64,000 nucleotides of DNA from Vulcanimicrobiota bacterium (GCA_963723515.1 CAVRQT010000002.1:448001-512000), one strand, 5' to 3'. Positions 1 through 64,000 are shown, counted from the stretch's first letter. Notes: generated from the letters alone by a model not told the origin. Numbers and translations: made by a program.

Positions 1-47
1 CGCTTGCGGCGCAAGCAAAGACGATGAGTGCAGCGAGTGCTGCGGCG

Positions 48-1830
48 TTACACGTTCGTTGCATAAAGATCGGAGATTTGCGAGGCAAACCGTTGTTCCA
101 CGACACGCCGTTTCACCTTCAGCGTCGGAGAGAGCTCACCGCCTTCAACGGAGAGCTCTTGCGGGAGCACGATGATCCAGCGAACCTGCTCGAACTCCGC
201 CAAGTCGCCCGTGTTGCGGCGCACTTGATCGGCGAGGAAATCGTGCACATCGCCGCGGCCTGCTAAGTCAGAGGTCGACACTGACTTATCGAGGCCCAAC
301 TCAGATCGGACGAGCTCCCAATTCGGTGCAATCAACGCCGCCGGATGCGGCCGCGATTCTCCCACGACCATCGCCTGATTGACGAAAACCGAACGCTTGA
401 TCGCGCTTTCAACGCGCGCCGGAGCGACAAATTTTCCACCCGACGTCTTGAAGAGCTCTCTCTTTCGATCCGTTATCCGCAGATAACCGTCGGAATCAAG
501 TTCGCCGATGTCGCCGGTGTGATACCAACCATCGCGCAATGCAGCGGCTGTTTCGGCGTCGTTCTTGTAGTAGCCGCGCATGACGTTTGGTCCGCGCACC
601 AAGACCTCGCCATCATCCGCAATCTTCACCGTGACGCCGGGAATCGGACGGCCAACCGTGCCGTAGCGGTTGTCTTTAAGACGGTTGACCGAGATAACGG
701 GCGAACACTCGGTCGGTCCATAACCTTCGACGATCACGATTCCCGTCGCGAGCAGCGTCATTGCGATATCGAGATGCAGCGGCGCGCTGCCGCTGACGAA
801 AAACTTGAGCCGATCCAAGCCGAGCACGCGTCGAATTTTCTTCAGGACGAGCACGCGCGCGAACATGTATTTCAACCGCAAGGATAGCGTAGGGGGCCGT
901 TCTTTGAGGAGAGCCAGCATATAGTCGCGTCCCGCGTTTAAGGCCCACGGTACGAGATTCGCGCGTATCCCGCCGGCACGCATTGCGTTGCCCGCGATGC
1001 CCGCTATCACACGCTCGAAAATTCGCGGTACCGCCGTCATGAGGACGGGCCGCACGGACCGCAAATCGCGCAGCAGCTCGTCCGCATGGTGGCAAACGTA
1101 GTACTTTACGCCCGCCCGTAAATACCCGTACATGATCATGTGCTCGTAGATGTGCGAAAACGGTAATACGGAAAGCACCGGCTCATCGGGCCCGATGCTT
1201 GCAAACGCGTAATCGAACGACGAGGCGATCGTGAACGTTAGGTTATGATGCGTCAGCATGACGCCTTTGGGCTGTCCGGTCGTACCTGACGTGTAGATCA
1301 GGATCGCAAGATCCTCGGGAGCAACCTGCGCTTCATCGCGCGCAACGATCTGCGAATCTCCTCGCCGCGCTTGCTCGCCGCGTCTTTCGAGCGCAGCGAG
1401 CGAATGCTCGTCATCCGCATCAAAGATGAATAGCGGCGGAAGATTTGAAAGCGAGCGCAAGCGCTCTGCCGCGCAAGGCGTATCGATCAGGATCGCTTTG
1501 GCTTCAGAGTTCTCGATGATGTATCCGACTTGATCGAGCGCTTGCGTTGGAAATATTGGAACGACGACGAGCGCGCCGAGCAGAATCCCCAGATCCGAAA
1601 CGATCCACTCCACTCGATTCGGTGAGATCAGCGCCACTCGATCGCCGCGCTGGAGTCCGAGATCGCGCAGGCCGGCGGCAAGATTTTCCACGCGCGTAAG
1701 AATCTGCTCGGTCGACCACGATTGCCAACCGTCTTCGCACCGTTCGAGCAGCGCATCGGAGTCGGCGGCGCGATAACGCGCTGCGAACTAACGCCGTCAG
1801 CGTAGCGTCGTCCCGCGTCGTGCTCTGCAT
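48..1830 (-). CDS. fadD: Long-chain-fatty-acid--CoA ligase (AMP-binding); apparent frameshift near 1768
   Basis: AMP-binding motifs YTSGTTGQPKG, EGYGPTE and TGDIG in ORF 48..1691. The N-terminus (MQSTTRDDATLTALVRSAL) lies in another frame from ATG 1830 and joins near 1768. Confidence 0.88.
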
Positions 1831-1872
1831 CGCTTCGCCTGGCTTCGAAGGAGCGCGAAGCCGCCCTTTGGC

Positions 1873-2481
1873 TTAGCGCGTTATCCGAACGAAAGGCGTC
1901 ACGGCGTCAATCAGATGCGGCGTCATGCCGGCGACGTCAGCCAGCTCGTCCAGCGAAGCGAAGGGGCCGTTCGCTTCCCGAAAAGCGACGATGCGCCCGG
2001 CTAGCTCTTCACCAATGCCGGGAAGTTGCATCAGCGTTTGCGCGTCGGCGGCGTTAAGATCGATGGGAACAATTTCAGTCGCCGCCCCTAGCGTTCGTTT
2101 GCGCCGCCGATGGCTGCGATGATGTGCGGTACGCGAATGCCGCGCGATCCGTTCCCCAACCAGGGGCGCGGTAATCTGCTCGCCGTCCTCGAGTTGTTCC
2201 GCAAGATTCACGCCGGCCGGATCGGCTAGCATCGTCAATCCGCCCGCCGCATGAACGGCGTCGATGCCCCGTGCGCCGGATGCAAGATGGTAGAGGCCTG
2301 GCCGAGCAACAGCGCCCGCGACGTAGACGACGATTTGCGAGGCTGGCGGCTGATGCTGACGCGTCGCGAAATAGTGCGGCGCCGGATCGCTTTGCACGAT
2401 CGCATGCGGTGAGCGCGACGGATGGAAGAGCAGCGCGATAACCGCAACCGCGATGGCCGCCGCGCCGGCGTAACGTCTCAC
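1873..2481 (-). CDS. comEA: ComEA family DNA-binding competence protein (SLBB + helix-hairpin-helix)
   Basis: N-terminal TM segment, [18 protein letters not shown] domain, and [26 protein letters not shown]...GPFASLDEL HhH domain. GTG at 2481 chosen as start. Confidence 0.9.
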
Positions 2482-2547
2482 GCGCTTTCTTTCACGGTGC
2501 GCAGTACTGATGCAAAGAGGGTTCGCTCCGGTACGTCCCGAGTTGGT

Positions 2548-5040
2548 ATGACTCTGATGACTACGGGCGGCGCTGCTCCCGCCGGCGCATACGATTTCCG
2601 GACGATCGAACGCAAGTGGCAAGAACGCTGGCAGCGCGAGGAGCTGTACCGCGCACGACGCGACAGCGCGCGTCAAAAATATTACGTGCTCGAGATGCTC
2701 CCCTATCCATCCGGCGATCTGCACGTCGGCCACGCCAAGAATTACACGCTGGGTGATGCAGTCGCGCGATTGATGCGCATGCAAAATTACAATGTGCTGC
2801 ATCCGATGGGCTGGGACGCCTTTGGCCTGCCGGCCGAAAACGCAGCCATCGAGCGCGGCGTTCATCCGGCCGAGTGGACGAAGGCCAACATCGCCAACAT
2901 GAAGCGTCAGATTCGCTTGATGGGAACCAGCTATGACTGGTCGCGCGAGGTCACGACTTGCGAGCCGGCGTTCTATCGTTGGAATCAATGGCTCTTCCTG
3001 CGTTTCTACGAGCACGGCCTCGCGTACAAGCGTGAAGCGCCGGTCAATTGGTGTCCCAACGACAAGACCGTTCTAGCGAACGAACAGGCCGAGGGCGGCG
3101 TCTGCTGGCGATGCGGCGCAAAAGTGGAACGGCGCAACCTTTCGCAATGGTTCCTGCGCATCACCGACTACGCCGATCGGCTGCTGAACGATCTCGATAA
3201 GCTTGCGGAGTGGCCGGACCGGATTCGAACGATGCAGCGCAACTGGATCGGACGCAGCAGCGGCGTCACCTTTTCCTTTGCGGTTGAAAATTCGGAGGCG
3301 CGTATCAGCGTCTTCACGACGCGAGCCGATACGCTCTTCGGCGCGACCTACATCGCGATAGCCGCCGAGCATCCGCTCGTCGAGCAGATCGTCACGCGCA
3401 AACATCGATCGGCGGTCCGCGCCTTTGCCGATGGGCTCAAATCCAAGAGCGAGCTCGAGCGAACGTCGCTGATGCAGAAGGACGGCGTCTTTACCGGCGC
3501 CTATGCGATCAATCCGCTTTCCAACGAACGCATCCCCGTATACGCCACGAATTACATCTTGGCGGACTACGGAACCGGCGCGGTTATGGGCGTGCCCGCG
3601 CACGACGAACGCGACTTCGATTTCGCGCGCACGCATCGTCTGCCGATCGCGCAAGTTATTCTACCGCCCGGCGAGTCGCCCGGCACACTTGACGCCGCCT
3701 ACATCGGCGAAGGGCGACTAATCGCAAGCGATGATTTCAATGCGATGTCGAGCGAACGCGCCCGTGAAGCAATCGCCGAGCGTCTGGTGCGGCTTGGCGT
3801 CGGCGAACGAAGCATTCAATATCGCTTGCGCGATTGGCTGATCTCACGCCAACGCTATTGGGGCACGCCGATTCCGATCGTGTACTGCGAACGCGACGGT
3901 GAAGTGCCGGTGCCGGACGATCAACTGCCGATTCTGCTCCCGACAGACGTCCAAGTCCGTGGCGAAGGATCGCCGCTGGCGCACGACGCCGACTTCGTGA
4001 ATACGACCTGTCCGCGCTGCGGCGGTCCGGCACGGCGTGAGACCGATACGATGGACACGTTCTTCGAATCGTCTTGGTATTATCTGCGGTATTGCGATCC
4101 GGACGATCGCGAGCTTCCCTTTGCACCGGAGCTCGTCAATGATTGGATGGCCGTCGATCAATATATCGGCGGTGCGGAGCACGCGGTTCTGCACCTGCTC
4201 TACTCGCGGTTCTTCTACAAATTCTTTTGCGATCGCGGTTGGGTGGCCGGTCCGGACGAACCGTTCATCCGACTTTTCAATCAGGGCATGGTGCTGCTCG
4301 GCAGCGAGAAAATGAGCAAGAGCCACGGCAATGTGATCGGCATCGATGAAACCGTCGAGCGTGAAGGCGTCGATGCGATGCGGTTGTTTCTGCTCTGCGC
4401 AACGCCGCCCGAAGATACGATGGAGTGGACGAAGGAGGGAATCAACGGGCGCGTTCGCTTCCTGAATCGTGTCTGGCGGGCGTGCGAGCCATTCTTGGAG
4501 CGTGCCAAGAGCATCGACCTGGAGCAATTGCCTGCTGCGCGGAACGACGAGGAACGGCAGTTGCTGCGCGCCGTGCACACCGCTGCGAAGTCCGCCATCG
4601 TTGAAGTTCAATCACGCCGCATGCATTTCAACACGACTGTCGCGCGGTTCGACGAATACGTCAACGCGCTGATCGCCCTCGGTCAAAGAGACCCCAATTC
4701 GCATGTTGTCCTGTATGCAGTGCACGCACTGCCTCTCCTCATCGCCCCATTCGCGCCCCATATCGCCGAAGAGCTGTGGGAACGCATGGGCTACGCGCAA
4801 TCCGTCCATCGGCGATCGTACCTTCGGCCGGACGAACGTGCGCTGGCGCGCGAACAAATCACGCTCGTGATTCAGGTCAATGGAAAAGTGCGCGGACGAG
4901 TGCAGACTGCACCCGGCATCGACGCATCAGCGGCCTTTGAACTTGCGATCGCGCAGCCACCCGTCAAGGCCCAGATTGACGGCAAGGAAATCCGCAATCG
5001 GATCTACGTTCCCGACAAGCTCCTGAATCTCGTCGTTTAG
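2548..5040 (+). CDS. leuS: Leucine--tRNA ligase
   Basis: [13 protein letters not shown] (HIGH), [23 protein letters not shown] and KMSKS motifs. Start is ATG 2548 or 2557. Confidence 0.97.
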
Positions 5041-5984
5041 GAACCCGCTTGCCCGGGAGTTTGGCGATGCCGAAAATACGCTACGGTTTCGCGCATTCCG
5101 TCGATTAGATGGGTGCGCGGCTCCCAGCCTAATTCGTGTTTGGCGAGCGACGCGTCGAATTGAGCGTTGCGCGCATCGCCCGCGCGTCGCGGCGCATGCT
5201 CTACGGGCGCCGTAAATCCCGTTAGATCACATAGCGCCGTGTAGATTTGATTGACGCTCGTGCGCTTGCCGGTCCCGATGGCGAACGCCGATCCGGAACC
5301 GCGCTCGAGTGCAGCGCAATTTAACTCCGCAATATCTTTGACATAGATGTAGTCGCGAGTCTGTTCACCGTCCCAGTCGATGCGGACCGATTCGTGCGCA
5401 AGGAACTTGTTGATGAAGATCGCGACGACGCCCGCCTCGCCGCTCGGGTCTTGGCGCGGTCCATAGACGTTGCCGTACCGCAACGCGGTGAAATCAAGAC
5501 CGTGCTCGTTCTTGTAAAAACGAAGGTACTGTTCGCCCGTCATTTTCGTGATGCCGTAGGGTGAAATCGGGCGCAGCGGCGTCTCTTCATCGATCGGCAA
5601 GCGATCGACGTTTCCGTATACAGCGCCACTCGATACGTAGATGATCTTGCGAACGTTCGATCGCACGGCGTTATCCAAGATATTCAAGAGTCCGACGACG
5701 TTGACGGCGGCATCGTACTTGGGGTCGCGTGCTCCTATCGCGACGCTGTGCTGCGCGGCGTGGTGCGAGATCGCTTCCGGTTTGAAGTCACCGAAGATGC
5801 GCGTCACACCCTCGTCACGTATGTCCATGTGAACGAATGTTGCGCGCGACGGTACGTTCGTGCGACGTCCGCCGCCGTGCTCCCAGAGCGAATCGAGCAC
5901 AAGCACATCGTGCCCGTCTCTTAAGAACGCTTCAGCGACATGTGAACCGATAAAGCCGGCACCGCCGGTGACGATGATTCGCAC
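5037..5984 (-). CDS. NAD-dependent epimerase/dehydratase (UDP-glucose 4-epimerase-like)
   Basis: TGGAGFIG Rossmann motif, YGITK catalytic motif and [13 protein letters not shown] start at 5984. Confidence 0.9.
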
Positions 5985-6072
5985 CCACGCATCTTTCTCG
6001 CTCAAGCCGTAGGCAGCCCTCGAAGGATACCGGCGCTTGCGGTCTTTCACGGCCGTAACAGTTACTTCTTCA

Positions 6073-8383
6073 ATGGATCGTGCGCCGCTCGTTGCGCTCG
6101 CGATCGCGGCCGGCGTCGGCACAGCGGCCGCTTCGCCGCTCACCTTCGAGCAACAAATCAGTTGCCGTGGTGGTGGCCGCGGCGCTTTGTCTTTGGTCAA
6201 TCGCTCGTCCGGCGCGCAAATCGCTCGAGTTGGCTCTGATCGCTGCGTTGCTCATCTCTTATGGTGTGGCGCGACTTCATTTGGCACATCGCATCGAACT
6301 GCGTGAAGGCCATACGAAGCGCTACGTCGCGACGATACTGGCCTCGACGACTGCAGCGATCGGCGCCTCAGAAACGACGCTCCAGCTCGATGACGGCAGC
6401 GTCTTGTCGGCAACGCTCCGCGAGCCGCCGCCCAAGACCGGATTGCGCGTCATCGTGCGGGGAAGAATTACCCCCTTCGACCCGCCGCGCAATCCCGGGG
6501 AGCCGGATCAGCGAACGCTCGAACGGGAACGCGGTTTCGACGGGATGCTGAGCGGCGCCATCATCTTGCGAACGCTCCCGCAAACTCGCGCATCGCCGCA
6601 AATTTTTTTGGCGCGGTTGCGCGCGCTCGCGGACGAACGGCTGCATCAGACGATCGAAGAGCCGTACGCGTCGATTCTTGCGGGGGAACTTTGGGGTCAG
6701 AAATCCGCCCTGCCGCCGGCATTGCGTGCAGAATTTCAGGACAGCGGAACGGTGCACGTGCTCGTCACTGCCGGCTTGCATCTCGGCATCATCGCGTGGC
6801 TTGCGATTCTGTTTACTACGTGGCTCCAAATGCCGCGGATTTACGCATGCGGGATCACCGCGCTGATCGTGTGGGCGTATGCGGTCTTCAGCGGCTTTCA
6901 TCTACCGGCGATGCGCGCCGCAACGATGATCACGTTTGCCCTCGCAGCGCGCGCTTGTGGCGCCAAGGCGCTGTCGTGGAACGCTTTAGGAGCCGCTGCG
7001 ATCGTTGCGCTCTTGTACGATCCGCAAAGCGTCAGCAGCGCGTCTTTTGCGATGTCCTTCAGTTGTGTCGGATCGATCTTCTTGACCGCGCCGCTGATCA
7101 AGCCGGCATTGGAGAAGCTCGCGGCGATTCCGACGATCGTTGTGGAAGCGCTGACCCTCTCGATCGCAACCCAGATCGGCGTGTGGCCGGTCACAGCCGC
7201 AACCTTCTTGCTCTTCGCGCCGTATTCGATCTTGGCAAATGCAGCGGTCGTTCCGATCGTCGGCGCGACGATGGTAGCCGGCACGTTGCAAATGCTCCTC
7301 GCGAACATTCCGATGCTGGGGTACGCGGTTGCAAACTTCAATACGTTGCTCTTGCAGTTCGTCGTCGCCGCTGTACAAGGTGCCGCGACGCTGCCGTTTG
7401 CGCACGTCGTAATGACGCCGCCGCCGTTGTGGACGATCGCGGTTTACGATGTCGCGTTGATCGCGGCTGTGTGCCTTTTGCGCCGCAATGCACGCACTGC
7501 GGCGTGCGCGCTCGTCCTCGTGGCTGCTCTTCTCGTCGTGTGGCCGCCGCGCGCCGTTGATGCGCGGCTGAAAATCACCGCGCTCGATGTCGGCCAAGCC
7601 GATGCCATCATCGTTCGGACCCCTGCCGGTCATGCGCTCTTAATCGACGCGGGCGGTCGGCTGGAACGCGGGCCGCAAACTGCAGGCGGTTCGATGGCTG
7701 AACGTGTCGGCGAGACGGTCGTCGCGCCGTTTCTGATTCGCGCCGGCGTGCATCACCTCGACGCAATCATCCTCTCTCATCCCCATGGCGATCATGCCGG
7801 CGGCGTGGCCCCTATTTTGCGATTGTTGCGTGCCGATACGTTTGCCGACAGCGGTCAGCGCTACGGCGGCTACGCCTACAATGATGCTTTAGCCGTCGCC
7901 GGCGATGAGGACGTTCGGATCGTTAGGCCGGCCGTGGGAGCTGTTTGGCGAACGGATGACGGCGTCTCATTAACGTTTCTCGGCCCGACGCGGCCGTTCA
8001 TCAGCGGGTCACGCAACGACATCAACAACAACTCGCTCGTCTTCATGCTGCAGTACAAGTCGTTCCGCATGCTCTTCACCGGTGATGCGGGCGCTGAAGC
8101 AGAGCAGCGTCTGTTACATGAAGCCGTTGATCTGCACGCCGAGGTGTTGAAAGTCGGCCATCACGGAAGTGCTTACAGTTCTACGCCGGAGTTTATCGGA
8201 GCGGTTCATCCGAATGACGTGATCATCTCCGTCGGGCGGCATAATCTCTTCGGCCATCCGGCGCCTTCCACACTGGAGACGCTGACGCGCTTCGGCGCGC
8301 GGATCTATCGCACGGACGAGAACGGTGCCGTCTCAATTATGTGCGACGGAGCAGCTTACACGGTAAAGACAATGCTTCCGTAA
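6073..8383 (+). CDS. comEC: DNA internalization competence protein ComEC/Rec2; apparent frameshift near 6160
   Basis: Competence domain (GTVHVLVTAGLH, multiple TMs) plus C-terminal metallo-beta-lactamase domain (LDVGQAD, SHPHGDH, KVGHHGS). The hydrophobic N-terminus starts at ATG 6073 in a neighbouring frame. Confidence 0.92.
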
Positions 8384-8385
8384 TT

Positions 8386-8661
8386 TTACGAAAGCCGCTT
8401 CTGTAAACGGATCTGAACGCCGTCGCCCGCTTCTTTGCCGATCGCCTTACGAAGGTCGTTCTTGATCGGGAGTTTGTGCGTTCCATCGCCCAGCGCCATG
8501 AATGAGCTCCGGAACGAAACACCGTCTATGGCGCCGGAGATCTTCACGAGACCGCGCGTTCCGAAAAAGGCGGCCGAACCAGGCATAACGACATAGGTCC
8601 AGCCGCCTTTTGCCGGCGATTTTTGCAGCTTAGCGCGAAATTGTTTCTTCAACTCCGCCAT
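8386..8661 (-). CDS. DUF1905 family protein
   Basis: AKGGWTYV...[33 protein letters not shown] pattern. TAATG overlap with the upstream gene. Confidence 0.8.
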
Positions 8662-9077
8662 TACGGCTTGGCTGCGATCTCCTCGCGGGTGCGCCGTTCT
8701 AAATCTTTGATTTCGGGCGTCATTGCCGGTCCGAAATCTTCTGCCTCGAAGATCTGACGAATCTCGACCTGCCCGTCTTCGAAGGGCGCGCGCTTCATCC
8801 ACTCGACCGCTTCATCTTTTGATCGGGTGCGAATGACCCAGAAACCCGCAACCAATTGCTCCGTTTCTGGAAATGGGCCGCTCGTAACCGTGCGCTCCGA
8901 ACCGGAAAATTTGATGCGCGCACCGCTTGAACTGGCTTGCAAGCCTTCACCCGCGAGCATCACACCCGCTTTGGCCATTTCTTCATTGAAGCGGAGCATG
9001 TTGGCCAACATATCGGCGCTCGGAAGAACGCCCGATTCAGAATCCTTATTCGCTTTGACGATTACCATAAAGCGCAT
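8661..9077 (-). CDS. YciI family (DGPF-type) protein
   Basis: MRFMVIVKA...[10 protein letters not shown]...[14 protein letters not shown]...EIRQIFE. Translationally coupled on both sides. Confidence 0.85.
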
Positions 9078-9490
9078 TAAAACGGCCCTCCAATTGTCAT
9101 CATCCACTCGATGCCGAAACGATCTTGAACAGTTCCAAACTTGCCGCCCCAAAACGCATCTTCAATCGGCATCGTTACCTTGCCGCCTTCTGAAAGCGCA
9201 TTGAAAACGCGTTCCCCTTCGCCTTCTTTTGTCGAGAGCGCGAGCGAGATGTTGCCTTCCTCGGGATCGACCGTCTTTACGTCGCGGCCGTCGGAGGCGA
9301 AGAAGCTCACACCGGGAGCGGTGAACGACGCATGCATGACGCGGTTTTGCGCATCCGGCGGAAAATCGCCGGCCATCGGCGCGTCTTTCATGCGCTGAAG
9401 CTCGTAGTCACCGCCGAGCGCCTTCTTATAGAAATTCAGCGCCTCTTCGCATCGGCCGTAGAAAAACACATAGGGTTTGAGTTGCATCAT
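9077..9490 (-). CDS. VOC/glyoxalase family protein (PhnB-like)
   Basis: PYVFFYGRCEEALNFY, VMHA and FWGGKFGTVQDRFGIEW. AAGGAG RBS. Confidence 0.87.
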   Translation of the reverse strand: MMQLKPYVFFYGRCEEALNFYKKALGGDYELQRMKDAPMAGDFPPDAQNRVMHASFTAPGVSFFASDGRDVKTVDPEEGNISLALSTKEGEGERVFNALSEGGKVTMPIEDAFWGGKFGTVQDRFGIEWMMTIGGPF

Positions 9491-9499
9491 CTCTCCTTT

Positions 9500-9991
9500 T
9501 CAGTTTGTGCCGGCGTACGCGCGGCGCAGCTCTTCGAGGTCGAGCTTCTCCATTTGCAGCATCGCCTTCATCGCGCGCTGCGCTTTCTCAGGATCGGAAC
9601 CACCGAGCACGTCGACTAATCCGGCCGGAACGATGTTCCAAGAGAAGCCGTACTTGTCACGCACCCAACCGCATGGCAACTTCTCGCCGCCTTCGGAGAG
9701 CTTATCCCAAAGGTGGTCGACTTCGCCTTGTGTCTGGCAATCAACGAACAATGCGATGCCGCCGACTTGCATGTCACCGGCCTTCTGCGAATCGCCGAAG
9801 CCGTTGAGCGCCATGAATTCTTGGCCCTCGAGCTGGAACTCGACGACCATGGCAGCGCCTTTTGGGCCAGGGCCCGCGTCGCCGTAGCGGCTGACGTTGT
9901 CGATCCTCGAGTCCTTGAAGATCGAGACGTAAAAGTTTGCGGCTTCTTCGGCTTGGTCGTTAAACCACAAAAACGGAGTGATCTTCTGCAT
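9500..9991 (-). CDS. VOC family protein (3-demethylubiquinone-9 3-methyltransferase-like)
   Basis: MQKITPFLWFNDQAEEAANFY and CGWVRDKYGFSWNIVP. Confidence 0.88.
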   Translation of the reverse strand: MQKITPFLWFNDQAEEAANFYVSIFKDSRIDNVSRYGDAGPGPKGAAMVVEFQLEGQEFMALNGFGDSQKAGDMQVGGIALFVDCQTQGEVDHLWDKLSEGGEKLPCGWVRDKYGFSWNIVPAGLVDVLGGSDPEKAQRAMKAMLQMEKLDLEELRRAYAGTN

Positions 9992-10381
9992 TAAACATTT
10001 ACCTTTCGTGCAAACAATGGTGCAAAGTATGCGCGCAGCGGCCACGCGACGATAAACCACAGGATCGTGACGAGAATCGGGAAGGGAATGAGCGCTTGCG
10101 GCCACATCGTGATGTGGAACGCCAGAATATTCACGATAACGGCGCCGAGAAGGACGAGCGCAAGCGGCACATACTGATCCAGCAAGAGTAACAAACCGGC
10201 CGACTACCTGAACGCCCGACGGAAGATAGGTGTAGTGCGAGCTCAGCATCGCGCCGGAGAACGCGCCTGCATTTCCCGGAATGTGCGGCGGCGGCGGAAG
10301 GAACAGCAAGAAGCCGTTCAGCCCGAAAACGACAAAGAGCAAGCCGAGCAGCAGTCTTGCGAGCGGGACGATGATGCGCAT
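9991..10381 (-). CDS. DoxX-like membrane protein; apparent frameshift near 10200
   Basis: RLLLGLLFVVFGLNGF N-terminus joins YVPLALVLLGAVIVNILAFH in another frame; four TM segments. Confidence 0.75.
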
Positions 10382-10398
10382 GGGTTTTGCCTTTTACC

Positions 10399-10782
10399 CT
10401 ACGGCACCACGAGACCGACTGTGTGGCCTTCGGGATCCTGGAAGAGCGCGATCACCGGTCCGTTTGGAACCTTATCGGGTCCCATCATCTTCTTTCCGCC
10501 GAGCGATTCGATCTTACGCAGCGCTGCATCAGCGTCATCAACGGCCACATAAAACGTCACGTGACCGGAGTAGCCTTGCGGCGCTTTGCCGATTCCGCCG
10601 TCGATGCTCATGCCGGGCGGTTCGGGACGCCGATCGCCGATCGGTTTAACGATCGTGTAGTCGATGTCGCCGGCGCCGGCAACCGGAGACTCGATCTCCC
10701 AATCGAAGGCATCTTTATAGAAAGAACGCAGCCGCTCAGGGTCTTTGCCGACAATCTCAAAGTGGACGACCGGATTTCCCAT
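10399..10782 (-). CDS. VOC/glyoxalase family protein
   Basis: MGNPVVHFEIVGKD...FYKDAFDW...VTFYVAVDD...FQDPEGHTVGL. AAGGAG RBS. Confidence 0.88.
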   Translation of the reverse strand: MGNPVVHFEIVGKDPERLRSFYKDAFDWEIESPVAGAGDIDYTIVKPIGDRRPEPPGMSIDGGIGKAPQGYSGHVTFYVAVDDADAALRKIESLGGKKMMGPDKVPNGPVIALFQDPEGHTVGLVVP

Positions 10783-10822
10783 TTCATTGCTCCTTTCAAC
10801 TGGCTTTTGTTTGGAGGTACCG

Positions 10823-10890
10823 CGCAGTATAGCGCGTACACTTGTAAAAAGCAAGTACTGTTCATAAAAGAAATAATGCGCTATACTGCG
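10823..10890. promoter_or_regulatory. Back-to-back divergent promoters with probable HxlR operator
   Basis: Perfect 13-bp inverted repeat (10823-10835 / 10878-10890), each arm carrying TATACT. The leftward promoter reads TTGCTT-17-TATACT. Palindrome ACTTG-N7-CAAGT at 10840-10856. Confidence 0.6.
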
Positions 10891-10893
10891 AAC

Positions 10894-11535
10894 ATGCCGG
10901 TGCGCAGCTACGGGCAGTATTGCGGCTTTTCGCGGGCCCTTGAAATCGTCGGGGAGCGATGGGCACTTTTGATCGTGCGCGATCTGCTCGTGGGGCCGAA
11001 GCGCTTCAGCGATTTACAGCGCGGTCTGCCCGGAATCCCAAGCAACATCCTCACCGCGCGTCTGAAAGAACTGGAAGAGGACGGCATCGTGCGGCGCCGG
11101 CTTCTGCCGCGCCCGTCGGGCGCCATCGTCTACGAGTTAACGGAAGCCGGCCGGCAGCTGGAAGAACCGGTCATCAGCTTGGGACGCTGGGGCGCTAAGC
11201 GACTTGGCGATCCGCGCGCCGATGAAACGGTCACCGAAGATTCGATCGCTTCTGCGTTGCTCTCGACTTTTCGGCCGCAACATGCAAGCCGCACGAACGT
11301 CAGTTATGAGCTGCGCCTTGGGCCAATCACCGTCAACGCGCAGATTCATAATCGAAAACTGCGCGTCGGAAGAGGCTCGCTGGCGAACCCGGACCTCATA
11401 ATCGAAGCGGGTCCGGCGATTCGCGCGCTGATGGCGCGCGAGATTTCGCCGGAAGAAGCGCTCAAGAAAAAAATCGTCCGTGTGAAAGGCGACAAGCAAT
11501 TGCTGACGCGCTTCACCCAGATGTTTCAGATTTAG
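10894..11535 (+). CDS. HxlR family winged-helix transcriptional regulator with SCP2-like C-terminal domain
   Basis: YGQYCGFSRALEIVGERWALLIVRDLL...RFSDL...LTARLKELE...YELT. Confidence 0.88.
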   Translation: MPVRSYGQYCGFSRALEIVGERWALLIVRDLLVGPKRFSDLQRGLPGIPSNILTARLKELEEDGIVRRRLLPRPSGAIVYELTEAGRQLEEPVISLGRWGAKRLGDPRADETVTEDSIASALLSTFRPQHASRTNVSYELRLGPITVNAQIHNRKLRVGRGSLANPDLIIEAGPAIRALMAREISPEEALKKKIVRVKGDKQLLTRFTQMFQI

Positions 11536-11539
11536 CGGC

Positions 11540-12013
11540 TTACTTCTCGATCAAGACTTTCGGCGGAAGCAGCCACAGCAGTTTCCCGCGCGACGAATCT
11601 GCATCACGCAATTCGAAGCACGCCACACCGCCTTTTTTGAGATCGATGTCGCCTCCGCCGATCACGCGGCTGATCGTCTCGCTCATGCTTGGTTCATGAC
11701 CGACGAGCATGATCGCGTCCGCGTCGCGATGATCTTTTAAAATCGCCTGCAGTTTCCGCGCATCGAGATCGACGATCCGCTCATCGTCTGAGACGCGCAT
11801 CTTCAGCGCTTCGGCGACAATCATCGCGGTCTGCCTCGCGCGCAGAAGCGGGCTCGTCAACATCTGATCCAACTTGAGCCGCATTTCTCCCAGCGCGCGT
11901 CCCTCAAGCGTCGTGCGCTCACGCCCTTCGGCGCTCAGCGGACGCTCCGCGTCATCTCCTTGCCATGCTTTCGGGTCGCCGGCATCGCCATGCCGCAAAA
12001 AGTACACCTTCAT
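11540..12013 (-). CDS. sixA: Phosphohistidine phosphatase SixA
   Basis: RHGDA, SPLLRARQTA and LVGHEP motifs. Confidence 0.88.
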   Translation of the reverse strand: MKVYFLRHGDAGDPKAWQGDDAERPLSAEGRERTTLEGRALGEMRLKLDQMLTSPLLRARQTAMIVAEALKMRVSDDERIVDLDARKLQAILKDHRDADAIMLVGHEPSMSETISRVIGGGDIDLKKGGVACFELRDADSSRGKLLWLLPPKVLIEK

Positions 12014-12023
12014 TCGATCACCT

Positions 12024-13431
12024 TTAAGAGCGGCTCAGCCAATGTGCAAAGCGATGATCTTTTCGGAGCGCGTCAAGCCGTGCATCTTCCGAAAAGAGAC
12101 GGCGGCTATCGGGATCGACGCGCGCGAGCCACGCAAACGCCGTATCGGCTTGATGCTGAAAGGCGAGCGTGGCGGCAATTGAGATGATCGTCGAAGGGTT
12201 GCTGACGCCGCCGATTGCCTGCAGGGCGCGTTTCGCGGCCAAAAACTCACGCGATGCCTCTGCCGCCTTTCCATCTTGCAGGTAAAACAGCGTCAGCAGC
12301 GCCCGTGCGCGAAGTGCGGCTGCGGCATCTCGAAGTCGCGTCAAGCGGTTGAAGCGTACGTTCTGCCGCAACGCGCTTATGCGATTGCCCTTCCGCAAGC
12401 GCAAGGACGAACATCGCTTGCGTGTCTTCCGGTGATTGCGTGAAGGATTGTCTCGCATACGCTGCTGCCTCGCCGTAATTGCGTCGGAGATACGAGAGGA
12501 GCGCAAGGTCGTCACCGGCGTCCGTCCACGAGGAATTCGCCGCGAGCGCCGCGCGCAGTTGACCGATCGCGGCGTCGATGCTGCCCTCACTCATCAAGTG
12601 TTCGCCATACCATGTGCGAGCTTCAGGAGAATTCGGATTCAGTTGAACGGCGCGGCGCAGCTCGGATCGGCCCACTCGCGGGATCTCCAAAAACGACCTG
12701 CGCCTGACCATAAGCCGCATGCGCTTCCGACGAAGTGGGGCCGATGGCGATCGCTTTGCGCGCGGTCTCGATGCCCGCGCGGGCATCAGTCGTGCTGCGT
12801 TTGATATCTGCTTCTCGCAGTGCCAAACTGATGTACGCGTCGGCGAGTCCGGCGTAGCCGAGCGGATTGTGTGGTTCTTCGGCGATCGCGCTTTGGAAAA
12901 ACGGAATGCTCTTGCGGACGTCCGCGATGCTGCGCGCGGTGCTCCACAGGTAGTATCCCGCCGGATAAGAGGGCGGCATCCCGGACGAGGCGCCCGATCT
13001 CAGACTCATAAATCCGAAACCGGCGGCAACCGCGACGATAAGGACCAGCGCGACGGCTGCTGCAAGCCGGCCGGTCGTGATCCGGTGTAGTCGATGCCCG
13101 TTGACCGTAAGGCGATAGCCGCGTCGCGGAACTGTCTCTAAGACGATGGATCGGTCCCAGTTCCCGAGCGTCCGGCGCAACCGATAGATGCTCTGCGTGA
13201 GGTTTGCCTCATCGACGTCGCTGCCCCATACCGCCGAAAGCAAGCGTTCTTTCGAGCAGACCTCGCCTTGATGGGCCGCAAGCACGCCGAGCGCCTCGAC
13301 CGCGCGGGGCGGCAGCGCGACGATGTCGCCGTTGCAGCGCAGCGTCCGCTCATCCGACTGAAGGATGAAGCGCCCGAATCGGTACTCTATGGCGCTTGCC
13401 CTTCTCGTTTCAGGCTTCGATGACGATTCAT
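12024..13431 (-). CDS. OmpR/CadC-type winged-helix + TM + TPR regulator; two or three apparent frameshifts, start uncertain
   Basis: YRFGRFIL...KERLLSAVWG...NLTQSIYRLRRTL...TVPRRGYRL (Trans_reg_C), then a TM helix. TPR-like repeats are spread over ORFs 12623-13624, 12247-12786 and 12024-12590. Confidence 0.75.
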
Positions 13432-13493
13432 TGAGGGATTGATTCTGGATTCGCGCCGCCGTCCCGTGCATGCTGAAGACTAAAAGGAGCACC

Positions 13494-14171
13494 ATGCTAC
13501 GCAAAGTGTTTGCTGGGGCGGCGCTTATCTTGCTGGCCGCCTGCGGCGGCGGCGGTTCGGGATCCGGCGGGACGGCCATGCCGCTCGGGATCGGTCCGAC
13601 GCCCACGCCGAATCCGCAGGCCAATTTCTACGAGCCGCTCGCGCTCGGCGATTCCTGGACCTACACCTGTAAAGACATCAAAGGCGGCGGTGAAAACGGC
13701 GGGAACCCGTTCACGATCACGGACTCGGTCGTCGGGACAACGACCACCGCCGGCAAGACCGTCTTCGAATTCTCACTGCAGATTCCGCAAGTTCCAAGCA
13801 CGCCGTTACAGATCGTGACCGAAATTCAGCTATTGGCGAACGACGCCGGCGGCAATGTCACGCTCTACGGATATCTCATCAACGGCACGGTAAAATCCGT
13901 TACGCCGACGCTGGTCGTCGCCGCAAATCCGCCCGGCCAGCAACACAAAGCCTTCAATTATCCCGGCCCGAACGGTAACACGATCGACCGCGAGTACGTT
14001 GGATTCGAGCCGAGCAATCCAACGCCGCTCGGCACGTTTGAAGTCGCGCCGTACTTTGAAAGCAACGCGACGCATAACTATGGCTACGCGTTAGGCACTG
14101 GCATCGTCGAAGAGGATCACGGACCGAATTTTGAAGTGGATTGTCTGGTTACCGCGGTGACGTTGCATTAG
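13494..14171 (+). CDS. Hypothetical lipoprotein
   Basis: AAGGAG RBS, lipobox LAAC and Gly/Pro linker. No recognisable catalytic motif. Confidence 0.75.
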   Translation: MLRKVFAGAALILLAACGGGGSGSGGTAMPLGIGPTPTPNPQANFYEPLALGDSWTYTCKDIKGGGENGGNPFTITDSVVGTTTTAGKTVFEFSLQIPQVPSTPLQIVTEIQLLANDAGGNVTLYGYLINGTVKSVTPTLVVAANPPGQQHKAFNYPGPNGNTIDREYVGFEPSNPTPLGTFEVAPYFESNATHNYGYALGTGIVEEDHGPNFEVDCLVTAVTLH

Positions 14172-15383
14172 CGAGATCAAGCGCGCTGTCGTCGCGGTCG
14201 TCTGCGCGGTGCTGGCAGGTTGCGGAGGTGGCGGCGGCTCCGGCGGTTCATCGCTGCCGAACAATCCACCGCCTCCACCCAACGGTTCGTCGATCGATCA
14301 GATCATCGCGCAGAACTATCCCGGCGGCTGGGGCGTCGAGCTGGCGATTTTCAAGAACGGACAGCCGCTCTACGTTCATGGCTACGGCTTGCGCGATCGC
14401 GGTTTACCGGATTCGTTCGGCGATCACGATATTTGGCGTCGTGCCGCAGCCGGATAAAATCTATAATTTGCCGCGCGGCCAATTCGCACCCGACGCGAAC
14501 ACGCGTTACGATCTCGCGTCGGTAAGCAAGGCGATCACCGCCGGCGCTGTTCTGTTGCTGCAGCAAGACGGCAAGCTGTCCGTCAACGATCCGCTCTCAA
14601 AGTACTTCCCCGCCTTCTCTTATGGAAACCAAATACCGCTGCGTCTACCTTTTGCAGCAGCGCAGCGGGCTTGAAGACTATACCGTCAATCCGGCTTTTG
14701 GAACGGCGTATCGGCAGTTCTTGGCAAGCGGCAACACCGATTACCAAGCGATCGTCAACATGATGGCGTCCTTTCCGCTGCACTTCACCCCCGGCTCCCA
14801 ATACGAATACGACAATTCGAATTATCTGTTGCTTGGACTGATCGTGGCGATGGTTTCCGGCGAACCGTTCGGTACATTTGTGCAACAGCGCATTCTCGCG
14901 CCGCTGGCGATGACGCAAACCACGCAAGGCCTTCCGCCACCGCCGCAAACCGATATTGCGCTCGGTTATGGCGACTTCGGCGGCACGCCGCAACGGATGT
15001 GGCAAGCAAATTTGGCGTGGACACTTGGGGCGGGCGGGTTGGTCTCGACGGTCGGTGATCTAGAGAAATGGGATCAGGCGGTGCGACATCTCGGCATCTT
15101 TACGGCGGCATCGCTCGCGCAGATGTTCACGCCGAACGGATTTCCGCAATCGTTTGGAACGTATGCCGAAGGCTGGGTCATTGCCACGCTCGATGGACAT
15201 CGCTACATCTGGCACGATGGCGAGCTGGATGGCTATATGACGATGAACGCGACGTTCCCTGACGACGGGATCGACATTATCATCCTCACCAACCGCGACT
15301 TAGCCAACGGCCCGTATTTTATCGTGCCGGCGATATTTCCGGTCGCGCTGACGCTCTCAACCTCAACCGCCGCTAAGCGCTAG
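14167..15383 (+). CDS. Serine hydrolase (class C beta-lactamase/AmpC-like) lipoprotein; apparent frameshifts near 14430 and 14641, start uncertain
   Basis: Lipobox LAGC, SxxK (ASVSK), YxN (YEYDNSNY) and WHDG, spread over three frames. Confidence 0.78.
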
Positions 15384-15477
15384 AAGCCGCTGCGCGTCCT
15401 ACAGAACGTGCAAGAGCGGGATTTCTGTGCACGGCTCGTAAGACGCAATGGCAAGCTTCTTTACACGGAGGTTTCTT

Positions 15478-16047
15478 ATGCACATCGGAAGCAGCGCAGC
15501 ACGCTTTGCGGCAGCGGCATCGATTTTTTGGCTGGTAACGGCCAATGGAAGCGCCCAGCCGAGCATGCATCCTCAGGTTCAACCTGCATCTTCGCTCGTG
15601 AAGGTCAGCGCTTGTAGCCCGCAGCGCCACGGCGACCAAGGCGGCCGTTACTTCGGCTATACGCCCGGTACGGCCGGCCCCGGAAACCTCTATTGGGGAG
15701 ACGCCTACGGGTACAGCTACTACCAACCGCCGGCGTCGCCGTCAAACCCGCATCTCAACATCGCGTACATGAACGTTTCGCATAAGAAGATGACGGCGGT
15801 CGAATTTGGCCTACTCGCTAATGAGATTCTTGTTGGCGAAGTCCGCGACACCGGCACGTTCTCGCCGGGCGCGGAAATCAAACATAAGCTCGGCTTAAAC
15901 CTGAAACTCTTTCCGATTCCAGCCGGTCCCGAGCGATGCGTTCCGCTTCGGATCACCTTCGCAGACGGTACGAAATGGCGAAGTCCACACCTACCGCCCA
16001 AGGGCCACGCCCTCTATTACAATCCGACGCCGCGCGCGACGCCTTAG
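15478..16047 (+). CDS. Hypothetical secreted protein
   Basis: GGAGG RBS, signal-peptide-like N-terminus, Tyr/Gly-rich segment, then a beta-rich domain with two Cys. Confidence 0.65.
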   Translation: MHIGSSAARFAAAASIFWLVTANGSAQPSMHPQVQPASSLVKVSACSPQRHGDQGGRYFGYTPGTAGPGNLYWGDAYGYSYYQPPASPSNPHLNIAYMNVSHKKMTAVEFGLLANEILVGEVRDTGTFSPGAEIKHKLGLNLKLFPIPAGPERCVPLRITFADGTKWRSPHLPPKGHALYYNPTPRATP

Positions 16048-16063
16048 CGGACCGCGCTACGCC

Positions 16064-17518
16064 TTAAAACAAATTCCAAAGGTACTGATTGTAAACTTCG
16101 TGGTGGTACTGCACCTCTTGCGCTTTAACCGTGGTGCCGAGTAGCCGCGGGCAGCGGTCCGCGCTGGCCTGTTTGAGATCCGCGTAGCGCTCTTTGACGT
16201 CCGCCCCTAACAGTTGCGTCGTCCACTCCGCTTTGCGGAAGTTATCGAGCGCATCGTAGATGTTGTCCGGCAAGCAGCGATCGGAGCGCCGCAGGTTCTT
16301 GTCCTCTCGGATCGCGCCTTCCAAACCCGTCTTGAAGACGGCCAGCATCACCATGTAAGGATTCGCATCCGGCGCAACGGTGCGCACTTCGATGCGCGCG
16401 CTGCGCTCGTTGCCGATCGGGATGCGAACCATTGAGCCGCGATCGATCGGCGATGCAATCAGCTGATTGGGCGCTTCGAAATGTGGATCGAGCCGGCGAT
16501 ACGCGTTGACGCTCGAGTTGAGCATCAAGCAGATGTCGTTGCCGTGGCTCAAGATCCGATCGACGAACTCCCACGCGAACTTGCTCAGTTTTTCTTCGCC
16601 CGCCGGATCCCAGAAGACGTTGCGGCCATCTTTGGCGACCGAAACGTTGGTGTGCATTCCGCTGCCGTTGACGCCCACGACCGGCTTCGGCAAGAAGCTC
16701 GCCGTTAAACCGAACCGCGTTGCGACTTGCCGGCAGATCAATTTGTATAGCTGAATTTGATCGGCGGCGGCGACGACCTCGCCGTACCCGTAGTTGATTT
16801 CGAATTGCGATGGCGCGACTTCCGGATGATCTTTTTCATTCTCAAAACCCATCGCACGCTGAACCTCAGCGACCGTATCGATGAACGTGCGCAGTGGATC
16901 GCTCGGCAGCGAATGGTAGTAACCGCCGGTATTCACATATTCGAACTTGCCGGTTTCGTGATACCGCCGTTCAGCGTCGAGACCCTGGAAGAGGAAACCT
17001 TCGATTTCATTGGCGGCATTGAGCGTGTAGCCGGCTTTTTCGTAGGAGTCGGTTGAGAGTTTCTTGAGCATTCCGCGGATGTCGCCCGCGAACATCGAAC
17101 CATCGCGGTCGATCACGTTGGCAAAGACGAGCACTTTGCCGGGACCGAAGACGTCGCCCGGCGCCCAATAGAAGGCGCTCCAATCCAAAATGAGCCGCAG
17201 ATCGCTCTCGCGCTGCGCCGTGAATCCGCGAATCGACGAACCGTCAAACGTCAGGTTGTCGCTGTTTTTCAGCAAGAACTTCTTGTCGTAATCCAGCATG
17301 TGCAGGCGACCTTCGAGGTCGCTGAAGAGCACCGTGACGGCTTTGATTCGCTTCTCGTCGTTGAGATAGCTCAAGCGCTGCTCTTGCATCTGCGATGCAG
17401 TGACGCGTTCTTTGCGCTGTCCTTTAGCGCGCAGATTCAGCTCTTCCAGCTCGTCATACGGCAGCATCAGGAAATCGCGCAGTTGGGCTGACGTCTCACG
17501 CAACTCGGTCGGCATCAT
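16064..17518 (-). CDS. glnA: Glutamine synthetase family protein
   Basis: FDGSSIRGF, HPEVAPSQFE, FLPKPVVGVNGSGMH and RIEVRTVAPDANPY. Confidence 0.9.
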   Translation of the reverse strand: MMPTELRETSAQLRDFLMLPYDELEELNLRAKGQRKERVTASQMQEQRLSYLNDEKRIKAVTVLFSDLEGRLHMLDYDKKFLLKNSDNLTFDGSSIRGFTAQRESDLRLILDWSAFYWAPGDVFGPGKVLVFANVIDRDGSMFAGDIRGMLKKLSTDSYEKAGYTLNAANEIEGFLFQGLDAERRYHETGKFEYVNTGGYYHSLPSDPLRTFIDTVAEVQRAMGFENEKDHPEVAPSQFEINYGYGEVVAAADQIQLYKLICRQVATRFGLTASFLPKPVVGVNGSGMHTNVSVAKDGRNVFWDPAGEEKLSKFAWEFVDRILSHGNDICLMLNSSVNAYRRLDPHFEAPNQLIASPIDRGSMVRIPIGNERSARIEVRTVAPDANPYMVMLAVFKTGLEGAIREDKNLRRSDRCLPDNIYDALDNFRKAEWTTQLLGADVKERYADLKQASADRCPRLLGTTVKAQEVQYHHEVYNQYLWNLF

Positions 17519-17640
17519 GTCCTAATCTCCTCGGCGGCGGGGTATGGGCCGAGGTTAGGCCGCGCTCCACGTGCGCCTTTATGCATTTGGTAAGACGCAG
17601 GGCTGCGCCACGCACGGAATGGCCTGTGTATAAGGAAGAG

Positions 17641-17715
17641 CGATCTAGCCGGCCACCGAACGGTCGGCTCACTTCCGGCCAAGATCGGTCGCTGCGTCCT
17701 CGAGAGGTGAGCGTT
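17641..17715 (+). promoter_or_regulatory. Candidate structured 5' leader (riboswitch-like) of amt
   Basis: Stem CGATCT/GCCGG pairs with CCGGC/AGATCG. The internal GCTCACTTC is complementary to the SD region GAGGTGAGC (17704-17712). Confidence 0.35.
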
Positions 17716-18966
17716 ATGAGCACCGGCGTCGTGCCACTGAACATCGGCAACACGGCTTTCATGCTGATCTGCGCGAGCTTGGTCATGCTGATGACGCCGG
17801 GCCTCGCCTTCTTTTACGGTGGCCTCGTCGCACGCAAGAACGTGCTGACGATCATGATTCAGAGCTTCATGTCGCTCGGCTGGACGACCGTATTGTGGTT
17901 TGTGTTCGGATATTCGCTCTGTTTTGCGCCCAATTGGAACGGTCTCGGAATCGTCGGCAATCCGTTTCACTACGCGTTCTTGCGCGGCGTAACGCTGCAT
18001 ACGATGTTCACGGGCAACGACGCGGGCATACCTCTCGTCGTACACGTCGCCTACCAGATGATGTTCGCGATCATCACGCCGGCGCTGATCACCGGTGCAT
18101 TCGCCAATCGCGTGACCTTCAAGGCCTACTTTCTCTTCCTCACCGGCTGGCTGGTCTTCGTATACTTTCCGTTCGTGCACATGATTTGGGCCTCCGACGG
18201 TTTGCTTGCAAAGTGGGGCGTCGAAGATTTTGCCGGCGGCATCGTCGTTCACGCGAGCGCCGGCTTTGCCGCGCTGGCGTCGGTCCTTTTTATCGGCCGG
18301 CGTTACGTGCTGGAGAATAAGCCGCACAATGTGCCGCTGATCGCACTTGGAACCGGACTATTGTGGTTTGGCTGGTACGGTTTTAACGCCGGCTCGGAGT
18401 TGCGAGTCGACGCGGTGACCGCGTCGGCGTTCCTGAACACGGACCTCGCCGCTTCGTTCGCCGCGATCACTTGGCTCTTGGTCGAATGGGCGCACGGCCG
18501 GCAACCGAAGTTCGTCGGTTTGTTGACCGGCGCGGTAGCGGGATTGGCGACCATTACGCCGGCCGCTGGGTACGTTGCGCCGGCAACGGCAGTGCTCATC
18601 GGCATTCTTTCCGGCGTCATCTGCTACTATGCCGTCGCGCTCAAAAACCGGCTGCGCTGGGATGATGCGCTCGACGTTTGGGGCGTTCACGGAGTTGGCG
18701 GTTTCCTCGGCATCACGCTGCTGGGACTCTTCGGATCGCAGGCGTGGAATCCGAGCGGTTCAAATGGGCTTTTCTTCGGCGGCGCGTCGTTCTTTGGAAA
18801 GCAACTCACTGCCGCGCTCGCCTGCAGCGCGTGGGCATTTGTTTTTACCTACGGCATGCTCTGGTTGATTGGCCGGGTCACGATCACGAAGGTCGATCGG
18901 TTGGCGGAAGAACGCGGGCTCGACATGGAACTGCACGGCGAGGAGGCGTATCCGCTCGGCGTCTAG
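17716..18966 (+). CDS. amtB: Ammonium transporter
   Basis: MTPGLAFFYGG, DFAGGIVVH, LWFGWYGFNAGS and DDALDVWGVHG (twin His). GAGGTG RBS. Confidence 0.95.
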   Translation: MSTGVVPLNIGNTAFMLICASLVMLMTPGLAFFYGGLVARKNVLTIMIQSFMSLGWTTVLWFVFGYSLCFAPNWNGLGIVGNPFHYAFLRGVTLHTMFTGNDAGIPLVVHVAYQMMFAIITPALITGAFANRVTFKAYFLFLTGWLVFVYFPFVHMIWASDGLLAKWGVEDFAGGIVVHASAGFAALASVLFIGRRYVLENKPHNVPLIALGTGLLWFGWYGFNAGSELRVDAVTASAFLNTDLAASFAAITWLLVEWAHGRQPKFVGLLTGAVAGLATITPAAGYVAPATAVLIGILSGVICYYAVALKNRLRWDDALDVWGVHGVGGFLGITLLGLFGSQAWNPSGSNGLFFGGASFFGKQLTAALACSAWAFVFTYGMLWLIGRVTITKVDRLAEERGLDMELHGEEAYPLGV

Positions 18967-18972
18967 CGCATC

Positions 18973-21367
<2,395 letters not shown>

Positions 21368-21371
21368 CAGC

Positions 21372-21797
21372 GTGGATCGCAGCGTGAGAGCGCCCGCTAG
21401 CAAGCGGTTGCCGCACAATTATGGGCTGATCAACGACATCGTTCACAAACAACGTCGCGGCATCCATCTATCCGTTGCGGATGTTTACGCGCTGGCCAAA
21501 GGGCGCCGTTTGGGCATCGGCTTCACAACCGTTTATCGCGCCCTGACGAGATTGCGCGACCTCGGCTTGATCTCCGAGATCCGTTTACCGGGCGCCGACA
21601 GCGCCTACTATGAAGCCGCAGGTGAGGCACATGCCCACTTTCGCTGTGACCTCTGCGGTAGTATTCAAGACATCGCCTATGTACCATCAAAACGCGTCGT
21701 CGGCCAACTCGCCGAAGATCACGGCATCGAAGTCAACGATGTGCTCGTGAGCCTGCACGGCCGCTGCGCAGTTTGCCGAGAAAGAGAGTCAGCATGA
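21372..21797 (+). CDS. Fur family regulator, PerR/FurA-like
   Basis: TTVYRAL, HAHFRCDLCGSIQD (Asp at the PerR-type position) and C-terminal CAVC. Divergent from katG. Confidence 0.88.
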   Translation: MDRSVRAPASKRLPHNYGLINDIVHKQRRGIHLSVADVYALAKGRRLGIGFTTVYRALTRLRDLGLISEIRLPGADSAYYEAAGEAHAHFRCDLCGSIQDIAYVPSKRVVGQLAEDHGIEVNDVLVSLHGRCAVCRERESA

Positions 21798-22735
21798 AGT
21801 CCGCCCTCCTGAGCGTCTTATTTGCATTCGGCGCCGTCTTTTCGTTCAGCGCCATCGGTGCAAGTGCACAAACACCGGCCTCGAGCTTTGACGTCGGTTC
21901 GATTCACGTCGACAAATATGGTTCGGGCGAGCCGGCCCTCATTTTGATTCCCGGATTAACCGACAGCGCTGCCGTTTGGACCGGCACGATCGCCCGTTTC
22001 GCACCGACGCATACGATTTACGCGGTGACGCTCGGCGGATTCGGCGGGAGACCGGCGCCTGCTGCGCCGCTGCTCGACAAGGCAGATGCCGACCTTACGG
22101 CATTGATCACGCAGCAGAATATCAACCGGCCCGTCGTGATTGGCCACAGCATGGGCGGTTTTCTGGTGCTTCGCCTCGCGGCCGAACACAGCAATCTGTT
22201 GCGAGGCGTCGTTTCGGTCGATGGCACGCCGGTGTTGCCGGGCTACGAAAATCAAACAGCGGCGCAGCGAAGCGCCGCTGCGGCGCAAATGAGCGGGCCA
22301 ATCCGATCGATGTCGGCAGCGCAGCTTGAGGCTGCCGGACGTCAAATGATGCTTCCTTATCTTACTCAGCCACGAAATTTGGATGCTGTCGCCGCGGCCG
22401 GACATGGCGCGGATCCGGCGGCGACCGCTCAATATTTCGATGAATTGTATGCCGCCGATTTGCGCTCCCAGCTTTCGAACATCACGGTTCCGGTGCTCGA
22501 GCTGATGCCGTTTGATGCCTCGATCGATCCGCAGAATCCGACCAAACCCTTTCGGACCGCGGCGCAAAAACGGCAATACTACATGGGACTGCTGGCAAAT
22601 GCGAAAACCGCACGGATTGCCGTCGTCAACAATTCGCGCCACTTTATCATGTACGATCAGCCGGAGCAGTTTTACGCGCTGGTCCAGAACTTTTTGGGAC
22701 AGCTTGCGCTTGGCTGGTTGCCCGCAGCGGCGTAA
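21794..22735 (+). CDS. Secreted alpha/beta hydrolase
   Basis: Signal peptide, GHSMGG nucleophile elbow and C-terminal HFIMYDQP. Confidence 0.85.
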   Translation: MKSALLSVLFAFGAVFSFSAIGASAQTPASSFDVGSIHVDKYGSGEPALILIPGLTDSAAVWTGTIARFAPTHTIYAVTLGGFGGRPAPAAPLLDKADADLTALITQQNINRPVVIGHSMGGFLVLRLAAEHSNLLRGVVSVDGTPVLPGYENQTAAQRSAAAAQMSGPIRSMSAAQLEAAGRQMMLPYLTQPRNLDAVAAAGHGADPAATAQYFDELYAADLRSQLSNITVPVLELMPFDASIDPQNPTKPFRTAAQKRQYYMGLLANAKTARIAVVNNSRHFIMYDQPEQFYALVQNFLGQLALGWLPAAA

Positions 22736-22776
22736 CCTGAGCCGCACAGAGAGGCGTTTAAGAATATAGGAGACCT

Positions 22777-23832
22777 ATGCTGACCCTCGACCCGGCTCCG
22801 TTCCCGAAGCCGGACCTCCTTTACACGCCTGCCGTTGCCGCGGAAACCGCGGTGCTCTTCGAACGCGTCTCGCGCATTATTCCGGCCGTCGAGTGGCCGA
22901 TATTCGCGCCGTTCATCGCAGAAATCAATCGCTTGAAACGGGAGCGTAACGCCGTTATTTTGGCGCACAACTACCAAGTTCCGGAGATCTTTCACACCGT
23001 CGCAGACATTGTCGGAGATTCGCTCGGCCTTGCGCTTGACGCCGCCAAGACGAATGCCGACGTGATCGTTCTGTGCGGAGTCCATTTCATGGCCGAAACG
23101 GCGAAGCTGGTCAATCCATCCAAGACGGTGCTCGTTCCGGATTTGCGCGCCGGCTGTTCGCTCGCCGAATCAATCACCGCCGCAGATGTGCAATTGATGC
23201 GGCAACGCTATCCGAAAGCGCCGGTCGTCACATACGTCAACACGTCAGCGGCGGTAAAAGCAGAATCGGATATCTGCTGCACGTCAGGCAATGCCGTTGC
23301 AATCGTGAAATCGCTCGGTGTACCGCGGGTGATCTTTCTCCCCGACGAATATCTTGCCAAGTACGTCGCCTCGCAACTTCCCGACGTCGAGATCGTCGCT
23401 TGGAAAGGGCATTGCGAAGTGCACGAACGCTTCACCGGCGCGGAGCTTCGCAAATACCGCGAAGACGACCCGACGATCCGGGTGCTCGCGCACCCCGAAT
23501 GTCCGCCGGACGTTCTCGCCGAGGCGGACTTCGTCGGTTCGACCTCCGCAATGAGCCGCTATGTGTCCGGTCTCGGAAATCAAGCGGTCCGATCGCCGCG
23601 CGTCGTCATGATCACGGAGTGCTCGATGGCGGACAACGTCGCTGTCGATAATCCGCACGTCGAGTTCATTCGACCGTGCAATCTGTGTCCGCACATGAAG
23701 CGCACCACGCTCCCTAAAGTGCTGCATTCGCTCCAGACAATGCAGTATGAGGTGACAATCGATCCGTCCGTCGCCGCGCGTGCGCGCACCGCTGTCGAAC
23801 GGATGCTGGAATTCAGCCGCCCGAAAGCATGA
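22777..23832 (+). CDS. nadA: Quinolinate synthase
   Basis: [28 protein letters not shown] and CNLCPHMK. Confidence 0.95.
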
Positions 23833-25379
23833 AGCAGCCAACCCTCCGCACCGATGTGGCCATCGCCGGTGCCGGCATTGCCGGTTTGATGACGGCGCTG
23901 AAGCTCGCTCCGCTCAAGGTAGCGGTCATCTGCAAGCAGCGCTTGGGCATCGGCGCCGCGACACAGTGGGCGCAAGGGGGAATCGCCGCAGCGGTGGGTC
24001 CCGACGATTCGCCCGCGCTGCACTCGCTCGACACGCGCCGCGCAGGCGCAGGCTTATCCGATGAAGTCGTCGTCGACATTTTGACGCGTGACGCACCGGC
24101 GCGCGTTGAAGAGTTGCTGGCTCTCGGCGCACATTTCGATCGCGCGCGCAGCGGCGAGCTCGCGCTCGGCCTCGAGGCAGCGCACAATCGGCGGCGGATC
24201 GTCAAAGCGGGCGGCGACGCGACAGGGGAAGAGATTCTTCGCACGTTGATTGCCGCGGTGCGCAGCGCGAGCTGGATCAACGTCTATGAAGATGTCATTG
24301 CGGACGATCTGATCGTGCAAGACTGTCAGGTTGTCGGCATCCGTGCGCACTCTAAAGAGAATGGCGCCTTTGATATCCTTGCCGCTGCAACGATCGTTGC
24401 AACCGGCGGGCTCGGCCAGGTTTACGCGTGCACGACGAACCCCTCACAAGCCACGGGTGATGGCGTCGCGATGGCTGCGCGCGCGGGTGCAACGCTCGCG
24501 GACATGGAGTTCGTGCAGTTCCACCCGACGGCGATCGACATCGGCGCCGATCCGATGCCGCTCGCGACCGAAGCACTCCGCGGCGAAGGGGCAACGCTCG
24601 TTCTGAGCGACGGCACGCGTTTCATGGAGGGTGAGCACCCGAACGCCGAACTGGCACCGCGCGACGTCGTCGCACGCGCGATCTATCGGCGGCTCGCTGA
24701 CGGTGACGCCGCGTTCTTGGATGCGCGCACGGCAATCGGTGACGGGTTCCCACGACGATTTCCGACCGTCTTTGCGGCATGCACGAGCGCGGGAATCGAT
24801 CCGCGCAACCAGTTGATTCCTGTTGCGCCGGCTGCGCATTATCATATGGGCGGCATCGCGGTCGATCGTTGGGGCCGAACGTCATTGCCACGATTGTGGG
24901 CGTGCGGAGAAGCAAGCGCGACCGGAATCCACGGCGCGAACCGCTTGGCAAGCAATTCACTGCTCGAAGCCGTCGTCTATGGCTCCCGCGTCGCGGAAGA
25001 CGTCAAGCGACAATACGAGCCGGCTCCCGCGCGCATCGTCCAGCACCGGGCGCCGCCGAGGATCGCAACACGACCCGAAGGACAAATTGTGAATTCGTTG
25101 CGCCAGCTGATGTACGAGCGTGCCGGCGTCATTCGCAATGGGAAGGATCTGCAAGCGGCCCTCGATACGATTGCGCAATTCGAATGCGACGCCATCGAGA
25201 CGCGAACGCGCAACCTATTGACGGTCGGACGTTTGATCGCAACGGCAGCGCTCGAGCGGAAAGAGAGCCGCGGCAGCCACTACCGTGAGGACTATCCGGC
25301 GACGAATCCGACGCTTGCCAAGCGTTCGTTCATCAACGCTTCAGAGCCGCCGCACGTAGAGAAACCGTCGATTGCCTAA
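23829..25379 (+). CDS. nadB: L-aspartate oxidase
   Basis: [25 protein letters not shown] and [13 protein letters not shown]. Confidence 0.95.
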
Positions 25380-26223
25380 TGATCTGCTGAACGAGCAGAT
25401 CGTGCGCGCCGCCCTCCTTGAAGATATCGGCCGCGGCGGCGACGTCACCACCGATTCTATCGTCGGGGCAGAAGTCACAACGCGTGCGGCTATCGTCGCG
25501 CGGAAATCGGGTTTCGTCGCGGGCCAGGATGCATCACGCTCGACATTCGCGCTCTTAGACGGTCGAGTGCAGTACGAGATCCTCGCTCCGGACGGTGCCC
25601 AAATCGGCGCCGGCACCGCGATCGCACGGCTCAGTGGCCCGGCGCGCGCAATCCTCACCGGCGAACGCACGGCGCTCAACTTCTTAGGACATCTCTCAGG
25701 AATCGCAACGGCTGCGCATACGCTCGTCGAACGCGCCGGCGCTTATCGCGCGCAGATCGTTTGCACGCGCAAAACAACGCCGGGGTTGCGGGCCTTGGAA
25801 CGCGCCGCCGTTGTGGCGGGGGGCGCAAGCCTGCATCGCTACGGTCTGGACGACGCCGTTCTGGTCAAAGACAACCATCTGATGCTCTCGGGCGGCATCA
25901 CGCAAGCCGTTACCGCCGTGCGCCGAAGGATTGGGCACATGCTGAAGGTTGAAGTTGAAGCCGATACTCTTGAGCAACTGCATGAAGCACTCGAGCTGCC
26001 GATCGATGCAGTGCTGCTCGACAATATGACGATTGAAACGCTGCGAGAGGCGGTGTCGATCGTCAACGGGCGAGTGATCACCGAAGCCTCAGGCTCCGTG
26101 ACGCCGGAGAACGTGGCAGAAATTGCAAGTACGGGCGTCGATTTGATCTCGAGCGGCTGGATCACGCACAGCGCGCCGGCGCTCGACTTCGGCCTCGACA
26201 TCGATCCGAGAGGCGCCGGTTGA
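25372..26223 (+). CDS. nadC: Nicotinate-nucleotide diphosphorylase (carboxylating)
   Basis: GERTALN, TRKTTPGLR, KDNH and LLDNM. Confidence 0.95.
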   Translation: MPNDLLNEQIVRAALLEDIGRGGDVTTDSIVGAEVTTRAAIVARKSGFVAGQDASRSTFALLDGRVQYEILAPDGAQIGAGTAIARLSGPARAILTGERTALNFLGHLSGIATAAHTLVERAGAYRAQIVCTRKTTPGLRALERAAVVAGGASLHRYGLDDAVLVKDNHLMLSGGITQAVTAVRRRIGHMLKVEVEADTLEQLHEALELPIDAVLLDNMTIETLREAVSIVNGRVITEASGSVTPENVAEIASTGVDLISSGWITHSAPALDFGLDIDPRGAG

Positions 26224-27122
26224 TGCTCGAAGTCGACCACGTTCGAAAATCGTTCGGCGATGCGCTCGCGGTCGCCGACGTCGCCTTTTCGATCCCCAAA
26301 GGGACGACATTCGGTTTGCTCGGTCCAAACGGCGCGGGCAAGACGACGACGATGCGGATGATCTTGGGAATCCTTGCGCCTGATGGCGGTTCGTTGCGCT
26401 GGAACGGCGCATCGATCGACGGTTCAGCGCGGCGCCGCTTCGGCTACCTTCCGGAAGAGCGCGGGCTCTACGGAAAGATGAAGGTTAAAGATCAGATCGC
26501 ATATTTCGGACAGCTGCACGGCTTGCGGAAGGCAGACAGTTCACGGCGCGCGTCAGAGTGGATCGAGCAATTACAGCTCGGCGAATATGCGGATCGCCCC
26601 GCCGGCGAACTCTCGAAGGGCAATCAGCAGAAGGTTCAAGTCGCGTGCGCCGCGGTGCACGACCCGGAGCTGCTGGTTCTCGACGAACCGTTTTCAGGTC
26701 TCGATCCGGTCAACGCCGAGATGCTGTTTTCTATGTTGCAGACGCAGCAGTCGCGCGGTACGGCGCTCGTGCTTTCAAGCCATCAGATGTGGCAGCTCGA
26801 GGAACTGTGCAGCCGTTTCTGCATCATCGCCGATGGAAGGAATCGCGCCGCAGGAACTCTGAGCGAGTTGCGGGCGCAATTCCCAACGCGCGTCTTGCGC
26901 GTTTCGCCGCCGACGGACGCAGTAAGCAAGGTCCTCGATGCGTTGCCGGACACGCAACGCCTGGGCATGCAAGACGGCGCTGTTGATTACGAAGTGAAGG
27001 CGGATGCGCCCTTGCCGAGCATTCTGCGCGAGCTCGTGGCATCGGAATCCATCACCCGCTTTGAAGCGATCGAGCCATCGTTGCAAGATGTCTACCTGCG
27101 AGCGATCGGAGATATGGCATGA
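26223..27122 (+). CDS. ABC-2 type transporter ATP-binding protein (NatA/YhaQ-like)
   Basis: GPNGAGKT, LSKGNQQK and LDEPFSGLD. Confidence 0.9.
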   Translation: MLEVDHVRKSFGDALAVADVAFSIPKGTTFGLLGPNGAGKTTTMRMILGILAPDGGSLRWNGASIDGSARRRFGYLPEERGLYGKMKVKDQIAYFGQLHGLRKADSSRRASEWIEQLQLGEYADRPAGELSKGNQQKVQVACAAVHDPELLVLDEPFSGLDPVNAEMLFSMLQTQQSRGTALVLSSHQMWQLEELCSRFCIIADGRNRAAGTLSELRAQFPTRVLRVSPPTDAVSKVLDALPDTQRLGMQDGAVDYEVKADAPLPSILRELVASESITRFEAIEPSLQDVYLRAIGDMA

Positions 27123-28318
27123 ACGAATTCCGAACCGTCGTCGCCGCGGAGATCATGCGCCGGATCCGCTCCCGCGCCTTCAAGGTAGGGCTTGTGCTCG
27201 GCATCGTCGCGGTCGCGCTCGCGATCAAAGCGCCCCAACTCGTGGGCGACGCGATGAACCGCGCCAGCCGCTCGATCGTCGTGGCCGGAGATCCATCGAT
27301 CGTCGATCGGGCCGCCAAATTGCTTTCCAAAGATTTCGCGATTGAAGGCGTCACCAATGTTACGGGATCGCAGAGCGCTCGGATGCTGGATGCGCACCGC
27401 AATGCGGGCGCGCTGGTGGTCGTTGCGCGTAGCGGACGGGGCGTGAGCGTCTCGGTGTACGCGCGGGACTTGAGCTTCGTCAAGACAGCCACGATCAGAG
27501 AGGACTTGATGCCGCTCAACTTGGCGCTGGCGACGTCCGCTTCGCAAACTGCCATCGACCGCTACATGAACGTGCCGATCACGCTCCACAGCATCAACTC
27601 GAAGTTCGCGAGCTCCGGCGCCGCCGATGCCGCAAAAGCGCTCGCTTATGGCCTGCTCTTCTTCCTTTATGTATCGATCTTACTCAACAGCCAGTTGATC
27701 ATGACGTCCGTCGCTGAAGAGAAGACAAGCCGCATCGCGGAGCTGCTGGTGGCATCCGTTCATCCCTCCGCGCTATTGGCGGGAAAGATTGCGGCGGCTG
27801 CTGTCTTGGCGGTCATTCAAATGGCCTCGTGGCTTGTCGTCGCATACCTCGTCAGCGGTATCGGGGGCGACGGCTCCGGATTTGCGTCGATCCTGCGAGT
27901 CGTGACGCCACTTGAAGCACTCGCATTTGCGGTGTACTTCATCCTTGGCTATTTGCAACTCTCGACGCTCTTTGCGGCAGCCGCTTCACTCGTCAATCGC
28001 ACCGAAGACTTGGGCAGTCTTTCCGGACCGCTCGTCATGCCGGTCGTTTTCGCGTTGTTCGTCGCCATCTATGCGTTAGGGTTTCCAAACGCACCGCTGG
28101 TCACAGTTACAAGCTTCATTCCGATCGTCGCGCCCTTTACGATGTTTGCCCGGATCGGCGTAAGTAACGTGCCCGCGTGGCAAATCGCGCTTTCTGTCGC
28201 AATCAATATTGCCGCCGTCTGGGCGTTCGCTGTTCTCGCCGGAAGAGTGTACCGCGTCGGCATGCTGCTCTATGGCCGGCCGCCCAAGTTATCGCAACTC
28301 TGGGCGACGCTGAGATGA
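27119..28318 (+). CDS. ABC-2 type transporter permease (NatB/YhaP-like)
   Basis: EEKTSRIAELL motif, multiple TMs and ATGA overlap with the ATPase. Confidence 0.88.
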   Translation: MNEFRTVVAAEIMRRIRSRAFKVGLVLGIVAVALAIKAPQLVGDAMNRASRSIVVAGDPSIVDRAAKLLSKDFAIEGVTNVTGSQSARMLDAHRNAGALVVVARSGRGVSVSVYARDLSFVKTATIREDLMPLNLALATSASQTAIDRYMNVPITLHSINSKFASSGAADAAKALAYGLLFFLYVSILLNSQLIMTSVAEEKTSRIAELLVASVHPSALLAGKIAAAAVLAVIQMASWLVVAYLVSGIGGDGSGFASILRVVTPLEALAFAVYFILGYLQLSTLFAAAASLVNRTEDLGSLSGPLVMPVVFALFVAIYALGFPNAPLVTVTSFIPIVAPFTMFARIGVSNVPAWQIALSVAINIAAVWAFAVLAGRVYRVGMLLYGRPPKLSQLWATLR

Positions 28319-28352
28319 GCCGCAAGTAATATAAAGGCGACGCTACAATACC

Positions 28353-28462
28353 TGTCACGCTGAGTTTATCGAAGCGCCACGATTACGGTTGCCCTCGATC
28401 CTTCGACACTTCGATAAGCTCAGTGCAGGCTGCCGCTCAGGACAACTGAGCTCAGCGTGACA
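28353..28462. repeat. REP-type palindromic element cluster with nested units
   Basis: Perfect 12-bp terminal inverted repeat TGTCACGCTGAG / CTCAGCGTGACA enclosing CTTCGA...GCTCAG units. Related copies at 31118 and 57352. Confidence 0.75.
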
Positions 28463-28468
28463 CAGATG

Positions 28469-28489
28469 AAGCGCAGCGACCGCTGCCTT
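28469..28489 (-). promoter_or_regulatory. Candidate bacterial SECIS hairpin
   Basis: Minus-strand AAG-GCAGC-GGUC-GCUGC-G-CUU begins 11 nt after the in-frame UGA, with GU in the apical loop. Confidence 0.6.
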
Positions 28490-28749
28490 TAGTGGACCGT
28501 TCAGCCTTGTGGCGGATTCCCCCAACCCGATTGAATGTACTTGCCGTCGACGACGATCGCCGGCACCGTCGGGTCGTCGCCGGTATATGAAAACATCTTT
28601 CGGCGCTCAGCCGGATCGTTCTGCGCATCGTGCACGACGTATCGTGTGCCCGCTGCATCGTAGTGTGCCATCGCGGCTTTACAATATGGACAAGCCGGAC
28701 TGATGTAGAGCTCTAGGGTGCTTCCGGCGGGAATCCGTTCAACGTCCAT
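28489..28749 (-). CDS. Glutaredoxin-like protein (CPYC), probable C-terminal selenocysteine (UXX-star-like); ends at 28501 if TGA is a true stop
   Basis: CPYC active site, TVP cis-Pro motif, then GWGNPPQG-TGA-ACG-GTC-CAC-TAA with a SECIS-like hairpin. Confidence 0.8.
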
Positions 28750-28763
28750 TGGTAATACCGATC

Positions 28764-29597
28764 ATGCCGCTCACCTTCGTACCCACTCCGCTTGGGAATC
28801 TACGCGACATCACGCTGCGGGCACTTGACACCTTGCGCGATTGCGACCTGCTCGTCGCCGAAGATACCCGCGTGGCGCGCAGGCTCCTTTCCGCTTTGAA
28901 GCTGCCCGCGAAGCCGCTGCGCAGCTATCGCGAACAGAACGCCGCGAGGGTGACGGAGAAGATCATCGACGCCGCGCACACGCAGCACGTTGCGGTCGTC
29001 TCAGACGCCGGAATGCCGGCAATTTCGGATCCCGGGGCCGCGTTGATCGCCGCTGCGCGTCGCGACGGAATCGCGATCGAGGTGTTGCCCGGGCCGAGCG
29101 CGGTGCTCAGCGCCGCCGTGCTGAGCGGTTTCGATGTGCGCGAGTTTGCATTCAGCGGATTTCTCCCACGCAAGAGCGGCGCTCGCCGAGCGGCCTTCGA
29201 GGCGCTTGCAAAAAACGGCGGTGTTACGACGGTGTGGTTTGAATCACCGCAACGAATCCGCGCAGCGCTGCGCGATCTTGATGCAGTCGATCCGAAACGG
29301 CGGTGCTTCGTTTTGCGCGAATACACGAAGATGCACGAACAGCAAATCGCCGGCACTTCGAGCGAGGTAGCCACGGCGCTTCCGGAACCCGTGCGTGGCG
29401 AGATTGCCCTCGTCGTTGAAGGCGGCGCAGCGAAGCAACCGCCCCCGATGGACTTCGAGCGCGCCGCGGATGCGCTTTTTGCGAAACGTGCGAGCGTCGC
29501 GGCGATTGCAAAGGCGTTGGCGCAGCGCGGATATGGCCCGCGGAGCGAAGTCTATAACCGCCTTCTGCAACGCAAAGAACGCGAGAGACAAAGGTGA
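28764..29597 (+). CDS. rsmI: 16S rRNA (cytidine1402-2'-O)-methyltransferase
   Basis: PTPLGNLRDITLRA, AEDTR, SDAGMPAISDPG and RE.TK.HE. Confidence 0.93.
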   Translation: MPLTFVPTPLGNLRDITLRALDTLRDCDLLVAEDTRVARRLLSALKLPAKPLRSYREQNAARVTEKIIDAAHTQHVAVVSDAGMPAISDPGAALIAAARRDGIAIEVLPGPSAVLSAAVLSGFDVREFAFSGFLPRKSGARRAAFEALAKNGGVTTVWFESPQRIRAALRDLDAVDPKRRCFVLREYTKMHEQQIAGTSSEVATALPEPVRGEIALVVEGGAAKQPPPMDFERAADALFAKRASVAAIAKALAQRGYGPRSEVYNRLLQRKERERQR

Positions 29598-31123
29598 CGC
29601 GCGCCTACTATGTGACGACGCCGATCTACTACATCAACGGTAGTCCCCACATCGGCCACGCCTACACGACGATCGTTGCGGACGTGCTTGCACGTACGGC
29701 GCGAACTCGCGGTGACGCGTTCTTCTTAACCGGCACCGACGAGCACGGCCAAAAGGTCGCGGAAGCGGCTGCGGCGGCGGGAATGTCGCCGCAGGAGTGG
29801 TGCGACCGGCTGATTCCAAAGTGGCAGAACCTCTTCGCGCGCTTCGACATTTCATATGACGACTTCATACGGACCACGCAGCTGCGTCATGAACTCGTCG
29901 TACAGCGCGTCTTCGAACGGCTGCGCGAAACGGACGACGTCTACCTCGGCAAATACGAAGGCTGGTATTGCTCGAACGACGAGACGTTCTGGCTGGAATC
30001 GAAACTCATCAATGGACGGTGTCCCAATCCGGAATGCGGTCGTGAAGTGCAATGGCTCTCCGAAGACGATTGGTTCTTCCGGCTTTCAAAGTATCGGAAT
30101 CGGCTGCTGCAGCATTTTTTGGAGCATCCCGACTGGGTGCGTCCGCGTTCCGCCTACAACGAGATGCTCGCCATGCTGCAAGAAGGCCTCGAAGACTTCA
30201 GCATTTCGCGCAGCACCTTTGACTGGGGCGTGCCGATCCCAGGCTACGGCGGTGTGATCTACGTTTGGTTCGACGCGCTGTTGAACTACATTTCGGCGAT
30301 CGATTGGTCGCGCGACGAGGCGCGCTTCCACAAATATTGGCCGGCATCGGTGCAATTGATCGGCAAAGAAATCATGCGCTTTCACACGCTTGTATGGCCG
30401 GCCGTTCTTTGGGCGCTGGGCGAACAAGCACCGCAACTCGTCTTCGCGCATGGCTGGATCACGCTCGATGGACAGAAGATCGGCAAGAGCCTCGGCAACG
30501 CGATCGACCCGTTCGTCTTGATCGATCGTTTCGGATCGGACGGCGTGCGGTATTTCTTGCTGCGCGAAGGACACTTCGGAAGCGATTTTTCCTACTCCGA
30601 AGCGAAGATCGCGCAACGGTACAACGACGAGCTCGCGAACGACCTCGGCAATCTTTTTCGCCGAACGCTCTCGATGCTCGAACGCTATCGCGATTCACTC
30701 GTTCCGCAACCGGGCGAATCGGTTTTTCCGGAACGCTTTACCGAATTGCCGTCGCGCGTGCAAGCGCTGATCTTCGACTTGCGTTTTCGCGATGCGCTTG
30801 AAGCGATCTGGGAGCTCGTAACGGCGCTTAACCGCGAGATCGACGACCGAAAACCTTGGGATCTGTACAAAGCCGGGAACGCGCGTGCGCTCGATGCGCT
30901 GCTCTACGATCTCTGCGAAGGCCTGCGGTGGCTCGCCGTCATGCTGGCGCCCTTCTTGCCTGAACGCACCACGTTGATGTGGCGACAACTCGGTCTCGAG
31001 AGCGGCTTGCACGATGATTGGCGGGAGGCCCTCGTGTGGGGCGGACTCGGCGCCGGAACGCAGACGTCGCTCGGTGACGCGCTCTTTCCGCGCTTAGAAA
31101 TTCCCGCCGCGGGCTTGCCCTGA
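29594..31123 (+). CDS. metG: Methionine--tRNA ligase (short form)
   Basis: TTPIYYINGSPHIGH, GTDEHG and YVWFDAL. KIGKS stands in place of KMSKS. Confidence 0.95.
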   Translation: MTRAYYVTTPIYYINGSPHIGHAYTTIVADVLARTARTRGDAFFLTGTDEHGQKVAEAAAAAGMSPQEWCDRLIPKWQNLFARFDISYDDFIRTTQLRHELVVQRVFERLRETDDVYLGKYEGWYCSNDETFWLESKLINGRCPNPECGREVQWLSEDDWFFRLSKYRNRLLQHFLEHPDWVRPRSAYNEMLAMLQEGLEDFSISRSTFDWGVPIPGYGGVIYVWFDALLNYISAIDWSRDEARFHKYWPASVQLIGKEIMRFHTLVWPAVLWALGEQAPQLVFAHGWITLDGQKIGKSLGNAIDPFVLIDRFGSDGVRYFLLREGHFGSDFSYSEAKIAQRYNDELANDLGNLFRRTLSMLERYRDSLVPQPGESVFPERFTELPSRVQALIFDLRFRDALEAIWELVTALNREIDDRKPWDLYKAGNARALDALLYDLCEGLRWLAVMLAPFLPERTTLMWRQLGLESGLHDDWREALVWGGLGAGTQTSLGDALFPRLEIPAAGLP

Positions 31124-31136
31124 GCCTGTCGAAGGG
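31113..31136 (+). repeat. Single REP unit at the metG/tatD junction
   Basis: GCTTGCCCTGAGCCTGTCGAAGGG; its 19-nt core is identical to the copy at 57352-57375. Confidence 0.7.
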
Positions 31137-31933
31137 TGATCGACACGCACGCGCACGTGCACGACCGCGCATTCGATCGCGATCGCGGCGCTGTGGTCGA
31201 GCGCGCGAACCAAGCGGGCATAGCGGAGATCGTTACGGTCGGCTGCGACCTCGAGGATTCCCAACGCGCGATTGCATGCGCAGAGGAGTTCGGACTTTGG
31301 GCCACGGCCGGCATCCATCCGCACGAAGCGAAGGATGCGCCGCGCGATATTGAAGCCGCGTTCGCGCCGCTGCTGGAGCACCCGCGCGTGATCGCGATCG
31401 GAGAAACCGGCTTAGATTACTACTATGACCATAGCGCGCGAGATATTCAGCAGGGTTGTCTGCGCAACCAATTGCGTATCGCGCGGGATTGCCGCATGCC
31501 GGTCATCTTTCATCACCGCGACGCGTTTGATGATTTCGTGCGCATTCTCGAAGAGGAATGGCGCGATCAGATGTGCGGCGTCGTGCATTGCTTCACGGGC
31601 GATACGCAGCAAGCGCGAGGCTACGTCGACCGCTTCAGCTTAAAAATCGGCGTCGGCGGTATTATCACGTTTCGCAATGCCCAGCCGATTCGCGATGCGA
31701 TCGCCGCGGTCGGGTTGAGCGCCTGTGTCTTGGAGACGGACTGTCCTTACTTAGCCCCCGTGCCGCATCGTGGGAAGCGAAATGAACCCGCATTCGTCAG
31801 CGATACGGCTCGCGCACTAGCCGAAATCGTCGGAAAACCGCTGCCGGAAGTGCTGGAAATGACCGACCAGAATGCGCGCACGCTCTTCGGCATGCCGCTA
31901 GCCGGCGAACCGCTTCGCGTGCCGCCAGGTTGA
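31136..31933 (+). CDS. tatD: TatD family deoxyribonuclease
   Basis: IDTHAH, GIHPH, IGETGLDY, HCFTG and ETDCPYLAP. Confidence 0.93.
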   Translation: MIDTHAHVHDRAFDRDRGAVVERANQAGIAEIVTVGCDLEDSQRAIACAEEFGLWATAGIHPHEAKDAPRDIEAAFAPLLEHPRVIAIGETGLDYYYDHSARDIQQGCLRNQLRIARDCRMPVIFHHRDAFDDFVRILEEEWRDQMCGVVHCFTGDTQQARGYVDRFSLKIGVGGIITFRNAQPIRDAIAAVGLSACVLETDCPYLAPVPHRGKRNEPAFVSDTARALAEIVGKPLPEVLEMTDQNARTLFGMPLAGEPLRVPPG

Positions 31934-32751
31934 ATCGAAGCGCGCCTGCAGTTCTTTGCAGACGTGCGCATCTTTGATTTGCATGCCCCAATCGATTTGA
32001 TTCTGCGCGCCGTAGGTTGCGTTCGCCGAACCGATCCATGCCCGCGTTCCTGCGACGGCGAACTTCTCGCTTGCATCCGTCACGCGAACCGCTACGCCGC
32101 TTCGCGCTAACGCGCGAGCGGCCACGAACGAGGCCTCCTTGAGATCATTTTCGCAGATCAGCAGCTTAACGTGCACTCCGCTGCGCGCTAAGGCTTTCAA
32201 TTCTCCGTAAGGCGGCGAGCCGGCGGTGAACGATTCGCTTTGCATGCAGACGCTGCGTCCCGCTCGAACGTCGGCTGCCAGCACGCCGGCTTCTTGAAAG
32301 AGCGCGGCTCCCTTTGTCACCGCGACGGCGCCCGCACTATAGGTCTTTCCATGCATCGCATCATGCAGGACCTGAACGTCGTTGGCATCGCTATCAGCAA
32401 CCACGACGTTGCGGCGATCTGCCGGCCAATTGCGATCGTCCAAGAAGGCGACGCCGTCTACGATCGCCGCCTTCATATGATGGGCGGCGAGCCTGAACGG
32501 TCGGCCAACTTGGCGCAGACGCCGGCGGCGCGGAGTTCTGCAACAGTATCGTGATTGATCTGAGCGAGCTTGCCGCCCGTATCAGCATAAGGATGCGCCT
32601 CCAACTGCACGCTCACTCGTGATCCATGCTGCGCCGCAAACTCCAACGTTCGAAGCATGCGCTTGGAACGCAATACGTAAGCGCACATTTCGATGTCATG
32701 TGCCGAGCGCATCCGGTCCGTGACCTGCGCCGTCGTCGTGAACGAAATCAC
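31898..32751 (-). CDS. Phospholipase D-like (HKD) domain protein; apparent frameshift near 32478
   Basis: Restoring one base gives H-M-K-AAIV-D (HxKxxxxD). The second repeat SEKFAVAGTRAWIGSAN is degenerate. Confidence 0.65.
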
Positions 32752-32836
32752 GCACGTCGCTCACGACAAAAGTAGCGCATCGCAAGTGCGGAAGGGTACC
32801 TTCGCTAGCCTCGGAAAGCACAGCGCGGACCACAAT

Positions 32837-33564
32837 ATGACCTCAACGCACGATCGCACGCAAACCGCCTCCAAAAGCGCTTACGTTAAGGAGATGTTCG
32901 CGTCGATCCACCGCGCTACGATCTCGCGAACCGCGTGCTGACCGCCGGTTTTGACGAACTCTGGCGCAGTCGCGCGATCGATCACCTCGGCTTGCAGCAC
33001 CGCGATGCAATCCTCGATCTGTGCTGTGGCACCGGAGACATCTGCTTTCATTTGATCCGCCGCGACCCAACGCTGCAGATCGTGGGCGTCGATTTTTGCG
33101 CGCCGATGCTGGAGCGTGCCAGAGAGCGGGCACAGCGCGGAGCGCGACATGCGAGCGTGAAATTCGCGGAAGCAGATGTAATGGCGCTGCCCTTTGACGA
33201 CGGAACCTTCGATGGTGCGACGATGGGCTTCTCGTTGCGCAACGTCGTCGATATCGACGCGACCTTGCGTGAAATCAGACGGGTGCTAAAGTCTGGCGCG
33301 CGATTCGTTAATCTGGATGTCTCGAAGGCGCCGAATAGACTCTTCAAGCGCGCCTTCGACGTCTACTTTTACGGCATCGTGCCGATCGTCGGCGGGATCG
33401 TCGGCGGCTCGCGCACCGCATATCGCTATCTGCCTGCATCGCTGACGCATCATCCCGATGCCGCTGCGCTTGCAGAACGCTTCAGTGCCGCTGGGTTCGT
33501 CGAGTGCGGTTACAAACGGCTTTGCGGCGGAACGATCGCCATTCATTTCGGAGCCGCGCCGTGA
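32837..33564 (+). CDS. menG: Demethylmenaquinone methyltransferase (UbiE/MenG); apparent frameshift near 32908
   Basis: KSAYVKEMFASI/RYDLANRVLT, LDLCCGTGD, FSLRNV and AYRYLPAS. Confidence 0.88.
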
Positions 33565-34520
33565 TCGAATCCACCGCGACATTCGATCACCAAAGCGCAG
33601 TTGAGGAGTTCGTCCGCTCGCATTTCGTCGCCGATAATCCGATCGTCACGGAAGCCGTGCGGCGTATGATCGCTGCCGGCGGCAAGCGCATCCGTCCGCG
33701 CTTAACGCTCTTAGCAACGCAAGCCGCAGGCGCAGATCCGGCCGAGCATCTCGAGCTAGCAGCCTATATGGAGCTGATTCACGTCGCCACGCTGATTCAC
33801 GATGACGTCGTCGACCGCGCAGATACGCGCCGCGGCGTCAATGCGACGGCGGTTGACTACGGGAATCGCATCAGCGTGCTGGCCGGCGACTATCTCTTTG
33901 CATGGATCTTCCGCAACGTTACCGCGCACTATATCGCGCCGATTCCGCATATACTCTCGGCCACGCTCGCTGAAATCTGCGCCGGTGAGGTGCTGCAATT
34001 GCGCGCCCTGGGCAACACCGCGCTGGGATTAAACGCCTACCTTGACATCATCGAAAAGAAAACCGCTTCACTGTTCGCGGCGGCGGCGGAATGCGGCGCG
34101 ATCGCCGCGGGCGCGCCCCCGCAAGAGCGAAAGGCCCTGCGTGAATTCGGACGTGATTACGGCATCGCTTTTCAGATCAAGGACGATCTGCTCGATGTAA
34201 CCTCGGATGCAGAGCAGTTGGGCAAGCCCGCCGGCAACGACCTTCGCGAGCACAAGGTGACGATTCCATTAATTTTCGCGCTGCGCAGCGGTGATAGTGA
34301 ATTTCGGCGTGCCGTCGAACGTTTCTTTACGCAAGGCGACGATGCGCAACTCGAACGCATCGTCAACGGCGTAACGTCCGCCGGAGCGGTTGAAGCGACG
34401 CGCGAGCAAATCGAACACTATGCCAAGCGAGCGAGCCGTGCGCTCGATGCGATTGAGGACGGTCGCGCGCGAGCATCGTTGATCGAAATGGCAGACGCTC
34501 TCGTGACGGAGCGCTATTAG
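33561..34520 (+). CDS. Polyprenyl diphosphate synthase (HepT/IspB-like)
   Basis: GGKRIRP, HDDVVD (FARM) and FQIKDDLLD (SARM). Confidence 0.92.
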   Translation: MIESTATFDHQSAVEEFVRSHFVADNPIVTEAVRRMIAAGGKRIRPRLTLLATQAAGADPAEHLELAAYMELIHVATLIHDDVVDRADTRRGVNATAVDYGNRISVLAGDYLFAWIFRNVTAHYIAPIPHILSATLAEICAGEVLQLRALGNTALGLNAYLDIIEKKTASLFAAAAECGAIAAGAPPQERKALREFGRDYGIAFQIKDDLLDVTSDAEQLGKPAGNDLREHKVTIPLIFALRSGDSEFRRAVERFFTQGDDAQLERIVNGVTSAGAVEATREQIEHYAKRASRALDAIEDGRARASLIEMADALVTERY

Positions 34521-34566
34521 CGGCGAAGCGCAAGGCGCGAAGCCTTTAAGGTAGGAAAAAGTAAAG

Positions 34567-34869
34567 ATGCAGTTCACACTTTTGTTCGGCTGGGCGAGCC
34601 CGGAGATCATCGGCATCATCGTCGTCGGCGCGCTCTTGCTTTTCGGCGCTGAGAAGCTCCCGAAGCTCGCGCGCAGCGCCGGCCAAGCGAAAAAAGAGTT
34701 TCTCGTCGGTCAAGCCGAGGCTGATGAAGCCGCGACGCGAGCGCGCGAAGAGGCGCGGCTGCGCGCAGAGACCGCGCACCGCGATCAGATGGAAGATCTG
34801 CCGCAAAACACAGGCATCGGACAGCAAATCCCACCGCCGACTCCCGGCGGAGGCACGCAAAGCGGCTAA
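34567..34869 (+). CDS. tatA: Twin-arginine translocase TatA/E
   Basis: TM helix followed by LFGAEKLPKLARSAGQAKKEF. Confidence 0.9.
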   Translation: MQFTLLFGWASPEIIGIIVVGALLLFGAEKLPKLARSAGQAKKEFLVGQAEADEAATRAREEARLRAETAHRDQMEDLPQNTGIGQQIPPPTPGGGTQSG

Positions 34870-34884
34870 CAGCGCGGCGCGCGA

Positions 34885-35657
34885 ATGTTGACGACGGCCT
34901 CCCACGAGCTCGGCGAATCCCAAGAGCAGTGGGATCAAAAAGAGATGACCTTTACGGAGCACCTCAGGGAGCTCCGTAAGCGTCTTATTATCGCGCTAGG
35001 AACAGTCTTTGTTCTGGCGATCCTCGCATTCTATCCCTCGCAATTCGTCATCCCGTGGCTGAGCAACCAATACTTTCCGGGCGTCAAGCTGAACGCGTTC
35101 GGGCCGGCCGACGTCATCATGCTCGAACTGAAGTTCTCCATCTACGCCGGGGTCGTGGTCGGCTTGCCGGTCATCTTCTACCAGCTCTGGATGTTCATCG
35201 TGCCGGCGTTCGCACCGCGAACGCGGCGGCTCGTCTACCTTTATATAGCGCCTTCCGTCGTCTTGGCCGCGCTGGGGCTTGCGTTCGCGCATTTTCTGGT
35301 GCTGCCACGCGTCGGTCATGCGCTGATCGCGCAAACCGGAAAGATCGCGACGGCAACCTTCGGCATCTCGCAGACGCTGAATTTCGTGCTGCTGCTCTTG
35401 TTGCTTTTCGTCTTGATCTTTCAGACGCCGGTCGTCATGCTTGGCGCTCGCGCGGATCGGCATCGTGACGCCGAGCATTCTTGCGACGTTATCGCCGGCA
35501 TGCGCTCTTTGGATTTTTTGTCTTCGGCGGGATCGTCGCGCCCGACGGCAATCCGTTGACGATGGCGCTCTTGGCGATCCCGATGTACGCGCTGTACGAG
35601 ATCAGCATTTGGCTCATCATTCTCTTGGAGCGAACGTGGCGGCCCGCGCCGGCATAA
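34885..35657 (+). CDS. tatC: Twin-arginine translocase TatC; apparent frameshifts near 35442 and 35480
   Basis: MTFTEHLRELRKRL and YQLWMFIVPA. The C-terminal PMYALYEISIW lies in a shifted frame ending at TAA 35657. Confidence 0.88.
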
Positions 35658-36991
35658 ACGACCTCTTCGGCGACTTCGTGCGCACGTGGTCGAACGTGCT
35701 CTTCGCCGTCTCGCTGTTCGTCGTTTGGGGAATCTTGACGCTGCTCGGAGTCATCATCGATCAGAATCGCGATGCGAGCGTCTACTTCGCGACGTATGCG
35801 GCGCCGCTCGCACGGCTCATTCTGCGTCTGGGCCTCGATAACGTCTACCACAGCGCCGCGTATATCGGCATCATTGCGTTGATTCTCTCCTCGCTTGCCG
35901 TCTGCACGTTCAGGCGCGTCATTCCGGCACGGCTGCCGCCGCTGCGGCCGGTAAAGATCGACCGCCTTCCGCTTCACTCGCGCATCGAGACGCCGTTGGA
36001 TGCGACGGCCGCGCGTTCACGCGTCGAGGAATTTTTTCGCAAGCGCGGCTGGCAGGTTCGCAACCGCGAGTTGGGCGGCGTCGAGTGGACGTTTGCCGAC
36101 AAGCAGGACTGGGCGCGTTTCGGCGTCTTGGTCGCGCACTTAGGTTTTGTGATCATTGCGATCGGCACGACGATCTACTGGGCAACCGGATTCTCCGGCG
36201 AGACGGCGGTGCTGACCGGCCAAACCGTCGCAATTCCGCGCGCGCAAGCGAAGTTGACGCTGCACAATTTTCAATATCGCATCCAGCCGATCGCAACGAA
36301 AGGCGGAATCGTCTACCAGCCGATCGACTACGTCTCGCACGTAACGGTGACTGGGCGAGATCGCGTGCCGCGCAAGGCAACGATTCGCGTGAACCATCCA
36401 ATTGACGTTAACGGCACGCTCTTCTACCAGGCCGCCTACGGATTCGGCGTTCGCTTTGCGGTCTTGTATGATGGAAAGCCGCTGCACGATCTCTCCGGTC
36501 AGATGCTCAAAGAGGGCGACGTCCTAACGCTTCCGCAGACGACGCGTGAAGTGCAGTACTCGCAATTCGTCGGCACGATCGACCGCCAAACCGGCGTGCC
36601 ATCGGCCGATCCGCGCCCCAACGATCCCGGCGTTATGCTTAACGTTTTCGATGGCGGCGAGCCGCTCGGCACGCTGCTCGCACCGTTCGGCAAATCCGTC
36701 GCTCTCGGGGGCGGTTTTTCGGTTTTGCCGCAGCGCTACACGATGTACAGCGGCTTGCAATATCGTTACGATCCCGGCATTCCGCTCGTAGGAATCGGCG
36801 CTGCGGTCTTGCTTGCGGGCCTCTGCATCTCGTTCTATCTGTTGCCGGCTCGCATGCACGTGCGCGTCGATGCTGAAAACAGCGGGAGCTCCGTCGCCGT
36901 CGCGGCAACGACCGTAAAGGGATACGATATCTTCGAATCGCAATTCGCCGACCTCGCCGCAGCCCTGCCGCGCGCATTAGAGGCCGCGTGA
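35636..36991 (+). CDS. resB: Cytochrome c biogenesis protein ResB/Ccs1 (system II)
   Basis: LGLDNVYHS, VAHLGFVII, IRVNHP and YDPGIPLV with flanking TMs. Confidence 0.88.
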   Translation: MAARAGINDLFGDFVRTWSNVLFAVSLFVVWGILTLLGVIIDQNRDASVYFATYAAPLARLILRLGLDNVYHSAAYIGIIALILSSLAVCTFRRVIPARLPPLRPVKIDRLPLHSRIETPLDATAARSRVEEFFRKRGWQVRNRELGGVEWTFADKQDWARFGVLVAHLGFVIIAIGTTIYWATGFSGETAVLTGQTVAIPRAQAKLTLHNFQYRIQPIATKGGIVYQPIDYVSHVTVTGRDRVPRKATIRVNHPIDVNGTLFYQAAYGFGVRFAVLYDGKPLHDLSGQMLKEGDVLTLPQTTREVQYSQFVGTIDRQTGVPSADPRPNDPGVMLNVFDGGEPLGTLLAPFGKSVALGGGFSVLPQRYTMYSGLQYRYDPGIPLVGIGAAVLLAGLCISFYLLPARMHVRVDAENSGSSVAVAATTVKGYDIFESQFADLAAALPRALEAA

Positions 36992-38184
36992 CGTCTGCAA
37001 TGCCGCTCGATCAAGTCTTGATGGCGATCGCGCTTTCGACGTACATCGTTGGCGCGATTGCGCTGATCGCGTACTTCTTCTCGCGGGCTGAGTGGCAACG
37101 CAATCTGGGCGCGCCGCTCATCATCGCCGGTTGCGTCGCGCAATTCGCTCAACTCGTCGCGCGTTACGAATTGACGCACATCTGGCCGCTGCTCAATCTC
37201 TACGGTTCGCTCTCGCTCTTCAGCGCGATGTCGGTCTTGATCTTCATCATCTTTGCCTTCCGCTATCGGTTATGGTTCGCCGGCGGATTCGTCGTCGCAA
37301 TTGCGTCGGTGTTTCTTGCGTACGGCCTGACGTGGAATGAGGGAACGCTGCCTGCCGTTCCGTCGCTGCAATCGTACTGGGCAAAGATTCACGTCCCGAT
37401 CGTCGTCTCGTCATATGCCGCCTTCACCGTGGCCGCAGTCTTATCGGCGCTCTATCTCCTCAAGCATTACTTCGATCGCTCGCTGACGACGCGCAAGGCA
37501 ACGGCCGCCTTCGCAACGGCTGGAGGCCCCGCTGCCGGCATCAGCGCGATGCAATTTGAGAGCGCAGATGCAATGCGTCTGCGGCGCGATACGCCGTCGA
37601 TCGAAGTTGCCGCCGAGGGAGGCAATATGGCGGCCCGGTGGTTTAAGACGCTTCCGACGCTTGCACAACTCGACGTGCTGATGTACCGCGTGGTCGCGGT
37701 CGGCTTGCCGCTGCTCACGATCGGCATCATTACGGGCGCGTGGTGGGCGAAAGAAGCGTGGGGCGCATACTGGCAATGGGATCCCAAAGAAACCGCCGCA
37801 TTGGCGCTCTGGATTTACTATGCGATCTACATGCATTTACATACGCGCAACGCATGGCGTGGCGTTCGCAGTGCGTGGCTCGGCGTGTGGGGTTTGCCGC
37901 TGATGATGTTCGTCTATCTCGGCGTGAACGTCTTTATCGGCAACGGCAGCCTGCACAGCTACAAGCTTGTAGCGACGTGCTTCTCAGTGTGCGTACTTTG
38001 CGATAAAGTCGAGCAACGTTCGCTGCTCCGGCGTATTGCTTCGCGAAAGATTTGCGACGACGCCGGTGTGCGTTGCCGATGCATCGGCATCCATTTGCAC
38101 GGTCGCTCCGGCGCCGACGAGTGCGGCGAAAAGTTGATCCCGCTGTCCGCACGCAGACGCATCGTAAATACCACCGCAGAATAA
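36988..38184 (+). CDS. ccsA: Cytochrome c biogenesis protein CcsA/ResC (true end probably about 37972)
   Basis: LQSYWAKIHV, WWD domain WGAYWQWDPKET and terminal LHSY. The tail past about 37970 overlaps the next gene and is probably an indel artefact. Confidence 0.9.
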   Translation: MTSAMPLDQVLMAIALSTYIVGAIALIAYFFSRAEWQRNLGAPLIIAGCVAQFAQLVARYELTHIWPLLNLYGSLSLFSAMSVLIFIIFAFRYRLWFAGGFVVAIASVFLAYGLTWNEGTLPAVPSLQSYWAKIHVPIVVSSYAAFTVAAVLSALYLLKHYFDRSLTTRKATAAFATAGGPAAGISAMQFESADAMRLRRDTPSIEVAAEGGNMAARWFKTLPTLAQLDVLMYRVVAVGLPLLTIGIITGAWWAKEAWGAYWQWDPKETAALALWIYYAIYMHLHTRNAWRGVRSAWLGVWGLPLMMFVYLGVNVFIGNGSLHSYKLVATCFSVCVLCDKVEQRSLLRRIASRKICDDAGVRCRCIGIHLHGRSGADECGEKLIPLSARRRIVNTTAE

Positions 38185-38793
38185 TTCCGTCGGCGGAGCC
38201 GTCTTCGCCACGTATGTGATCGGCGATAAGGCGGCCCGCGCCTCGGCGCTCGGGCCGAAAAATTGTTGCAACAACGTGCGGTCCGCGGGAGTCGCCTCTG
38301 GATCGATTTCGCGCACATCGTAGATTCCGGAAAAGCCGGCGATGCCGCGGATGACCGAAGTTGAAACACCATCCGCCGCCAAGAATTCGGGATCGAGCCC
38401 GACGAGTGTCGCCAGATAACCGCCGGAAGAATGCCCGCTCAGCACGAGGGCGCGCGGGTTTCCGCCATAGGACGCGACGTGTTTGGACGTCCAGGCAACG
38501 GCCGCGGCAATGTCGGACGCCGCGCCCCGTGCGTCGATCTGCGGATAGAGCCGGTAACTCGGCACGACGACGACGATGCCGGTCGATGCGATCGACATCG
38601 CGAGACCGTTGTAGTCGCGCCGATCTCCCTGAACGAATCCACCGCCGTGAATGAAGAGCAGCACCGGCGCGCTTCGCACTCCAAGAGGCGCGTAGATATC
38701 CAAGCGATGTTTGTCGCCGGGCACATCGACGGCGTACGCGATGTCTTTTGTCACATTGACCGCCGCGAGCAGCGCAAAGATCGTAGCATGCAT
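37984..38793 (-). CDS. Alpha/beta hydrolase (carboxylesterase, HSL-like)
   Basis: HGGG oxyanion motif and GHSSG nucleophile. Confidence 0.85.
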   Translation of the reverse strand: MHATIFALLAAVNVTKDIAYAVDVPGDKHRLDIYAPLGVRSAPVLLFIHGGGFVQGDRRDYNGLAMSIASTGIVVVVPSYRLYPQIDARGAASDIAAAVAWTSKHVASYGGNPRALVLSGHSSGGYLATLVGLDPEFLAADGVSTSVIRGIAGFSGIYDVREIDPEATPADRTLLQQFFGPSAEARAALSPITYVAKTAPPTELFCGGIYDASACGQRDQLFAALVGAGATVQMDADASATHTGVVANLSRSNTPEQRTLLDFIAKYAH

Positions 38794-38879
38794 CTTTTGT
38801 CGATGATTTTTACGAAAGGGCGGGCGTATCTTCGTATTAAAGAGGAATCGGCCTAGTAAACTTCTCGGAGAAATCGCCT

Positions 38880-39557
38880 TTGTCGAATTCGGTTGATGCC
38901 GCCCGGGCGCAGGCCGCGAAGAGAAAGATCTTAAGCGCCTACGACGATCCCGGGACGTATGAAGAAATCACGCGCCGCACGTTCATGGCGAACGCAACGC
39001 TGACGATCAGTGGCATCATCGGGCTCGGTCTGGTCATTCCCATCATCGGTTCGGTGCTGCCGCACGGCGGCGAAGGGCAAGGCACGTGGTCGCCCTTGAG
39101 TCCGAACGAATGGAAGCAGCTGCAACAGTCGACCAATCAGCCGGTCAAATTGAGCTTCAGTCTCGACTATAAGGATGCATATCTGCCCAAAGCGACGATC
39201 GATCAGTTCGTCTGGGGCATCAAATCAACGGAAGAGAAGATGCGAAAGGCGCGGCCCGATCTCTTTTCGAGTCCAAAAGCCGAAGTGCCGTATCCGGTCG
39301 TCACGATGGGGTTTGTGATCTTCAGCCCGATCTGCCCGCATCTTGGATGCCGCTTCAATTGGGATCAAGGCGTCAACAAATTTCTCTGCCCGTGTCACGG
39401 CTCGCAATACACCTACGAAGGCGCGCATATCGCGGGGCCGGCGCCTCGCGGGCTCGATCCCTTACCGCTTCGCGAACACAGCGGCACCGCAGAAGTGACG
39501 TGGATTCGATACGACAAGAGCACACCCGATCGAATCGTCGTCTCATACGCAGTGTAA
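38880..39557 (+). CDS. qcrA: Rieske 2Fe-2S subunit of the Rieske/cytochrome b complex
   Basis: Tat motif TRRTFM plus TM, and CPHLGC / CPCHGSQY boxes. Confidence 0.9.
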
Positions 39558-39572
39558 GGTAGGAGCGGCAGC

Positions 39573-41022
39573 ATGTTGACTTGGCTCGAGCAGCGCACCG
39601 GCATGGTCACGATGATCAAGGATTTCCTGACCGAGGACATTCCGGGTGGCGCAAGTTACTGGTATGTCTTCGGCTCCGCGACGCTCTTTGCGATGATCGT
39701 GCAGATCGTCACGGGCATCTTCTTGACGTTTTGGTACGCGCCGTCCGCCGCAACGGCGTGGGAATCAACAAAAGCCATCTACAACAACGGCTTCCAACAC
39801 TTCGTTTTGAGCGTCCATTATTGGGGCGCCTCGGCGATGATCGCGCTCGTCTTCTTGCACATGCTGCAAGCGCTGATTTGGGGCGCCTACAAATCGCCGC
39901 GCGAACTGCAGTGGATTGTCGGCGTCTTGCTCTTCATCGTGACGCTCGTCCTCGGATTGACCGGCTACTTGCTGCCGTGGGACATGAACGCCTATTTTGC
40001 GTCGCAGGTCGCAATCAACATCTCCGGCACCGCCCCGATTCTCGGTCCGTTCATTCAGCGATTGCTGCAAGACGGCCCCGTCATGGGCACGCTGACGATC
40101 AACCGATTCTTCGGCGTTCACGTATGGCTGATGCCGGCGGCGCTCGTGGCGCTCGTCGGCGCGCATCTCTTCATCTTCCGCCACAACGGGCCGGCCGGTC
40201 CGCCGGTGGAAGATCCGCGCCCGCTTCGTCCCGGACGGTTTTGGCCCGATCAAATGTTCATGGATACGGTGATCTCGTTTTTCGTCTTCATCGTCATCCT
40301 GTTCTTAGCGATCTTCGCGCCGCCGTTCTTAGATCAAAAAGCCGATCCGACGAACATCACGTTCGTGCCCTATCCCGCCTGGTATTTCTTGGCGCTCTTC
40401 GGCTTGTTGAACATCATGCCGCCGAGCTTGGAACTCGTCGGTACGATCATCATCCCAACGGTCGTTGTGATCGTGCTGCTCTTGCTTCCGTGGCTCGATC
40501 GCAGCACGCTGCGAACGTTTGGTTCGCGCGTGCCGATCCTTTGGGCGACGACGCTCGTGGTGGCGATCGTCGTCGTACTGTCCGCTCTACAGCCAAGTTT
40601 CGATTCAAGCCAAACAAGCGGCGGCAGCACAAAACCCCGTGCCGGCAGCTGCGCCGGCGGCAGCGGTTGCCAATAAGACGACGAGCGTCAGTTCGGCACC
40701 GGGAAATGCCGGGCAAAAAGTCTTCAGCGCCAACTGCTCGTCATGTCACGGTGCTGCGGGAGCCGGCGTCCCGGGCGCATTTCCGCCGCTGGCCGGCAAT
40801 CCGGTCGTGACCGGCGCGGGAACGAAGGTCATTCAAATCGTCGTCAATGGCTTGCACGGCCAAATCAGTGTCAAGGGCAGCAACTACAACGGCCAGATGC
40901 CGGCCTGGAAAGGAAATCTTTCCAACAGCGACATCGCGAATGTGATCACCTACATTCGCAATTCATGGGGAAATAAAGCGCCGGCGGTGACCACCGCCGA
41001 CGTCTCAAAGATCGCGAAATAG
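39573..41022 (+). CDS. qcrB: Cytochrome b + subunit IV fused to a monoheme cytochrome c; apparent frameshift near 40583
   Basis: Four heme-b His, GYLLPWD and PAWY. The downstream frame supplies an Ala-rich linker, CSSCH and an axial Met (QMP) but has no convincing start or signal peptide of its own. Confidence 0.85.
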
Positions 41023-41044
41023 ATCCGCCGTTAGATTAGCCCAC

Positions 41045-41281
41045 TTACGTGTCGCGACGGACGTCGCGCTTGGTCTTGTCCCACTCCGCCTGCGCGCGAT
41101 TCTTTCCTTCGTTCACTAAGGACTCTGCCTTCTCGCCGGGTGTCATCACGTCGCCCGCGACTCGCCGTTTCTCTCGTTCCGCGTCGCCTTCGGAGCGATG
41201 CGACGCTTCGTTCACGGTGTCGCGGACATTCTTGACAGTGTCTTCGACCGCATCGGCCGCTCGATTGAATGTATCCTTCAT
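41045..41281 (-). CDS. Small hydrophilic hypothetical protein (LEA/stress-protein-like)
   Basis: 78 aa, charged and helical. TAATAT lies 7 nt before the ATG. Confidence 0.65.
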   Translation of the reverse strand: MKDTFNRAADAVEDTVKNVRDTVNEASHRSEGDAEREKRRVAGDVMTPGEKAESLVNEGKNRAQAEWDKTKRDVRRDT

Positions 41282-41342
41282 AGCGTGAATATTACCCGCG
41301 CGCTTCGAATCCTATAACATCACGCTACCGCTTCTTATTATT

Positions 41343-43019
41343 TCATAACGAAATTGCTTGCAATTTCTTTGATTTTCTGCACGGTGGACCATCGTAGATA
41401 AACAGCGCGTCGTTATGATCGACGACGATTTCGTGCTGGTGTCTTCCGTACGCCGGATCGTTCGCTCCGCGCTGACGTGAGGCAACGACAAAGGCGCGCG
41501 GCGCGGAGCAAATTACCATGCGCGGCGACGTTTGCGCCGCGGAACTTGGAAGATTAGCGGCGCCGAGGCTCGTGATGGGCGGCTGCGTATAGAAGAGCAA
41601 CGCGTTTCCGCCCGGCACTCCTTCGATCGCCACAACGTCTCCGGCCAGCCGATGCTCTTGAATGACCGCGGCGAGACGCGGAACCGGCTTAAACTCCTCG
41701 GCCTTCGGCAAAATCAAGAAGACCAGCATCAATATCGATGCGCACGCCGTCACGCCAAGTGCATATGCCGCGAATTGATTGGCATTGCGAAAGACGAAGA
41801 ACACTCCAGTGATGATCGAGCCGACGAAGACAAGCGCTGCAACGATCACCATATCACCCGAGATCGCATGAATGTCGCCGGTGAGCCGGTTATTTCGCAA
41901 AAAGATTGCAATCGCAACCGCAAGCAGCACGATCGTCAGTGGAATCATCGCACTCGAGATCAACGCCGAGCGACGGCGAAGGCCGCGCACGGCCGCATCG
42001 AAGTACAATGCAACAATCAGGGCCAAGGGTGGGAGTTCGAGGGCAATGTAGTTCGGCAACTTCGTCTTTGCAAAACTGAAGAACAAGAACGGCATCACGA
42101 TCCACGCGACTGAGAGCCGCATGAGCGGCGCCGACGGCTCCTCATCCGCGCCGCGATGTAACTGTGGCGCCGCGAAGCCTATGGCGGCGGGGAGAAACGC
42201 GATCCACGGAAAGAATCCGAGGATCAATACCGGCACGTAGTACCAAAACGGTCCGGCCTGATTCTCGATCGTGCTCGTATACCGGGCGATCGTGTAATGG
42301 CCGATCAATTGGCCGATCGACGTTGCGCCCGTCCGCAAGTAGAGCGCCACAAACCAGGGGGCAACGATCAGCGCGAAGATCCCGCAAGCGGCGGCAATCG
42401 CGCGCCACGACGGCATGATCGTCGCGCTTGTTCGCCGGTTCCAAAGGGAGAAGACCGCAATGACGATCAGCGCGATAACGGGCGCAACGGGTCCTTTCGC
42501 TAAAAAACCAAGCGCGGCCGCTGCGGAACCCGCATAAAGGTATGCGCCGGCGCCGGTTTGCAGCGCGCGGAACCACCAGAAAATCGTGCATGCTACCGCC
42601 AGATCGAGCAGCGCATCCATGATCGCAAGCCGTCCGACCACGGCCTGCATCAAGCTCGTCGAGAGAATCACCGTCGCATAGAGTCCCGCGCGCGTGCCGG
42701 CCGCGCGACTGACCGCGTAGGCCACCATGGCGCCCATTGCAATCGTCGCCAGCGCGGAGGGCAGCCGCAGCGCAAAGCTGCTCAACCCAAGAAGTTTGAC
42801 GAATGCCGCTGCGATCCAGAAGTAGAGCGGCGGTTGCACGAACCACGGCGAGCCGTTCAAGTGCATGACGACGGCATCGTGAAAACGTAAAATCTCACGC
42901 GCGACCTCGCCGTAGGCCGTCTCGCTGTTGTCCCAAAGTGTGCCGATGCCCAAACCGGGCAACGTCATGACGGCTGCGATTGCCGCGCCAATGAACGCGG
43001 TACGCGCTGGCGGCTGCAT
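41343..43019 (-). CDS. ArnT/PMT family (GT-C) membrane glycosyltransferase
   Basis: LWDNSETAY, QPPLYFW, RLPSAL, LAKGPV and TKLPNYI with many TMs. Confidence 0.88.
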   Translation of the reverse strand: MQPPARTAFIGAAIAAVMTLPGLGIGTLWDNSETAYGEVAREILRFHDAVVMHLNGSPWFVQPPLYFWIAAAFVKLLGLSSFALRLPSALATIAMGAMVAYAVSRAAGTRAGLYATVILSTSLMQAVVGRLAIMDALLDLAVACTIFWWFRALQTGAGAYLYAGSAAAALGFLAKGPVAPVIALIVIAVFSLWNRRTSATIMPSWRAIAAACGIFALIVAPWFVALYLRTGATSIGQLIGHYTIARYTSTIENQAGPFWYYVPVLILGFFPWIAFLPAAIGFAAPQLHRGADEEPSAPLMRLSVAWIVMPFLFFSFAKTKLPNYIALELPPLALIVALYFDAAVRGLRRRSALISSAMIPLTIVLLAVAIAIFLRNNRLTGDIHAISGDMVIVAALVFVGSIITGVFFVFRNANQFAAYALGVTACASILMLVFLILPKAEEFKPVPRLAAVIQEHRLAGDVVAIEGVPGGNALLFYTQPPITSLGAANLPSSAAQTSPRMVICSAPRAFVVASRQRGANDPAYGRHQHEIVVDHNDALFIYDGPPCRKSKKLQAISL

Positions 43020-43075
43020 GAACGCGAAGTGAGTTCCGGAAAGTACAAACCGACTCATCTTGAGAAGCAAAGCGC

Positions 43076-45025
43076 GTGAAGGCGCTCTCAATCAATCTGC
43101 GCGTCGCAGATCGCTTGGCGGTCATCGTCGGCGGCGGCCGGGTTGCGGCACGCAGAGCAGCGACGCTATTAAACGCCGGCGCAGAGGTACGCCTTGTCGC
43201 GCCGGAGTTTTGCGCCGAACTCGCAGCGATGCAAAACGTTCGCCTGAGATTGATCGAGCGACCATACGAGCGCGGCGATCTCGCTGAAGCCTTCATCGCG
43301 GTGGCCGCGACGGACGACGAAGCGACCAACGCTCGAGTATCGGCCGACTCAGCGAGCGCGGGCATCTTCTGCAACGACGCGTCGCAGCCCGAACGCGGTG
43401 ACTTCACCCTTCCCGCCGTGGCGCACCAGGGAGCGATCACGATCGCCGTGGACACCGGTGGCGCCTCGCCAAGATTTGCAAAGCGACTCTTGGACAAATT
43501 GGGGGCTGCAGTCGATCCGCGCGCTCCGATCGCAGCCGAAACCTTGATGCTCATGCGCCGGCATGCACGGCAAATCGCAAGCGGGCACGAACGGCGCCGC
43601 ATCCTAAACGACGCCGCAGAACTTCCTTTAGAAGTGTTGGCGGCGATGAGCGCCGACGAGGCGCGCGAGCACATCGAAGGCGCGAAAGACCCAAGCGCTC
43701 TTGACGATGAAACGGCGTCTGCTCAGACCGTGACCTGCGCGTCGCGGGGGAGCCGGCTCGCGCTCGCGCAAACGCGCTCGATTACAGCGAAACTTCAAAG
43801 AATCGGAATTCGCTCGCGCATCGTCACGATCGCAACGCATGGCGACCTTGCGCCGGATCGGCCGCTCAGCACGATGAACGCTGAAAATTTCTTCGTCAAG
43901 GAAATCGAAGCTGCGCTGCTCGACGGACGCGCGGACTACGCCGTGCATTCATGCAAAGATCTGCCAAGCACGCTCGATTCGCAGCTGCAGCTCGTCGCAA
44001 TCTCGGCACGCGAAGATCCGCGGGATGCGTTCTGCAGCGAGCGCTTTGGCTCGTTCTACGATCTGCCTTCCGGGGCACGCGTCGGAACGTCGAGTCCGCG
44101 CCGGCGCGCGCAGCTGATGTCCTTGCGCTCAGACCTCGACTACATCGATTGTCGCGGCAACGTTGACACGCGTTTGCGCAAGCTGGCCGAAGGTCAATTT
44201 GACGCGCTCGTCTTGGCGATGGCCGGATTGCGACGGCTCAACGCAGCAGCGCCAACGACGGTCGCGTTCGAGCCGGAAGAGATCGTTCCGGCCGTTGGCC
44301 AGGGAGCGCTCGCAATCGAGATGCGGCACGGCGACAGCGACTTACACAGAACGATACGGCAGACGCTCAACAACCACGTCGACGAACTGGCAATCGTCTG
44401 CGAGCGGACCGCTTTGGCAGCGCTAGGCGGCGGATGTAGCGCTCCGATCGGCATTCATGCGCGCTTCGACGGCGAGACGCTCGTCGCGCACGGCGCTGTT
44501 TGTTCGGATGATGGATCGCAGATTGTGACCGCCCGCATCTCTGCGCCGATTGTCCAGGTCGAAGATGCAAGTGACCTCGGTGAACGTCTTGCGGGGCAGC
44601 TCCTGATTTCGGGAGCCGCGCAATTGCTCGCGGCGGAGGGCGACATGGCGCTGCCGCTGGCCGGCAAGCTTATCCTCTTGCCGCGCACACAGGAACGGGC
44701 CAGCCGCATCTCGCCGGCCCTCGAGCGAGCCGGCGCCCGTGTCCTGCAGGTGCGTGGCGCTGAAGAAGCCCTGCGAACGCTCGCCGAACAGAGTGTCGAC
44801 ATGGTCGTTTTCCCTTCGAGCGGCGCGGTGGATACTGTTGAGGAGATGTTTCGAACCTGGCGCGTAGACGCGATGCGGCCTGCGATCGCTGCGATGGGCG
44901 AGAAATCGGCCAATGCGGCCAGGGTCCGCGGCGTCGAGCCCGATGTCGTCGCCGATGAGCCGTCGATGGAATCGCTCGTCCAAGCCGTACGCCAATACTT
45001 TTCGCGAGGGATGCGGGCGACATGA
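43076..45025 (+). CDS. hemC: Fusion of precorrin-2 dehydrogenase (SirC/CysG-B-like), hydroxymethylbilane synthase and a single-lobe HemD-like domain
   Basis: [15 protein letters not shown] (SirC); [30 protein letters not shown] and GGC (HemC); FPSSGAV/AMGEKSA (HemD-like). One uninterrupted 649-aa ORF. Confidence 0.88.
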
Positions 45026-46011
45026 TTGGTGAATCGGTTTTTCTGCAATTGATCCGCCCGCGTCGCAATCGCGCCTCCGAAGGACGGCGCGCGCTCGTAC
45101 GCGAGCACCGGATTGCGATCGAGCAACTCGTTCAGCCCATCTTCGTCGCTGAAGATGAGACGGCGGCCGGACCGATCGACAGCATGCCGGGCATATCACG
45201 GTTGACGATCGATCAAGCGAGTGCGTATGCTCGGCGCCTGCATGCGCTGAACATCGGCGCGGTGATGCTGTTCGGACTACCAAAGCACAAAGATGCGCTC
45301 GCCACGAGCAATTACAATTCAGAAGGCGTCGTTCAGCGCGCCATTCGTGCGATCAAAGGCGCCGTACCCGAACTGACCGTTTGTGCCGATCTCTGTAACT
45401 GCGAATACACCGACCACGGTCACTGCGGTCTGCTCGATGCACGCGGTGAAGTCGACAACGATCGAACCGTAGAACTGCTGATTCGAACGGCGCTCACATA
45501 CGCGCAAGCGGGCGTCGATGTCGTCGCGCCCTCAGATATGATGGACGGTCGCGTCGGCGCGATACGCAGAGCGCTCGACGAAGCGCAATTCACGCAGATT
45601 GCGATTCTCTCGTATGCCGCGAAATATGCGTCGGCGTTCTACGGTCCGTTTCGTGAAGCGGCGGCATGCGCGCCGCAGTTCGGCGATCGCCGCAGTTATC
45701 AAATGGATCCGGCCAACGCCCGCGAGGCGATGCGCGAGATCGAGCTCGACATTCGCGAAGGCGCCGACATCGTCATGATCAAACCGGCGCTGCCGTACTT
45801 AGACATTATTCGAGCGGCAAGAGAACGATTCGATGTCCCGATTGCAGCCTTCAACGTCAGCGGCGAGTATGCGATGGTTCATGCGGCCGCGGCAAAGGGC
45901 TGGCTCGATCTGCCGCGAGCGATCGATGAGGTCTTAACTTCGATCAAACGCGCCGGTGCCGACGTCATCGTCACCTACTTCGCGCAGGAGTATGCCGAGC
46001 GCCATGGATGA
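45022..46011 (+). CDS. hemB: Porphobilinogen synthase
   Basis: [29 protein letters not shown] and MIKPAL. Confidence 0.95.
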
Positions 46012-46586
46012 CGTTGCGCTCGTCATTTTGGCCGGTGGCGCCGCGACACGCTGTGCGGGCAAACTCGAGCGTCCGCTGGGCGACCTGCCGATGCTCGTTC
46101 GCATTTACCGGAACTTGCGTGGATCGTCTTCCGACATACATCTCGTTGAGCCACGAGCTGAGCGCACCGCTCAAAGAGCAGATCGACGCCGAATTCATCT
46201 ACGATCGCGCGCCGCAGCGAGGACCGCTGCAGGCGTTGCTGACGGCTTTCGGCGTCGTTCGCGAGCCGCGCGCATTTGTCGTCGCTGCAGATATGCCGTT
46301 TGTCCAACCTGCAACCTTGTCTGAAATTGGCGGCCAATGGCAACACGGCGATGAGGCCGTCGTGACAATCGATCGCAATCGTTTGCAACCGCTGCTGGCG
46401 CTCTATGATGTTCATGCTTTCACTCGCGCGGCGCAGTCTATAGAGGTGGAAAACAGCGGCGTCAAAGATGTCTTGGCGCGCCTTCGCGCACGTCGTGTCG
46501 TGTTACGCGAGGCAATGGCGATGCTCAATATCAACACCGAAGAAGAATATCGCAGGGCAACCAAGATGGTCGCCATCGGCGCATGA
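46004..46586 (+). CDS. MobA-like nucleotidyltransferase; apparent frameshift near 46121
   Basis: ILAGG..TR...[17 protein letters not shown] and NINT. Confidence 0.78.
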
Positions 46587-47914
46587 AACTCGAGCGTTCG
46601 CTCTCCGCCTATGCGCGTGCGCGACGCGTGCTTGCCGGCGGCGTCAATTCGCCCGTGCGGGCCTTCAAAGCGGTCGGCGGCTCGCCGGTCTTCGTCAAGT
46701 CAGCAACGGGCGCGATCGTCCGAGATCTCGACGATCACGAATACGTGGACTACATCCTCGGATGGGGACCGTTGATCTTCGGGCACGCCCATCCAACGAT
46801 CGTTCGCGCGATTCAACTCGCCGCGGCAAGAGGAACGTGCTACGGTACGCCGACCGAAATCGAAAGCGAGCTCGCCGAGCTGATCTGCGCTATGATGCCG
46901 TCGATCGAACGCATCCGTTTTACATCGAGCGGAACGGAAGCGACGATGACGGCCGTGCGCTTAGCGCGCGCTTTTACCAATCGCCGGTTGATCGTCAAGT
47001 TTGCGGGATGCTACCACGGGCATGCGGACGGATTTCTGATCGAAGCGGGGAGCGGCGCGCTGACGAACGGCGTTCCGAACTCGCCCGGGGTCACCGACGC
47101 AACTGCGGGCGATGTGCGCGTGCTTCCGTACAACGACGCGGAGGCGGTTCAAAGCTTATTCAGCCGTCACGCAGACGATATCGCTGCGATTATCGTGGAG
47201 CCGTATGCGGGAAACATGGGACTCGTGTTGCCGAAACCGGGCTATCTCCAGGCCTTGCGCGATATCAGCCGGCGCGCCGATGCTTTGCTGATTTTCGATG
47301 AAGTGATGAGCGGTTTTCGGGCCGGTCCCGCAGGCGCTCAGGGCGCAGAAGGGATTGCTCCGGATCTGACCACGCTCGGCAAGGTGATCGGCGGCGGCTT
47401 AGCGGCCGGCGCTTATGGTGGCCGCGCCGACGTCATGGCGACCGTCGCTCCTGACGGCCCTGTGTATGCCGCCGGAACGCTTTCCGGCAATCCGGTTGCG
47501 ATGGCCGCCGGCGTCGCTGCGCTGCGCATGCTGCGCGAGCCCGGCGTCTACGAACGGTTGGAAAGGTCAACGGGCACCATCTGCGATGGACTCGAGCACG
47601 TTTTTACGACGCATGCGATCAGCCATCAGATCGTTCATCGCGGCTCGATGTTCTGCACGTATTTTACCGACACGCCGGTGAACGATCTCGATGACGCACG
47701 CCGTTCGGACGCGGCGCTCTTTGCGAAATACTTCCATGCGATGCTGGAGCGCGGCATACTGTTGCCGCCCTCACAGTTTGAAACGTGCTTTCTTTCCACC
47801 GCGCATACTGCTGCCGAGATCGACCACACGATTGCAGCGGCAAACGATGCGCTCGAAACCCTTGGGCAAGTCCAGGGTGACATGTTCGTGCCGCTCGCAC
47901 GGTCGGGACGCTAG
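46583..47914 (+). CDS. hemL: Glutamate-1-semialdehyde 2,1-aminomutase
   Basis: GGVNSPVRAF, SGTEATM, FDEVMSGFR and LGKVIGGG. Confidence 0.95.
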   Translation: MKLERSLSAYARARRVLAGGVNSPVRAFKAVGGSPVFVKSATGAIVRDLDDHEYVDYILGWGPLIFGHAHPTIVRAIQLAAARGTCYGTPTEIESELAELICAMMPSIERIRFTSSGTEATMTAVRLARAFTNRRLIVKFAGCYHGHADGFLIEAGSGALTNGVPNSPGVTDATAGDVRVLPYNDAEAVQSLFSRHADDIAAIIVEPYAGNMGLVLPKPGYLQALRDISRRADALLIFDEVMSGFRAGPAGAQGAEGIAPDLTTLGKVIGGGLAAGAYGGRADVMATVAPDGPVYAAGTLSGNPVAMAAGVAALRMLREPGVYERLERSTGTICDGLEHVFTTHAISHQIVHRGSMFCTYFTDTPVNDLDDARRSDAALFAKYFHAMLERGILLPPSQFETCFLSTAHTAAEIDHTIAAANDALETLGQVQGDMFVPLARSGR

Positions 47915-49212
47915 ATGCCGCTCGTTGCCTTAGGGCTATCGCATCGAACCGCGCCCGTTGATGTGCGCGAACGTCACGCATTCGCGCCTGAGCGAATGGC
48001 CGAAGCGCTGACCGCGCTTCGCGATTACGAAGCCGTGCATGAAGCTGCGATGCTTTCAACGTGCGGACGCCTGGAAATTTACGCCGAGCTGGACGACTAC
48101 GAAGCGGGCGTCGAGCAACTCAAGTCGTTCTTACAGAATTTCCGCCACGGCGAAATCGAAGACTTGGAATCGTATCTCTACACGCTGCTGGGTCGGGACG
48201 CGATCGAGCATCTCTTTCGCGTGAGCACGGGACTCGATTCGATGCTGATCGGTGAGGCGGAGATCCTCGGTCAAGTCAAGGACGCGTACGTTCAGGCGCA
48301 AGCCGCGCGATCGGTCGGCAAGACGCTGCACCGGCTTTTCAAAGATGCGATCCATGCCGGCAAAGCGGCGCGTTCGCAGACCGCGATCGGCAAGGATTCG
48401 GTCAGCATCGCATCCGCCGCAATCGAGACCGCGCGGCAACATCTTGGCACGCTCGAAGGCAAATCGATTGCCATCGTGGGTGCCGGAAAGATGGGCCGCA
48501 CGGCCAGCAAGCGATTGCGTGCGCACAATATATCGGCGCTGTACATCGTCAATCGCACGCCGGAGCGAGCCCGACAGCTCATCGAAGAAGCACAAGGCGA
48601 AGCGGTCGATCTTGCATCGCTCGGCAGTGCGCTTGCACGCGCCGACGTCGTGATCACCTCAACGGGCGCATCCCATTTCATCTTAACGACACGCAATGTT
48701 GCCGCGGCGATGGAGCAGCGTCCCGAGCGTCCGCTCTTCGTCGTCGATATCGCGGTGCCCAGAGACGCGGATCCGCTGATCGAGCAGCTTCCGAACGTTT
48801 CGCTCGTGGACATCGACGCACTCAAGAATACTGTCGATACGACGCTGCAAGTGCGGCGCGAAGCGATCCCGCAGGTCGAGGAAATCATCGCTGAATACGT
48901 CAAGCGCTTCAGCGATTGGTACCGCACGCGGAGCACGATTCCGGTCATCGCGTCGTTAACGCAAAAAGCTGAGGCGCTCGGCAAACGGAGATCGAACGGC
49001 TTTTTGCGCGTTGTCCGGAGTTGAGCGAACGCGAGCGCATGCTGATCACGGGCAGCTCGCTTTCGATCATCTCAAAATTGCTGCACACCGTTATCACGCG
49101 CATCCGTGAGGGCGCGGCGGAAGATGCGGAGCAAACCCGCTTGCACGAGCGGCTGCTCCATGAACTCTTCGATCTGCAGCCCGTTTCAGGCGGCGAGGAG
49201 CAGCGCAAGTAG
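47915..49212 (+). CDS. hemA: Glutamyl-tRNA reductase; apparent frameshift near 48979
   Basis: STCGRLE, GLDSMLIGEAEILGQ, GAGKMG and DIAVPRD. The C-terminal helical domain is in ORF 49021-49212. Confidence 0.92.
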
Positions 49213-50729
49213 GAAAAGTCTATCTCGTCGGCGCGGGGCCGGGCGATCCCGGCTTGTTGACGTTGAAGGCCGCGCGCCTCATTCGCTCCGCGGACGTCAT
49301 TCTCTACGATCACCTTGCATCGCCGCCAATCGTTGAACTAGCAGGTGCAACGAGCGAACGAATCTATGCCGGCAAAGAAGCCGAACGTCACGCGCTCCCA
49401 CAATCGGAGATCAACACGCTCTTGATCGAGAAGGCGCGCAGCGGCGCAACAGTCGTTCGGCTCAAAGGCGGCGATCCGTTCGTTTTCGGCCGCGGCGGCG
49501 AAGAAGCTGAGGCGCTGGCAGCGGCCGGGATTGCGTTCGAAGTCGTCCCCGGCGTGACTTCCGCGGTTGCGGCCCCAGCCTACGCCGGCATCCCACTGAC
49601 CCATCGCGCGCATAACGCGTCCTTCGCGGTCGTTACGGGGCACGAAGATCCGCGCAAGAAATTAGCGACGGTCGATTGGGCGCGTTTCGCCGATGCAAAG
49701 AGCACGCTGGTGGTCATGATGGGGCTCGCAAATCTTGAAACAATCGTCGGCGAGCTGCGGCGCAGCGGCATGAAAGATCGCACGCCAATCGCCGTTATTG
49801 CGGACGGCACGTTGCCGTCGCAAAAGACGGCGCGCGGAACGCTCGCGACGATTCTGAGCGACGTGCGAAGGGCGCGCCTCACGCCGCCCGCTGTAGTTGT
49901 CGTCGGCGACGTCGTGAAGTTGCGCGATCGCATTGCGTGGTTCGATCGCTCGCCGCTCTTCGGAAGGCGCGTGTTGATTACGCGCCCCGTCGATCTGACG
50001 GACCGCTTTGCCGGCGAACTCTACGAACGCGGCGCGCAGCCGATCTTCGCGCCGATGATCGAAATCGGCGCTCCGGACGATCCCGATAGTGCGCGAGACG
50101 CCGTTGCAGGCGCGGCAGATCATCAATGGCTCGTCTTCACCTCGCAGAACGGGGTTCGCCGATTCTTCGAAACGCTAGCTGCGCTCGGACGCGATGCCCG
50201 AGCACTCGGCGGCACGAAGATTGCCGCCATCGGTCCGCAGACGGCTGAGACGCTTGCGGGCTTCGGCGTGCGCGCCGACCTCATTCCAAAGCGCTTCATC
50301 AGCGAAGAGATCGCGCGCGAATTGATCGCCGCAACGCGGCCCGAAGATCGAATTCTGCTCTATCGCGCTCAAGAAACGCGCGATGTGCTCGCGAAGATGC
50401 TGCATGAGGCCGGGCGCACCGTGCGCAACATTGCCGCCTATAAAACGTCCGTTCGCAACGATCCGGATCTCAAAGCGAAACTGAAAGAATCGGACATCGT
50501 GACGTTTACGAGCGCAAGCACCGTCTCCGGATTCTTGCGCAATTTGCGCGGTGCAGCCGTAAAGGCGACGAACAATAAAGTCGTTGCGTGCATCGGTCCG
50601 GTCACCGCTGATGCAGCGCGCAGCGCCGGCCTGCACGTTGGCGTCGTCGCGGAAGAGTACACCGTCGCCGGCCTCCTGACGGCGCTCGAAGGTGCGCTGC
50701 AATCGACCGCCTCACCCTCGCCCCGTTAA
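49209..50729 (+). CDS. cobA: Uroporphyrinogen-III C-methyltransferase / synthase fusion (CobA-HemD); start codon unclear
   Basis: GKVYLVGAGPGDPGLLT and RLKGGDPFVFGRGGEE, then HemD motifs VLITRP, FTSQNGV and FTSASTV. Confidence 0.92.
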   Translation, partial: VGKVYLVGAGPGDPGLLTLKAARLIRSADVILYDHLASPPIVELAGATSERIYAGKEAERHALPQSEINTLLIEKARSGATVVRLKGGDPFVFGRGGEEAEALAAAGIAFEVVPGVTSAVAAPAYAGIPLTHRAHNASFAVVTGHEDPRKKLATVDWARFADAKSTLVVMMGLANLETIVGELRRSGMKDRTPIAVIADGTLPSQKTARGTLATILSDVRRARLTPPAVVVVGDVVKLRDRIAWFDRSPLFGRRVLITRPVDLTDRFAGELYERGAQPIFAPMIEIGAPDDPDSARDAVAGAADHQWLVFTSQNGVRRFFETLAALGRDARALGGTKIAAIGPQTAETLAGFGVRADLIPKRFISEEIARELIAATRPEDRILLYRAQETRDVLAKMLHEAGRTVRNIAAYKTSVRNDPDLKAKLKESDIVTFTSASTVSGFLRNLRGAAVKATNNKVVACIGPVTADAARSAGLHVGVVAEEYTVAGLLTALEGALQSTASPSPR

Positions 50730-51509
50730 CCAACTTCGATTTCGGCGCGCTGCTCGCGGCGATCATCGCTATCGTTGCCTATCGCGCGCGTGTGCTGACG
50801 TCGAGCGGAGCGATCGCTGCCGCGCTCGTTGGAACAGCCATCTTCGGCAGCGGCGGATGGCGTAACGCCGTCGTGCTGCTCGTCTTCTTTGTCAGCTCCT
50901 CCGTGCTCTCGCAACTCGGGAGAGGCAGCGCCGCAAAACGTTCGCTGCTGCGAATCGGCAAGAGCGGCGCACGTGACGGCGCACAGGTTCTCGCCAACGG
51001 CGGAATCGCTGCGGTATGCGCGCTCGCCGCAATGACCGGCAATCCGTTGTGGCAAGTTGCGTTCGTCGGCGCGGTCGCCGCCGCGACATCGGACACGTGG
51101 GGAACCGAAGTCGGCACGTTGCAAGAGAAGCAGCCGCGTTCGATTCTCACGCGGAAAGCCAATCGCGCCCGGTATCTCGGGCGGCGTTTCACTTCTCGGT
51201 TCGCTGGCTGAAGTAGCGGGCGCGCTTATCCTCGCCGCCGTTGCGTGGGGGATTCATGCTTCGCCGGCGTTTCTTGCCGTCGTCGCCGGCGGCTTCGGTG
51301 GCGCGCTGATCGACTCGCTGCTCGGCGCAAGCGTGCAAGCATTGCGTTTCTGTCGCGGTTGCAATGCGCTCTGCGAATCCGATCCGCATCATTGCGGCGC
51401 CGACACGACGCTGGTTCGCGGCGTCGCTTGGATCACCAACGACGGCGTGAATTTTCTCTGCACGGCGGGCGGTGCGGCGATCGCGGCGGCCATCTATGCG
51501 AGTCGCTAG
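50726..51509 (+). CDS. DUF92 (TMEM19) family membrane protein; apparent frameshift near 51151, start uncertain
   Basis: RDGAQVLANGG, SDTWGTEVG, DSLLGASVQ and NDGVNF. Confidence 0.82.
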
Positions 51510-51541
51510 CAACCCGCGTTGAGCCAACGAAGGAGAGTCCG

Positions 51542-52329
51542 ATGTTGTGGCTCGTGCTGAGGCGGCGTTGGAAGGAGAACGCGCGCTTTCGCGATCGCGC
51601 TCTATATCTCACTGGCGTTGCACGCGATTGCCGCACTGCTCTTTCCTGCGTTCGTGACGCCACCGGCACCCAACAACCGAGACGGTGACGACGATTTCCT
51701 ACCAGCGCATTCAACGCGTCGCCTTACAATCGCGTCCCTCGACGCCGCATTCGACCGCGGCCGTCATTGCAAAGCGCGTTGTTCTGCCGAAAATCGTGAA
51801 GCCGCACGCCGCCGCACCGGTGCATAAAGCGCCTGCACTCAAACCGCGCCGTCACGCGATCGCGAAGCCGACGCCCGGCGCCATTGCGCAAAGGCGAATC
51901 TTCACAGTTGGCGTTCCAAACGCTTCGCCGCTTCCAGCAACACCCGCGCCCGTTGCCATCACGAAAACCGCCGCTCCGGCCGTCGCCGCGCCATCGGCTG
52001 CCCCGGCGCCGGCGCAACAACATCGAGAAGTTCCGAATGCGCGAGGCAGCGGCGCGCGCAGCGGCATCGGCATGTTCGGTGAAGTGCAAGATCCCGCGCT
52101 CGAAAAACCGATCATGGATCAGCTGGTGCGCCGCTTCAAGCTCAACGTGACGCTGATCGTCACGGTCGGTGACGATGGACGAACCAAGCAGATCGAATTT
52201 CATCCGCCGGTGACGCCGGCGATCGAAAATCAAATCCGCTCGTTGCTCGCCGATGCGAACTGGGATCCGGCGCTCTGCGGCGGCGGAATCGCGTGCGAAG
52301 GAAAGGCAACGATCAAACTGTCGGAGTGA
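51542..52329 (+). CDS. TonB/TolA-like Pro/Ala-rich membrane-anchored protein; two apparent frameshifts
   Basis: AAGGAG RBS, TM with S-L-A-L-H, Pro/Ala/Lys linker, and C-terminal VTLIVTVGDDGRT resembling TonB_C. Confidence 0.5.
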
Positions 52330-52879
52330 GTCGCAGCCCCGCCAAGAGAGGGCGACCGATTCCGCGGTGGTCCTCGCCGTCGTAGCTTGCATCCGCTACG
52401 CCGAGATTACGAGCGAAGATAGCCTCATGGTCTAAGCCGCTGACGAGTTTTTGAAAACCGAGATCGCTCACGCCGATCTTCGCATCCGGTAAGACAGCCA
52501 GCAGCAAGCACCGTGAACCGATGCGCCGCAGCGAGCTGCGCAGATGACGCAATTCGCGCACGCGCTGCTCGCGCTGGGGCGCCACTTGCGTCGCGATCAA
52601 CTCGAGCGCTTCATCGTTCAGCCGAATTGAGACACGCAGCAAGCCACGACGCTCCAGCGGACGAAGCGGCGCTCGCGGCAAGTAGGCGCCGCGCACGCGC
52701 ATCTGCTGCAGGCGAGGCTTCCAAATGAGCGCCTGCGATCCCCGATAAGCCCACTGACGTGCAAAGCGCGTTGCAAGCGCGAGCGCATCGCCGGCGTCGA
52801 TCTCACAGAGCGCGAGCACATCGGGGTCGACGCGATCGATAAATGCTGCGAGCGAGCGCATTGCGCCCGCTCGCCACAA
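52313..52879 (-). CDS. Endonuclease/exonuclease/phosphatase-fold hypothetical protein
   Basis: DPDVLALCE and ERRGLLRV resemble the EEP fold. Catalytic residues look degenerate. Confidence 0.5.
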   Translation of the reverse strand: MWRAGAMRSLAAFIDRVDPDVLALCEIDAGDALALATRFARQWAYRGSQALIWKPRLQQMRVRGAYLPRAPLRPLERRGLLRVSIRLNDEALELIATQVAPQREQRVRELRHLRSSLRRIGSRCLLLAVLPDAKIGVSDLGFQKLVSGLDHEAIFARNLGVADASYDGEDHRGIGRPLLAGLRLTPTV

Positions 52880-52905
52880 TCGATATACGCGAACGTAGGC
52901 GGCGC

Positions 52906-53798
52906 TTACAAGATCGATTTTCCCAACCCTGAGAGGATCAAGCCGACGGCCAGTATCGCGGTTTGATTGCGCTGATCCAAGATCGGATTGATTTCAACCA
53001 TTTCAATCGAGCCAAGCACCCCGGATTCTGCCAAGATCTCCATCGCAAGGTGCGCTTCGCGGTAACTGAGTCCGCCTTTCACCGGCGTTCCGGTGCCAGG
53101 GGCTTCGCTCGGATCGATGCCGTCCATATCAAAGGAAACATGCACCGATCTTTCGCCGGCGCCGGTGATCTCGATCGTGCGTTCCATCACCGCCGTCATG
53201 CCTTGCTTATCGATGTCGCTCATCGAAAAGGCGGTCACGCCCGCCTCCCGCAAGATCTGCTTCTCTCCGCGGTCGACGTCCCGCAACCCAATCTGGACGG
53301 TCCGTTCGCCTTCCGCATAGCCGTGCTTGAGCGCGAACCATAGCGGCATGCCGTGAACGTTTCCGGAGATCGACGTTTGCGGCGTGTTGATATCGCTGTG
53401 CGCGTCGATCCAGACCAACCCGCGGCGCGTCCGCGCGCATCGCGTAAGCCTTTGAGCGTGCCCATCGCGATCGAGTGGTCGCCGCCAAGGATAACCGGAA
53501 AACCGCCTTCGCGAACGATCGCCGCAACTTTCTCCGCGAGCTTCGTGCACACCGATTCGATGACCGGAAAATATTTCGCGTCGCGCGCATGTTCGTTCGC
53601 GGATTCGCGATCCGGCACGTGCAAATTCCCGTGATCTTCAACGCGCTCGATGCCCAATTTGCGTAGTTTCTCGCGCAATTGCGCATAGCGCACGGCCGAC
53701 GGCCCCATGTCAACGCCGCGGCGGCTTGCACCCAAGTCCATCGGAACGCCGATAATGTCAACGCGATCGATCGTCCGATGCAGCTCCGTTGCGCTCAC
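52906..53798 (-). CDS. rocF: Arginase; apparent frameshift near 53422
   Basis: GGDHSI, WIDAHSD, SGNVHGMP, SFDMDGIDP and EINP. Confidence 0.92.
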
Positions 53799-53814
53799 TG
53801 CAAAACCGTTCGCT

Positions 53815-54985
53815 TCACTTTCGTTTTTCGCCTACGGTTTGCGGGTGTCCAACCGTTTCATCGCGCGGTGCTTCCGTCAGCGCAGGTTGCGCTTCCGCAA
53901 CGCTTGCCTTGGGTGGAATCACGTGAAAGGTCAAAACGCGCAACATGCCTGCGGCGGGCACCGCCAAGAACATGCCGACGATTCCCATCAGCTCGCCGCC
54001 GATCAACAACGCAAGCAGCACCGCCAACGGTGAAAGCGCAACCGTGCGGCTGACGATGTTGGGCGCGATCAAATGGCCTTCCATCTCGAAGATCAGAATG
54101 AAAAGCACGCCGACGATCAGCGCGTTTGCCGGCCCGTGGGTGAAGAGTGCGATGCCGACCGCCGGAATAAACGTCGCAACGGCGCCGACGTATGGAATGA
54201 TGTCGAGTATGGCGGCGGCGACGCCGATCAGCACGGCGTACTGGACGTGCATGACGATCAGCATAATCGTGATGAGAAATCCGACGGAGGCGCCGACGAG
54301 GATCTGTCCGCGGATGAATCCGCCGATCACCATCTCGAGCTCGGAAAGAATTTGCAGGCTCGCGTCGCGCTGACGCTGAGGAATCAGGGCGACGAAGTAG
54401 CGTTTGATGTTTTCGGAATCGAGCAGCAAGTATGCGGCAAGGACCGGAACGATCACGAAGGCCGCGAACACCGTGACGGCGCTCGTGATCACGGTGAGCG
54501 CGCTGCGCATCGCGTCGTAGCCGTGCGTGCGCATCCAATACGCCGTGCTTCCGGGAAGATTTGCGAGCGCGTGGCGCATCCAATCGGGCAGACGGCTAAA
54601 GAACGGCGTGTGAGGATTCGGTGATCTCGGCTTGGTAGAACGCGACAGCGCGCGGATAGTTTTGGATCAGCTGATTGACGTCGTAGCCGAGCGCGGGCAC
54701 GATGAACGCCAAGATCAAGCCGATGACGAGAATCAAGCCGGCATAGACGATCAAGACCGCTAAGGCCAGCGGCAGCCGCCGATTCAAGTAGCGAACGAGC
54801 GGATAGATGATGTAGGCAAAGAAGATCGACGCGATTATGACGATGGCGATCGATTGGATGCGCGCGAGAAACGCCAGTACACCGGCGAAGATGTAGAAGC
54901 CCAGAACGAACAGCAGCAGCACCTTGAGCCAATAGGTGACGTGTGCTTCCGTGAACCAGCTGTAGACTTTTGGCCGGTTGGGCAT
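53815..54985 (-). CDS. AI-2E family transporter; apparent frameshift near 54617
   Basis: GFIRGQ, IPYVG, EGHLIAP and GMFLAVP with multiple TMs. Confidence 0.88.
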
Positions 54986-55012
54986 GCGGGTATCTTCCCG
55001 CTATGAAATCGA

Positions 55013-55131
55013 GAGCATCCCGAGCGGAAATGCCCCAGCCGGGCGGCCCGACGGCGCCGCCTGGTCCCGAACAGCCGCTTCCCGACGAACCGGAATCACC
55101 GACGATTCCACCGATTCCCGGACCGACGCCT
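55013..55131 (-). promoter_or_regulatory. Candidate structured 5' leader of the AI-2E transporter
   Basis: Several GC-rich hairpins downstream of a TATGCT hexamer, containing CAGG and GTCGGGCCGCC. Confidence 0.3.
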
Positions 55132-55207
55132 CAAGCATAATTGGGGTCCAAGGATCGCGCGAAGTGCGATCTTTAACTTTTTAAAGGGCTGGCCGCGCGG
55201 CGGCAGT

Positions 55208-56224
55208 ATGTCCTCATGCAACGACATGCGACCAATCGTTACGGTGACGGCCGCAGTGTGCTTTGTATTTGCGCCGGCGATGGCGAGCGCGACGATCGTG
55301 CCAGGGCCGCTCGCTGATCTGCGCGCGCAACTCGCAACAATCTCTTCCCGTGCGCCCGGTCACGTCGCGATGGAGATCGAGGATCTGCAAACGGGACTCG
55401 GTTCCGCAATCAATCCGACGGCAAGCATGCCGGCGGCTTCAACGATCAAGATTCCGGTGATGGTGGAAGTCTTTCGTCAATTGGCCGCCGGCAATTTTGA
55501 TTTGAATACGCGCGTCACGCTCCACTATGCGGACAAAGACTGGGGATCCGGATCGCTGTGCGACGCTCGTCCGGGAACGCAGTATGCGGTACTTGCCCTG
55601 TTGCGCGCGATGATCGACGTCAGCGACAACACCGCCAGCAACATGCTGCTGCGCCTCGTCGGCCGCCCGAATGTCAACCACACGATGTCCGGCCTCGGCC
55701 TGCTGCAAACGTATTTGCGCGACTACATCCGAACGAATGGGAGCGGCATTCGATATGCCTTGCGCAGCTCGCCGCGCGACATGGTGCGGCTGCTCACCGA
55801 CATGGCGAAGTACGAATTGATCGACGAATGGTCGTCGCGCGAAATGATCGCGATTCTCGAGGGGCAGCGCCACAACACGCTGATTCCGGAGCCGTTGCCG
55901 AGCGGACTGCAGATCGCGCATAAGACCGGAACCCTCGACGATACGCTCAACGACGTCGGAATCGTCTATGGCGACCCGGGAATTTACGTGATCGCAGTCA
56001 TGACGACCGATCTGCCCTCGCTGACCGCCGGACGCCGATTCATCCGCAGCGTTTCGAGCCTGGCGTATCGGGACTTGGAACGCCTGGCCCTGTGGCGGCA
56101 AAACAATACCGACAGCTTGGACGACACGGGCTCCTCAACGAACACGGACGCGAACATGACGCCGAATGATTCAACCTTGCCGTCGTCCGACGAGCCGCAA
56201 CCCGTCCCAACGCCCTTCAAATAG
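55208..56224 (+). CDS. Class A beta-lactamase-related serine hydrolase
   Basis: Signal peptide, STIK (SxxK), SDN and KTG. Start is 55208 or 55226. Confidence 0.85.
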   Translation: MSSCNDMRPIVTVTAAVCFVFAPAMASATIVPGPLADLRAQLATISSRAPGHVAMEIEDLQTGLGSAINPTASMPAASTIKIPVMVEVFRQLAAGNFDLNTRVTLHYADKDWGSGSLCDARPGTQYAVLALLRAMIDVSDNTASNMLLRLVGRPNVNHTMSGLGLLQTYLRDYIRTNGSGIRYALRSSPRDMVRLLTDMAKYELIDEWSSREMIAILEGQRHNTLIPEPLPSGLQIAHKTGTLDDTLNDVGIVYGDPGIYVIAVMTTDLPSLTAGRRFIRSVSSLAYRDLERLALWRQNNTDSLDDTGSSTNTDANMTPNDSTLPSSDEPQPVPTPFK

Positions 56225-56285
56225 CGCTGCACTGACACGCAGCGCTTGGCGCTCCATCTCGCTTCCGACACGATGCGTCGGAAGC
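56223..56285. terminator. Paired hairpins between convergent genes
   Basis: AGCGCTGC/GCAGCGCT and GCTTCCGAC/GTCGGAAGC stems. No U-tract. Confidence 0.35.
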
Positions 56286-56330
56286 GGATTCCGCCGCCCC
56301 CGCCCAAACTAACGCGGGCGGGCCCCCAAG

Positions 56331-57281
56331 CTAGGCGACCACCGGCGCACGCCGAGCGCCGTACACCATCGTGAGCCACTGGCGGTAGCGCGGTTCGGCA
56401 CCGCGCACGATACGCCCGTAATATTCCTCAATCTTCCGCGTGATCGGACCGATGCTGCCGTCGCCGACGATGCGATGGTCGACGGAAGCGACATGCACGA
56501 TACCGACCGCAGTTCCCGTGAAGAAAATCTCTTGCGCCGCATAGAGCTCACCGCGATCGATCGCGCGCTCGACGATCGGGATATCGAACTGCTCCCGTGC
56601 AATGTGCAGCACCGACCGTCGCGTGCAGCCTTCGAGGATGTTCTGCGAGGGATCCGGCGTGTAGAGCACGCCGTGCCGGACGAGGAAGATGTTTTCCGCC
56701 GAGCCTTCGGAGACATGACCGTCGGCCGAGAGCATGATCGCTTCATCGAAGCCGTTCTGATGCGCTTCGCTCTTTGCGAGCGCGGAGTTGACGTAGAGTC
56801 CCGTAATCTTTGCGCGCGGCGGCGCGCAGGCGTCATCGACGCGCCGCCAGGAACTCACGCAGGTTCGTAATCCCGATGAGCCGTCAAGATAGCGCGTGAA
56901 CGGCACGGGAACGATCGCCAGCTGCTCGGGGACGTCGTGCAGACGCACGCCGATATCTTCCTCCGACTTGTACATGAACGGCCGGAGGTAGACGTCCATC
57001 TCGAAGTTGTTGCGCCGGCAAAGTTCGACCGCGATCTCGCACAACTCGGGAACGGAATGCGGCAAGCGCATCGTCAGAATTTTCGCCGACGTTTCGAGCC
57101 GTTCGAAGTGCTCTTTGAGTTGAACGAGGTAGATTTCTCGCTCTTGGCCGTCCCAGTAGCCGCGAATCCCTTCGAAGCATCCGGTCCCATACTGCAAGCC
57201 ATGCGTCAACAGACCGACGTGCGCCTCAGCATACGTGCAGAATCTGCCTTGCGCGTAGACGATCGTCTCCGAGAGCTTCAC
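56331..57281 (-). CDS. ilvE: Branched-chain amino acid aminotransferase
   Basis: LQYGTGCFEGIR, AKITGLY, EGSAENIF, ILEGCTR and FFTGTA. Confidence 0.92.
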   Translation of the reverse strand: MKLSETIVYAQGRFCTYAEAHVGLLTHGLQYGTGCFEGIRGYWDGQEREIYLVQLKEHFERLETSAKILTMRLPHSVPELCEIAVELCRRNNFEMDVYLRPFMYKSEEDIGVRLHDVPEQLAIVPVPFTRYLDGSSGLRTCVSSWRRVDDACAPPRAKITGLYVNSALAKSEAHQNGFDEAIMLSADGHVSEGSAENIFLVRHGVLYTPDPSQNILEGCTRRSVLHIAREQFDIPIVERAIDRGELYAAQEIFFTGTAVGIVHVASVDHRIVGDGSIGPITRKIEEYYGRIVRGAEPRYRQWLTMVYGARRAPVVA

Positions 57282-57351
57282 CCACGAGCGCTTTTATGAA
57301 GCGCTGGAAACCGCCTGCGCCTTCTTCATGAAGCGACTTCGCCACTGAGGC

Positions 57352-57375
57352 TGTCACCCTGAGCCTGTCGAAGGG
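57352..57375 (+). repeat. Single REP unit
   Basis: TGTCACCCTGAGCCTGTCGAAGGG, same family as the copies at 28353 and 31113. Confidence 0.72.
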
Positions 57376-57382
57376 CCGCGTC

Positions 57383-58105
57383 GTGCATCCACTTTTCTTA
57401 GCCGGTACGGCCTTCGTCGCGTCTACTGTCGAGGCAGTCGAGGCGGTAACGATCGTCTTGGCTGTCGGTTATACGCAGGGCTGGAGCGCGGCGCTGCGAG
57501 GTGCCGCGTGGGCGTGCGTTGCTCTCGCTGCGATCATCGCCATCGCCGGTCCCGCGCTCGTGCATTTCGTGCCGCTTGCCGCGTTGCAGCTGGTCATTGG
57601 GCTATTTCTGGTGCTTTTCGGGTTCACATGGCTGCGCAAAGCGATTTGGCGGGCCTGCGGGCGCAAAGCGCTGCACGACGAGAGCGCAATTTACGAACGC
57701 AAAGTCAAAGCGCTCACCGATGTGAGCCAACGCCGCCTCGGGTTCGCAACCTCGTTCAACGGCGTCTTCATCGAAGGCTTGGAGATCGCAATTATCGTGA
57801 TCACGCTCGGTGCGGCCGCAGGCGGCGGCTTCACGTGGGCGTCGATCGGTGCAGCGGCGGCGGCGCTTGTCGTGATTGCGGTCGCTTTTGTTTTGCGTCG
57901 CCCGTTTTCGCGCGTTCCGGAAAATACAATGAAGTTCGTCGTCGGCATCATGCTCGTTTCGTTCGGCACATATTGGACGGGAGAGGGCCTGCGCATCGTG
58001 TGGCCCTTCGGCGACGTGACGCTGCTCTTGATCATCGCGATCTACATCTTGGCGAGCCTTACGCTCGTCGCGTTGCTGCGACTCGCACGCCCGGCTACCG
58101 TATGA
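57383..58105 (+). CDS. COG4280-like membrane protein (two ExxE repeats, FTR1/LysE-superfamily-like)
   Basis: VEAVEAVTIV and IEGLEIAIIV, RVPENTMKFVVG, six to seven TMs. Confidence 0.75.
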   Translation: MHPLFLAGTAFVASTVEAVEAVTIVLAVGYTQGWSAALRGAAWACVALAAIIAIAGPALVHFVPLAALQLVIGLFLVLFGFTWLRKAIWRACGRKALHDESAIYERKVKALTDVSQRRLGFATSFNGVFIEGLEIAIIVITLGAAAGGGFTWASIGAAAAALVVIAVAFVLRRPFSRVPENTMKFVVGIMLVSFGTYWTGEGLRIVWPFGDVTLLLIIAIYILASLTLVALLRLARPATV

Positions 58106-58278
58106 AAGCCGCATACGAATTCATTGCCGGCAACTCGTTTGTCACGCCGGTGGGATTGGCGCTCGCCGTTTTGGCAGCTTACCTCTTAGAGCATGCGCGG
58201 CTCCCATATGCGGGCCTGGCGCTGGTGGTTATCTTACTCGCAACGCTGACCGTCAGCGTCTTCGAAAGAGTGAATTAA
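58102..58278 (+). CDS. Small two-TM hypothetical protein
   Basis: 58-aa hydrophobic ORF with ATGA overlap on the upstream gene. Confidence 0.6.
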   Translation: MKAAYEFIAGNSFVTPVGLALAVLAAYLLEHARLPYAGLALVVILLATLTVSVFERVN

Positions 58279-59993
58279 TCTTGCGCCGGGTCTTCGGTGA
58301 CGCTGCGCATTTTGCTCGCCGTGCTTTGAAATGGACGCGGATTGAACCACGCCGGCGGCGCATCGCTAATGCCCGGCGGCGGCGTTGCGGGAACGACGCC
58401 GATATCGCCGCAGGTCAAACGCGGTGGAATCGTCAGAATCGCCTGCTGATCGAAGGTCGCATCGCCTGCGGGAATCGGCGCCTTCGTTCCGGCCAGGCGA
58501 TCGTCGTCGAACGCGCCTGAGAGATTTGAAAGCATCGCATTTCCGTCGCGTGGTCCCAGCGGCAGATAGGGCTTCTCATCGGGCAACGAGGCAAGCGCGG
58601 GTAACTTGAAGATCGTCTCCGCGAATTTCAACACCGAATCCTGATCGCTGTACGCACCGACGATGGCGCCGGATTTTGCAAACGGCGAGATCACGATCGC
58701 CGGAACACGCTCACCGTCGCCGCAAGGAAGGCCATCGGGACAACGTTCGAAGTCCTTGGGTGGAACGTGATCCCAATAGCCGCCTGAGTCGTCCCATGTG
58801 ATCACGATCGCGGAATCATTCCAGTAGCGCGACGTCGCGATCGCGCTCACAAGCGACGCGACAAACGCTTCGGAAATCTGTTGGTCCGTGTATCCCGGAT
58901 GGTCGTCGTCACCGTCGAACGTCCGCTGCACCGCCGGATCTTTGTTTGCAGGATGCAAGCCGAGCGCGTTATGCGAGCCGCCTTTGAGATAGAACAGCCC
59001 GCGCGCGGGTAACGCGCCATTCGCTAAGTCTGAATAGAACGCGGAAAGGTCGCGCATCTGGTCTCGCATGATGCCGTTCTTTACGACATATCCGAAGTAT
59101 TGCGGCGCGACATGGTGCGCGATCAAACCGGTATGAGGCGCGGCATAGCCTTCTTCGTACCAGCGCCACGGAATAGCAGTCGGCCCAAATCTCGCGATAG
59201 CAGCTTTGTCGCGGCCAATGTCCATCGTATCGTTGACGACGGCGTTGGTGGTTCGCCGCTGCAGCATCAACAGGATCGTTGCATACGTCTGGTCGATCTG
59301 CATTTGCTTGGGCTGACCTTCATACGGCCCGAACTGCGGATCGAGATCGACGAAGATCGGATCCCCAGGCAGATTGACTTGCGCCGGAAGCAAATTCGGA
59401 TGACGCGCATACTGCGTCAAGCCGTTCTGCGCCGCAATGATTTCGACGTTGCTCGGCGTCGATGGGCTGCGCAGCGCTTGAAAGAAATTGTCGAAAAGGA
59501 CAAATCGTTTCGCGTACGCCCATGTGAATGGAATCGTGTCGCAGTCGAGGTGGTACATCGCTTCAGCGCCCACGGAAGCCCGCTGCGCATCCGTGCCCTG
59601 CTTCAGTGCGCCGGCTTGCGCGGCAACGAAGTTGTCCATCTTTCCGCCGTTGATTCCGGCGTTTAAGACGGCGCGCGCGTTGTTTTCATAGTAGACGTTG
59701 GGATCGGTCAGCTTGAATGGCGTGATGACGGGGCCGTTCGGCGTGGCCTGCTGATAGAAGCCATGCGTGCGTGCAGCATCCGACCAGACGCCGTTCGCGC
59801 CGGGAAATGTCCCGAACTCGTTATCGAAAGAACGGTTCTCTTCGTAGATGATGAAGACGTGGTTGATGCGATGGGCGAGCAATTGATCTCGAGCAGCTTC
59901 CGTCAACGGCGGGGAGACCGCGCGCGCCTCACGGGCGAAAAGGATGCCGGCGCTAACCGCAAGCGCCGCGAGCAGAAATGCGATGCGCTTCAC
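58275..59993 (-). CDS. Secreted phosphoesterase (phospholipase C / acid phosphatase AcpA family)
   Basis: ENRSFDNEFG, DNFF, TWDDSGGYWDHVPP and RVPAIVISPFAK; signal peptide. Confidence 0.88.
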   Translation of the reverse strand: MKRIAFLLAALAVSAGILFAREARAVSPPLTEAARDQLLAHRINHVFIIYEENRSFDNEFGTFPGANGVWSDAARTHGFYQQATPNGPVITPFKLTDPNVYYENNARAVLNAGINGGKMDNFVAAQAGALKQGTDAQRASVGAEAMYHLDCDTIPFTWAYAKRFVLFDNFFQALRSPSTPSNVEIIAAQNGLTQYARHPNLLPAQVNLPGDPIFVDLDPQFGPYEGQPKQMQIDQTYATILLMLQRRTTNAVVNDTMDIGRDKAAIARFGPTAIPWRWYEEGYAAPHTGLIAHHVAPQYFGYVVKNGIMRDQMRDLSAFYSDLANGALPARGLFYLKGGSHNALGLHPANKDPAVQRTFDGDDDHPGYTDQQISEAFVASLVSAIATSRYWNDSAIVITWDDSGGYWDHVPPKDFERCPDGLPCGDGERVPAIVISPFAKSGAIVGAYSDQDSVLKFAETIFKLPALASLPDEKPYLPLGPRDGNAMLSNLSGAFDDDRLAGTKAPIPAGDATFDQQAILTIPPRLTCGDIGVVPATPPPGISDAPPAWFNPRPFQSTASKMRSVTEDPAQD

Positions 59994-60066
59994 GACGCGC
60001 AGTTACAAGGTGAAGGTCGTCGCTCCCTGGCCCGCTTCACGCACATCGCGCCGCGGGTTTCTGCGG

Positions 60067-60909
60067 ATGCCTGAATCGTCGATTCGCGGGGGTGCGGACG
60101 CCGTGCAGATTACCAGCTTCAGCGACGGCCGCGCGGAGCCGCGTTTCGACGAAGTCGCCAAAGAGGAGCCGCTCCAGATTCGTGTGGCAGCGGCCGGGAC
60201 GACCCATGACGTTGCGGTGACGATGCGCACGCCGGGAAACGATTTTGAATTGGCGGCCGGCTTCTTATTTAGCGAAGGACTGATCCGCTCGCGCGGTGAT
60301 ATCGTTTCGCTCTCCTACTGCCTTGACGACACGATTGATATTGAGCAGCGCTACAACATCGTTACCGTTGAACTGCACCGCGACGCCGCTTTCGACCTCA
60401 AGCGTCTGGAGCGGCACTTTGCGATCGGAAGCTCGTGCGGCATTTGCGGGAAGGCGCAACTCGAGAGTCTGCAGATGCGTGTGGAGCGTATCGACAGTGC
60501 TGCGACCGTTGCCGCCGATACGCTGATCGCCTTACCCGAACGACTGCAAGAAGAGCAGCGCGTTTTCGCATTCACCGGCGGGCTGCACGCAAGTGCGCTG
60601 TTCGATATGTCCGGCAAAATACAAGCGGTTCGGGAAGACGTCGGACGCCACAACGCGATAGACAAGCTCGCCGGTTGGGGGCTTTTAAACGATCGGCTAC
60701 CGTACAACGATCGCATCTTACTTGTCAGTGGTCGCTTGAGCTTCGAGATCGTGCAGAAAGCGGCGGTGGCTTCGATTCCGATCGTCTGTGCCGTTTCGGC
60801 GCCGAGCAGCCTCGCAATTGAGGCCGCTCAGGCGTTCAACGTGACGCTGGTCGGATTCTTACGTGGCCGGCGATTTAACGTTTACTGCGGCGCGGAGCGC
60901 ATCGTTTAA
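60067..60909 (+). CDS. fdhD: Formate dehydrogenase accessory sulfurtransferase
   Basis: TMRTPGND, SSCGICGK, TGGLH, EDVGRHNAIDK and SAPSSLA. Confidence 0.93.
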   Translation: MPESSIRGGADAVQITSFSDGRAEPRFDEVAKEEPLQIRVAAAGTTHDVAVTMRTPGNDFELAAGFLFSEGLIRSRGDIVSLSYCLDDTIDIEQRYNIVTVELHRDAAFDLKRLERHFAIGSSCGICGKAQLESLQMRVERIDSAATVAADTLIALPERLQEEQRVFAFTGGLHASALFDMSGKIQAVREDVGRHNAIDKLAGWGLLNDRLPYNDRILLVSGRLSFEIVQKAAVASIPIVCAVSAPSSLAIEAAQAFNVTLVGFLRGRRFNVYCGAERIV

Positions 60910-61692
60910 GAAGGGATCGAGCAGCGCATTAAAGCGCTCCGGAGCATCGGCGTTGCAGACGTGATTGGCGCCTGGAACGACGGCCAATTTTGCGCCGGGT
61001 ATGCCGTCGGCAATCTCCTTCGATAAGGCGAGCGGCGCGATCGGATCGAGCTCGCCGCAGATGACGAGCGTCGGGACCGTGATCGTCGGCAAATCCTTTC
61101 GGTAATCGCCGCCCCACGTCGCTCTTGTTGACGCGACGTAGCTGGGAATCGATTTGCAAGCGTACTGCTCGATCGTTTCGGTGTAGCGCTTCTCGGGCGC
61201 GTTCGGCGCCAACACGCGAGCCGCGCGCGCCTTCGCAAAGTCGCGTAAGTTGCCGGCAGCCGTTGCCGCGTCGATTATTGACTGCGCCGTCTGTTCCGCG
61301 TTCGGGTAGACGGCGAAACTGTCAACGAACGTCAACGAGGCGACCCGTTCTTTGGCTCGCCGCCAGAGCTCAAAGCCGACAACGCCGCCCAGACTGCATC
61401 CGACGAAATGGAAACATTCAAGGTCCGCATCATCGGCGACAGTGAGAACGTCTTGCACGAACCCGGCACGGGTGATCGATGCGGGATCCGGATCCTTCGC
61501 CGCTGCGCCGTTGCCGCGCAACTCGATGGCGAAACAGCGATACCGCGGTGAAAAGGCCGTTAATTGATCGTCCCAAATCGCGGCGGTCGAGCCCACACCG
61601 TGAACGAAAATCAGCCCCGGCCCCCGATCGCCGCTGCTGCGCGCGCCGACCGTAACACCGTCGCTCGCGGTTAACCAGCGTGTTTCGATCAC
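60859..61692 (-). CDS. Alpha/beta hydrolase
   Basis: FVHGVG, GCSLGG, GELD and ANH. GTG start overlaps the polX stop. Confidence 0.85.
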   Translation of the reverse strand: MIETRWLTASDGVTVGARSSGDRGPGLIFVHGVGSTAAIWDDQLTAFSPRYRCFAIELRGNGAAAKDPDPASITRAGFVQDVLTVADDADLECFHFVGCSLGGVVGFELWRRAKERVASLTFVDSFAVYPNAEQTAQSIIDAATAAGNLRDFAKARAARVLAPNAPEKRYTETIEQYACKSIPSYVASTRATWGGDYRKDLPTITVPTLVICGELDPIAPLALSKEIADGIPGAKLAVVPGANHVCNADAPERFNALLDPFLNDALRAAVNVKSPAT

Positions 61693-63425
61693 TGCCGTGC
61701 GCGCTTCCGCCGCACGAAGGCGCGGACATCTTCGAGCGGCCACGCATTGACAACGTCGTTCCGCGTGAGCCATGCACGGCGCGCCTGACCGACCGCAAGC
61801 GCGATATTGTTCAATCCGGCCACATCGTGCGCATCGCTGTCGACGGTGAAGACGACACCGAATTCTTTGGCGCGGCGCGCGAGCGCTGACGGTAGATCGA
61901 GACGCTTTCCCTGTCCGTCGATCTCGAGCGCGGTTCCCGTTCTTGCAGCGGCCGTAAAGACGGCATCGCAATCAAATTCATAACCGGGGCTATGCCCGAT
62001 CATCCGTCCAGTCGGATGGCCGATGATGTTCAAATAGCGATTCTCGCAGGCCCGAATCAAACGGCGCGTCATCTCATCTTTGCTTTGCTGCATGGCCGAA
62101 TGCACGCTGCCGACGACGATGTCCAGTTGCGCGAGCGTATCGTCATCGAAATCGAGCGATCCGTCGGCCCGAATGTCCACTTCGCTGCTGCACAAGGTCG
62201 TAATGCCGTGTTTTCGATCGAGCTGTGCGATCAGCGGCCGCTGCGAGAGCAGTTCTTCGGGGGATAAGCCGATTCGACCGCGTCCCTGCGAGTGGTCCGA
62301 CATCGAGTGATACTCGTAGCCGAGCTGCGCAGCCGCGGCGACCATCTCTTCGAGCGAATCGCGACCGTCGCTCCAGGTCGAATGCATGTGGAAGTCGCCC
62401 CGTATCTCTGAAAGCTCGACGAGTTTGGGCAGCGCGCGGTCGCGCGCAGCATCGATTTCGCCGGAACCGGAGCGCAGCTCCGGCGCGATGTGCTCCATAT
62501 CGAGCGCTTCGTAAACCTCTTTCTCTGTTCGGCAGATGATCGTACGCCCGGACTCGAGCTCTAAGATGCCGTTCTCGCTCACGCGCAGGCCCTTGCGTAC
62601 AGCATACTCGCGCAATTGAATGTTGTGCTCGCGGCTGCCCGTGAAATGCTGCAGCAGATTTCCGTACAGCTCGTCCGGCAAAACGCGCAGATCGATCTGC
62701 AAACCGCCGTCGAGCCAAATCGTTCCTTTCGTCGGACCGTCCGCAAGCACGGCGCGCGCGCGATCCCACCCGACGAAGGTTTTAATGACGGCCGGTGCAT
62801 CGAGCGACGTGCAGACGATGTCGATATCGCCGACCGTCGCTTCAGCACGCCGCAAGCTCCCCGCAAAGGAAATTCGATCGAGCGGAACGCGGCTGCGCAA
62901 ATAATCGACCGTCTCGCCCGCAACGATCAGCGCCGTCGCTAATGGAGTGCGATGGGTGCGTCCTTTGTACGCCAGAATGCCGCGCCGAATGTTGTCGAGC
63001 GTCTTGGGTCCCATGCGCGGCGCACCGGCGAGCGTTCCGGATTCAATCGCCGCCTCCAAGTCGCCGACCGAACCGATGCCGTATTGCTGGAAGAGAATCG
63101 CCGCGGTCTTCGTCCCGATCCCAGAGACGCTGAGCAGTTCGAAAATCGTCGGTGGAAAGAGGCCGTATAACTCGGCCAAAAGCGAACATGAGCCGCTTTC
63201 GCACAGCTCTGAAATCGTCGTGGCAATCGACTTGCCGACGCCGGGCAGTTTGAGCAGTTCTTCGCCCGAGAGTTGCGAAATCGGCGCCGCGTTCTCAACG
63301 GCCGTTGCGGCTCGCTCGTACGCCATGAACTTGTAGAACGGCTCGCCTGCCAACTCCATGAGGGTGCGAATCTCGTTGAGCTTGCGCGCAATTTCGGCGT
63401 TACCGAGCACAACCGCGTTCCGCAT
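61689..63425 (-). CDS. polX: DNA polymerase/3'-5' exonuclease PolX
   Basis: GSLRR, GDID, IDLR and HFTGS, plus PHP domain HMHSTWSDG, HPTGR and DSDAH. Confidence 0.93.
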   Translation of the reverse strand: MRNAVVLGNAEIARKLNEIRTLMELAGEPFYKFMAYERAATAVENAAPISQLSGEELLKLPGVGKSIATTISELCESGSCSLLAELYGLFPPTIFELLSVSGIGTKTAAILFQQYGIGSVGDLEAAIESGTLAGAPRMGPKTLDNIRRGILAYKGRTHRTPLATALIVAGETVDYLRSRVPLDRISFAGSLRRAEATVGDIDIVCTSLDAPAVIKTFVGWDRARAVLADGPTKGTIWLDGGLQIDLRVLPDELYGNLLQHFTGSREHNIQLREYAVRKGLRVSENGILELESGRTIICRTEKEVYEALDMEHIAPELRSGSGEIDAARDRALPKLVELSEIRGDFHMHSTWSDGRDSLEEMVAAAAQLGYEYHSMSDHSQGRGRIGLSPEELLSQRPLIAQLDRKHGITTLCSSEVDIRADGSLDFDDDTLAQLDIVVGSVHSAMQQSKDEMTRRLIRACENRYLNIIGHPTGRMIGHSPGYEFDCDAVFTAAARTGTALEIDGQGKRLDLPSALARRAKEFGVVFTVDSDAHDVAGLNNIALAVGQARRAWLTRNDVVNAWPLEDVRAFVRRKRARQ

Positions 63426-63466
63426 CACCAGGATTGTGTTCGACGGATGAAAAGCTTGTCCACCAC

Positions 63467-64000
63467 ATGCCGATCTTGGACATGCGCGCCGCAACATTTT
63501 CCGATCGCAAGACGATTGTAACGCCGATCACCGTTGCGCTCGATCAGGGTGAGAGCGCCGACATCGTTTTTGAAAGCGGTCTCGCCGCCGGTATTGCGGC
63601 GCGCTTAGCGGCCGGCATCATCAAATGCAGCGGTGGAACCGTATTCATCGGCGGCTTCGATCCGAAGATCCAACCGGTGCAAGCGAAACGCATCGTCGGC
63701 TTCGTCCCCCACGAGCATGCCGGCAGCATGCCCAACGCGCGCGCCTACTTCGCATACCGCGCCGCACTTTGGGAAATTGACCCTGGGCAGGCGATCTTAG
63801 AGGGTGAAGCGCTTCTACAGCGTTTCGATGGACTTGCGCTCGATCAATCGATCGCGTTGGCAGGCGCGCTCTTGCATCGGCCGCGCTTGCTCTTGCTGGA
63901 CCGGCCCACGCAGTTGATGCGCGAAGCGGCGGAAGACGCGGCGCGAGACGCCGCGCTCTTTGCGGCGCACGGACCGGGTGAAGGCGCTCCGAGCGCTTCC
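63467..64000 (+). CDS. Degenerate ABC-ATPase-like protein (runs off the window end)
   Basis: Open frame from ATG 63467 to the window end with GTVFIGGFDP..AKRIVGFVP and ALLHRPRLLLLDRP. No Walker A. Confidence 0.6.
   Translation, partial: MPILDMRAATFSDRKTIVTPITVALDQGESADIVFESGLAAGIAARLAAGIIKCSGGTVFIGGFDPKIQPVQAKRIVGFVPHEHAGSMPNARAYFAYRAALWEIDPGQAILEGEALLQRFDGLALDQSIALAGALLHRPRLLLLDRPTQLMREAAEDAARDAALFAAHGPGEGAPSAS

Follow-up and report, generated by a model that had tools for sequence, protein, structure and literature searches.

A glutaredoxin-like gene with an in-frame TGA

A small glutaredoxin-like gene lies on the minus strand of the window, by which is meant the whole stretch of 64,000 nucleotides that was analysed. 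Translation of the minus strand confirmed that its open reading frame ends at GGC-TGA and that only ACG GTC CAC separates this TGA from a TAA, as the first-pass annotation had reported. The features of the locus are as follows.

28749, minus strand: ATG, start of the glutaredoxin-like open reading frame
28504..28749, minus strand: 82 sense codons of the glutaredoxin-like gene, ATG to GGC (open reading frame list and translation; Pfam PF00462; AlphaFold2 model)
28506-28504, minus strand: last sense codon GGC, Gly82 (translation)
28501..28503, minus strand: in-frame TGA, read as probable selenocysteine, residue 83 (conservation in relatives; Cys aligned in paralogues)
28492..28500, minus strand: tail codons ACG GTC CAC, Thr-Val-His (conserved tail; third-position variation)
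28489..28491, minus strand: TAA, the probable true stop (in-frame stop here in 93/93 orthologues; codon periodicity ends after it)
28469..28489, minus strand: SECIS-like hairpin AAGGCAGC-GGTC-GCTGC-G-CTT (fold, conservation and covariation)
28486-28482 with 28477-28473, minus strand: core stem of the hairpin, GCAGC/GCUGC (fold)
28481-28478, minus strand: hairpin loop GGUC (GGTC in 88/93 orthologues)

With the TGA read as selenocysteine (Sec, U), translation gives a protein of 86 aa with the C-terminus ...SGWGNPPQG-U-TVH. The CPYC centre occupies residues 20-23, and the nine residues that precede the TGA read SGWGNPPQG. The redoxin matches the Pfam Glutaredoxin family (PF00462) with 48 bits. 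A second stop at most four codons after the first is common by chance.

The redoxin gene is monocistronic, convergent with an ABC-2 permease gene and head-to-head with rsmI-metG, the start codons of the redoxin (28749) and rsmI (28764) being 14 nt apart. The redoxin and rsmI coding regions overlap on opposite strands in many relatives, and starts so placed imply that each promoter lies inside the other gene, or that the mRNAs are leaderless. Within the 1.5 kb flanks that were inspected, rsmI is a neighbour in 83/93 orthologous loci and metG in 71/93. This neighbourhood is housekeeping and gives no clue to function. Elsewhere in the window, the fdhD gene that had been taken as compatible with a Sec-using organism is present at approximately 60148-60903.

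Conservation of the TGA, the tail and the downstream hairpin

The relatives of the redoxin belong to Candidatus Eremiobacterota (Vulcanimicrobiota, WPS-2), mostly to the Baltobacteraceae. An orthologue (53-99% identity) was found in 12/41 related genomes, with the in-frame TGA in 12/12. Across the phylum, 229/401 genomes match the redoxin at E <= 1e-10, and the best 150 places listed each carry one TGA; a match at the orthologue level (E <= 1e-37) was counted by hand in approximately 179 of the 401 sampled Eremiobacterota genomes. The 120 loci of the orthologue pool used below yield 93 distinct sequences. The 12 and the 93 include the unpublished genome G022 (L028, L072), and the phylum and selA tallies include the unpublished genomes G020, G022, G036, G226, G246, G257, G272, G333, G346, G360, G371 and G392; every conclusion holds without these genomes.

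A TGA follows SGWGxPPxG in all 93 distinct orthologues and is never replaced by TAA or TAG among them, and no orthologue (at least 53% identity) was seen with Cys at the Sec83 site. The tail after the TGA occurs in 24 nucleotide versions, which read TVH (75 sequences), TIH (14), TVY (2) or TV (2), with three residues after the Sec position in 91/93 and two in 2/93. The next codon is always a stop (TGA in 48, TAA in 24, TAG in 21). Counted from the T of the TGA, positions +3, +4, +7 and +10 are invariant in the 91 sequences whose tail has three codons, and the third positions of the tail codons vary (+5, +8 and +11, with entropies of 1.06, 1.62 and 0.80); first positions change at +6 (G/A, giving Val/Ile) and +9 (C/T, giving His/Tyr). 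The true stop in these 91 reads T-[G/A]-[A/G], and all later positions vary freely. Such periodicity, running through the TGA to the second stop, marks a peptide that is translated up to this stop. By comparison, then, the UGA at 28503-28501 is shown to behave as a sense codon, with Thr-Val-His translated and the gene ending at the TAA.

One orthologue, L033 (G023), has CPYS in place of CPYC together with a TVY tail, and keeps the TGA and the hairpin. This would fit Cys20 and Sec83 as the essential pair.

The hairpin starts with the last A of the TAA stop. Its base lies 11 nt after the UGA and the G-U of its loop 21-22 nt past the A of the UGA, in agreement with the distances first reported, and the outer pairs AAG/CUU are formed across a bulged G. 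Folded alone it has a minimum free energy of -12.2 kcal/mol (z = 0.12), and 103/200 shuffles fold equally well or better. A single hairpin of this kind is unremarkable in DNA of 60% G+C, and the case therefore rests on comparison with relatives. An Rfam scan of 28300-28800 with E values up to 10 returned no SECIS family and one chance miRNA match, and a pattern scan at the locus returned 0 promoters and 0 terminators.

In 88/93 orthologues, the distance from the T of the TGA to the start of GGTC is 19-26 nt (mode 21), and stem positions 1-6 flanking GGTC are paired in 78-85 of the 88. Uninterrupted pairs in the stem usually number 6-8, against 5 in the hairpin of the window. The 12 orthologues that are without GGTC, or have fewer than 4 uninterrupted pairs, all fold a hairpin at the same place (12/12), with G-U-containing loops (GGUCC, GGUCU, CGUGA, AGUU and similar).

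Covariation was examined in 68 distinct 22-nt hairpins preselected for at least 4 pairs, so that the inner pairs of this alignment are paired by construction. All 68 share the GGUC loop and the C-G pair that closes it, and 6/7 pairs show changes on both sides. In this alignment 91.8% of cells are paired; sliding the partner by 1-3 columns lowers this to 24-47%. Compensatory double changes occupy 91 cells against 20.8 in shuffles (0/500 shuffles as high), a control that overstates the signal because the hairpin sequences share kinship. The variety of the aligned stems (CAGC/GCUG, UUCC/GGAA, GCCC/GGGC, UUUU/AAAA and others) indicates that the compensation is real.

The hairpin of fdhF in Escherichia coli is a SelB-binding SECIS, and a matching geometry had been claimed for the hairpin of the window. 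Set against fdhF, the claim holds for the loop and its distance from the UGA: both apical loops are GGUC, with the G-U approximately 21-23 nt past the UGA and approximately 11 nt from the UGA to the minimal stem. The two differ in that the fdhF element lies wholly within coding sequence and has a bulged U in its upper stem, whereas the stem of the redoxin family is a plain G+C-rich helix of 5-8 bp whose start lies at the true stop or beyond it. Related redoxin clades have CGUG[C/U/A] loops, unlike the GGUC of fdhF.

A genome-wide regular-expression search of the source genome (TGA, then a GGTC tetraloop 16-28 nt on with a stem of at least 5 pairs) returned 25 TGA-hairpin pairs. Five have an upstream open frame of at least 40 codons, one of them the redoxin gene itself; the other four were dropped as selenoprotein candidates by eye, their translations being Arg-rich and apparently in the wrong frame.

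The arrangement extends to two other clades. A sister-family subfamily of the same class has VGFGGG-TGA-[T/S/V/A]-[V/I]-H(-D/E)-stop in 8/8 loci (L038-L049, genomes G030-G040), followed by hairpins with CGUG[U/C/A] loops and covarying stems. A soil-metagenome clade, reached via a representative from a search of 1.84 billion proteins, comprises 447 relatives, of which 80 were kept (L164-L243). The TGA with a short tail is found in 80/80 of these, and SGWGxPPRG-TGA-T[VI]HD-stop in 77/80 (tails TVHD in 72, TIHD in 5). A hairpin is present in 67/68 distinct downstream stretches of this clade, with a CGUG[C/U/A] loop in 54.

Distant paralogues (25-32% identity) end in ...GRGC-[Y/I]-[V/I/A]-x-x. Cys is aligned with Sec83 in 8/9 of them, the ninth having Arg, and 7/9 have C-x-x-T instead of C-x-x-C; one of the nine, L047, is from the unpublished genome G036. 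The homologues thus bear out the expectation of the first-pass annotation that this position would hold TGA or Cys, with TGA and a short conserved tail in 93/93 orthologues and Cys at the site in the paralogues just described. L051 (G015) was rejected as a TGA-bearing orthologue, as its TGA is a stop before the start codon and the gene is a Cys-type paralogue.

A HypF-like gene for [NiFe]-hydrogenase maturation, with an acylphosphatase-type VSGVVQGVGFRPF motif at its start, immediately follows the Cys-type paralogues L037 (G020) and L051 (G015). L037 is fused in frame with this gene, an observation whose sole basis is the unpublished genome G020. The adjacency and fusion hint at a possible role of the Cys-paralogue branch in hydrogenase maturation.

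Selenocysteine machinery and competing readings

The source genome (2.11 Mb in 4 contigs, with 88% marker completeness) contains selA (506.6 bits), an adjoining selB (244.4 bits against a cut-off of 242.25), selD (357.9 bits) and tRNA-Sec (69.4 bits). All four exceed their cut-offs, and a search for the Sec machinery, proposed as a check on the first-pass annotation, is to that extent positive, but selB and selD are frame-broken in the assembly. selD has an in-frame site of its own, SCAG-TGA-ASK, followed by the hairpin GGCGCAA-GUC-UUGCGCC with a G-U-containing loop. A formate-dehydrogenase-like gene (fdhA-like; G000:C3:1001942-1004760, L161) carries the Sec site ARI-TGA-HSS, with the hairpin GUCCCCA-GUU-UGGGGAC approximately 15 nt after the UGA.

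selA is found in 337/401 genomes of the phylum and, in a hand tally that may be off by one or two, in 174 of the approximately 179 orthologue-bearing genomes; in the other five, MAGs of 200-690 contigs each, it was not found. In one genus selA is found in 0/11 genomes and the orthologue likewise in 0/11. As selA is so common in the phylum, its co-occurrence with the orthologue adds weak support.

The breaks in selB and selD raise the question of whether this strain still inserts Sec. As assembled, selB (G000:C2:432826-434673, L001) has an internal TAG and, relative to the intact gene of a genome of the same genus (G001, 320.8 bits), two insertions, of +2 and +1 nt, approximately 120 nt apart. 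Between these insertions the G domain is out of frame for approximately 40 codons, and its motif DVPGHERF is read in another frame. selD (G000:C2:780199-781126; L011, L013) changes frame near codon 280, placing the C-terminal ...QTSGGLL... in another frame; in five relatives it is intact to position 309-310, one of the five being without the TGA. Such breaks, if real, would mean that no Sec is inserted in this strain, that the TGA acts as a stop and that only the 82-residue CPYC glutaredoxin is made by what would still be a member of a selenoprotein family, so that the family-level conclusion would be unaffected. Decay of the machinery would agree with the unbroken frames of rpoB and rpoC in the same genome (7.7 kb together) and with the short stem of the hairpin in the window. 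Against this, the TGA, tail, stop and hairpin of the redoxin are all intact in this genome, and the TGA is kept in selD and the fdhA-like gene too. The selB indels, moreover, sum to 3 nt and restore the frame, as a consensus error would look, and a 4-contig assembly with 88% marker completeness fits indel noise. The frame-restoring pair and the low completeness suggest consensus errors, and the selB break may be either such an error or a pseudogene; loss of Sec insertion in this strain is considered quite unlikely. A scan for GC3 frame switches, tried as a gauge of indel noise in the assembly, missed the known selB and selD breaks, and its 44 candidates are meaningless.

Public records imply another reading, with the TGA as an ordinary stop, a plain 82-residue glutaredoxin, and a hairpin that is a transcription terminator or some other 3' element. 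A word-index search found 187 homologues, and all 120 listed end in ...SGWGxxxxG, none with Sec, those that are named being called glutaredoxin, glutaredoxin 3, glutaredoxin domain-containing, GST N-terminal domain-containing or hypothetical protein. These records end at the Gly before the TGA, as was predicted from the shortening of the product by standard ORF calling. The hairpin does lie just past the open reading frame, the usual place of a terminator, with an unremarkable folding energy. However, no terminator-like site was found at the locus, and no T run follows the stems in the orthologues examined. Nor does a terminator explain why exactly three codons past the TGA vary mostly at third positions, why every orthologue has a second stop in frame, why a GGUC loop stands at a near-fixed distance from the TGA, or why the TGA is never TAA or TAG. 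This reading therefore appears highly improbable.

That the TGA specifies one of the standard amino acids (Trp, Cys or Gly), by a variant code or near-cognate suppression, has next to no probability: TGA ends the neighbouring ABC permease gene and is the true stop four codons on in 48/93 orthologues, a dedicated Sec system and SECIS-type hairpin are present, and the one record translated in this way (P0127 of a soil-clade relative, ...RG-W-TVHD-W-RAVARR...) has W at the terminal TGA as well as at the first and runs the frame past the true stop, which marks it as a gene-caller code artefact.

Decoding as Sec remains the preferred interpretation. The locus is very probably a gene for an 86-residue glutaredoxin-fold selenoprotein, the product of which is cut at residue 82 by ordinary gene callers and in which the UGA would specify Sec via a hairpin SECIS. 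The recoded redoxin of 86 aa first proposed, with a CPYC centre, a C-terminal Sec and a UXXX-stop ending, is thus supported by the TGA, tail and stop of all 93 orthologues and by the hairpin.

By the established bacterial mechanism, the SECIS would be the hairpin whose first base is the final A of the TAA and whose GGUC loop lies approximately 21 nt past the UGA; SelB with Sec-tRNA(Sec) would bind to it while the UGA sits in the ribosomal A site. Nearly the whole element would lie in the 3' untranslated region. Lying so near the next stop codon, it would also be unable to recode that codon, and this may be why many orthologues can use a second UGA, only 12 nt on, as the true stop. Without selenium or SelB, translation would be expected to end at the first UGA and yield the 82-residue CPYC glutaredoxin.

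In 48/93 orthologues, the first UGA would be Sec and the UGA 12 nt on a stop, with only the distance to the hairpin to tell them apart.

Relationship to Uxx-star proteins and likely chemistry

The best NCBIfam model for the redoxin is NF041212 (Uxx-star family glutaredoxin-like (seleno)protein, E = 2.5e-15), followed by glutaredoxin 3 (9.1e-10), and 12/12 orthologues match NF041212 (best E 3e-16). Assignment to the UXX-star families, suggested in the first-pass annotation, is upheld in so far as NF041212 is the best model, but the score of 56.5 bits with the tail (55.6 without) does not reach the curated cut-off of 66, and the alignment covers profile positions 2-66 of 70 only. Much of the lost score can be attributed to an x-Pro-Pro-x insertion before the Gly-Sec. 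Against the same model, the VGFGGG-U-xIH subfamily scores 89-93.5 bits over the whole profile, which ends at U-x-x with one His beyond; the soil clade scores 69.8-72.9 bits, above the cut-off, and one Cys paralogue 71.4 bits. The sub-families of NF041212 are UXX-star 1, 2 and 3 (NF041114, NF041211 and NF047338, respectively). In its accessible text, a recent review lists the UXX-star families and describes family 1 as UxxT with two Sec (PMC13188914, citing Haft & Tolstoy 2025), and the accessible text of the GOS paper gives UxxC as the only Grx-like family (PMC2398784).

The small glutaredoxin fold and the N-terminal C/U-x-x-C/T motif of the Uxx-star proteins are both found in the redoxin, with C20 invariant in 108 alignment rows. 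Further likenesses are a Sec or Cys that follows a Gly-rich segment and lies a few residues from the C-terminus, a SECIS hairpin essentially past the stop, and routine shortening by gene callers. The tail differs: it has three residues after the Sec (T-V/I-H), and four in the soil clade (TVHD), whereas the family name, from which the two-residue definition is taken, implies two. The redoxin family is further set apart by the x-Pro-Pro-x insertion, by a nearly invariant His at +3, and by the lack of any Cys-for-Sec orthologue among those seen. The sub-threshold score and the U-X-X-X-stop ending together place the redoxin in a divergent branch rather than among the textbook members. The redoxin is of the same superfamily and design as the Uxx-star proteins, and on sequence grounds forms a putative new subfamily of a known kind of selenoprotein.

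An AlphaFold2 model, built from an alignment of 108 rows in which Cys stands for Sec, predicts a glutaredoxin fold (mean pLDDT 96.9, pTM 0.88), in which the tail residues (pLDDT approximately 97) form short strands. The top Foldseek matches are glutaredoxins and small NrdH-like redoxins (4mje, 3zit, 7c10 and 4tr0; TM 0.62-0.69). In glutaredoxins, the part of the chain that follows the last strand adjoins the active site. The match to PDB 7c10, the dithiol form of the Clostridium oremlandii Sec-glutaredoxin cGrx1, has a TM of 0.66 over 66 columns and an rmsd of 1.8. cGrx1 and other UxxC redoxins share with the redoxin a glutaredoxin fold and a probable nature as thiol-disulfide selenoproteins, but their Sec replaces the first Cys of CxxC, whereas here the CPYC is all-Cys and the Sec would lie in the C-terminal tail. 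A likeness can also be drawn to the Gly-Cys-Sec-Gly tail of animal thioredoxin reductase, in which a near-terminal Sec after Gly on a flexible tail exchanges electrons with a Cys centre. The reductase differs in its unrelated fold and size, its eukaryotic SECIS and its Cys-Sec dyad; the redoxin shows no sign of a reductase partner.

Sec83 would be carried on the Gly/Pro-rich tail that follows the final strand, where it may pair with the nucleophilic Cys20 of CPYC by a selenenylsulfide, the arrangement implied for Uxx-star proteins, or possibly act as a ligand with the invariant tail His. The C-x-x-T motif with a C-terminal Cys in the paralogues, and the UxxT motif with two Sec that the review, in its accessible text, gives for UXX-star family 1 (PMC13188914), suggest by analogy that the C-terminal Sec83 is the redox partner of the N-terminal nucleophile.

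A bolder and more doubtful proposal, which we consider rather unlikely, is that the branch ending in U-T-[V/I]-H(-D) is functionally distinct. The tail His, together with Sec83 and Cys20 (and Cys23), might then form a metal or metalloid site or a His-activated selenenylsulfide relay that is absent from the two-residue Uxx-star tails. The protein might in addition serve as a selenium-sensing switch, with selenium supply deciding between a dithiol glutaredoxin of 82 residues and a selenoenzyme of 86, and be a core housekeeping redoxin of the Eremiobacterota and of a large soil clade (with rsmI-metG head-to-head in 83/93 loci).

The value of the finding is mainly as a correction of annotation, since this kind of selenoprotein is already catalogued and no new mechanism is involved. 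A branch of small redoxins is stored publicly as plain 'glutaredoxin', four residues short and without its probable catalytic selenocysteine. The Eremiobacterota branch is missed by the current cut-off of NF041212, and a lower cut-off or a sub-model would mend its annotation. No paper on selenoproteins of Eremiobacterota was found in a literature search or, in a wider search, among the matches listed. The redoxin would add a Sec-using protein to this phylum, and about half of its orthologues (48/93) would offer a natural illustration of the position-dependent meaning of UGA, which would be read as Sec and then, 12 nt later, as stop.
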